A DNA stretch of 61,179 nt, counting the filler, from Basidiobolus ranarum (taxonomy: Eukaryota), in the NCBI GenBank assembly GCA_040143965.1. It is 8 parts of 8 records of this genome, joined end to end, with 100 filler letters (N's around TTAATTAATTAA, not from the genome) between each part and the next. Parts side by side here need not be neighbours in the genome. Positions count along the whole stretch, not along the records: positions 38,347 to 45,894 come from JASJQH010007979.1; 7 more parts are not named here. One strand, written 5' to 3'. Below, piece by piece: positions 1 through 61,179 of this stretch. The notes below the pieces were generated by a model. The model made no database searches. It was not told where the DNA came from and was given only the letters and a program-made list of their open reading frames with translations. A program made the translations under genes and the position numbers. The number at the start of each line of letters is the position of its first letter. The stretch's first letter is position 1.

Positions 1-1250
1 GTTAGGATACGCATTTGGTTTGGCGAAAGAATGGTGACAATGGAATGAATAAAGCATTCCACGTCCCAATTCGGTCCATGTATCGGCTGCGCAATTGCTG
101 GACCAAATAATGATCGCTTGGTTCGGATTCTGATAGTGTTTTCGTTGGATAGGGTAGATAATAGAGTAGCAGAATAGGCGAAATTTTCGAGATGCTTATC
201 ATCAGTCACTGAGGATGCATTCTTTTCTAGCTCGTGGAGGGAAATATTCAAGCCTATCAAAGTCAGAGCCTTGACACTTTCCACAGGCCATTGCGCAAAA
301 CTCTGCTCTTTGTTCTCTTCAGAGGCTGATTCTTCTTCTTGGTTCTCGTCTCTATATAGGATCGAGGGTACAGTGATATCAACATAATAATCCTTGTAGT
401 TCTCGGTGGTTGTTGAGGTGGGATTTAGAAAGTCTTTCTTTGATTGATGATGGATTCGGGCTTTACTATCGTGGAATGTAACCTTGACATTGGATATTAT
501 GTTATCGATAACACCAGCTAAAACCTGTAATCCTTCGGTACCTGGCTCCATTCCCAGTGTAGGTTTCTCTTCCTCTGGACCGTTCTTATTCTTATAGAAA
601 CTAGACTGCATGATATGTACCGATTCCATAATAGATTTTCGAAGCTCTTCACCTTCGTCCGTATCAGGTACTTCATGTCTTAAAAAATCACCGGCGAAGT
701 GTATAGAGGAAGACAATATATGCGAATCTTCAAATCTTGATTTACACACTATATATATGATAATTGGGATGGGAGAAGTAATTTCAATAAATTTGGGAGA
801 AAATCACGAACAGTCAAGTTGAAATTACCAGTAGGGACTACAGGATTTGGTATCACCGTAATCTCTAAATTATGGAACTCCAGAACACAATTCCCTGACC
901 AAATATCTTTCCAAGGGACTTGTGCAGTAATACCACCGATCTTTCCATGGGTTATTGTTATTGGTAATTCTGACACAAGATCATTCAAGACCTATTGACG
1001 AGGTACGAGTTAGAGTGAGGTTTATATAGACAACAGAATCGGCTAAAGCCGCTATTTCAAATCATATTACCTCAGTATTAAGTTGAAGTTCTTTTAGTTG
1101 TACAAAACCTGTTCCTAATTGTACATCTAGATTGTCAAGGTCCAGTTCTTCCAGTAAGAATTGACCGATTGCACGTTTGAGTAGAAATTTCACCAATCGT
1201 TTCTGGAGTGTAGAGGGCAACGTCCATCCGGAGAATGACCAACCTCGCAT
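1..1250 (-). CDS. ATG2: Autophagy lipid-transfer protein Atg2, 5' part (multi-exon, runs off the window start)
   Basis: N-terminus MRGWSFSGWTLPSTLQKRLVKFLLKRAIGQFLLEELDLDNLDVQLGTGFVQLKELQLN is a chorein_N/Atg2 signature. A GT..AG intron at 992-1070 joins it to LPITITHGKIGGITAQVPWKDI. Confidence 0.88.
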
Positions 1251-2269
1251 ACTGTGGTTACGCTTACAAGAATAGGAGGCGAGTAAAGTAGCAGTGGTAG
1301 ATTGAAAATAACCTGAGGCAGTGTCACAGCAAAGTCAAAAATGAAAATAGACAATATTAGCACACTTTAGGTTCACAGAAACACTTGAAATCGCTTAGAA
1401 TAGGTGAGTTTTGTGCTCTCTCGCAAAGTTAGATATTATGCTTGAGTAAAAAGATGGCTAGTACTAGCAGACTAATAAATAGTTTTTCCGACACAAATAT
1501 GTCACAGAAAGAAGCGAGCGAGGGGATTTAACAAGAAACGACACTTTCAATACAGATGGAAAAAAGGTTCCATACAATTTACAGAAACGTAGAATGTAAA
1601 AAGCCGTCTCAGTAAACAAGAAGGACAGGATTAACCTGAGACAACTTCGTTAGTAGTCTTTATCTTGGTAAAGCAGTAAAAAGAGCAAGTCAGAAATCTT
1701 GATCAAGAATGATTTGACAAAATTTCCACCTGATTGTCCACTGATTACTACGTGTTATCAAGTGAGTAATATTCACCAAATCCTCTCCTTTGTCCAAAGA
1801 TTTACTTGACAAAATGGGGATGGAACTTCAAATCTACGCATATTGTGACTTCTCAACATTTATGTGACGATGAAGCTTTAGTAATCACCCAAATATCTCC
1901 AATGACATCATTCGCTGTTCCTCATAACATATTCTACTCCTTGACAAATCACATGGATCCAAACTGCCCATCTATTTTATTCATGAGAACTCACGAACTA
2001 GCATGCAGACTTGGATGATCCCAAAGCGCTGCGTTGGCGCAGCCAATGTTTAGCTGTAGCTCATTCATCAGAAGTGGCAACGGTAAGACCATGTGACCAT
2101 TCGTTCTTGCTAAATTGATGCGTACTTACTGATCCCCTTGTGACCAAATCCAATTCTCACCCTTGATTTGAGTTGATCTGTGTGACTGGGTTTTCTTGAA
2201 GACCCATCACCATCGTTGACGACTATTGGCTGCTTGATTTAACGTGATGCTATCGGTAAAGATAACGGA

Positions 2270-3792
2270 TGCTTTTTAGACGACGGAGAGAGACTTCAAT
2301 AGTTACCTCAATAGTATTGGTCACGACCTTTAAACACTGTTGGTTTTGGCACCTGAGCAGAAATTAGGTTTGAATTTGGAATTTTTTACTTGCATGTAAA
2401 AAGCGTTTACCTTAGAAGGCTGTAACGATATACAATAGGATACTTTTCTCTTTTGTATGGCCTAGGATCTTGTGCATTTTGAAACTTTTCCAGTTCACCA
2501 TTCTGGCAAGTAGGGCATAGACTTGGAGTTTTAAACTCATCAAGGAGATATAACTGGGAGCCTTCTTTGGCTAGTATTCTTCTCATTATGATACTTTACA
2601 TTTCCAGCCGACCAGTTACCAAGTATTAATATATATAGTATCATTCCCAAACTTCTCTTGAAGATTTTTGGCAAGCCGTTTGTCTGATTGTAGTTGGTTA
2701 ATGAAACTTGAGAGCTTCATTTTTCTAAAAGGTAACAAACCGCTGGTACACCGGTCTTCTCCTGCAGGGCGATCTTCACTGGAGTAATACGCTCTCATGA
2801 CCGCAGTGACTTCGGCTTTTTCTTGAAGATACCCGGCAAACTTGTCTTTCTTGGCAGTTGAAGATTTCAAATGCGATAGGGAAAGTTCAGCTGCGATGAT
2901 TTGGTCTGTATTTAAGTTCGATACTCTCTTCGTGCATATTCTACTTCTTTATCCAGGTGGCTGATGAATTCTTTAAAATTTGAGTACTTAAAATGCATGT
3001 ATCGATGGTATGAAGCCCCTTCTTAACGGAAAGCAGTTGAATGGCTTGTTTTGGAGAGCTTCGCACATGCTTGACATTCTGGGGTACGCCTTTATATACT
3101 TGAGAGGGTTGCCTTTGCAGTCGTAATAGATTGAGTCTTTTGCAAATCGATAATCTGTCGAATACGAGCCAGAAAGATTATGGATCATATTCAAATCGTT
3201 TGAGGAGAGAAATTCTTTAGGTGTATCTTCAATATCTCTTGGCGAAATAGCCAGCTTGACCTTCTTTATCTGCTTTGTTATTGTGTTTATAGCTGTTGTA
3301 ATCTCTTTCTCGCTTCCCCCGTTCTTTTTCATTTCGCTTTCTAGCACCTTGAATCGTTCGTTCTTCTTCAAATGCGAGTTAAGAAACATTCTAGCTTTGT
3401 TTCCGAATTGAAGGTTGACCCCGTTCAGATAATCAGTAACAATTTTTGCCACTTCATAAGAAGCTATCTGATGAGCATACTTCATGTTGACTGGTTCGTA
3501 AGAACAGCACTGAAAGTACTTCACCTGATAGTTGAGTATTAGATCTTTGTAGGCTCTTGGTTCTGTTGAAGCTTTCTGTTTGTCTGGCTTATAGTAATTG
3601 AGGAGTGACAAAAAGACTTCTTTAAAAAAGCCAACACTAGTTCATGAGTAAAGATGTACTTCAAAAAGGAAAACGTATGTGACACAAGGGCATGAACATT
3701 AGTTACAAGTGACATGAGTAGTAGAACGTATTGTGGCTTTCACCCAGTAACAGCGATTGAGCTTTTGACTGCTATAATCTTTAGAGGTGGCT
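2270..3792 (-). pseudogene. Degenerate Fanzor (eukaryotic TnpB-derived RNA-guided endonuclease) gene, internally deleted, with a spliceosomal intron
   Basis: Pieces in order: HTFSFLKYIF..FFKEVFLSLL; YEVAKIVTDYLNGVNLQFGNK; FNCFPLRRGFIP/IDT; AAELSLS..SST; LPFRKMKLSSFINQLQSDKRLAKNLQEKFG; LILGNWSAG; LYLLDEFKTPSLCPTCQNG (RuvC-II plus CxxC); intron 2353-2410; LLRCQNQQC..RRL. Frameshifts and stops are present; RuvC-I and RuvC-III are not seen. Confidence 0.8.
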
Positions 3793-5366
3793 CTATAAAG
3801 AGAAGAGAAAAAGCGAATTGACATCTTTTAATTTCTTATGTCGTTAGTTTTAATATCACTGATATATTGTATTTAGCACATCACTGGTGTTAATATTTTT
3901 TTATGACATTTTTAATAGCAATAAGGTTTAACGAATTTCATCCGTGGAACTTTGTTCAATCTTTTGAATGTGTTTATAATATACTTAGGTCTGTATGGTA
4001 TAGAAGACTAAATAACATACATGGATTGTACTTTGATGAATGCAAGCTGTGTTTTCTGATAAAACTCTGGATATATTATACTTCTTTATTTGGTAAGAAA
4101 CTAGACAGCTCAGCTAATTCTCTGATAAAATGTGCGAATACTACTGATACATACCGGAGAAATAAAAAGAGATTCTGGATAATTTGCACGGTGAGTCTTT
4201 TAGTCTATGTACTACAAACTATCTTTTTGAGGAGTAATGATTAACTTAAACTCTGCCCCTTCTCTTATACATATGTAAAAGAATACTTGTGCTTATTTAT
4301 TATTATTATACTGTTTAACTAAACTAAACATTGACAATTCAAATCCAACACTACAAAGCTTGTGATATAACAGTTTAATAGGGCCAGAAATTCTAGAACC
4401 ATTCTCTAGAATTATAATGGTTGGCTGCTGTCATACCTCAAAACAACTATAAAACATACAAAGCACAACCCTAACTATTCACAATTTGTTGTTACGGTGT
4501 GGAATTTGATATCAATAGTCAAGAAAGTTTACGGACAGAAAAGTTTGTTAAACCAATATATAACTAAGACTCCATCACAACAAGCTAATGATATACATAC
4601 ACACAACCAGCTGCGACCAGTTGCGAAATTATATTGTAAATACTCTCAAAACAAACTGACAAGTTACAGCAATGAAATTACACAATTTGTCTACAATTTT
4701 TTTGGCATGTGTCTCAAATTGTTCTGGCGATCGTCTCATATATTTTATGAAATATCTAATTGATTTTTTTAATTCGTCTCATTTTAGACTAAAACACTGC
4801 AGTAAAATCCTTTTTCATATTTAAACCAGAAAATCCAAATCTGCTAAAAAGATCAGTTAAAAATACCACAAGTCAAGATGATATGATTGGTCAACAGTGA
4901 AGCGAACATGAAGAATATGTAGCTAAACTGAAGCCTGGTTTGTAGTTTTCATGACTTCAACTTATTAAGCTCCTGGCTTCTCTCGAGCATAACCTATTAT
5001 TTTTTTGGTACAGCGATGCCTGACTAGCATATATTTATGATGGAGAATTGAAAGATGTCTAGCTTTGTAATTGTTATCTGCAATGAAGTTTCCCTTCAGC
5101 ATGTGATACAGTACTGTTATCATCAAATTGGGATCAATATCTGGAGAAATTATCATCTGAATGAGAGAAATTCGATGATATCTTGAGGTTTGTTTTGATT
5201 TTGGTAAGTTGTTTGTTTATTTCAGATGTACATGAAATGCTTTTGTTTGTGGTGTTGAGGATAAATTTGGATATACCATCCGACAATTCTCTTGAATTAT
5301 TAATCGAAAGTTCAAAGGCATTGCTGTTACCACTCTTGTGAGCAAAAAATCGTAAATAGAGTAATA

Positions 5367-7578
5367 ATGGAAAAGGAATTGATTAACTACTGGCCTTCCT
5401 TGGAGGAACATGATGATCTTTTAAAAGAATGTTAGTAACTACTTGAGGGTACTTGTGGCTATCACTGTTCTAACTTTCACTTGCCGTTCGTAAACAGGTG
5501 TTACTTTATGCGAATGTTATGCCTTGACACCTGAAGATCTGTGGTACAAATGGGAAGCACTCGTAATGAAACTAGAGCAGCAAGGAGAGGAAATATCACT
5601 TGATCGAGTTCACTTCATGTCTTTAAAGCGACAAGTCGAGGAATCTTTCGAGAAAAAACACAAAGATACTAGAAGTACCAAGCCTACTTATGCAATCAAG
5701 GGAGAACCGAATTATTCGAACAACTTTACCTCAGACAACCTGGATGATTTGTATCCTACTAAACACTAATATAAACATTAGCGTTATTTTTTTCCTATTG
5801 TAAATCTATTTTTCCTTAATCCATATTTTAGCCTTGCGGTCATAGCTCCTTCCACTCCTTCACGCAATCGCTCATACTTGAGAAATACTGACGTGCATAC
5901 TCCATCTCCCACACGTATAAAAAAACTGAACTATGGCTCACCCGTAGCGTACGTATACGAATACAATACATAACTTTTACATAATAATTAACTAGCATTA
6001 ATTCAGCCCATCACCTCAGACTCAACGCTTCGCTGAACGCTCAAATAGGGCAAGAATTGAAGATATTTACAACCCACATTTGAAATCTTATGTTTCTCCA
6101 GAAGGAATGGTTTCGTCCAGAAGACGTTTCGAATTTCAGGAAAAAGATGAGAAAGAAGTTCGGGAATATCGATACATGTTCGAAAAGATTAGTGAGAAGT
6201 CAAAGGGTAAGTTTACCGCCCATCAATGAAGGTCCATAAACATCGGTTAACCTCACTCTTTTCTGATGAACAGTACTGGACGATCGTATCGAGAATTTTG
6301 CAGATATATTTCGCGAAACTTACAACTGGGAAATTCTGAGCAACCCCGCCCAATCTACACAGGTAACGCTCTTATCTCGATGTGTATTCTATATTTTTAT
6401 GACTGATTGTTTTCATAGAGTTCAGTTGTTACCGGAGGTCGTGTATGCAGTGATTCAGAAGCAAAGATTAACGACAAATCCATTCTTCTGGAGCCCTCAC
6501 GAATTATTGGCAGCGGGCTACGAGTTCAGTTAGATCTTAACGAGATCCCTTCATTTGCTATGTTTCCAGGACTGGTGACCTATACTAGTCTACACAGCCC
6601 CCCTTCATTCAAATTACTAAGTTTTTGTCTCTTTTGTCTTAGATAATTGGTGTCGAAGGGCTAAATAATACAGGCGCGTCCTTCACTGCCTCTAAAGTGT
6701 TCCAGGTAATCGGTCGTTTGTGGCAACTTCGATGAACTATGTTTTAACTAAAGTGACTCTTAGGCACCCGTACCTCCAAGATCAATGACGCCAGTGTCTC
6801 AATTGCTTTTTAATAACTACGACGACAGTAGATTGGGTGGACGACCCTTAGGAATGGTTGTGGCTTCCGGTCCATATAGACTAGATGACAATCTTGATTT
6901 CGTCCCATTTGCCGAATTGCTTGCTACCATAGGAAAGGAGAAACCCGATATACTGTTATTGGTAAATAAAGTTTGTAACGTTATACATTCGAGACATCAC
7001 TAACTTGTCGTAACTAGGTTGGTCCTTTTGTTGATCAAGATCATCCGCTTATTAGGGAAGGTGATTTCGATGGAACTGTTGAAGAGATATTTGACGAGTA
7101 TATAGCTCAACCGTTACGTGACCTGGAGAATTCTTCACCTTCAACTTCAGTATTTCTTATTCCAAGTATTCGTGATATAGTACATGACTATTATATTTTC
7201 CCACAACCTGCTCTAGATTCATACGAATTTAGACTGCCAAAGGTAATATCTTGAATAATCAAGAAATTCCTGAATCATTATAACTAAGCCATTCGTGAAA
7301 ACCATAGAATGTTCAAACGCTATCCAACCCCGCGCAGTTTACCATTAATGAGATTCATTTCGCCATCAGCTCACATGATATATTATTTCACTTGAGTGGT
7401 GACGAGATTGGACGCAACCCAGCTTTTAAAGACCGCATGGGACGCTTAGCTAGACATGTACTTGAACAAAGGAATTAAGTATATAGTGCTTATCACAATC
7501 AGAGTGCAAAGCTTCTTTACTAACATGACCTACTTCCATCAGCTTCTATACACTTTTCCCGGCAACTAACAATTAGTG
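5367..7578 (+). CDS. POL12: DNA polymerase alpha/primase subunit B (multi-exon, 3' end cut by contig end)
   Basis: Exons encode LWYKWEA, YRYMFEK, GRVCSDSE, MVVASGPY, GPFVDQDHP, FPQPAL, NPAQFTINEI and RLARHVLEQR, separated by GT..AG introns. Confidence 0.88.
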
Positions 7579-7678
7579 NNNNNNNNNNNNNNNNNNNNNN
7601 NNNNNNNNNNNNNNNNNNNNNNTTAATTAATTAANNNNNNNNNNNNNNNNNNNNNNNNNNNNNNNNNNNNNNNNNNNN
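7579..7678. other. Artificial 100-bp contig linker (N44-TTAATTAATTAA-N44); also at 15255-15354, 22924-23023, 30591-30690, 38247-38346, 45895-45994, 53540-53639
   Basis: Seven identical linkers with a six-frame stop core; the flanking segments decrease monotonically in length. Confidence 0.97.
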
Positions 7679-9302
7679 CATTCCCATCCTTCTAGGATGG
7701 GTATGGTAGTTATCCTTGGACTCTTTGATGTGGACTAATAGGCGAGTTACGAAACCTTTGTCATGAATATTGGCACCCCAGAATGGACCACCAACCTAAT
7801 AATAAGTACCAGGGTTAGTATTGAGACCTGGGATATCACTCATACAAACAAAATATTACATGATGCTTGCTCTCACAGTGCTCGCAAAGGCCATCAACGA
7901 TAGGCCCAGTCACAGGTCCGTATTTAGTACTATTACCATTAACTGTAATCTTTCCGAGGGGCTGAGTCTGGAATGATTTGCAGCCAGAACATTGGTAGAC
8001 CATGGAAGTTTTGCTAAATATGGGATAGATCAGGATCAATTTTTACAACAAAGAAAATACTCTCTGTTGAGCAAAAGGTACCTGGCGGTTTTTTTCACTT
8101 CAGCAGGGGAAGTATAAACGCGGACGAATAATCTAACATAGAAATCAATACTACATGACATCAAAGGTACAATTTGTCTTTTGTAACGAGCAGCAGCTGA
8201 CTGAAGAGAGTTCAGGACCAATCTAAGTGCCTATTCATCAGTTATGTTTAGTAGTAATCTTGTATCATTTATCGATTTGTAGATACATACCATCTCATGG
8301 GAGTAATCAGCCTTGACGGGCATACCACCATACTTGTAGAAACTATTGAAAATTTTAGAAATCATCACAACACTATTTAGGTAGCATTAGTTTAGCTTAC
8401 CAAGTTTCAGTATAACTGTTACTGGCAAGAACAGCCAAGTCAGTACAAGTCACACAAAGAAGTCCTTGATTGTACATTAATATGATGTATGGTTGTCATT
8501 GGAGTAACAAGAATCAATACCTCCATCGGAAACAGCTTGAACGGCACCATCTATGAATGGAACTGCAGACCCATAAGGATCGAGATCAATGACATCGTAA
8601 CGCTTCGCGGGGTCACGATGTTCGTACATAACAGAACTATCAAATATATCATATTAGTTATCTACCAACATTGATATTTTTAAGAGTGCGAAAACTCATT
8701 ACCAAGCATCACCCAAGTTAGCACGAACTTTATCCTCGCTTAATTCGTTAAACTTGATATTACGTTTGATGGCGTTTACAGCATCAGGCTCGAGATCGTT
8801 GGCAACGATATATTTAATGTTTGGAATTTCCTTAGCGTAACGAACAGAACGAAGACCAGTAGCAGACAAAGCTTCCAAAACGGAAAATCCCTTAAAGGTA
8901 TTCTCGATTGAGTTGAGCTAAAGATAATAAAAATAGTTTAATAAAATGGCAGCGACAAACAATAAGATCCATTTTATTACTGAAGAATCACCGTTTTCAC
9001 TTGCAGCTAAAAAGAGAAGATCCATTTTAATATAATCGTATTTATCCTTCTTATTTATCAGGAATTTTTGTATGTTTACCTTTGCCACCTTTCTTTTTCT
9101 CGGCCTTTTGTTTCTTCTCCTCGGCGAATATTTCACTCCAAGTTCTTATGGCTGCGATGGACATGTCACGATTGAATTGTTGAACAGGATTGTAGAAAAC
9201 CTCATTCGATGTGGGGAATAGGATAGTCGCCTGTCCTTCGGTAACCTTGTTATACAAAGTCTCATCGAATTGAACTTGATTATTTTCAGTACTGGTCTCC
9301 AT
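7679..9302 (-). CDS. TRM1: tRNA (guanine26-N2,N2)-dimethyltransferase (multi-exon, 3' truncated)
   Basis: [66 protein letters not shown]. Confidence 0.92.
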
Positions 9303-9878
9303 GTTTGATATATTAATAGAACCACTTGCTCTAGTTTATATGATGCGAAGACGGTTAACTACGACTTGAACAAAAAAAAGGAGAGGTACTTCGATATATT
9401 AAAGAGAGAACAGAGCGAACCACAGATTATAGTAAAAACTGTGCTCTATAGTTTTCTATTGTCGAAGTAACTGCATACATTGATCAAGTTGACTTAGATT
9501 CAAAAAATTCAAAAAAAAAAAAAAGACCGTCTTGGTAAATAAATAAATCAATGTTAATTCATGTCAGCAGATCAATTTGAATAATTAATGTTTATCAGAG
9601 AAAATAAATCCTGTGCAATAATAGGATTTCTTGGAGCAAGCTAGCCTAGTTTGTTTACCAGAAATATTGAAGCAATGATATGGGAATTTGAGTTTGGTTG
9701 TTTACAAAGCCGAACTCTAAGCTTCCTATGAAGTACAAATGAAAATTTTCTGTTCTGGGGGCATTAAGGGATCTTTATGCATGTTGAAATAGGTGTACAT
9801 ATTTACAGTGAAATATCAATAATGAAAAGAGCGGAAAAGGAAGACTAAACGAATACAATTGATAGGTAAGATCCATAG

Positions 9879-11086
9879 CTATGGCAATTTGACAACGATA
9901 CTGCCGAATAAAAGTTAATACGGATACAATGTGAGGTAGTGAAAGAGAACTTTACATACCAGTCATGGTCCGTGCCCACCGAAGACCTGGCTTTTTCAAG
10001 CTGATCTGGCTGAATAGTGCAATAATCATCGTGGGACCCAGGGTCGCGGGAGATAAATAGATTTTGAGAAGAATCGTATTGAATAAGCACGATGAAATGA
10101 CCTAGGATGAAAAGTTATACACCACTCTAGCTTGTAGAATATACTAATGTTACTACTAACCCACATATTCCCCTTTAGGAACTGATGAAGTAAAGCATCC
10201 AAAAGGTTTGCAAAGTCCTGAAAATACATTACGCTTTCGCTATTTGTACAGTCAATAAAGATATTAGAGTTCAATAAGATAGCATGGATATCTTATCTAT
10301 CAAGCGTTACCTTGCATTTCTCACACTTTAGAAAGCGTAAGTCAACTAACATCAAAATAGCATACTTTTGTCCTAGTAGGAACCTCTTGAAATCCACTAA
10401 TGGTAATATCCTAAAAGAGGAGGTCATCAGTAAGTGATCATTTTGGAAGGCAAACTCAAAATAAATCACTACATTCGAATCACTCGGATATTGGATTTTT
10501 TTGCCGCTGTAAATTGACGCAAAACCCTCTCTTCATCCCCCTCTATGGATTCTTGATAAAACTCCTACGTAATGGGTTATTGGAAATCCACGGTTAAACC
10601 TCCAACAAAGATAACTCACTTGGGTAGTATGTGAAGGGTTGATTCCCATATAACTGGTATAGTAAGTGAAATCGACGTCGTAAAACTTCCTTATTAAATA
10701 TGCCAAGTCAATGGTCCATACTGACTCAATGGAGCAAGCTTGACGAATGTCTGTCATAGATGTATTCTTCAAGCCAAGACCGCTATAATAAAGAGTTACT
10801 ATATAAACCAAATCATTCAATATTACGTTGAATACTCGTACACTAAAATCATGTAGACACAAGCCAATCCTTAAAATATGAAGATTGAGTGAGAAGGTTT
10901 CAAGTTAGATGTTTACGTGATAAACGTACCACAATCCCAGTCAGCAAGCTATCATTTAGAGAAATATAGAGAATTTTCATTAGTATTAGTAGCGGTTTGT
11001 TAGAAAAGGAATGTAATCACTTGAATAATATGAGGAACAACACTGTTCCCTTGGTTTGGTTGAGCATTGTTTGTGGTTTGTGACAT
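9879..11086 (-). CDS. GUCD1: GUCD1-like protein (Guanylate_cyc_2 / peptidase C39-like fold), multi-exon
   Basis: VPHIIQ|LADWDCG|LACVYM, SVWTIDLAYL, GHFIVLIQYD, RDPG, LEKARSSVGTDHD; stop at 9879-9881. Confidence 0.8.
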
Positions 11087-11399
11087 TCTATAAAGTGAAA
11101 ATGGCAAAGTTTCCAGCCAGTTGTGAATGGTGATGGTGATGGTGTTGGTTGAAAGATAAATAAATATCGTTGGGATATTGCAACAGACTCTGATATAGTC
11201 AATGATGAGCTAATACTGATGAATGTGAAAGTGGACAAAAAAAGATACTTTATCCGAAACAATCAAGTCCAAGATATGGTCAGAATTACGGATCATTTTG
11301 CCAATCAGTATATGCAGTTTACAAAAGGGAATTAACACCTTTCCTCAACAAACAGCAAATAAATATTTGGCTAGTGGACATTCCTAATTTTAGAGAACC

Positions 11400-11760
11400 A
11401 ATGTCCATAAGATCATAACAATGTAGACCATTTGTTACAAGTGTACGAATCGATTATTCCGGATCTTTTTTGTTGTCTTTGGAAGCATAGTGTTTCTAGT
11501 ATAGGTACCTTTGGATCTCACCTTTTCCAAAGAACCGCATGTTTTTCTCTCATCGAGTTTCTTATGGATCTTAACCAGATTTTTATTCAATCTTGATGTT
11601 TTTAAAGACATACTTTAAGCGTATTTAACTTGGTTTGTGCTGAAGATTATGTGACAAACTCCCCATTATACACAAATATCACAGAGAGTCTACCCCAAGG
11701 GTTAAAGTTTATCAATCCATATTATCAGCGCACAAGAGCTTTAGAATCATGAGCCTATTA
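11400..11760 (-). mobile_element. Possible highly decayed non-LTR (L1/Tx1-like) retrotransposon fragment
   Basis: Stop-riddled translation ..PWGRLSV....VLWKR*DPKVPILETLCFQRQQKRSGIID loosely matches the L1-clade post-RT motif W.gk.p.v....l..pk..GGlgi.D. Confidence 0.3.
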
Positions 11761-11989
11761 TAGCATATTATTATCCGCAGCTTGATTATGTCTAGTCCAG
11801 CTTACAAACTTTGGAAGAAATCCTTCTAGCACCATTAAAGGGGTTATAAATTTCTGCAATGCAAAATTTCCCCTAGATGTAGGAGTTTTCATGAGTCCAA
11901 CTACTTCCTTGATCTGATCATAAAGTTTCACACTGCTTGAGTAATTCCAAGTCTCTCGGTTTAATGACACATCTCCAACTTGAATATAG

Positions 11990-13215
11990 GTAACTACTAT
12001 GCGGCCAAACTTGCAATTGCAAAAGGAGCTAGGGGAAAGGAAAGTCAAATATTTTGAGTTACACTTCTTGATAACTTGAGGCAGGTGACGCTTTAACTAC
12101 TTAATCCTTTCTATAAGCTATTTTTCATTTAATGTCAACAGAGAGAAGAGCGTTGGCAAATAACGAGGCTGTCAACAATGACGAGATCGGTAAGGCTTAT
12201 ATCGAGGGCTTTGCAGTAAAAATCTTTTTTGAATGCTGATAACGAAAACCGTGCTAGAGAAGCCACTAAGTGACATTTTGTTAGAAGTATTTCATATTTG
12301 ATCTATCTAAACTCAATAGAAAAATCGTCACTTCCTAGCAGCATCTATATTTCTTAAAATTTTGAAAATTTTTGGACAAGTTAAACCAGGTAATAAAAGA
12401 TACGTGCTTCTGATGGTGTCTTACTCAATCCTTTATATCCAAATCGTTGATATCACTAAAGGTCGGTGAGAAGATTAAATATTGCAAATGGAAGGCAACT
12501 GATATTATGAAAGCTTTAAAGAGAACAGAACCTCACACCCTAGACCACCCGGGTGAGGGCCTTCTCAAGAAACGAGCGGTAAAGCTCTATATAGAGGAAT
12601 TTCAAGCTACGGATAATATACTAAAAATCCAAGGCTTTCCACTACCGCCTTCATTCTCACCATAATTCAACCAAAATGAGATCATTTTAAGGTGCCACCT
12701 AGGCATTGTTGATTGATCTCAACTTCAATGAATCAGGATTTGGTTTAGGAAATCCCAATCTGTCCAAAAATCCTTATTAATCTTCGCCATCAAACTTTCC
12801 ATCAACATTACCAAACAATTCTAGTTCTGGCAGCTACTCCTCACAATCATCATATGATCAACGCCAAGAAAGTATTGGACGTAATGACTATAACAACTCT
12901 TCAAAGTTCCATGATATCCCGAATATCTATGATTCCTCTGATAGCTCCAGCACTGGACCCAACCATAACTTCAATCCAGGTATTCCACAGCAGCCTTCAA
13001 ATGGATACAACAATCAACAGTGCACCCCCTTAAGCAGACTACCAAGCCTCTTATCAACAGCAGCAATATTGTACTGAGGCAAATCAAGATGTATCCACCA
13101 AATTTGACAGAAACATTCCTGATTTGTGATCAGTGTGCTGAAGTATGCTGACGTGAAAACAGCAATAGAAAGCCTGAGAAAAGCTCCAACACTTCTCGAG
13201 TCATACAAAGAGTAA
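11990..13215 (+). pseudogene. VTA1: VTA1 (ESCRT/Vps4 cofactor) pseudogene, 5' truncated, introns retained
   Basis: NYYAAKLAIAKG..IF*VTLLDNL; GKAYIEGFAVKIF(frameshift)NADNE; FLAASIFL; EKIKYCKWKATDIMKALK; C-terminal VSL region QKHS*FVISVLKYADVKTAIESLRKA. Contains in-frame stops and a frameshift. Confidence 0.75.
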
Positions 13216-13610
13216 AAAGAACCCTACTCCGCGTTATTTATCGAAATTATCAAGTCGATGTGTGTTGAAAAGTTCACTTTAATATAATAGATGATGAACA
13301 TCGATTTTACGGAATTTCTTTACAAATTTCAATGGTTTAGAGAGCAGGGGGGTTCGACTTCTCCCTCACTCGTGAAATGGGAATTAAAAAAAGGTTAACC
13401 AAACATAATGAACAATAATGTTACTTAGAATTAAGGTACTCATCAAATGGTGGGAAGAACAAAATATGTATATATACATTAATACATACACGGTTACTTA
13501 TGAACATAAAAAACTAAGAGCCCAGCTCTTGGATGAAATATTAAGAATTAGAAAGCCCCTATACGATAGAGACGACTTTGTCTCAGGAATAACAATTGCC
13601 CGGAAAGTGG

Positions 13611-15254
<1,644 letters not shown>

Positions 15255-15354
15255 NNNNNNNNNNNNNNNNNNNNNNNNNNNNNNNNNNNNNNNNNNNNTT
15301 AATTAATTAANNNNNNNNNNNNNNNNNNNNNNNNNNNNNNNNNNNNNNNNNNNN

Positions 15355-16440
15355 ATGGAACATGGATAACGATTACATTTGGTAAATGGCATTTCCCTTT
15401 ACTGGTAGGCCAAGTATCTCTTTGCGAATAGATCTCTATTTCTTTTTCCAGTAGATTCGCTATATCCCTCGAGATGGTGGTATTGTTATACTCAGACTCA
15501 GGATTGAAATAACGTATTAATGGGCGTTCTTTCAACGTTATACAGAGCGATAGAAGCTGTAGGTAAAATCAGTGAGTGAATTTTACTCCTTGTTCCAACT
15601 TTTCATCCCTCTACCTTATCGGCAATAGAATGTAATTCGACGTGGGTTCTTTCAGCCAACTTAGAAGAATATAAGTGAAAGAAGCTCTCTGAAGTCTCAA
15701 AGCTAAATAGATGGGATTCCAGTGCTGGCCATAGTCATACTAATACTTAATACCATGTTACCAATGAAAAATCAGATGTCTTCAAGAACTACCGTAGAAA
15801 TCCAAGAACAATTCATTAATGGAGAGGAAGTACTCGGAGGCCCTGGAAGCCATCAATTTCTTGTAGTATTCTTCTTTCAAGGCTTTAATCATTGAGTTAG
15901 TCAATGACCTACTTTAACTCCACTGTGCATAATATGTTTACCGGTTGTAAAGAACACGTGCGCTCCCTTATACGCTGCACCGTTACCATTTCCATCACCA
16001 CCTTTAACAGAGTCATTGATTAAATAGAATATCGACTCCCAACTAGGGGTCAGTAGATATATTGCCTCCACCTGAGGATAAGGATCTCGCGGGGTATTCA
16101 CTTGTTCTAGAACTACAAGGTAATAGTGTTACCATGAATGAAACAAAGTTTCTAAATTCAACATTCCAATATTTACGAGATACTTCCGCTAAATAAAGAT
16201 CGTTCATCTCAAATACAGAAGTAAGCAGCTCTGAAGTTTCCTGATCAACGATCAGAATCTTCCCCATTGCTGAAGCCTTAACGCAATCCAACATCTCTAA
16301 GAGTCCTACCACCAGTCAAAGTTAATGAAGGTCCCTCAATATATGTATATTAAGATAGATCGAGGGAAATAAGTCGGAGAATATTATAAACACTTACTCT
16401 GCTTTACAACTCTTTTGAGTGAGAATTCTTTTTGTTCCAT
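15355..16440 (-). CDS. Sec1/Munc18 family protein, 5' part (multi-exon, 3' truncated)
   Basis: KILIVDQET, RDPYPQVEAIYLLTP, YKGAHVFFT, ESHLFSF, LLSLCITLKERPLIRY. Confidence 0.82.
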
Positions 16441-18659
16441 TGGTGAATTTATTTTCTGAAGGTTCAGGTGCTACTTTACTTTTCGACTAAAGGATACAAG
16501 TACTAACGTTAATGTAACTACGGAATTATTCTGTTCAGGGGCTGTGACTATTTAGACATAATTTAGATAATAGGCTAAGCCTCCTTTTTAAAATATATGG
16601 ATCGCACCAGTCTAAGTTTCTCAGCTTAACATAATAGTACAAATGGGAAATCATCAGCCCTTCTTCGTAGTAATAACATTGATTAAGGGAAGCAAGTTGT
16701 ATTGGATATTTGTTTACGAAAATGAGGGCAGCCAGCAAGTTTAAAGCTTTACTCAAACATTTGTATTGACTTTAGTGTACAAAAATTCAAATTTGAACAC
16801 AAGTACAACGCTCCTCAGCTGATGAAGGATAGGTTTAATTACCATAGTTAGGTTGCTTACATCAGAACACTGTATGAATGTGAGATAAGCTGTCATTATT
16901 AGTACTTTACTGTATTGCAGGTACTTGCAATTGTATTAGTAATGGAGGAAAATAAGATTAAGAATGTTCCTGGATGTGCAACTAGGAACAAGGGAAGAGC
17001 AGAATTAGACTGGTATGAAACTTGAAATAAGAATTTCAGAAACTAAATACTATCAACTCTGGTGTCAAAGATTAGCATGCAAAATGAAATTTAGATATAT
17101 ATGTTACAACGTATCTGCAATCGCTAGACTTGAAAACAGAAGATATTACTAAGTCTTTGAACCAGTAGGATATTGCACGATGAACATATTTGCAACCAAT
17201 ACTCTCAATATATATTAAATACATATGTTCCAATATTAACATTGTAACTGCACTTGGCATAAACAAAATAGATTTGGATGCGAGAGTAAGTAATATTTAA
17301 GCAATTTTATATCTGTAAGATTTGCTATAGAGGGCAGGCATGAATAAGCTGTAGGATGTGAAGTGAAAGCTTAGAATAGCATATGTTGTATAAAATGTTG
17401 GTAACTGAAGTTTCCATGAAGTTAGTACGAGTACAGTGAGCATAGTCTAAAGGTTTGATATATTAGACACAAACTCTACCCGAGTTCCACAACGCCTTTA
17501 CCTGAGTAGTATAGTGCTATATTTGCCAACCACATAAATCCTCTGACTGAACACTGTTTATGCTAGTCATGAATGGATGACAACCGTATAATGAACAGCG
17601 CCAGTCCCTGACTTTCAATTACTCAATCAAACACTAGATATCAGGGGTCATTAATTAGTCTCATACAACTAAAGCTCCAAACTATGGACCAAGAAGTCTA
17701 GAAATATCCATGGGAACCAAGTGACCAGTGCCATTCGATGTTGCAACTAAAGTTGGTAGGTTCATGATCCAAAAGCGACTGTCCCCTTTGAGATCGACTG
17801 TCAAATATTCATCATTTAATTAAAGCCTATTTTTACTCGGTCATGTCTCACTAGATTCCAGATCAAAGCACCTTAGAATCACTAGCCTAGGTACTTAAAA
17901 GTATTCCTTAGTATTGGCAACGATCTTAGTGCAGGATCCATACAGTGGATTCTCACGTAGTGTTATCATCACAACCATCACATTCTTCGAAATAGGATTG
18001 ACTTGACACATTAAGGGTAGATGATTGATTGGCTCCAATTCATTCCCTCATTCATTGATGTGTTTGTACAACATTTCTTGGAATATTCCGAATAGGCATC
18101 TCGTTTCATACATACCAGTTAAATGCTACTGTACATAGAATTAATATGGTTCTCAGAATCAATGCTCGAGTTGGAAGAGGTTAGTCAGATCATTAGTATT
18201 ATTATTGTATAGATACTTGTATGGAGGTTGGATGCTGGTGTCGCTAAGCTTGATCAACTCACCTGATGATAGAGAGCATTTCATGGTGGTACAATATAAA
18301 GAGGAGTGGTGGAAAAAGGGAATTGACGAATTTACAATTTTAGATAGTTGATACGAGGGCATTTAATATCACCTCAATAAAGTAGCCAAGTGATGAAAAA
18401 AGGGGGACTGGAAAAATAGGTTAAGGATTTTGTGGTATGGGGAAAATGGGTCATTAGAAATTGAATCGAATATTCACCAAGGCAATGTTTAGTACATCAC
18501 AATGCCTGCCTGCTATATGAGTTTCAAGGGCAAATGATTGGTATGTGGTCCTATATGTTGGGTATCAACTTCCGAAAGATCCTCTTACTACAATAAATGG
18601 GTGTTAGTAATGTATCCAGGCGATTGTTTGAGGTATCAAGATATATTCACCTAGCGGGT

Positions 18660-19891
18660 TTATAAAATTACGCAGCAGCCACTGTTTGTCTTCATGGGTT
18701 GTTCACGTTCTCCTCTGTGATGTGCTGCTTCTTTAACTATATTTCCAGTGCTATAGGCTAGACGAGTATCGGCCTGACTGGGATTTGGCGTATGCTTTTC
18801 TGATCCCTATTGCATTTTTGAAAATAAATCCACCATAATCGTTTAGATGTTGGAATATTGCTTGGAATTGAAGTATGAATCTCATTTACCATTGTCTCAC
18901 GGAGATTCTTCAGGTGAATAGCTTGTGGTTCAATAGAGCCGATTTCCTACAGATTGATGTTAGCTTATCCTCTTCGCTATAGAAAATACATGTATAAAAA
19001 CTATAATCATACTCGTTGTTGCTTTGTCAAATGTGCCTCTCTTTCATTCAATTCACCAGAGTAAGAGTTACAGCCTTTGGAATAGACTCCAGAGGGCTTG
19101 ATGTTTGAAGGCTGATCCTTATACGATTGATTATCCGCAATACGACTGTTACCTAGATCTCCATCAGAAGTAGCATTGCTACTAGCCGGCTTGGATTTTG
19201 AATTGGCATGAGGATTGGCTGTCTGATTGCTCTCCAAATCCTGAGTTTTCGATTGTTTACCATCAGTAGTTTTATCTGTGTAGGCTGAGCCTTGATTTTG
19301 GCCATACCAGATATCCGCCAAGGCCATTCTATCTTCACCGCTTTCATCTCCAAAGACCTCACCATTCATCTTCATTCGTTTATAAACAGTGGGTATAACA
19401 ATTTCATCAAAAGGAATAGCGGAGGATTTCTTGGAGGATACAGAGCCGAAATTATTATTGTTCATGCTGGTTTCTAGATGTTTACTTTCCGTATCGGATG
19501 AAGATATAGTAGAACTTGGCGATGGCATAGGGGCAAGCTTAGTAGGCTTAGTTGGACGAAAGTCTTTCGAAGGAGTTCTATTGAGATCCATTTTTCGGCA
19601 CCTATCGAACTCCATGGATGAGCGAATTTTATCTCGTTTTTGGAAGGGTAGAGGTACTTTGCGTTGATTTGAGTCAGGGTCTAAAGGCTCTACTTTTGTT
19701 TCCTAGATATACAGTCAGTATTTTTAATAAATGCTTTTCAAAATAATATGCTACTACTAAGATTAACTGACATTCATCCGGTGTTTATTGAAGCGAATCT
19801 CAAACGCCGAAATGGTGGATGATGGAGAACCATCCATGTAAGAAGATGTAGGTGAAGAGTTTCCTTCGGTTATCAAGCACTCCCTATCCAT
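18660..19891 (-). CDS. Hypothetical low-complexity protein ending in a CaaX box (multi-exon)
   Basis: ATG at 19891 (MDRECLITEG..), GT..AG introns, a large exon containing DEIVIPTVYKRM, and a last exon ending KTNSGCCVIL-stop. Confidence 0.6.
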
Positions 19892-21227
19892 CTTGGTATT
19901 TTACAACCCAACACTATCAATGATAATTACTTAGAGCTCGATACCTTTGGTTCACAGCAAAGAAGGTAAAAACTCAATCAAAGTTTGGTAATAAAGATAG
20001 ATATATCAGGGATTTACTATAAACTAAAAGAAAGATAAAAGGTGAAAGAATTCTCCAAAGCGATGAAGTACTCCAAAGGAACTTTAACAAGGGGGAGTGA
20101 TGAAGAGCAGAGATCCAGAATTGAAGTGAAGGTGGCGCATGTATACCGGACCCCACACTTAAGACATCTCTCTCGGACGCATTCAATGAAAAAAACTGAA
20201 ACTTGATTGGATATAATGGGGTGATAGATTTGTACAAACTACTCTTTAAGGAGATTAGAATTTAAAATTGAGTATAAAATAAGCGAATTTAACTTTGAAC
20301 CTTCTAATTAGTATTGCCTTAAATGATACCTTCATCTTAATCAGATATTAATATGACTAACTAGTACAATTGGATCCGACCCATCAAATTGATTCATCTC
20401 TCAGTTTTTCCAGAAACAGCAGCAGAGCATTGTAGGTACCAGTTTTGCTAGACGCGGAGTTAGGTTGCATGCGTAAGTTCGTCGAGGCCGCCACTAGTCT
20501 AAGAGGAATCCGTTAGAAACCAACGATTGAGCGCATGCTGTAGTGTGATAGGTGTCTCTCTATGTCATTTGAATCAAGAGTGAATCTAAAAACGCCGAAG
20601 GGCGGTTGCAGAACTCAGCAATGTGGGGGGTATCTGCATCGATGATTCGAGGCCCAATTGAAAGTAGCACCTCCAGCGCGGACAATGAATTTATGATTCC
20701 ACGTGAGGACTAGAACCACCAAGTAACTAAAGGTGAGTTTTACTAATTTGACACAAATTGAACAGCTTTGAATAATTTCTCCAATTTTCGTTCCATCTGG
20801 ATCCTAACGGATTGTCAGTATTACTGACCAGTCTTGTTAGTTGGAAAATCAATGATGAGACTCAAAATCCGCCACTTCCTTATGTCCAAGAATTTTTATG
20901 GTTTATCCGGTTTCAATACCAGAATATTGTCTTCATATTGCCCATGCATCTATATTGCAACAATACTTTAGTAGTAAAGCCTGCATTTTTGCTCTTTGGA
21001 ATTGGGCAAGTATACTGGTAAGCTCATAAAGTCAGCGGGTTAAATGTTAACGTGTATTCTATGATCACAAGCAATCTTCGGCAATCTGGCCAGGTATACA
21101 TTCATTGTTCTCTCCTTATGTTTTTGGAAGTATTTTGAGAGTTGTTGTTGCTGGTACTATTTCCAAATATTCACACTGTGCCATGATGTATTTGAAGAAA
21201 AATGCATTAGGCGCTCAATGTTAATGG

Positions 21228-21543
21228 TGTTAAAGTATTTTGGGAGCCTGTTGGAAGTGGTTTTTCGAACTAGAAGAATTGGTGGTTTTCATGTATTGAT
21301 TTATTGAGTAGAAAGTCGGCATTTATAGTTTTGTCAAGAGGTAACCAAGAAAACGCGTAGAATGTATTAAGGAAGGTCTCAGGAACATGTGTGCAAAGTT
21401 TGAGGCTTCTAGGACAAGTTTGAAAAAATCTTTCAAGTAAATTCCAATCTCAAATAGTAGGTGATATCTTAGTATTTAGTTATTCCATATTTCACTAAGC
21501 TATATATGACTATGTAGATGTTTAGGCTATGTTAATTTCAACA
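21228..21543 (-). repeat. Solo LTR of copia family B (with an internal deletion)
   Basis: TGTT..CAACA ends; aligns by eye to 38556-38902 and 40954-41301; no adjacent PBS or internal sequence. Confidence 0.75.
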
Positions 21544-22157
21544 ATGTTCTTGGACATGTACAATGATATACTTTTAGATACCTTGTTTAATAGAGAGCTG
21601 CATGTTAGAAAATTGTAAGAATAACAAAGTATCTAAATACTTCAAAATGATCAAGAACCACAATCTGCTCAGTCATTACAACAGATAGTAATGCTTGTTT
21701 CATATAGAAAACGATTTGCCAGATACTCTTCAGGAATAGCTCAAAGAACATAGAGTCAGTTTCGTAAAGCTGGTATTGACATGCCTTTATCAGATGAGAT
21801 AGAAGACCTAAAGAAGTATATTCAAAGCGATAGACCTCTCACTCTTAAAGATGCTATACCTATTACCCCTGGGTGTAGGTATCAGGGAGTATAATATGGA
21901 TATATATATATATTGTAACCGAGTTATATTTGGTCTGTATACTTTGTTTTGTGCTGAAAAATATGAAGCTCGATGATCAGGAGCAATCAACGTGGATTTT
22001 AATAATGGCTGTAGTAGTAAAGAACAGGTGGAGTGAAAGTATGGGGTGTAAGTATATACATGTTACTTAATTGGTTAAGAGATAGGAGTTGGTGTGGAAT
22101 AGCAGTAAGGGAATAGCTGAAGTTTGGTGAATCTGACAACCTGGATTTGGTTAAAGT

Positions 22158-22923
22158 TTAAACACCTCCACCACTTCTCTCAGTAGGGATCTGCCTGTTA
22201 TACGCCATATTGGGATGCTCCCGAGATTTGGCATTGGAGGTGGTGTACTCAGAAGGCAATCCCATAGTTCTCAAGAAATTAAAGGATTCTTCATACTCCT
22301 TTTGTTTACGTGCTTTATCCCAGTTGAGTTCTTTGCTCATAATTTCAATTACTCGAGGAAGTGACTCCATAGCAGCATGAGCATTCAAGAAGGCCAATCT
22401 AGTGCGACGAGCAAGAACATCAACTGCTGTGCAAGCATATTCGTTACGAATTGAGTATATGACTTCGGCTTCTATGTATGGATAAAGGTTGTTCAAACGA
22501 GTGCCAACCTTTGGGAAAGGCTTGTTAGTAGATTCAGCTAAAGCAGCTACACCCCAGGCACGATCACCATAGCTAGAGGCTAGATGTTTAGCAACCTCAG
22601 TTTCTAAACCAAAATGTTGGATCAGTTTAATAAACATGGTATTGCTGTATTCATGAGATCCAATAAGCTTGGTGGTCTCCGTACGGCAACTGGACGAGGG
22701 TATCAGATCAAGAACTTTTATAGCCTTATCGACAGTTTCCTCAGCCATAGCTCTGTAGGTTGTCCACTTGCCTCCAGCGATGGTGATGAGATTGCTATCA
22801 CTAACGTTTATCATGTGGTTACGAACAAGAGAGGCCGTATCCTTACTGGATGGATCGCGAACGAGGGGTCGGATACCTGACCACGCTGCTAGAACATCAC
22901 TACGGCGTACCTTAACATCTGGG
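22158..22923 (-). CDS. GUT2: Mitochondrial FAD-dependent glycerol-3-phosphate dehydrogenase, 3' part
   Basis: DVLAAWSGIRPLVRDP, LITIAGGKWTTYRAMAEETVD, HLASSYGDRA, YPYIEAEV, DVLARRTRLAFL. Confidence 0.92.
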
Positions 22924-23299
22924 NNNNNNNNNNNNNNNNNNNNNNNNNNNNNNNNNNNNNNNNNNNNTTAATTAATTAANNNNNNNNNNNNNNNNNNNNN
23001 NNNNNNNNNNNNNNNNNNNNNNNTAGTTCTCTGAGATTTTAGCCAATCATTTGCAACTATTTTGCAAGATCTTGAAATTTCACTCCTGAAACTGAAAAAA
23101 TTGATTAAAATCAAATCTAACTTGTCAATTTTATGACGGTAATTAAACGGTTAAACCCAAATGGATTAAAATTGTGACGGTTTTCCTACAATAACAATCC
23201 TCAAATTTCTGTTGGGGTCTACTCTATCAGGCATCACATTACTACTATCCAAGTACAAAACTAAACTCCATGGTTTAACCATCCAGAGCCAGGTCAGAT

Positions 23300-24650
23300 T
23301 TCAGCATGATCACTGATATCAATTCACCAAGTAGTTGGTGTAACATCAAATTTGGTATTATCTGTAAGCCTAAGATTATATTGCAAAAGGGGATCAGCTG
23401 GAGCCAGAGCTTCCCATTAGGCACTATGCACTTACTATTCAACAACATTCTGCAACTACTTACTCAGCTATATAGTGGAAAATTCAATATGAATGAGCCA
23501 TTTGAGATAGAATCAAAGTTTGAATCAATTGGGAAAATGCTTCAAAATGTCAAGATACCATCATATTTTACCTGGACTCCTAGCAATATCAACTCATCTA
23601 GGCATGTATCCAAATACAAAGACTGGAAGTAATGGACTTGTATATATTAAAGAGGAATCTTGAAAAGATTTCTCCCTGGTAAGTATTGGCAACACTAGGA
23701 GTTGTTTGTGAATGCTATTAATATAATCTTAAGGCATCAACTTACATTGGCAGATTTCAGACAGATTCAGCAACTGTGCAAAGAGTTTGTAATTGGGTAT
23801 GAAAAACTTTATTACAGGTTTAAAGAAGATAGACTGAAACTATGACAGTGTTCAATATATTCCCTGCAGCATCTTTCATAATGCTTAGAGATTATAAGCC
23901 CTTGTTGTACATTCTGGGAGTTCACAACTAATTGCACCTGTGATGAAATGATGCTCTGTGTAAAATCATCAGTATTAACATATGCTAATCTGATTAACAA
24001 TAAATCAGCAAAATTTGTGATGAATGTAATGCAATAGGTTCAGGAGACTCTACAGTATGTTTACCTTCCAAAAAATGGCTCTTTTCAAAGTGCTCATGGG
24101 CTTTTGCATTGTTTGAGCACAACAACAGCAACAAAACACAACCCATGGACACACAGTAAGTACCTCTATAATTTGTACTAATTTGTTTGCATGACAGTCT
24201 GATGGTTTTTCTGGGAAAGCTGCAAGATAGACTTCTTAGTGAGATAGATCAAGATACACAGTCTTATTGTTTTAATCATGGCATAATCTATTAAAGCAAT
24301 GACACATCTACTTGTGGCAGGACATTTGTTGACTGCAAATTGGGGATGATTTGGTGGAATTTTTTATAGAAATTTGCTAAAATCCAAGAGCTTATTCTCA
24401 TTGTGAATGGTAACAAGAGTCAGCTATTTGCCAGGTGTTAGTGCTATTCATAATTTGAGATGTTTAGCAATTTTCCCTCTCATTAGTTTGCGGGTAAAGC
24501 ATATGGCTGTTGTTGGGTTATGGGCGCTCCGTTGTGTGTGTGCATATGTAGAGACCAAACACAACAGGATTCTTGCATTTTTTGATTCTCATTATGGTTG
24601 GAATTGAAAGCCATAAATATCTAAATAAAGGCATGCATATTAATATGAAT
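23300..24650 (+). mobile_element. Possible decayed DNA transposon (hAT-like) remnant
   Basis: Broken frames give ICDECNAI (near 24015) and DG..GKAAR..SYCFNHG (near 24200-24280), resembling the hAT DE and CxxH motifs. The region is CpG-poor like the neighbouring TEs. Confidence 0.3.
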
Positions 24651-24914
24651 TCCTACGGTAGTAAACCCAGTAGTTTGCCATTTGAAAATTAGATATTTGC
24701 AAAAATTGCCGGAAGTTACATAATGCATGCCAAGTGTGAGGATCAATATTTTGACATGTACAAATATCATCAAAACATCATCAAGAAACCACTATGACAC
24801 CATCAAAATACCTGGCAGAATGCAAGCCACCAAAACTATGATGGCTCTCTGATGGTATTGTGATCCAGAAGGGTGGATCAGATCCAGATCAAATTGATTT
24901 TATTTTTGTTAAGG

Positions 24915-27250
24915 TTCATTCAAGCACTATAAAGCAATGGTAGAGAAAGAATCAGCACAAAATATAAGGGTATCAAGTGGTGATAATGGTGGAGAATACT
25001 GCTCTAAAGACTTTGCTAGTTTCTGTTCTAAACATGGTATTAAATGGCATGCTATTGTACCTTATACTCCATAATAATATGGAGTTGCCAATGATGCCAG
25101 TAGAACCATAGTGGAGATGGCAATATCAATATTACATGATCAAAAGTTAAAAAACCAATATTAGACTGAATCTGTCTCTACTGCACTCTGTATCAAAAAC
25201 ATATGGGCAGCAAGATTGCTACAAAACCTATGCAATGTGAAGCCCTATATGTATCAAAACCAAGTGTGGACATCTTGGGATCTTTGGTTGCATGGCATAT
25301 TGCCTAATTCTGGCTCAAAAATGCTCCAAATGATATCCCAAAGCATTATAGGCAATAACATCACAGGATGATTCAGGACTTGACAGATCATCTAGAAGGA
25401 GAAATAAGCCCATAAGCTGGTGGAACACTTCCAATGATGCTGTGTATGCTTATGCAGTTTTCTATGACAAGACACAGACTCTACAGCAAGCTCTGGAGTG
25501 TTTCATATCAAAATTGTTGGAAAAACAATGTCCAATGAATTTTCTTCACTTCAGGACATTAAACATGGTTTTAAGTCCTCTACCACCAGGGAGGAAGCCA
25601 ATAAGTTGCAAATGGATTGACAAAGTTAAAAATCTAGCTGATGAAGCCATAGAAAGGTACAAAGCATAAATAGTTGCAAAAGTTCATTCCCAGACTCCAA
25701 GAGTTGATTTAAATGAAACCTTTGCTCTAGTAGTTATGCTTAGCTCCATAGGATCATTCCCCACTCTCTCAGCTGCCCATAGCCTTGATTTACATCAAAT
25801 GGATGTAAAAACAGCCTTTCAGAATGGAAATCTAGAAGAAGGAATCTATGTGGAGAAACCAGATGTTTTTGTTCACCCAAAGCACCTTGATATGGTCCGT
25901 AAACTTCAAAAATTGCTATATGGATTCAAGTAAGCACCCAGAGTATGGTGCAACAAGATAGATACCTATTTAGAATAATGACAATTCCGAAATGCTCAGC
26001 AGTACAGATTAATTATATCAAAACAAGCAGAAATAGGATCCTTAAGTTGGCACTGTAATTGGATGTCTTGAGCATAGCCACAAATAATTTAGAAGCCCTG
26101 AATCAGATGAAAAGCAGCTTATTAAGCCAATTTCAGATGACTGATATGGGTCAATGAAGTTAATTTCTTGGAATCCAAGTCAAGAGAAAAGAATCAATTT
26201 AGAAACTCATGCTGAAACAGTGTAGACACACCCTAGACCTCCTAAAGTGCTTCAACAAGGAGAAAAGCAAGTCTGTATCAACATTAATGATCCCAATATG
26301 AATATAATCAAAATTCCATCTGATATGGCCCAGAATGACCAAAATCAAAGTCAGGAGTTCCCTGTTCAATCCATGGTGGTAAGTTTAATGTATACAATTG
26401 TTTGATCAGGTCCTGATATAGCTGTGGCAATCAGAACTATCAGCCAATATCTCAGAAATCCAGGATCTAAGCTCAAAACAGCAGTAAAATGGATATTCCA
26501 ATATTTCAAAGGAACTAAAGATCTGGTTCTGGAATACTCTGGCTCTCCAAATGAACAAAATTTAGAAGGCTACAGGAATGCAGACTGGGGAAGAAATCTT
26601 GATGACAAAAGATGAACAACTGGGTACACTTTTCTCAATGGTAGTGAAGCCTTAACTTGGTAAAGTAAGAAGCAACTAACTGAAGCACTTTCCACTACAG
26701 AAGCAGAATATATGGCTGCCTCTGCTACTACACAAGAAGCTATGTGGTAAAGGAAGTTATTTACAGATTTAGGATACATGCAAATATGAGCTGTTACAGT
26801 AATTGAAGATAATGAAAGTTGTATTTCACTACCTAAAAATCCCACATGCCTTGCAAGAACAAAACATAATGTGATTAGGCATCATTTTGTTAGAGAAGCA
26901 ATACAGAATGACATAAATGAGGTTGTCTGTTGCCCTGCTGAAGAAATGATGGCAGACATCTTGACAAAACCTTCAGCTAGAGCACAATTTCAGTTATCAA
27001 GATACAAGTTAGATTTAAGAGAAATATGGAATAATTAGTTGAGTGGGAATGTTGATATTGGGTAAAAAGAAACGCATTATTTGGTAGTTAGTTTATTCAT
27101 ATTGTGGTTACTAAGTATTCAATTCTGCCAATTCAAAACATGTGCTTATCACTCTATCTGATAGAAATGTCAATTAGATCACTTTTACCAATTTTCACCA
27201 TTTCATGAAAACTTCTCCAAATGATATCTAATTTTCACCCATACTTAACA
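24915..27250 (+). mobile_element. Decayed Ty1/copia LTR retrotransposon (integrase-RT-RNaseH-PPT-3' LTR), family A
   Basis: FKHYKAMVEKES, DNGGEY, LPPGRKPISCKW, LHQMDVKTAF, ADWG, ALSTTEAEY; purine tract GAGTGGGAA then TGTTGA..TTAACA (27050-27250); many stops. Confidence 0.9.
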
Positions 27251-27462
27251 GGCTTGCTTGTTATGATCTAAGCATGTCCAATATTCTATATCACTGTAAA
27301 ATAGAAATAGGACATATGCAACTCAGTAAAACTCAAGTGTCTAGTTCACAAATCCCTATCTTGTTCAAAACTCTTCCAAGTCCCATTTGATTGCATATGT
27401 TGTATTTATTGTCTACTATGGAATGGAACTATTGGATGTGCTTAAATCGTAACAAACATGCC

Positions 27463-30400
27463 TGTTAAGCATGAATGAAAATTTGAGGTGATTTGGAGAA
27501 GTTTTGAGAAATTAATGAAAATTAGTAAAAGTGATCTAATTGATACTTCTGTCAATTAGAGCAATAAACACACATTTTTGAATGGCCAAACTGATTGCTA
27601 AATCATCAAAATGTGAATAAACTAACTAACAAATAATGGGTTGCTATTTATATAATTTCAACATTCCCAAGCAACTAGTTATTTTGTACTTCTCTTAAAT
27701 CTAACCTAAATCTTGATAATTCAAATTGTGCAATAGCAAAAGTTTAAATTAAGTTGTCTGCAAGCATTTCTTCAGTAGGGCAATATGCAAGTTCAATTAT
27801 ATCATTATCTGTTCTTTTTCCAACACAATGATGCCTGATATCTATATATTTTGTTCTATCATGAAATGTAGGGTTTTGGATAATGAAATACAGCTTCAAT
27901 TATCTTCCAATAAGGTAATAGCACATTTGTACATGTATCCTAGGTCTCTAAATAACTTCCTCAACCACATGCCATATACTCAGCTTCTGTAGTGGAAAGT
28001 GCCATGGTTGGTTGCTTTGGACTATTTCAAGTTATAGCTATATTACCATAGAGAAAATATACTCAATTGTAGGTCTTATGCTATTAAGCTTTTGTCCACA
28101 GTCTGCCTCACTGTAGCCTTAAAAATATTGTACATTGGGAGTGCCAGATTATTCCAGAACTCAATCTGCAGTTCCTCCCAAATACCTGAATATTTGTTTC
28201 ACTGCAGTTTGGTGCTCAGATCCTGGATTTTTGAGATATTGGCTGACAGTTCCCACTGCCACAGCAATGTCTGGACATGTTCCAACAGCCATACACATTA
28301 AGCTACCCACCATGGATTGATAGGGAAACCACTGGCTTTGATTTGAGTCCTTTGGGCCAAATTGGATGAAATGTTGATCATTTTCACAATTGGATCCATT
28401 GGTATTGATATAGGCTTGCTATTGTCCTTGTTGAAGTCTGTTATAAAGTCTAGGATGTATTCCACCTAATTCAGCATGCTTATCTCATTGGGTTAGTGTC
28501 TCTGACTTGAATTCCAAGGAAATAGCTTCCTGCACCCATATCATGCATCTGAATTTGTCTTGACAAACTGCTTGTCATCTGATCAAGTGCTTAAAGACCA
28601 TATGTGGCTATGATCAAGTCAACCACATATAGTGCCAAGATAATGATCCTATTTCCGGTTGTTTTGGTGTAAATACTATTATTTGCCATGCATTTTTAGC
28701 ATTCCAATAATTCCAAACAGATATGTATCTGGTTATACTACACCCTGCGTGCCTGCTGAATTCCACATAGAGAATTTTGCAGTTTACAGACCAAATCAGG
28801 GTTTTTTGGGTCAAAAAATCCATCTTGTTGCTCCATATAAGTCTCTACGTATAGATTTTCAATTGCAAAATGCTAGTTTTATATCCATTTGATATACTGA
28901 GGTTTCAGACCAATGAAAGTATCAGATTTAATCTAACATAGCTAAACTTTGCCACAGGAGCAAAAGTAGCATTAAAGATAACTCCTGGAGTCTGGCAATA
29001 CCCTTTTGCAACTAATATGGCTTTGTACCTTTTTATGGTTGCATTAGCTTGATTTTTGATTTTATAGATCAATTTACAATCTATTGCCATTTTTCTTGGT
29101 GGTAAAGAATTAAAAACCATTGTTTCATTATACTGCAATAAAGAAAACTCATCAGATGTAGCTTTTCCCATATTTTTGATGCTAGATACTCCAGAGCTTG
29201 ATCTAAACTCTGTGACTTGTCACAGATTGCTATATACATATAAACATCATCATAGGAAGTGTTTCACCAGTTCCCTGGCTTATAGCCCCTTCCACATGAT
29301 CTGTTAGACCCTAAATCTTCTTCTGATGTCATTAGGACAGGTATTGTAGATGAATTGGGCTGCAACACAGCTGAATTTGATCAGACACTCCCTGACTAGT
29401 GCTAATTGTGTTTTCTGGATAAAGAGCTGCAATTGAGATGAAGAATTTTTGTTTTCATCAAAAACTACATCATTGACTTGATTAACTTCTAATTTTTGAA
29501 TCAAGCACTCTGTGGCCCTTAAATTCAGCATGGTAACCAAGAAATAAATATCTTCTGCTTTTAGGTTCCAATTTAGTGTGTTTTTGAGCTGGAATTAGGC
29601 AATATGTAGTGCAATCAAAGATCCTGAGGTGATCCACACTTAGCTTTGATCCATATAGGGCTCCAAACAGAGTACAATTCTGTTGCAATCTTGTTGAGCA
29701 TCTATTTTTACTATAGACTGCATTAGAAATAGATTCAGCCCAACATTGTTAATCTAACTCTTGAACATCTAACATTGATCTTACCATCCACACTATGCTC
29801 TTATTAGCATGTTCTTCTATTCAATTTTGCTGTCAAGTATAATCTGCAGTAGTTTGTTGCTTAATTCCTTGTATTAAAAAGAGACCAGCATAGTAGTGAG
29901 AGCAGTATTCTCCACCATTATCACTTCATTGTACCCTGAATTTTTGTACTGATTCCTTCTTTACCATTGCTTTGTAGTGCTTGAATGCAGCTAAGGCTTC
30001 TGATTCTGTTTTGAGAGCATATGCCTAAGTATATCTTGTTTTGTCATCAATCAAGGTCTTAGAGGACCTTTTGCTACCTAGTGAGACATTTTACATGGAC
30101 CCACAATGGTCAGAATGAAACAGGGAAAAATTCTGAGGGAATTTTGTCTCTTGAGAGCTTGAAAATGGCTGTTTGTGTTTTTTGTGATATGTGTAAGCTT
30201 CACACAGATCTAATTTGGTGATGTTTTCATTTTCTAAGCCCAAAACAAGCTGATTACAGATTGTTTGAGTCAGTTTTTGTACCCTGTTGTAGCATAATCT
30301 TTTGTGCCACATTTCACTTCTAATGGACAGGTTGGCATACTCGGAATGCAATGTGTTGATTTTGAGCTTGCATAAATTTTAAGTATCAATCCCAGTAGCT

Positions 30401-30590
30401 GATTTGGAATTATTCTGATCTGTTTTAGTGATCCCCACCTTGCTGAACACAAATTGAGTCTTTGGGTTGTTGCTTGGCATACTGAGAGTAGATTCTTAGC
30501 TATGTTTGGTATATAGAGTACATCATGCTATTTTGCAGATGGTGCAGCTAAGTTTTGGCCCCAATTGAGCACACTGTGCTGTTACAAACT
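27463..30590 (-). mobile_element. Decayed Ty1/copia LTR retrotransposon, family A, opposite orientation
   Basis: MWHKRL (GAG-pre-integrase), HSDHCG, DNGGEY, HLRIFDC, KLEPKSRRYLFLGY, RYKAILVAKGYCQTPG..TFAPVAK, ALSTTEAEY; LTR-like 27463-27663. Confidence 0.9.
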
Positions 30591-30690
30591 NNNNNNNNNN
30601 NNNNNNNNNNNNNNNNNNNNNNNNNNNNNNNNNNTTAATTAATTAANNNNNNNNNNNNNNNNNNNNNNNNNNNNNNNNNNNNNNNNNNNN

Positions 30691-31233
30691 CCCAGGAACA
30701 TGTGTGCAAAGTTTGGGGCTTCTAACACAAGTTTAAAAATCTATATATATGAGAACTTTCAAGTTGGGAAAAATATTCTAAGTAAATTTGAATTGAGAAT
30801 AATGGATAATATCTTAGTGAAGTATAAGATAACCAAGTACTAAGCTATTTGGCTATATAGGTGCTTAGGCAAAGCCAACTTCAATATATTTGATTATGCC
30901 AGAGGGTGCTGGATAGTACCAGTTTTTCCTGGGTTCTGTTTGAAAGAACTTGGAGAACCAGAGGAATTATTGATTTTTACTTAATGATCCATTGAGCAAA
31001 AAGTGGAAATTTCTAGTTTTGTAAGGATATAAACAAAAAGACATGTAGATTGTACTCAAGAACATATATGCTAATTTTGGGGCTTGCACTTTAAGTTTGA
31101 AAAATCTCTATATCTTCACGCTTTTTAGTTAAGCTCCTCTTGAGAATAGTGAGTGATCTTAGTTCAATATGAAACAACTAAATACAAGGTTATATATGAC
31201 TATATAGATATTTAGATTATGCGAATATCAATA
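30691..31233 (-). repeat. Two LTR fragments of copia family B (30691-30886 and a more diverged copy ~30950-31233)
   Basis: CCCAGGAACATGTGTGCAAAGTTTGGGGCTTCTA.. matches the 38556-38902 LTR. Confidence 0.7.
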
Positions 31234-32422
31234 CCTAATTCTCTGCTAGTTCAATTCTCCTTAACTCTTTGGAATATTAGGAATGGTTTTCAAGTGTATG
31301 GATAGATGGAAACAATAAAGGACTTCTATATGTCTGATCACCATTTAAGTTATTGTTGAAAGCCAATCAAAAAGACATGATGATTTAGCTTATTTCAGCA
31401 TATCACAGATATGTCCAACTTTGTACTTAGTATTGGTTTACTCTATTTGGATACACCAATATGGCAAAATTATAATGATAATTGCAATGCATGATGTGTT
31501 TACAGCAAATAGAATCTTTACTTAAAAGTTCTTGCCCTGTGTTTCTAGTACAGTCAGAGATTCCAAAAATAAGTAGAAAGTGCATAATTTTTTAAGTTTC
31601 AAAATCAGTCAGACCAATTGAGTGGAGTAAGGCCATTTGCTGCAAAAGTTGATGGTCGAACGCATGTGATCCCGATGACGCTTATAATGACCTCCGTGTG
31701 GAGACCTCTCCAATGCCGTATAGTATTGTTTGTTATTGCAGCAATAGAGCTTTCCGAAGCTTGGCCACAACCTAAGTTAGTAGTAGTAACAGGCGTTAAT
31801 CTATATTGGATCGGAGTACTAGTACTTGTACTATGAGTGTAATGTGCTCGATTATTTTTCCTCTGCAATTATTTGTGCGCATCAACAGGCACCCAATCAT
31901 AATTGTATCACCTGATCTTTGCCTAGCACCCATATCTGTTGGCCCCATTACCGTAATAGAGATATATGAGCTACTACAAAGTCATTTCAGCCACATCCTC
32001 AGTATTTCTGACCAATCCGCGAATGAGAGCAGATGTTGACAACCATTGTAATGATTGATACAGGAAATCTCCTGTGTTTTCCAGGTTTAGTCCGGTTACT
32101 ATATCAATTAAAAATATCCTGAAGGTGCATCAATAAAATAGGCAAATGACTTCAAGTGATGCAGTAACCACATTTAGCCTAAAACTAAAATAAGATTTCA
32201 GATTGATTTAGATTCCTTGGTCGCAAATGGACATTCCCTAATTATATTCAATAATTGGCTTGATAAAAATAGAAAATATGCGTCACTATGGCTTATACCA
32301 AAACACTTTGAACCAGTATAGAATGACTTGTTCCATAATGTCAACAGCACGAATTACTCAAGTCATCTTCTGGCTCAAATAATTGGGTTAGAGAGCCTTT
32401 CAAGCTTACCACTCTAAAAAAT

Positions 32423-35400
32423 ATGTCTACTCAAAAAGAACTCCCAAACATTCCAAATATGCCGGGTTTTACTGAACCTCAGCTAGGAGTCAACGTACCA
32501 AACATGCCTTGTTCTGCCCAACCCACTCAAAGAGCTAACATACCGAACATGCCTGGCAGTGACCAAACCACTAACATTCCTATGTCTAATTCAACTCAAA
32601 CTCCTAACATTCCGAATATGCCTGGCACCACCCAACAAAGTGCACAATACCAACCAGGTCAGATCTTGGCAGTATAGCTAATGTAGTTGAAATGGAACTT
32701 TTGTTAATTCTAGTCTATTTATTTAACCTAATTAGAGAGTTCCAGTATGCCTACCCTCGATGTTCAGCAAGCCATAAAACCTCCAGAGCCTCTTGGAGCT
32801 GTATTTGAAATCCCGCCCATTCTTCTCACTCCTCATAAACTCTACAAGGTTTCAGTCAGTGTTAAGCATGATAGAATGTTTCATATCGATCCACATCTGA
32901 ATCGCATAGAGTGGAATTCTGGTAAAAAATGGAAGGTTCCCGTTGGTACTTAAAGTGTTGGGTTATATAGGATTTTTTTGAGCACCATAAATTAACTGTA
33001 TTCTCTTTGACTTGTTAGTGAACATTGAATGGATTAAGGAAGTCCGAACTAGTGACGAAGCTTTCATATTTAATGCTTTACTGAAGCCCAATGAAGTAGT
33101 ACTATATAAACCTCGTTGGTTTAGTATCGTTTACGTTGAAAAAGGTGAATACAAGAATCTAAATCTAGTTGCACCCACCGTTGAATTTAAAGATATTTGG
33201 GTGAACACTTTACGCGAAATAAGTAGCTATGGAAGTAAAATTCCCGCACTGGATTATTTAAATGTTCGTTTTGAAAATTGGTTGAAGAAGATATGGACTC
33301 AAGCTGATCGTAATAATGATAAAACATTGGATTACTCTGAAGTCAAGGATTTATTTGAGCAGTTGAATATATTCATACCGTCGAAGTTGTTGAAGCTTAA
33401 ATTCAAGGTGATCAAGAGATTCATACCTCTACCGACTTTCAACCATGAATTAAGCAAATGCTAAATAATCCCACTGAAAATATAGGAAGTTAACACTGAT
33501 GGAAGTGGAAAACTTGATTTCGAGGCGTTCAAGAACTTGGTGTGCTTCTGTAGACAGCGCCAGGATCTGCGACATGTATTTAGTCTTTTGGTCAAAGACG
33601 GATCGGAACACATAAATCGCCAAGAATTTGTAAATTTTTTACAGGACGTTCAGAAGGTAGCATCACAAGCTCTATCTTTCCTTTCTTGGTTACTAAGTCC
33701 TATCAATATTAGCACGATCCTACTGAAGCCGACGAAATATATCGCAAGTACTGTGACGAAGCTACTGGATTGGTTGAGTTTTCGGGCTTGGAGAGCTATC
33801 TTTTATCTGAAGATGGTCATTACTTTAAGAAAGAACGCGCGGGCATGTATCAGGATATGGGATTCCCGTTGAGCTATTACTATATTGCCTCATCACACAA
33901 TACGTAAGAAGGCTTCATTTCGTGTTGAATATCAGCATGTTTCTAACTTTATAAGCACCACAGTTATCTTCTTAGCAATCAACTGAAAGGAGAGTCCTCA
34001 GTGGAGGGCTATATCCGAGCTTTAAGAATGGGATGCAGATGTGTCGAGTGTAAGTGGATTTAAGATTTGCTTCTTTCGTCGTTTATTGAGCGTCGGCTAA
34101 TTGGAGTCACAAATCAGTGGATTGTTGGGATGGATCGGACGGTGAACCGATTATCTATCATGGCTATACATTGTAAGAGTCATTCTACCTCCTAAGACTT
34201 GTTTCTTTCATTTCTCATGTGTGGCATATATAGAACTTCCAAAATCTTATTCCGGGATGTTATCATGGCAATTAAGAAATATGCATTTGTGACTTCCCCA
34301 TATCCGCTTATACTTTCTTTGGAAATGCATTGCTCTTTAGTGCAGCAGGAAAGAATCGCGGCGATTTTGATTGACATCCTAGGAGAGAGTTTGTTGACTT
34401 CAAGTATAGATGCAAGTGGTACTTCGTTACCATCTCCTCAGAAACTTCAACATAAGATAATGATAAAGGTACAATTAACAGAGTTAAGTACTTCGTCCTC
34501 TTTGCTAATAGTCTCATCTTAGGGAAAAGTCGTACGTAATGAATTGTCAGAGGAGGTGATTAGCTCTTCCGATTCCGAAGGGGCCTCTGTGGAGAGTAAG
34601 AGGCTGATTTACTCCTATTCAAATGATATTCATTTAATCATCCACGTTGACTAGGTAAATCAAAGGCCAAAAAAGTCAAAGTGGCCAAGGCACTCTCTGA
34701 TTTGGTAATTTATTGTAAAGCGGTACATTTCCAAGGCTTTGGTAGTACAGAGAGTAAGTGTTTTTTCAACCTGTGATACTGATATTAATATTTACCTGTA
34801 AGCACTTGATTGTAGAACGATTTGACGAGATGTCTTCGTTCAAAGAGCACACTTCATTGAAGTTTTGTGAAGAGGATATGCAAAAATATTTCCAATACAT
34901 CCAGATGCAACTGAGTAGAATTTATCCCGCGGGAAAGCGTGTTAACTCTTCTAATTTTGATCCAACCCATCACTGGGCTGCTGGTTGCCAAGTTGTTGCT
35001 CTAAACTATCAAACATATGGTAATATTAGAAAATCCTTGTCTTTTCATACGTTTATGTTAACCACTAACTCTATGCCTAATTTTCAACTTTTATCAGATC
35101 GGTCTATGGACTTAAATCAAGCTCTCTTTAGAGGGAATGGTAGTTGTGGATATATCCTAAAACCAGAGTATCTGCTTAAAGATGGAATAATCCCGGATTC
35201 AGGCAAGGTGCTAACTATTGAGGTATTATCGCATCGATGCTCACAACCGCACAATAGCCAAACCCACATTAATTCACTTCTAACCTAGATTATATCAGCC
35301 CATCAATTACCAAAACCAGAGGAATCTGAGGAAGGTGAAGTAGTGGATCCATATTGTGAGATCGAGGTAATAACCCCTGGAAAACCAGTGCAAAGAGGTA

Positions 35401-35832
35401 AAACGAAAACAGTAGAAGATAATGGGTTTAACCCTCAGTGGAATGAAAAGTACATCTTCCATGTTCCAAGATTTGAGCTGAGTTTCTTGAGGTAGTATTG
35501 CTTTCTATTGTAACCAGCGATGAGAAGTTGACATAATACTAATACAATGCTTGAAAGAATTTCCATCTGTGACAAGGATTATCACCGTGATCAATTTCTT
35601 GCTAGTCATTCGAGTTTGTTAGGAAATCTCAAGCCTGGTAACTTTTCTCTAAAAACTATATCCATTGAAATTGTAGTTTGTTAAACCTGATTTCTACACC
35701 ATTCTATTTTCAGGGTATAGACATTTGGAACTAAAGAATTTCGCTGGAGAAATCATTCCATTTGGAAATGTGTTCGTTCGGTTAGAAATTCTTGATAGTG
35801 GAAATGTACCCGTGAAAGCCTCTACATTCTAG
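32423..35832 (+). CDS. PLC1: Phosphoinositide-specific phospholipase C (PH-EF-X-Y-C2), multi-exon
   Basis: [74 protein letters not shown]2 [15 protein letters not shown]; stop at 35830-35832. Confidence 0.93.
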
Positions 35833-36368
35833 TATCTGATACATATTCTGAACATGGTAACGTTCTAAAGCCAGTACTACTCAACCCATCCAATTACAAG
35901 CCGATAAATGTAGGCTTTCATCATATTTTACTTTTTTCTTTCAGTTGAAAATCAGATATTTCTTTGCACTCAATATTGGCACATCATTCTGGACAAAACG
36001 CTGTCTTCCATAAGTTGAATATATATAAAAGGCGATTCATCTTCATAGTCCCTAATTTATAGATACAGTGGAAATCACATGATCATATAAATTATTAATA
36101 GTCAAATAATTCCAGCAGAGTTTCAAATATGCTGCACTCTACACTTCATCCAAAGCGTTGACAAAGAATATATATTCGCTTTATTCAATCACATCAAAAG
36201 AAATCATGTGCTCTTGAATGTACTCACAGCTGCTATGGTTTAAATCAAATCAACCTTGAAGTTACTAATGATCATATTGGATTATGAGAGACCAGAATTT
36301 ATCTGGCATGCAAAACTGCTTCAAGAATACCTGGAATGGTTGCTGGCAGAGATCTAATTTTGATGTAC

Positions 36369-37985
36369 TTATTCATCATCGCTCCAGAAACTTCCCCAAG
36401 AAGATTCTTGCTCCTCGTCATCTGGAAGAAAGGCATCGCTTCCAAACAATCCTGAACCAACTCCAAATCCACTGGCGGCTCCAGCTTCCGATGAGGAATC
36501 TGAGGGCGCCGAGGGTGGAGGAGGGGCAGGCCCAGAGTCATCATCTCGGTACTCATCACCGAAGAAGGGAATTGGAAAGAAAGGGAAACCTCCTCTGTAT
36601 GATTGTGTTAGTAGCAAGATATAGAAGAAAAATCAAGTTGAACATCTCTTACCCATGTCTAGAATGCCTGGAAAAGTAATCAAAATCAATGGTTACAGCA
36701 GAGGCTAAGGTAACTGCACGCTCATCAAGTGTCAACAAACGGGCGTTGTCTTCCACATCATCCATTTTAAGCATATAAGTTCCGGTGTCTGTGAAGATCT
36801 AGTGGGGATAGTATGAAAGTTTAGATTTCCACGGAATGGATAAAAGACTCAGAATAAAACAACCTCTCGAGCAAATCCACCGAAATTGCGCGTGACATGT
36901 CCCAACAGACCACCGTTTTCGGTTTGAAGTAAGAATTCCCAAGACAGGAAGCCAGAATCAATTCGAGCAAATTGGCGCTCACTATAAAGATACAAATAGT
37001 TGACCAGGAATTAGCCTACAGTTGGGATACCTCATGACTAACATCAAATACCCTATGAAGAGATTATATGCGCGACGCCATAGATGCCATTCTTGCTGTA
37101 CTTCACCAATCAAGGTATCATCGCTTCGATAAATAAAAATACGACTATTAATCCAAGAAAATGGACGATGAATCTATTGAAGAAACAGGTTAATTCACTA
37201 CGCTCGCATCCAATCTGTTCCATATGCATTTGTTCACTAACCTTTAGTACTACATTTCCTTCTTTGTCCAGAACGGTAGCATTGAACTTGCGATGCGTCC
37301 GCAAAAATTGTCTAGCCAGAGTGTTACCAAAGCTATCCTCTTCCGCTAGAAAGCCAAGGTAATTTCCATATTGATCGGCGATAGCGTATTTATTAGCTTG
37401 TTCAAAGCCCTGTTCATCGTCATGAGGTCAATTCAAACCAAAGCACGACCCTCGATGATTAAATATTTGTAAAATACATACCATGAATACATTCAACATC
37501 TCTAATTGACGGGTAATAACGAGAGTTCCATGTTCCAGAATTCTGGCTGCGGGGTCGCATATATCTAAAGTTCCGTTGGGATCGATTGGAACTTGTACCG
37601 TGGTGCTATGAGCACTGGGGATTGATTCAGCAACAGCCAGTTCAGGATTAACATTGTCCACTCTATCTTTGGGCTGACGTCTGATGATGTCTTTGTGTAC
37701 TCTATTTCTACTGCCTAGAAAAATCAACTAAGTTAGAAACAAAAAGAATACTTTGAAAGTGCTAGAGCCAAGTCTTGGTAATGTGAATAGAGAGTTCTCA
37801 CCGAGAATACGATCCCTTCTAAGAGAGGAAAATGGTTGAATTTGAGCCACTAACAATCTGGGGGCAGTTTGTGGAATGGTCCGTGTCCAATTACTTGAAA
37901 CTCCCTTTGAGCAATACAAGCCAGAGACATAAGCAGTCCTTGCTAACGGCGAAAGTTTGAGTAAACTGTTTCGAATCAAGTACAT
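36369..37985 (-). CDS. AIM25: Mitochondrial phospholipid scramblase family protein (Aim25-like), multi-exon
   Basis: RQLEMLNVFM|GFEQANKY, RQFLRTHRKF, QQEWHLWRRAYNLF, FARIDSGFLSWEF, REIFTDTG, LTLDERAV..TIDFDYFSRHS; N-terminal basic presequence. Confidence 0.85.
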
Positions 37986-38346
37986 TTGAAAGGTAAAAGT
38001 TCAAGAGCAAAATTTTGATTAGTATCAAGGCATCGTATTACGTAAATTATTAAAGTTCGTGTAAATTTTTTGAAAACCGAACGAAATTAGATTTTGCCAA
38101 CGTCACTCGAATGTGAGTTAGACCAAAGTTTACAGCAAATTCCAATTTCCACTTTTAGGAATATGCATCGGATCGAAAATCTACATTACGAGTGATTATA
38201 AATCATTGCATGGTGTGCAAAGTATCAAGGAGTTTCGCATGAATTTNNNNNNNNNNNNNNNNNNNNNNNNNNNNNNNNNNNNNNNNNNNNTTAATTAATT
38301 AANNNNNNNNNNNNNNNNNNNNNNNNNNNNNNNNNNNNNNNNNNNN

Positions 38347-38902
38347 TAACCTGGAGTAAAACTTTGGTTTCAGATAGTTTTGCATTGTTTCCTTCTCCTA
38401 CAACAGTGTCCCAAAGTCCTTTTTATTGCAGCAGCATTTTCAGTTTAATTTTCCAAACTTGATTATTGGTTCCATCCAATTTTTCAGAAGAGGGAAAAGT
38501 TCCATAAATATGAGATATAGACATTTCAAGGAGTGCAAGCTCAGGGCTCATAACGTGTTAAAGTATATGGGAGCCTGTTGGAAGTGGCTTGGAGAATTAG
38601 AGGAATGGTGGCTTTCACTTATTGATTTATTGAGTAGAAAGTTGACATTTATAGTTTTGTTAAGATGTAAACAAACAAACATGTAGAATGTGCTAAGGAA
38701 GGTCCCAGGAACATGTGTGCACAGCTTGGGGCTTCTAGCACAGGTTTGAAAGATCTATATATCTGAGAACTTCTAAGTTGGTAAAAATATTCAAAGTAAA
38801 TTCCAATTGAGAATAATGGATAATATCTTAGTGAATTATAGGATAACTAAGTACTAAGCTATATATGACTATATAGGTGTTTAGGCAATGCTATTTTCAA
38901 CA
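38347..38902 (-). mobile_element. 5' end of a copia family B element: 5' LTR (38556-38902), PBS (38544-38555) and gag start
   Basis: LTR TGTTG..TTAACA, followed on the minus strand by CGTTATGAGCCC (copia-type half-tRNAiMet PBS), then EKLDGTNNQVWKIKLKMLLQ*KGLWDTVVG (copia gag N-terminus). Confidence 0.82.
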
Positions 38903-38904
38903 TA

Positions 38905-41301
38905 TACAAGATACACTTAGGTCTACTTTATGGGAAAAAAAGAAGTAGCTCTCTTTTTCTTTAAAGACATTCAAACATTGGTGGAGACTGAAGCCAGAGC
39001 TAAAATCAAGAAAATACATATTGATAATGGTAGAGAATATACTTCAACACTATTTAAGCATTTTGCAAAGTTAATGGAATTAAGCAAGAAACTACTGCCT
39101 CCAGTTCACCTCAACAAAATGGAGTTGCTGAAGGAGCAAACAGCACTATAATCAAAATGGCCAGATCCATGATAAATGCACAAAATTTATCTCATAACTT
39201 TCAGGCAGAATCTGTTGCTACAGCTATATATCTGAAGAATAGAAGTTTTACTACAAGTCTGTCTAGCTCTACACCATATCAAGCTTGGTTTGTAGTTACA
39301 CCTGATGTAAAACATATGAGGATCTTTGGATGCATTGCTTATGTCAAATTATGATCAAAAATTGGTCAAAATTTGGTCCAAAAATTAAGAAATGCATATT
39401 TCTGGGTATTGTACCCAAGCTAAGGCCAACAGACTCTATGACACCAAAACTTCAAGGTTAATCAAGACCAGGGATGTTTTGTTTGATGAAAATGAGAATT
39501 TTCACCCAAAATGACCTCAGATGATAACAAAAATCAATTTTCTCCTGATCCAATCATGCATATTAATTCAGACCAAAACAATGAATAAAATTGCATTTCT
39601 GTGGACTCTTCAACCAAAATTTGGCCTACTGAAGTGTCCAATACAATACAATATATTAGCTCATTATACATCAAATACAAACTACTTATGAGTTTATTAT
39701 ACATCAAATGGAAGTTAAAACTGCTTTTTTAAATGGTGAGCTTGCTGAAAAGATGTGAATTGACCATCCAGATGGATTTGTGGACCCATAAAACCTTAAA
39801 AAAGCTTGCAGACTCTGGAAAACACACTATGGCTTAAAACAATCTCCAAGAGCTTGGAATAGCAAAATAGATGCTTTTTTAGAAACACTCAGATTCCAAC
39901 AGAGTACTGCTCATTATAGTATCTACTTCAGGTCATATAAGACAAATCCAATTTTATTAGCCTTATATGTAGATGACCTTATTATAGCAACTAATCACTT
40001 GAAGACTCTGGAGAAAATCAAATCCAGCTTATCTGCCAAATTCAAAATGACTGATCTTGGTGAACTGGCATACTATCTTGGAGTCCAAAATAAGATCAAT
40101 AGAATTCCCAAAACAATAACTTTAAACCTGTCTAAGTATATCCTAGATATACAAAAGAAGTTTAAAATGGAAGAATGTAGTCCAGTATCTATCCAATGGA
40201 GACAAATCTTACTTGACCAAAAATGGCTTAAATCAGATGTTTTTGGATTCAAGTGAAAGTCAGAGATTTCCTTATCAATATATAGTTGGCAGTTTGATGT
40301 ATATCATGGTTGGAACATGGCCAGATATTGCATATTCTGTGGGAGTTATGTGCCAATATCTTCAAATTATAGATCTATTCAAATCATAGCAGTTGAGTGG
40401 ATTTTCAGATATTTGAAAGGTACCATTGATCCATGCTTAAAATACACATGTACTGGATCAAACTTTGGTCTGATGGGATATTCAGATGCAAATTGAGGAA
40501 GAGATATTGAAAACAGAAGATCTACAATAGGATACTTATTTCTTTGTTGTAATGGAGCTATTTCTTGGAACGCAAAGAAACAATCTACCATAGCACTTTC
40601 AACAACAGAGGCAGAATATATGGCTGCCTGTAAGGCAACAAAAGAAGTAATATGGCTAAGAAAACTCTTAACAGATTTAGGTTATTCTCAATTTTCACAA
40701 ATACAATATTTCATGATAGTCACAGTTATATCAAATTAGCTAAAAATCACATGTTTCATAGTTGAAGCAAACATGCAGATATTAGACATCACTTTGTTAG
40801 AGAGACTAGAGAGAATAAGCTTATTGACTTAACTTATTGCTTGACAAAAGACATGATTGCTGATTTATTAAACAAGCCATTAGCTAGACAGAAATTTGAG
40901 AAATTTAGACCTTCCTGAGGATTAGTTTATATGACTATTTATTCGAGGTCACAAGTTGCAATTAGCATTGCCTCAACACCTATATAGTCATATATAGCTT
41001 AGTACTTAGTTATCTTATACTTCACTAGGATATTATCTATTATTGTCAATTGGAATTTACTTGGAATATTTCTACCAACTTAGAAGTTCTCAGATATATA
41101 GGTTTTTCAAACTTGTGCTAGAAGCCCTAAACTTTGCACACATGTTTCTGGAACCTTCCTTAGCACATTCTACAAGTTACTTTGCTTACATCTTGACAAA
41201 ACTACAAATATCAACTTTCTACTCAATAAATCAACAAGTGAAAACCACCAATTTCTCTGATTCTCCAAACCACTTCCAACAGGCTCCCATATTCTTCAAC
41301 A
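38905..41301 (+). mobile_element. Decayed copia element (integrase-RT-RNaseH) with family B 3' LTR (40954-41301)
   Basis: DNGREY, PQQNGVAE, HMRIFGCIAY, QMEVKTAFLNG, LYVDDL, MTDLGE, ALSTTEAEY, DIRHHFVRE; multiple stops and an internal deletion. Confidence 0.9.
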
Positions 41302-42603
41302 AAATCCCCATGAGCATAGTGAGTGATATCATAGCTCAATATGGAATAAATACATACTGAGCTACATTTGACTATATAGATGTTTAGGGTATGTTAATTT
41401 CCACAAATACTACTAGCGTGCCAAGCTACAAGTATCCATTAAATTTACTTCACTACAAGATATTAATGGTTGCATATATCTCTCCATTAAATGGTCAAGT
41501 TTGAATTAAGAATATAGCATTCTCCTCTTAACTCTCCTTAAATGTTTGAAGCCTCAATGAAACCCAAAATAGCAGAAAATTGAAGAACCGTTATGGTCAT
41601 GATGATGCCATCCTTCAATAGATCATATAGTGTATTTTCAAACCCTATATTGGGTGAATAAAACTAGAGAATTGGTTTGAATGCTAGCTTCTGAAGTGTC
41701 CATACACAGCGATAGAAGCACATATATTTGTGAACACAATGTGAAAGGATGTTGCAGAGGCATCTCGCCTTCCCTCACTACTCTGTCACTCTAAAAAATT
41801 GACATCCCTTCGAGCTGCAGTTGTTAGGCCAAGATGAGGTAGTGAACATCGTCATGATGTAACTATAGAGCCTTATATCGCCTTAAGAATAGACGATGCC
41901 ACATCACGCGCAAACGTCAATAATATTATAACCTTGATTTAAACTCACGCTAACAAATCTCATCAGATTGACTGAGTTAAAATTTCCACTTGAAGCAGTC
42001 ACATCTCTGCATTCTAATCAATTTTGAAATTCCGGGAAAATCCCAATGCGATTGTCCCAGTTCACCGTGCATGCATAGAAAAAAGAAAACAGCTCAATTT
42101 AGTAAAGATCGAACCTTAAGGCACCAACTACTTCTTATTCTAAATAGGTAGTAGGGTAGATCGGGGACCCGTCTATAATCTGTAGAGTAACAGCGAATCC
42201 GTCACTGATCGGCCACATTTTTTGATGACATTCGGAACTTAACAGTTACACGGTAATATTTTTTTGTACTAACTGGGGTAACCCTAAATGAAATCACACG
42301 TTTGGGTACCAAGTTGGAAAGTAACACTATGATGGCATGATTTGCCGCGAATATTCTTAGAATTAGATGGAAAATATTCCGATATTGAAGCATGTGGTTG
42401 AAGTTAGTAAGTGGCTAGAGTTTAAATTGCGTAGGCTACTTTTACTGATTGAAAACAAACTGCAGAAGGAGAAAAGGCAGAATTAGGGGCATTGTACTAG
42501 CACGCCATTTCGATATATGATACTGGTAGGAATGTATTGGATCCGTAATTGAATACAAATGATTGGAATTTAATGAATTAAGTACTATTACGTATATTAT
42601 AAT

Positions 42604-44649
42604 TTAATGATCGTCGGATTTCAAGTTATTTACCCAATCCTTCTCACGACGGTTATCATGGGTAATCTCTACTTCCGTCCCACTCTCTTCATCATCTTCG
42701 AGTGATTCAGACTCCTTATAGGCATTGTTGTATGTTGGCCATGAAGAATTGTCAACTCTGATGTAGTTTAAGTTAGCCGCCTTGGGCTTACCTTCAGCTT
42801 GCATCTCAAGGTCTGTATCGCACGTACAACTGCAAAAATTCTGTTTGAGTATATCTCCGTAAATTATAGCAAGCGGAAATATGCCAATGAGAAGTACAAG
42901 CCAGCCGAGTGGCGTATCTAGTAAAGTACACAATAGGCGTCCTACGCCAACTATGAGCACTATGATCCAAGGAATATGGATAAGTACGTGGGATGTTCTT
43001 TCAAACAGCGAGTCTCCTTTTCGCATTTCGCTAACAGAGCGAGCAGAGGTACCCCATTGAGTTACATAGGGAGTAAGCATTGCATATATCTTGGCTGGAA
43101 TGAGAAAAAAGAAATAATAAAATCCATAGATAGAGAACAAGAAGAAGTCCAATCGTGCATACAGCACCCATGGGGTACACAAAAGGGGAATACGAAGACC
43201 TTCTTGGCATAATCTACTATCGGTAACGTGTTCATCAATGTTTTCATCCTTGCGTACCAACTTTAATGTAACGATGAAGGCGTAGAGAGCTCGAATAAAG
43301 CCAACTGCCCAAACAGTGACTAAAAAGACCCCTAATCGGGTAAGACTGTAGGTTCCGTAAAGATACGCTAAAGCGTTGTATGCTAAAATGAATGGATACA
43401 ATGCTTGAATACACATCTCCACACACAGCCATGGAGAATGAAGGATGTAGACTTGAGGAAACCAGAGAACCTCTCTGTAAAACGATTTACCCCATCTAGT
43501 TTGCTGTTTGATCCATCGAACTACGGTGGCCGGTGCATCCGAGTAGCAATATGCATGATGAGTATAGAGGACCTTGAGGTTATTATTGAGAACTAAATTA
43601 GTAAGGTGGCGATCGTCACCAAAGGTAGTTTCGGTATTGGCAAACTTCTGAGTGACCCAGGAACCTAGGATAATTCGAAGTATACGGACATCGTAAAGGC
43701 CGAGTGGGCCACTGACGCACAAAACTCCTTTATTGAATGACTGGCAAGCACGTTCAATATTGAAAGCAAACCAATAGCGCAGAGAGCACATTCGTGCCAA
43801 GAAACTATCTTTTTTGTTCCAAATCTTGACATCACCTGTTACTGCTCCGACATCGTTTTCACATTGAATACACTTGACTAAATGACCAATCGCATCTTCG
43901 TCGACGAGAGTATCAGAATCGGTTGTAAATAAGTAACCATCACAGTGGAAGCCTTCGAGCGCCATTAGAAACCCAGTAAACATGGCAATGCGTTTATGAC
44001 CGTGTGGCTGAAGAAAGCAAATTTGTTCGAAGGACTCAAGATCGTATGCTTTAGATATGTATCGAACATCCTCGCTTGTGGATTTCCAGGCACACTCCTC
44101 GGCCTCCTTAGCAGTATTGCCACCTTCTAGAGCTTTGAGATACATGCGCTTATAAACTGTGGCGATACTCTCTGGGAGAGAAACAATGCATCCTTTCGGA
44201 AACACTCGCATAAACTCTTGAGCCATTTCTTCATCAGCCTTTTCATCGCCATCACAAACTGCAATCACTTTCTTCAGTCCTGAATAACTGGATCTTTGGA
44301 GGCTCTGAAGAGCAGCAGACCATGCGCTAATCTCTTCTCGATAACCGACAACCACGGCAATGACTTCTTTGGTATTCTTGGAATCTAATGGAGTTTTGGC
44401 TATTCTGTTCATCCGAACACGATTAAATGTTGCCAAGGAAGCTTGAACAACAAAGAAGGTGATAATGATGAGACCATATAAACCAAGGGTGATCCAAGAG
44501 GTACTGGCAACATTAACCTCTAAAATTAAACCAACAATTACCGCGGCGACGAAGCAGGGGCCTAATACAACCTTTAAGAAGGCATATAGGTAGAACCAAA
44601 CTCCAGTAGGACGAGGTGGTGGATATGGCTTTACCTCCTTAAACGACAT
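42604..44649 (-). CDS. Hyaluronan synthase-like processive GT2 glycosyltransferase, 681 aa, intronless
   Basis: DGD, HKR, DSDT, SLRYWFAFNIERACQS, CVSGPLGLY, GDDRHLTN, QQTRWGKSFYRE, WGTSAR; two N-terminal and several C-terminal hydrophobic segments. Confidence 0.85.
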   Translation of the reverse strand: MSFKEVKPYPPPRPTGVWFYLYAFLKVVLGPCFVAAVIVGLILEVNVASTSWITLGLYGLIIITFFVVQASLATFNRVRMNRIAKTPLDSKNTKEVIAVVVGYREEISAWSAALQSLQRSSYSGLKKVIAVCDGDEKADEEMAQEFMRVFPKGCIVSLPESIATVYKRMYLKALEGGNTAKEAEECAWKSTSEDVRYISKAYDLESFEQICFLQPHGHKRIAMFTGFLMALEGFHCDGYLFTTDSDTLVDEDAIGHLVKCIQCENDVGAVTGDVKIWNKKDSFLARMCSLRYWFAFNIERACQSFNKGVLCVSGPLGLYDVRILRIILGSWVTQKFANTETTFGDDRHLTNLVLNNNLKVLYTHHAYCYSDAPATVVRWIKQQTRWGKSFYREVLWFPQVYILHSPWLCVEMCIQALYPFILAYNALAYLYGTYSLTRLGVFLVTVWAVGFIRALYAFIVTLKLVRKDENIDEHVTDSRLCQEGLRIPLLCTPWVLYARLDFFLFSIYGFYYFFFLIPAKIYAMLTPYVTQWGTSARSVSEMRKGDSLFERTSHVLIHIPWIIVLIVGVGRLLCTLLDTPLGWLVLLIGIFPLAIIYGDILKQNFCSCTCDTDLEMQAEGKPKAANLNYIRVDNSSWPTYNNAYKESESLEDDEESGTEVEITHDNRREKDWVNNLKSDDH

Positions 44650-45994
44650 AAGTGGAGAGAAAAGTAGATATCACTTAACTAAAAATAAAACTTAAATAGA
44701 CCAGTTAGAGCGTAGTAGAAATTCTATAGACAATGGTTGCTTTTATAAGATTTGCCAATACTAGGTAAATAATGTCAAGTTTGGCATACATATATCCTTC
44801 ATGACAAACGAACGAGACTGTATCATGATTTAGCATCACCCCAGCCTATAGTAGTATGGTAGCAGAAAATCTTCGATGGGAACTGACGTAGTTATTGTAG
44901 TACCAGTATGATATTTCTTTGCTGCAATTGGCTTGGGGAATACACTTGCAGAACACATTGTTGAACTTAATTAGCCTTCTTTTGCTATAGCAATGTTACT
45001 CCCAATCTAGTGATCATCGTTCGATTTCCGTCCCATTTTAATCGAAATTTCGAATTTCAGTCAATATCTTCAACTGGATACAAGGAACCATTTTTTTGCA
45101 AGAAAGACAAAACTGTTATCACTACACTGATATTTACCCCTTTGATATTCGCCTGCCTTTATTTCGTTCTTTCAGTAGAGGGGTGAGTGATTATATTGCT
45201 TAATCTTAGAATGCCAGTAAGCTCGACTACCCGAGAGATGTGATTAACTTTAGTTAAAGGCCGCATACCTCGGCATAGGTCACTTCCAATTCCTCGGCAC
45301 AGTTGATATCCATACATATCAATATCACTCATTCGAGAGTGACGATTTAACCTGAAATTGTGCTAGTACAGGATTACAACCGGGATTGTGCTAGTGATCT
45401 ATGTATATCTAAACTGTGTAACAAACCAAAAATATCGCCACTTTGAATTGGGACAACACCTCCGTATTTACCATGAAGTGGCAACAAATATGCTACGCAA
45501 GTGGAGTCTATCACTAGCATGTGTGACCCAAAGATGTCAGCTCTTAATGATGCCGTATAATTATAGACATCTCTAGCCCGATATATTCAGGCATCCTACT
45601 TTCGTAAGAATGAAGTAAAAAAATGGCCAAGTAATTAGGAATTTTAATAACCATCGGCTCTAACGCTAATTCTGCATTGGGCTCCATTGCTTAGCTCATT
45701 TAGAATTCTTTTTTTAGTATGGTATATGAGGTGACTATTAAGTGTATTTTAATTTACAAGCGATCCCCGAGTCAAATGGACAGTGAATAGAGTGCAAATG
45801 GCTAAGAGGAATGCTCAGTTCTCATATATACATTAGCAAATGTCCTGATCGGAGAGTGAGGCCAATTCCACTTCATATAGTTAGGATTGCTTAANNNNNN
45901 NNNNNNNNNNNNNNNNNNNNNNNNNNNNNNNNNNNNNNTTAATTAATTAANNNNNNNNNNNNNNNNNNNNNNNNNNNNNNNNNNNNNNNNNNNN

Positions 45995-46823
45995 TCCTGA
46001 CTATTACATTGAGAATACTGCTCAAAGTCTGGAAGATACTGAAATCTTCATAAATTATGTACTAGAAAAGAATAACTCTCTAGTCACACCTGTGATTACT
46101 CCTCGTTTTGCCCCATCTTGCACCGCCAAGTTAATGAAAGGACTCGGTAACCTTGCGGCTAAGTATAATCTACCGGTTCAGTCTCACCTTGATGAGAATG
46201 TGGATGAAATTACTCGTGTCAAGAAGATCCACCCCAGTCACTCTGATTATACCTCTGTATATGATGCCTATGGTCTATTGACAAATCGCTCCATTATGGC
46301 ACATGTTGTATATCCTACAGAAGATGAGCGCCAGCTTATCAAAAGACGAGGAGCGGGCGTATCTCACTGTCCAAACTCTAACTTCAATCTTCGTAGTGGC
46401 GTTGCCAAGGTGCGTCAGATGCTAAATGAGGGTCTAAAGCTTAGCCTTGGTACAGATGCATCGGCTGGGTATGCAACTTCCATCTTGAATGCCATTCGTA
46501 CAGGATACTTTGCAGCAATTTCCCGCAGTATTGAACATCCCACCGAGAAATATCTCAAACTAGCAGAGATGTTTTATATCGCTACACTCGGGGGTGCCGA
46601 TGTTCTGGGGATGAAGGATATAATTGGTAACTTCGTAATTGGTAAACAATTTGATGGATTGATCATCGATCCTTTGTCCAACAATTCTCCAATTGACCTA
46701 TTTGACCATGACGATATTACTAGTATTTTTGAAAAGTTTATTAACAACGGAGACGATCGGAATATTGTGCAAGTATATGTGGATGGGAAATTCATTCATG
46801 GGAGTTACATGAACCACAGTTAG
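45995..46823 (+). CDS. GUD1: Guanine deaminase, 3' part
   Basis: ITPRFAPSCT, QSHLDEN, MAH, SHCPNSN, LGTD, ATLGGA, GNFVIGKQFD, GDDRNI. Confidence 0.92.
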
Positions 46824-47561
46824 ACATGTTCACCACAATTAGATAGCCATCCCGAAGTGTCGAGTACTATTTGAAATATATATAACCTATCAATAAAAAA
46901 ATATCTCTTGAACACAGATAACATATTACAAGGCAGTGCTTTATGTCTGTCGCAAGCAATCGGAAATTAATCGTCAATCAGTTTTCATAACATTTTAGGA
47001 ATTTTAGGTAGCTACACCGAGTTTTTTCATTGTACTAACGGTAGGAGAATATCAATTACGGAACCATATTGTCTCTTGTTCCTGAGGTGAGTGTAATTTC
47101 GGGACTTGATTCACTGATAAATTGACTGATTTACTTCATTTCGATTGTGCTATTTTTATAGGGTTAATCAGGGGAAAATCGAGTGGCATTCCTGCTGGAT
47201 TTGGGAGTGTGATAATTTCGAAACATGTACATAACAATGACGTCCCGTTTCCGATGTCTTGTAACTTTTGTCTCCGCTGTCGGTTCTTTTCAAAATTTAT
47301 ACCGAAGATAGGATAATAGTAGGGAATTATCTCCCTAAATTTTAGCAATGATTCGTTCACTGGAGATAAGTGCAATTCTTTAACTATTTCGGTGATTGCG
47401 GGGAGTGTAGGAAAGGTGTGAAAGAAAAACTTGGTGAAGGTTGAGGTTTGCTTATGCACTATATGTGTACAAAATATTGAGTTGATTGAGACAGTTTACT
47501 GTCTCCGAAATTGCCATCGCTTTTTGTCCGATAATCCAATTTCGTAACAACCATATGAATA

Positions 47562-47634
47562 GGCCCTGTAGCTCAGTGGAAAGAGTGTCTCCCTCCGGAG
47601 GAGAAAGTCGTGGGTTCGACCCCCACCCGGGTCG
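47562..47634 (+). tRNA. tRNA-Arg(CCG), intronless
   Basis: A-box TAGCTCAGTGG, anticodon arm TCTCC-CT-CCG-GA-GGAGA, T arm GTGGG-TTCGACC-CCCAC, acceptor stem with one T:C mismatch, followed by a TTTT terminator. Confidence 0.92.
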
Positions 47635-49184
47635 TTTTGTATTTTTTAGTAATTTGGATGCTCTAATCCTGTTGAATCCGAGGATTTTAATTGGTCAATA
47701 GTATTTACCATTTTCACGAGTTTCATCGAAAAGTACCGCCTCTCTTTTCAAACTGAAAATATTTATATATGGTTTTCATATGAGACTTTATACTTGGTAC
47801 GGAATTACTCTACAGCTGAGAATAAAGAATTATAGTCTACCTAACAGAATCAACATAGTATTGATTTGACAAAAATCTAGAAGAGAATAATCTCATTAGA
47901 TAGAAATATGGCAGTTGACACTATATTCAAAAACCTAGAATGGGATTCTTCTCATATTGAAACTGCTTGACAAAAAATATTATCTTGCTTTGTTATAGTG
48001 ATATATAACCACATAGCTGGCTAACTTTACTCATCTTGGAGGAAATAATAAATATGCATAATAAAATAATCCAAAAATACTGGAATCAGCCAAGTACAGA
48101 GATGAAAATGCATATACATATATTAAATTGAGGAACATGTAAGCAATATCGCTCGTCGGCCGATTCCTTTATAGCAATGTCAGTTTCTACAGAACTGTAG
48201 TGCCATGAATCTTGGTATGTATGTACTCAAACTTGTGTAGATAAAGTCGTAGTAATCATAAGTAAGGTAAATGATCAAGCTCAAAACAATTGTAACATGA
48301 GCGAGGAGTTATTTTAGATAACCAAGTGCTGAGTCACTTTCACCATCTATACCCCGGATATTTCAAGCATGCCAAATCCAATATCACAATGTTGACATAA
48401 AACGTGACTATTAAGGTTGATCAGATAGTGCTTTCCGTAAATTGGAGAAAGGAATCTAAAAATTGTGTGGCTCAGTTTTGGACCATCAAATGATTTTTTA
48501 CGATAGACTACGGTAATAAAAAGCCAAGGTTCGGTAAGACCTGGTCTGTTGGAACAAGTCTAATGATTTCAGTTGATGTGCAGTCATTAAGAAATGAACT
48601 CATTGGTCAGTCATCCACTTCACGTCGGTGGATTTCGGGTTATTATGCATGCAATGGTGAGTATTCACCTTCGGATATTCAAATCGCATGACTAATAGGC
48701 GGATGTTGATATATCGGTGTATACTGGTTGGTTGACTGCTTATCACATCGTTTTGGCGTAAAAATACTCCAATTACTGCTATTATTACGTTGGTTAACAA
48801 ATAGAGTGTCTTTAATGACGTTCCGAACGTTATCTTGATTCTATTCTCTACACTACACTACTCCTTGGCAGTGTTGATTTAATACCTAATCAGTTAGTAT
48901 CCTAGCATAGGCCGAAATTGATCAATCAATTTTGAGTAACTTATGATCGCTCAGCTAGTCTTCGGCCAGTACCTAAACTAACCTTTTTAAGAAACGTTAA
49001 TGCATCCCTTGTTTGTTAATGGATGATGTCTGTATATCTACATATCGCTCCGTGAGTCAACCAGTTTATAATTCATACTCTATTATATTGACAGCAATAA
49101 TCACGAGTAATTTATTCCAAATTTAGACTACACGCCTACACGACGAATATGGTTCAAAATAAGCAAGGAACGGAGCTATCATTG

Positions 49185-52161
49185 TCAAATTCCAGCTCTA
49201 ATCAACTCTGCCTTCAGGTGTTTTTGAAAGAATGGAACATATTGATGATTCATTAAAGTGTAGTGAGCGCCTGGTACATCAATGTAATTATTGGGTTTTT
49301 TTGAGAAACCATCCCACTTTTTGAGCATCAAATTTAGCCAGTCTTCTTTCTTTCCGTGTAAAGGTGTAGCGTAGAAGACAGAGACTTGCTCAACATGTCC
49401 ACTGGGTTCATAATTGCGGCCACATAGAAGTAAAGACTCGGCAATGTCCACCCATTTTTCAAGTTGAATAGGATCAATTTGTAGTTCCTTGATTCTCTCT
49501 GGTGAGGCCATGGACCAAACGTAATGGATCTGCTCCGGACGTGTTAAGGTGTGAAGATGAGGGGAAACTCTGGCCGCTTCTTCTTTAGTGATAAGATCCA
49601 AGAAGTAGGATAAATTTAAAAATCCTTCGGTCCAATTTAACTCAAGCATTCTTGGTTTAATATGTGGTGGAATATTCACTAAACCAACCAAGGCAACTCG
49701 TTGATTTTGTGCTTCTAGTCGTTTGGCAATCTCATATGCTACCACTCCACCATAAGAATATCCAGCTACTGCATATGGTCCTTGAGGTTGAGTTTTTCGA
49801 ATAGCAGCCGTGTAGTTATCTGCCATTTCTTCCATGGATTCAAAATAGGTTTGGTTCTCATCAAAACCTCGAGCTCGCAACGCGTAGAATGGTCGTTCAT
49901 TCGCGAAGTATTTGGCCAAGTTTACGAATATAAGGACCTCTCCTACTCCAGGGTGGACAAAGAAGATTGGTACACCTGATCCTGTAACCTGTAATGGAAC
50001 GACTGGATCATAGTTCTGATTAGGTAAACCTCCTTCAGTATTTGATTGAGATGCATCCAAGTGTGAAGCTAGTTCTCGGATAGTTGGATGCTGCATAATT
50101 CTGATGATTGGCCAATTCTATAATATGTAAGGAGTAGTTAATTGGAGAAACATCTTTCTAGCTTAGTAATCATCTGGTTCTTACCTTATCTAGCTTGAAA
50201 TGTTCGATAATCTTTGCTTTGTATCTATTAAGTAACTAGATTAACCCAAATGTCAAATTATGGATCCGAAATTATAGAACTTACTGTACAACCTCTAGTG
50301 AAGAGCCTCCCATACTAAAGAAGTTTTCTTCCGCACACATTTCATCCTTGGCCACTTCGAAAATCTGACACAAGAAAGAAGCCAAGGTAATTTCTGAATC
50401 GGAGATGGGTTTTTTATAGGTCAATACTTTTCTGGCTTGAACAATTTGCTCAACAATTTTCAAGTAATCATTGAATTCCCCTTTTTCATATCGTTGACGT
50501 AACTTCCCTCTTGACAGCTTACCCAAAGAGTTTTTCGTCAAGATACTGCTAGAAAGTGGGGAAATAATGTGTGCGGCTTGTGAGCAAAACAAGATGAGCT
50601 GTTGTTGAATACTGGAATGGGTACGTATAAGAGCCTCTTCATCGGATAAAGAAAAAGTGGGTAGATAGAAAACGGCAATTTTTTCGGTTTGTGAACCTTT
50701 TGGACGGATAGGGCAGACGGCAACGAAGGAAGGGACAATCCCTTCTATGTTTTGTAAAGAAGACTCTAATTCATTACTGTAGTAGTTGACTCCACGGAGA
50801 ATAATGCTATCTTTAGTTCTTCCGACTAATTCTAGCTTGCCGTTAGCCAAGTTAGCAGTATCCCCAGTTCTGAACCAGCCATCCTTGGTGAAAGCCTGTT
50901 CATTCGCATCGGGATTATTGTAGTAGCCTTTGAAAAGTTGAGGACAGGTTATTTCCAGATTGCCGCAAGATCCAGTTGCTAATATCTGATCGTCATCATC
51001 TACGACTCTTAAGCATAATCCATCGGAAGGAGAGCCCAAACTGGCAAACTCCTTTCCAGTATCATTGTATGGATGTTGTTTGTTATAGATGCAACCAGCA
51101 CAAGTCTCAGTCATTCCAAATCCTGGTGTAATAATCCCTTTAAACTCTGTCTTGGCTTCTTCCAATGTGAGTAGGAGCTGCTTTCCCAAATCCACCAAAT
51201 TAGCCTCTCCTCCGGAGTTGATGCGTTTCAACTTGGAAAGATTGTATAGTGGTAATTGGGAGGAAGCTGCCTGTAGCTTATTCCTTAGATTCTTTTCGAT
51301 ATTGGCAAGTAGAAAGTTCGGGGCAAATGTAAAGGCTACTCCGAATGCCTCACTAATCTCCAAGAGGGTCAGTGGTTCCAGCGTAATCACCGATGCTGCT
51401 ACTTGAATTTGGTTTGCTCCAGCTGCAATTGGGGTAATGTGATTTTCAATGAGTCCAGCCACATGATCGCATCCGACCCAGTTCATTAAAGTGTGGGTAG
51501 ATTTAAGGTGGTAATCATCGACTTTAAATTTGATGGCAGCAAGCACATTTGCATGTGTAAGCTCAACTGCTTTTGAGTTACCTGTAGATCCAGAGGTAAG
51601 CAGCAGAACCGCTACATCATCCTGAGTATCCTTGTTATTGAAATCGAGAGACAGTGAGGGTTCAGGTTCACTCGAGTTAGTATTTGCCTCAACATCTTTT
51701 GGTATATTCAAATCGTCAATGAGTTGAACATTGAGATAAGGCACTAATGAAAGAAGTTCACCGTGATCCTTTTGACGGCAAAGAAATATCGGGCTGTTGA
51801 ATAAAGTGTTGAGATGAGTAAGTTCCATCTCTTTTTTCTCGTCATCTCCTTTTAAAGTGCCAAGAATACATGGTATAAATCCTGCCATGAGAGATCCCCA
51901 AAATAGTTCTACTGTATCCTGATGATTATCAAAATACAGTACAACTATTTGATGAGTATGAGTATTTGTGAGCGAACGAAGCTCTTCGCCGATGGCACAG
52001 GTCTTGGTTAAGAGTTTGGAGTAGCTACAGAAAGTTGGATTGGCAATATCAGATGTGGTATTGATATAACGCAGTCCTTGGTTGGGATGATTCCTAGCGG
52101 CGTTGATGAGAACTTCAAGTAAATTCTTGAAGTCGTTGTTGTTGTGGGCTGATTGAGACAT
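49185..52161 (-). CDS. Single-module NRPS-like enzyme A-T-TE (~949 aa; exons 52161-50285, 50224-50185, 50117-49185)
   Basis: A: LLTSGSTGNSKAV, NWVGCDHVA, GFGMTETCAG, GWFRTGD, GRTKD. T: FFSMGGSSLEV. TE: VHPGVGEVLIF, GYSYGG, GAHYTL. Two GT..AG introns splice in frame (2850 nt total). Confidence 0.92.
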
Positions 52162-52725
52162 GTCAGATAACTAATGTGGTAGATGGGTTATTTGACTTAC
52201 AACAGTGAGGTATTTATAACCTTTGCGTACCCTTTGCATGATGGTACTTTTTACTAGCGTTTAACTCGTTCACCGGAATAGTTGATGGCCGTCCAGTCAT
52301 ACTGATAGATTTATTTCACAACTACCAATGAAGGCGCGATACTGTATAGTTTCCATTCTTCATTACTCGATAGTTGTTTGAGTGGAAAAGAAAGTATGAA
52401 GGATAAAAGTGGTAATCAAAGGAAGCAGTTGATTGACAATCACTTAATATGCCCATAAATATGGTCACCATAAGTATTCAGTTAACCGACTAAATAAGTG
52501 GTCAAATGTGATGAGCGCCTTACTTTTCAGCAAATATTCAGAAATTATTTTGCATGCATAGATCCTAGTCATTATCTTGATAACAGTATCTATTTCGGCT
52601 AAGCCATTCAATGAAACTAAAGCTAATACTAATATAAATACTAATAATAAACAACTACAAATACAAAATCATAGTACTTGGAAAAAAGTCGATAGTATGG
52701 CAACAATTAAGATTATTTCTGATCG

Positions 52726-52818
52726 CATTGAATTGACCAAACTTGTATAGTAACATTGAATTGATCAAACTTGTATAGTAACATTGAATTGATCAAACTT
52801 GTATAGTAACATTGAATT
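52726..52818. repeat. Tandem repeat, 28-bp unit x3.3 (CATTGAATTGAYCAAACTTGTATAGTAA)
   Basis: Directly visible head-to-tail copies with no spacers. Confidence 0.95.
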
Positions 52819-53639
52819 TACAACTTACAAAATGGGTTCTGATTGATTCGTTTTCCCCATGACTCTGATTTGTGCTAAAAGTAAAATAATCATCCTAGTC
52901 GTGTATTATGCAAATCATATGCACATCCCTCTGACTTGACACCTCCGGATAAATGCACTGAATTTAATTCGGGATAGAAATCTTGTCTACTCTGCTAACC
53001 CTAACCCACCAAGCTCAACCACTGATAACTGAATACATGACTGCCTATTTCCTTTTCCGGTGATGAAGATCTTCATTCCTCCTATTTTTAATACAATTAT
53101 CTTTACAATGAGCCCTAAACTAGTAGTAAATGGGATCTCATCTTTGAGTAATGCACGGTTTCCATATCAGTTAATACCAATATTAAATCATTATTCTATT
53201 AATCTATTTGACTGAAATACCATAGTTGTTAGATTTGCACATTCCTAGTAACACCGTTACATAATAATTATGCGTGGCATGGCTACTGACCTTTACTCTA
53301 CTATTTCCATTACCCTAATTCCTAATTGCTAGGACTCATAAGTAGACTCAGGCAATATCTTAGTAAAAGCAGTTACAGTGTGAACACATAATACACTAGC
53401 CCTGTCATGATTCTGATCTTGGCATACTGATCCACTACAAATAGAACTCCTCTATTATTAGATTATGACATCATATCTGCTGTGCCATCTCTTCTTGGCA
53501 ATCTTGTGTTAGTTTGTCCAGATTTCCTTATATGGAAGTNNNNNNNNNNNNNNNNNNNNNNNNNNNNNNNNNNNNNNNNNNNNTTAATTAATTAANNNNN
53601 NNNNNNNNNNNNNNNNNNNNNNNNNNNNNNNNNNNNNNN

Positions 53640-56600
53640 ATGACGCCTGACATAGCTACTAAAACTCGACAACGCTTTATCGAGATCAAAAAGATAAGGC
53701 ACTTGAGGTGGCTTAAAGAATGTCTCGGGAGATTGCATAGCTTGCACTTTATGGCTCGGGGGACATACTTTCTCTGTGGCAATATAATCGATATAATCCA
53801 TAAACTTGGTCGAATTTTGACCAACGAATTCGTTCATCTGTGCCATGTATGGCTCTTTAGAATTGAAGTCTGTCAAATTGGCTAGAGATTGAGTGGTTTT
53901 TGCCAACAGAGTTAACGTGCGACGAGTGCGAGCATCCGGTTGCTCTTTGACAAGTTGGAATTGCTTAGGATTAAGTAGAGCTGGGCAAAACAGACGAAAA
54001 AAAATGAACCCGCTCACGCATGTATACCGCACTGACTGAGCCTTCTCCGTTTACTTTTCTTGTTTTATACCTCTAAGCCCATAAAATAACACACACAACT
54101 CCCTGACAAGCCAAGATTAAGAGTTAATTTGAGAACTTGTAGGACTAAGCAAATATTCGACGTACCTGGGGCATTTGGCTTGGGTTTTTTCAATGCCTTT
54201 CCATAACATTTTTGTGTACCCGATTAGAATTCTCCAATGGGCACGGATATCCTCATTACGATCTAGTTTTAACTCATCAACCTATTGATAACGATGGAGT
54301 AAACTATCAAGTGAGAAGAGAATAAGCATAAAACTAGCATCGTACCTCAACATATACTTTGTTTTCACAGATAGATCTAACAATATCTCCTATAGCCTCA
54401 TCAACATACTGAAGACCAATTAGCTTCATATAGCCGTCAATGGCTTTAGTAAGAATAGAATTTCCTCTAAAAAGAATATTGGCATCATCTAAGAGAAAAA
54501 AGATCAATATACTGTAGAAGAGTTCATTCTGAATATTCATGAACTTTCTGTACCAGTTGCTTCTACTTCGTTGCGAGCAAGAAACAGAAGCCACTCCATT
54601 GCCATATTCTTGGCCGCATAAATTCGCATCATGTTCTCAGCAAACCACTCCAGATTCTTCGAGACATTTACCAAGTCAAAGATTAGTCGAGATTCAACAT
54701 CCAAGAGAAGCTTATTATTTTACAAGCACGATGATCAATTAGTAAATGGCTTCGATATTCAGAATGAGAGTGAATATGAGGCTTACTTTTAGTAGATCGC
54801 CGTAGCTTGACGAGGGGAGTACAACAACTTCATCATACTTGAAACGCAAACGAAGCTCTCCAACCATTTCAGCGGGATATCCAGATATTTTAGATTCATA
54901 CATAACAGGATACCACCCCTCGAACTCCTCGTCTTGTCGAATGACAGATATCGGCAGATGTACTTTCCCTAATCAACATAATAGTATGTATAAGAAATCA
55001 TTGTACAGTATAGATCATCCTTATTTTCATATTCCAACCTATATTTGAATCCTTATGAATGCGATTTTTGTTCATCACAACAACCGTAGCGCCATCTCGT
55101 AGAGCAGGAAGGTCTCTAATATAATGATGAGATGAGAGTACAAAGCAATATGTAAGGCAGAAAAGGAACATACGTGAAAAGGAAATCTTCAACCCAAATG
55201 GGATTCAAAACTCGGTATTTCGTACTTGTTTTTCCTCTGCGTTCGCCATCTAATTCGATGTAACAATACGGATCGGCGTGACCAAATCCACGGCCTTCTA
55301 TGACACTAATCAAACACGCACGATCTAAACGGTAGCAAAAGTGTGGAGGCTCAGAATGACCCAACACTTCTGGTTGAGCAAAAGTTTTAAGTATGGAAAC
55401 CCATTCGTTTCGTTCACTCAACCCTTCAGTCATAAAAAAATATGCTCGCTGCTTAGATTTCAGTACAAAGCAGCATTTCTTTTTCAGGGCCGATTCATCT
55501 ATTAGGCTGATTTGATTTCGCTGAAGTTCTTTGATTTTGATATTTTCAATAACAGTTTTATCCTAAACGAAAATAAGAGAGCAATAAGAAATATATTACA
55601 ACACATTGTGGCATTCATATTAGTATTTTACATGTTCATCGAATTGATAAAGAGTCCCGTTAGATCGGATGATAAGCACGATTCGACGCCAGGTAGCGGG
55701 AAGCGATAGGGGGTCTTTGATGTGGAGTGCATTTTTTGAGTTCTTTACCTCTAAAGAGAAATATCGAATAAATACTTTAATCACAATGATTGTTCAACCA
55801 AAATTTTACCTCGAACATACACGCTTGAAGACTTGACAAGTTCTGATCCTCCCTTATAAAGATAGTAGTGAATTAATATTTTGTTCAAATGACTCTCCGT
55901 AAATGGGTCATAACACTGGTACTTTACACTGGTGACATCGAATTCTTTATTATAGTTTATGCTATGGACATGCGGAACACGTAGGGCAGTCACCCACTCC
56001 ATCATATCCAGCTCAGTTTCGGCTTGGAAGTAGTATTTTCTTTGAAATGGTGTTAGAGTATGGCTTGCATAATTATCCTCAACATAAAATGAACTTACGA
56101 GACAGGAGGAGTGCTAATTTCAAAGGCGTATGATCTTCCATCACAGTCAGTCTCGTAAACCGAAGAGGCGTGTAGATCAACTACAATAGGTTGATCCTAG
56201 AAATGAATTGACATTAGATTAAATAGTCAAGTATTGCAACAATTACCCTTACCGAGGAATTTGTACACTGAATGAAGAGGCCCTCGGGCATCTGGATTCG
56301 AAACCAGTGTCTACTCGAAGTAACGATTAACTACAAATAACGATCACATATCAAAAAGCATTGACAGCCAACCTATTCCATCCTCCTCTAGTGTTTGCTT
56401 TTCGAAGTAATAAATAACCCGATTTCCCGTTGTTTACCATTAAATCCGAGTCTATTGATAAATCAGAGACCTGGGTAGCAATAGAGACCTCATCATATTC
56501 TTCTACCCCGAGGGCTTGCCTATATTTCGTCAAGTGTGGCTGACAATAAGATTTGTGGTAGCGAACATGCTAGCCACTTGATATCGAGTACCACTTGCAA

Positions 56601-57813
56601 CTTTTTCAAACATTATAAATACCTCAATATGCTCTAGAAGAGTATGATCATCTTGTAAATCCTGTATATTCTCGATCGTACGATCCTGTAGTCAAGTTAG
56701 TACAATCCCGATAATTCAATATTCATCCCATTTACGTACTTCATCGATGCTCTCTAGTGCTTGCGCAACAACAGGTTTAGCGTTGTTGACTAAAAGTTGG
56801 TGATTACCGAGTAAAGTCGACATTATTTCAAGAAACGAGTTCATCTAATGTATCCAGGATTAATGATACCGATAAACAATCTCAAGGTTATGAAAAGAAC
56901 AGTAGATATTTTAGCATACCTTATTTAATACAAATGACCCTCTAATAAGTGGTAACTCGTTCAACATGTTAGCATAACTCAATGAATGTCTGCATGATTT
57001 TAATTTCATACTATATAAATAGTTTGTAAACTTAAGAAAGAGTTAGTGACAGCCTTTAGTAGATTATTTTGGCATAGATTACTTCATCCTTTCGCTGGTT
57101 CTTCAGGTGCGGAAGGCTAGAATATTTGTGTATCATGGATTCATAATCCTCGGCCGAATTTAAAAACTGTCGCCTCGCCTCCTATAATCCAAGGCAAATT
57201 AGTACAATTTTCTGGTATTCACAAGACCAAAGAAACTCTGAAATACTGTGAGCATCTGTGAAGAGGATTTCTGAAACTGAAGGAGAGGTTCTTCATTGAA
57301 GGTACAAAACAAGACACTATTAATACTCGGTCAAGTATGTCGAAGAATAAAGTTACTAACCAATTAGGCCGTTCTCTAAGTCCCCGACAAAACTACTCTC
57401 GAAAGTAAGAAAAGATTCCCTTAATTTGGCTCCGGAATCCTCTGTTTTATATAAATGGTTAGAAAGCTTGGACAAATGAGGACAACATTAAGTAAAATAG
57501 TACCGAAATATTTTGAATCAGGGAAAGAGGTGAAAGCCCTAGTTGTCAAGTCTTGTAAAAGGTTATCTGTTGCTTCGTTCAACCCTTTATGGAGTGAAAA
57601 TACAACCAATAGTTTAGCATGATAACATACAATAGAAAAGTCGAGTAGCTTCTCAATACCTGCTAAAGCTTCCACAAAGTGCCTTGCTCTTTCCGCCCAT
57701 ACAGTCAGAGTACTCTCGAAAGCCTCAGCTGATTTGTGTGCAGTCAACAATTTTGCACGATACTGGGGACTATCTTGAAAAGCGTCTTCCAAGTTGAGGT
57801 GAACCGTTGTCAT
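53640..57813 (-). CDS. BAR-PH-PH-C2-RasGAP multidomain protein (multi-exon, 3' truncated)
   Basis: DSPQYRAKL (BAR start); KSGYLLLRK..GGWNR and YFQAETELDMMEWVTAL (PH); ERNEWVSIL (second PH-like end); ISVIEGRG..DPYCYIELDG..KT..LNPIWVEDF (C2); LFRGNSILTKA and GFIFFRLFCPALLNPK..RTLTLLAK (RasGAP). Confidence 0.85.
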
Positions 57814-59705
57814 GTTTAATGGATATTACAATATCTGACTTCTGAGGCGTATTGCATAAAATGAGAAATCGCTATGCTTTTCAATTAAGGTTGAATAGTG
57901 TTATTGAAGTACAGAAAATTGACTGTAATCAGAGCGCATATACTAACGGATGATCTGGCTAAGTCTATTAAGCTTGGAGAAAAAGGTTTTATCTAATTGG
58001 AAATTGCTCGAACAGGTGTTTAGTTGCAACTTTATAGGATTATTCACTAGATCAATATATTACTAATGGCAAGTAATTCGATTCATTTATGCCACAACTG
58101 CAGGAATAGGCTGGACCTTCCTGTTTGCAGACAATTGGCTCGTCTACTAAACTTGTACCGAGAGTGTGAGGTACAAGGTTGAAACAAGCAGTGCTGTATA
58201 TATCGATCACTCTATCGAGTTAAAAACTTCAGCCAGTCTTAAGGAAGTTTGAAATCAAAAGTTAATAATGTATTACTTCTACGAACCTTGATACTACCAG
58301 GATCAGTAAGTCAATGGTCTAGGCCTGTAAGTTAAGGAATTTAGTGTTACCCAATCTTGATTTTAACCAGCCAAATTATCTATTTGACTCTCAACAGGAC
58401 TTGGAAAGCTTAGCAACAGACGCCCTAATGTGGCATTTCTGAGACAACTCTTGTCACTTGGTTCCACACGAAAATTTCTTATGTAAATTGATTGTGTAGA
58501 TTATGCGCTACTAGGCTTGAATGCATGATAATCATTGCCAAGTATTCTCGAAACTATTGCCAACTTGGTATTTCCCACTCAGTGTATCTCTATTCCAAAC
58601 TTCTGCAGGATCGATCGATGTGTTATCTCCAGGATGGCAGATGGTTCGCTCAGTCTGCAAGGAAGGTGCACACGTCTATGGGCCGTACTAGAAAAGATCA
58701 CCATTAACAGAGATCTCTCTAAGCTGGATTCTAAAGGTGGAGAAGTATCAGCAGAGGACGTCGAGGGGATGTAATAGCAATCTCTAGGCGTCTTTGCTTA
58801 GCTAGCCATGAACAGATAACTACACACATGTGGCTGGTTCATGTGAATCGTGTAGTGAGGTTTTGGACATAACTCAGGTCGTTGGCGTACCATGATAATG
58901 GTCCATATTTAGATGTGTAGCTTCCAATCGGAAATTATCATCTCCATGTGGCCCTATATTAGGTACGTCAGGAACAATCTTGATTCCTTAGTCGTTTATG
59001 TTTTGGCACGATTTGCATTTGTATTTAACGTTCGTGATGTATCGAATTCTCTTTTGGAAAGTTGAGCAAAGGTACATTTGGTCGCAAGCTGGGGAAGTTA
59101 GCCTTTTGAGTTGGATGAAATTCGACACGGAGTTATTTCACATGCTTAATTATGGAAATGTTCTGTGTGTGCGAATTATTGTAGATATATAACTAGTCTT
59201 CCAAATTGGGATCTATCAACTACGTTCTAGATCTAGTTTGATTTATACTTTATACGCAAAGTGATATTTTACCTCCGATCAATGTAACTTGTAAGAAACT
59301 TGACTTCAAAGGTCTATGTGGTGGACACAGGAGATAAAGCCTTTCCGATGTAATCTGGCTTGTTTACAATTTAAAGATAAGGTGTTCATATAAACTTGTA
59401 TGGTAAATAATCACGTGCTGCTACTAGTAATGCTCACACATACATATTCCATACCATCCTAATAATGCTCCAATTGGACTAGCAGTAAACCCAACTAGAT
59501 GGAGAGTGGAAAGTAGCCTTTCATAAACATAAGCTGGCCTCTTCAGAGGAAGAGTGAATCTTGCACCTATTCTTAAGTAATATATGATTTATCGCTTTGC
59601 TGATTGATATTGTTAGTAATATTACCCCTTTATTTATCCAGAACGCAATTAATAGATGTATTCTGTTAGGATACCAACATTTATTAATGTACTTATGTAA
59701 GTCAA

Positions 59706-60461
59706 TTATTTTTTGACCTTTTGGGCTTCTTCTTCAGCCTTGAGTTGAGCACGCTTCTGACGAATGCCACGATAACGTTCCTCAGAGCGGGTATTACGAA
59801 GAGTAGCATAGGCGCTAGTGCTCTTCTCTTCCTCAGTGACCTTACGAGCCTTTTCCTTTTGATAGACTTGAGTAACTGGCATTATGGCACCAGCAAGTTG
59901 CTTAGCTTCAACAAGATCGGCAGCCTAGGCGTTCCAAGTTAGAATAAAAATCTTTCATAATTTCAGCTAAAAGGTATCATACTTCACTGTCACCCTTCTT
60001 AGGCTTACCAGTCTTCTTGGGGAAGACGATAAGTTTGACCTTATAAGCCTTGAGACGTTGGACATTTAAGTTCAAAGACTCTTCAGACTTGTTACGACGA
60101 CGATGATCAAGGGAGATACCAATGGTAAGAGCTTCCTTGCGTCTTATACCAGCTTCCTACAAGAAACATCATATGATTAAAGTCGACTCGATGATATCTA
60201 TGCCCTTTAATAGCTTCGTACCTTAAGTTCTTCCAAAGTAAAACCCTTGCCACTTCTCAACTTGGTGTTATACTTGATGGTAGGGCATCTTACAGCAGGT
60301 CTAAGAAGACCGTCGATAGGGCGTGGGGCAATAGCGGCAGCCTTTTGAACACGATTAAGTCTTCTACGCTTCTTGCGACCAGCTTGATCGAACCAGGTCT
60401 TGACACGCAATTGCCAGTCTTTGCGGAAGTGATTGTTTGGCAACTGATTGTTGTGCTTCAT
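59706..60461 (-). CDS. RPL13: 60S ribosomal protein eL13 (two internal introns; a tiny upstream exon is possible)
   Basis: [64 protein letters not shown]. Confidence 0.95.
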
Positions 60462-60890
60462 TATCTAAATGATAAAAGTTAAGGGATAACCATGGTATTA
60501 TGTTGATATGCTACTCAAACAACGGAAATAAAGATGGATGTAGACTCGACGCAAAAGGATACGGTTTTATTCTATCGACCAGGACCTGAAGGAAAGAGAA
60601 AGATGTTTGTGACCGTTTGAAATTATTTATAAGTTAATCATGAAATTTTACTAAGATTCTCCTAAATCGAACTAGATTCTATGCTAAATTTAAGTCGATT
60701 TCGTCCAGGTACTGTCACTCAATTGTTGGAATCAGCGTATCTGGTAAGATAAAATGTGTTGGACTAACTGGATATTAGATTCGATGAAATATAGAATATA
60801 AACAAGTTTATTTGGCGCTTGTACGTTGTAGAAGCAAAATGTGACATATCGTTGAAGTTATGTCTGTCCAATGTGTGAACAAAACACAGT

Positions 60891-61179
60891 TTAACGATAA
60901 GATTTTTGGTATCTGGCACGGGCGCCGGGACCGCCGAATTTCTTGGGTTCGCAGCGTCTGGGATCAGCAACAAGTAAGGTTCTGTCGTAAGCGATAAGCT
61001 TCTCTTTGATTTCCTTCTTGGAAGCCTCATCAACGAACTTTTGATAGAAAGCGACAATGGCCTTGGCGATGGCTTGACGGATAGCATAGATTTGGGAAGT
61101 ATGACCACCACCACGAACGCGCACTCTAATATCAACATTGGCGAATTTATCTTCACCAAGGATAAGGATTGGCTCGTAA
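60891..61179 (-). CDS. RPS16: 40S ribosomal protein uS9/S16, 3' part
   Basis: [54 protein letters not shown]. Confidence 0.96.

Follow-up and report, generated by a model that had tools for sequence, protein, structure and literature searches.

The stretch of DNA analysed here (the window; 61,179 nucleotides from Basidiobolus ranarum) carries an intact gene for a six-helix homologue of the class-I hyaluronan synthases (HAS). The protein, P0001, is a class-I HAS-like GT2 encoded by a stop-free open reading frame of 681 aa on the minus strand at 42604-44649, and both the frame and all five motifs that an earlier note had cited for it are present in the sequence. We put at about 0.6 the probability that P0001 makes hyaluronan or a close GlcNAc-GlcA polymer; by homology with validated synthases, the product is likely to be hyaluronan or a related glycan, as that note had proposed. 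The parts of the gene and of its contig are as follows.

38347-45894, no strand: true limits of the contig (C7979), from the N spacers; the remaining window consists of other contigs.
38921-40915, plus strand: broken copia remnant, a neighbour only, with integrase, reverse transcriptase and RNase-H-like pieces (RVT_2, E 3e-33); the last piece is presumably RNase H, labelled from motifs where Pfam gave no match.
40955-41301, plus strand: LTR-like repeat closing the copia remnant, from its position and end letters.
42604-44649, minus strand: single-exon frame of P0001, from the frame, motifs, PDB matches and model.
42835-42978, minus strand: membrane helices 5 and 6 (aa 558-605), from the model.
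43039-43056, minus strand: gating loop WGTSAR, spaced as in vertebrates, with two more membrane helices after it, from the model and comparison.
43150-43269, minus strand: insert of 35-36 aa, specific to Basidiobolus, in the link from membrane helix 4 to interface helix 3.
43492-43506, minus strand: QxxRW motif (R385, W386), interface helix 2, from residue comparison.
43540-44364, minus strand: cytosolic GT-A domain, about aa 96-370, with Y103, E105, H216, K219, DxD at 244-246 and switch-loop C311.
43609-43629, minus strand: putative priming loop and GDDR motif with the predicted catalytic base D346, from residue comparison.
43735-43803, minus strand: interface helix 1 with R291, Y292, F296 and R300, equivalent to R287, Y288, F292 and R296 of Xenopus laevis HAS1 (XlHAS1).
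44398-44601, minus strand: two N-terminal membrane helices (aa 17-42 and 52-84) with a GLYG hinge, from the model and residue comparison.

The window is made up of eight separate contigs of about 7.6 kb, with N spacers at 7579, 15255, 22924, 30591, 38247, 45895 and 53540, and because it is a concatenation, gene neighbourhoods that span the spacers are artefacts. On the contig at 38347-45894 no host gene besides P0001 was seen, the broken copia element alone being found there. On another contig, NRPS-like pieces with AMP-binding (629-aa frame) and thioesterase domains lie at 49185-52170 on the minus strand.

Placement of P0001 among the HAS is indicated by both sequence and predicted structure. 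It matches Xenopus HAS1 at E 2e-70 and chlorovirus HAS at 2e-67, and all five of its sequence matches in the PDB are HAS. When its predicted model (pLDDT 79.8, pTM 0.81) was compared with the PDB, structural ranks 1-13 were taken by Xenopus and chlorovirus HAS (E 2e-31 to 2e-24, TM by target 0.72-0.84), while the next match was a cellulose synthase at 2e-11, cellulose and chitin synthases scoring at least 13 orders of magnitude lower. P0001 has the single GT2 domain with DxD, GDD and QxxRW that is expected of a class-I HAS, and the HAS-type membrane architecture is seen in the predicted model only, with hydropathy in partial agreement. Identity to validated HAS is about 30-32%. P0001 is like XlHAS1 (8SMM/8SMN/8SMP) and chordate HAS1-3 in fold, in its six membrane helices and three interface helices, and in the spacing of the gating loop, but it is only about 31% identical to them, carries a 36-aa insert ahead of interface helix 3 and a longer acidic C-tail, and falls in a separate clade. 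From chlorovirus HAS (7SP6-7SPA, 8SNC-8SNE, 9YQ2-9YQ5) it retains the equivalents of Y91, H174, K177, R247, R256, C267, D302, R341, W342 and R348; it differs in that identity is 30%, its gating loop is of the vertebrate type and the two are not sisters.

Published residues were taken from Gorniak 2024 (PMC11750622) and Stephens 2026 (PMC12987647), XlHAS1 numbering being mapped by hand from the P0001-XlHAS1 alignment, while the numbering of the chlorovirus reference (L049) fits 12/12 published positions. Among the XlHAS1 positions named in the available text of PMC11750622, 16 of 20 are identical in P0001, and 25 of 28 chlorovirus-HAS positions are, part of these 28 having been chosen by alignment or recall. 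The residues of interface helix 1, to which acceptor-collar and uronate-binding roles have been assigned in XlHAS1 (PMC11750622), are all kept, so that the uronate arginines (R291, R300) and the GlcNAc acceptor collar (Y292, F296, C311, W386, S389) are complete. The four changes from XlHAS1 are F65 for H72 and D371 for E367, both of which are the chlorovirus state (4/4 rows), R453 for K448, and T341 for the priming-loop cysteine, C337. The cysteine is a usual mark of class I, but its replacement by Ala or Ser in XlHAS1 leaves product formation near wild-type (PMC11750622), so T341 does not disqualify P0001, and threonine is common to 32/34 named Dikarya rows. At the vertebrate H72 channel position, 30/34 Dikarya members (among P0004-P0108) have D or E, a hint of another polymer or another chain length.

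Two further parts of P0001 are shared with its closest kin. The link between membrane helix 4 and interface helix 3 is 55-56 aa long in 3/3 Basidiobolus clade-1 rows, as opposed to exactly 20 aa in 14/14 others among the rows listed; an unspliced intron was considered for the insert and rejected, the segment being coding, its codons differing synonymously from those of two paralogues at 15 and 13 places. Just past the last membrane helix, a cysteine cluster (42820-42834, minus strand) is kept in all three Basidiobolus clade-1 proteins listed and is a possible lipidation site.

Many of the matched residues are common to all processive GT2s, and for this reason 4 NodC, 4 own-genome chitin synthase and 6 Cps1-family rows were used as controls. 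NodC and the fungal chitin synthases share with P0001 the GT2 core, QxxRW, the acceptor tyrosine and the switch-loop cysteine (C311), as well as K219, R300 (sometimes a conservative K) and R385, so that most shared residues do not decide the product. Three positions discriminate: R291 is E in 4/4 NodC and 4/4 chitin synthases (thus glutamate at the R287 position in 8/8 rows), F296 is C in NodC and H in chitin synthases, and D345 is E in both, P0001 having the HAS state at each. Y292 occurs in HAS, NodC, chitin synthase and P0001, and in 0/6 Cps1 rows. The chitin synthases and NodC, which are 21-25% identical to P0001, carry GEDR; the earlier statement that fungal chitin synthases use EDR and QRRRW holds for the four own-genome enzymes checked, all of which have GEDR and QRRRW. 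Genome-wide, about 25 chitin-synthase-like matches were seen, many of them within open frames 800-1,800 aa long.

A chitin or chito-oligosaccharide synthase with NodC-like activity in a HAS-like protein might still be suggested by the best Pfam match of P0001 (Chitin_synth_2, E 1e-15), by its best NCBIfam match (NodC, TIGR04242, 139 bits) and by a report that HASs can make chitin oligomers (10.64898/2026.02.21.705424). This reading is improbable, as 139 bits is far under the NodC cut-off of 550, the motif is GDDR rather than GEDR, all three discriminating positions are HAS-type, and NodC and chitin synthases branch apart. Identity with a fungal chitin synthase was itself rejected, P0001 having neither the EDR and QRRRW motifs nor a place in the chitin-synthase clade.

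The enzymes represented by Cryptococcus Cps1 and ZtGT2 are also fungal GT2s with a GDD motif and the first uronate arginine, but they form a far-off long-branch clade and are without the Y/F/R collar. Three membrane helices have been reported for Cps1, which is without helices 5 and 6 of the vertebrate and viral architecture (10.64898/2026.02.21.705424), as opposed to the six of the P0001 model. A Cryptococcus Cps1-family query (P0386) returned no alignment with P0001. That P0001 is itself Cps1 was rejected: Cps1 groups elsewhere, and six separate Cps1-type polysaccharide synthase genes (L011-L016) are present in the genome, five of them full single ORFs; one (L011) is 65% identical to a Cryptococcus protein, and the Cps1-type family is expanded in B. 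meristosporus too. Trees, discriminating residues and the 13 best structural matches thus bear out the earlier view that P0001 is HAS-like and not a chitin synthase, NodC or Cps1.

The best relatives of P0001 are in B. meristosporus (77%) and B. ranarum (75%). Of 458 matches found, 119 non-self ones were listed, and the 60 of these with an organism name are all fungal (2 Basidiobolus, 34 Dikarya, 24 Mucoromycotina); proteins auto-annotated as fungal 'hyaluronan synthase 2/3' belong to this same family. Further searches add chytrids, Gonapodya, Neocallimastigomycota, Endogonales and many Mortierellaceae, so that the relatives range from chytrids to Pezizomycotina, and other zoopagomycetes were absent among the matches listed (best 120 of each search). 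HAS-like relatives also occur in chordates, in giant viruses and as more distant prokaryotic proteins. A single-protein scan of viral contigs gave three pattern matches, none confirmed, while an alignment-based scan gave 38 loci (L028-L065), all at most 40% identical; among prokaryotes, 140 of 169 candidates were confirmed and the best 80 kept (L066-L145), none of them close. Among giant-virus contigs HAS-like genes are frequent, as they are among many uncultured bacteria and archaea, and a HAS-like copy on a Lactococcus plasmid adjoins a nucleotide-sugar dehydrogenase gene.

For phylogeny, a 199-row FastTree was built without representatives shorter than 440 aa or lacking the two motifs; a careful tree was restricted to 60 of those 199 rows, leaving out Cps1 and chitin synthase, and a quick tree had these two added as long-branch outgroups. 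A eukaryote/giant-virus clade (100/100, rooted on NodC and prokaryotic rows) contains P0001 along with the HAS of chordates and chloroviruses, while NodC and most prokaryotic HasA-like rows fall outside it. The GT2 phylogeny that had been proposed as a check thus sets NodC, chitin synthase and Cps1 apart from P0001. In the careful tree P0001 joins Dikarya (100/100) and then Mucoromycotina (99/96); in the quick tree the root is unstable and the deep order changes, Mucoromycotina no longer being joined to Basidiobolus and Dikarya. Relationships among the deep fungal, chordate and viral HAS-like clades vary between trees. By AU test, grouping of P0001 with chordates (p 1e-4) and with chlorovirus-type HAS (p 1e-80) is rejected, as is the species-tree grouping of Dikarya with Mucoromycotina (p 8e-6). 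Three rows, P0200, P0205 and P0252, branch just outside chordate HAS.

L002 is a second intact single-exon copy in the genome; it is 75% identical to P0001, and bestrophin, transporter and G-alpha genes share its 34-kb contig, so the HAS-like family resides in fungal DNA. Two partial copies (L003, L006) and at least four that stops or frameshifts have disrupted are also present, and two paralogue proteins of the genome are identical to records labelled B. ranarum. Between P0001 and L002, dN is 0.18 and pS 0.745; synonymous sites are saturated, dS being undefined in one of four pairs, so the ratio of about 0.05 is an approximation. The two genes are old duplicates under purifying selection. Two distant homologues, L007 (C829) and L008 (C7491), have one intron each, of 83 and 70 bases, at the same place after the DxD motif. 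They belong to a second, Mortierella-like clade of the HAS family and group with Mortierella at 100/100; in both, W replaces the first uronate-binding arginine, and the frame of L008 stops ahead of the gating loop.

On these trees, the P0001 family is old in fungi and patchy and appears to have been repeatedly duplicated and lost, and ancient paralogy with differential loss is the preferred account of its history. An old transfer within the fungi, between the Basidiobolus lineage and Dikarya, would also fit the joining of these two at 100/100 and the rejection of Dikarya with Mucoromycotina, and Pezizomycotina are nested among basidiomycete rows (smut-related ones; 100/97). Such a transfer is unlikely, since Basidiobolus is sister to Dikarya rather than nested within it, and so no donor is indicated, while two deep clades are represented in the genome, one with Dikarya and one with Mortierella and Endogone, by which ancient duplicates are already demanded. 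Of the origins offered by the earlier note, its fallback, a patchily inherited fungal family, is the one that is supported. Nor does P0001 qualify as a simple one-to-one orthologue, the gene tree being in conflict with the fungal species tree.

The single exon of P0001 and the copia remnant 1.3 kb away could be read as signs of a recent transfer, with an animal host, a giant virus or a bacterium as donor, or of retroposition driven by copia. The distance is right, the LTR-like end at 41301 being 1,303 bases from the stop codon of P0001. The repeat at 40955-41301 may be an LTR, judging from its position and end letters, and an inverted copy (91% complementary) lies at 38556-38901, so that a pair of about 350 bases brackets the remnant. 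P0001 is outside this element, on the opposite strand, and past its stop codon there is no poly(A) run. Copia sequences abound, with 2,755 first-look candidates for the reverse transcriptase in 65 Mb (150 of 150 scored being above the cut-off), and L007 is likewise flanked by this same element. As an outlier, the intronless gene stands out within the window, where 2 of the 12 stop-to-stop frames that reach 150 aa are longer than 600 aa (a count made without intron annotation of the other genes), but not genome-wide, as 5/6 Cps1-type genes (the sixth ORF being 346 aa in the stretch examined) and 2/2 UDP-glucose dehydrogenase genes are single full-length ORFs. Neither single-exon genes nor copia remnants are rare in this genome, so they do not support recent transfer or retroposition.

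Basidiobolus has been reported to hold many bacterial transfers, 61% of them intronless, but 36% of fungal-origin genes in B. meristosporus are intronless as well (PMC7466969). The at least four scattered broken copies of P0001 imply that the gene was copied repeatedly by some route. Against a recent arrival from outside the fungi stand the two AU rejections, the best prokaryote and viral scores (260 and 275 bits, as opposed to 407 for a basidiomycete), the 77% orthologue in B. meristosporus, and an ordinary composition (GC3 0.41, as opposed to 0.34-0.39 in six other window ORFs). Against retroposition stand purifying selection, the position of the gene relative to the copia element, the lack of poly(A) and the genome-wide abundance of copia; no intron-bearing close parent was found, the two intron-bearing homologues being 34-46% identical and in the other clade. 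Both routes are thus very improbable, and the earlier proposals of lateral acquisition and of retroposition are not sustained. A retrocopy was rejected as a class, P0001 showing no intron-bearing close parent, poly(A) remnant or relaxed selection, as was recent horizontal acquisition, P0001 being neither nested among non-fungal sequences nor absent from relatives.

By homology, P0001 would be a functional plasma-membrane processive GT2 of the vertebrate/chlorovirus class-I HAS clade, which elongates at the non-reducing end. In the proposed mechanism, a GlcNAc primer would bind at W386 inside the collar of Y292, F296, C311 and S389, UDP-GlcA would be read by K219 and R385, and D346 would act as the base. 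GlcA and GlcNAc would be added alternately at the non-reducing end, R291 and R300 holding the uronate while the chain is pushed through the membrane via the enzyme's own channel, and the product may be a minor wall or matrix component. A supply of UDP-GlcA is indicated by two UDP-glucose dehydrogenase genes, which the earlier note had proposed looking for; both are on other contigs, and no cluster of HAS and dehydrogenase genes was seen. A search of the genome for a PL8 lyase gave no confirmed match (0/1), and one for PF14099 gave a single match, below the cut-off and with a stop.

Of four Zoopagomycota examined for it, only B. meristosporus had glucuronic acid in its walls, those of Entomophthorales being without it, and every one of the Mucoromycota examined had it (PMC11170279). 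Cps1-type enzymes or mucoran-type polymers account equally well for this wall sugar and for the dehydrogenases. The polyuronides described in Mucorales are not hyaluronan, and the enzymes behind fungal wall polyuronides go unnamed in the available text of the source (PMC6433966).

An enzyme of the same type and history could have another product, a beta-1,4-glucuronan (mucoric-acid-like) or another uronate copolymer, in which case the P0001 family would be the missing synthase of zygomycete polyuronides. The family is present in 24 named Mucoromycotina rows among the matches listed and in many Mortierellaceae, groups with glucuronic-acid-rich walls (PMC11170279), in which a membrane UDP-GlcA transferase activity is known, the text available naming no gene for it (PMC6433966). 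The channel also varies, as in the acidic H72-position residue of 30/34 Dikarya rows, and in the second Basidiobolus clade the first uronate arginine is replaced by W. However, the GlcNAc acceptor collar is unchanged from HAS, and chlorovirus HAS without a GlcNAc acceptor cannot turn over UDP-GlcA (PMC12987647). Mucoran is alpha-linked and contains mannose (PMC6433966). Such a product is unlikely for an inverting GT2. Another uronate polymer is therefore an unlikely product, and a GlcNAc-GlcA polymer such as hyaluronan is favoured.

No enzyme assay of any fungal member of the P0001 family was found in open-licence PMC papers and bioRxiv. In the text available, a 2023 review gives Cps1 as the sole fungal HAS candidate (PMC10939387), as does PMC9676211, while PMC5122149, PMC5653360 and PMC7053769 concern chitin synthases and Cps1/ZtGT2. 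A 2026 preprint, which searched 910 proteomes with a Cps1 seed at E 1e-20, describes fungal HASs as three-helix (10.64898/2026.02.21.705424). A Cps1-family query reached 5/7 members of the P0001 family tried, at E 9e-5 or worse (assumed database size), and the survey therefore probably missed this family. Fungal HAS homologues have been used as proposed donors of chordate HAS (Crisp 2015, PMC4358723), a role that was disputed in work where a Lichtheimia homologue scored 333 bits (Salzberg 2017, PMC5422933); as far as the available text of both goes, such homologues are treated as BLAST or tree neighbours only, and neither an activity nor a distribution nor a copy in Basidiobolus is given for them. 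Auto-annotated fungal HAS homologues, noted in 2015-2017, are thus known, and what is new is the Basidiobolus member of a broad neglected branch. As one of hundreds, P0001 does not represent a singular transfer event.

It is possible, at somewhat less than even odds, that chytrids, anaerobic gut fungi, Mucoromycota, Basidiobolus and Dikarya share a six-helix synthase of the vertebrate type that has been overlooked, is separate from Cps1 and makes genuine hyaluronan. If so, hyaluronan would be an old and widespread fungal matrix polymer rather than something that vertebrates invented and a few pathogens copied, and subclade variants such as the acidic residue of Dikarya, the lost arginine and the 36-aa insert would alter chain length, sugar choice or regulation. 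Activity of a fungal vertebrate-type HAS would bear on the disputed origin of chordate HAS (PMC4358723, PMC5422933), and the family could supply new synthases for hyaluronan production. A hyaluronan coat, if present in the gut-dwelling opportunist Basidiobolus, would be relevant to its interaction with the host.
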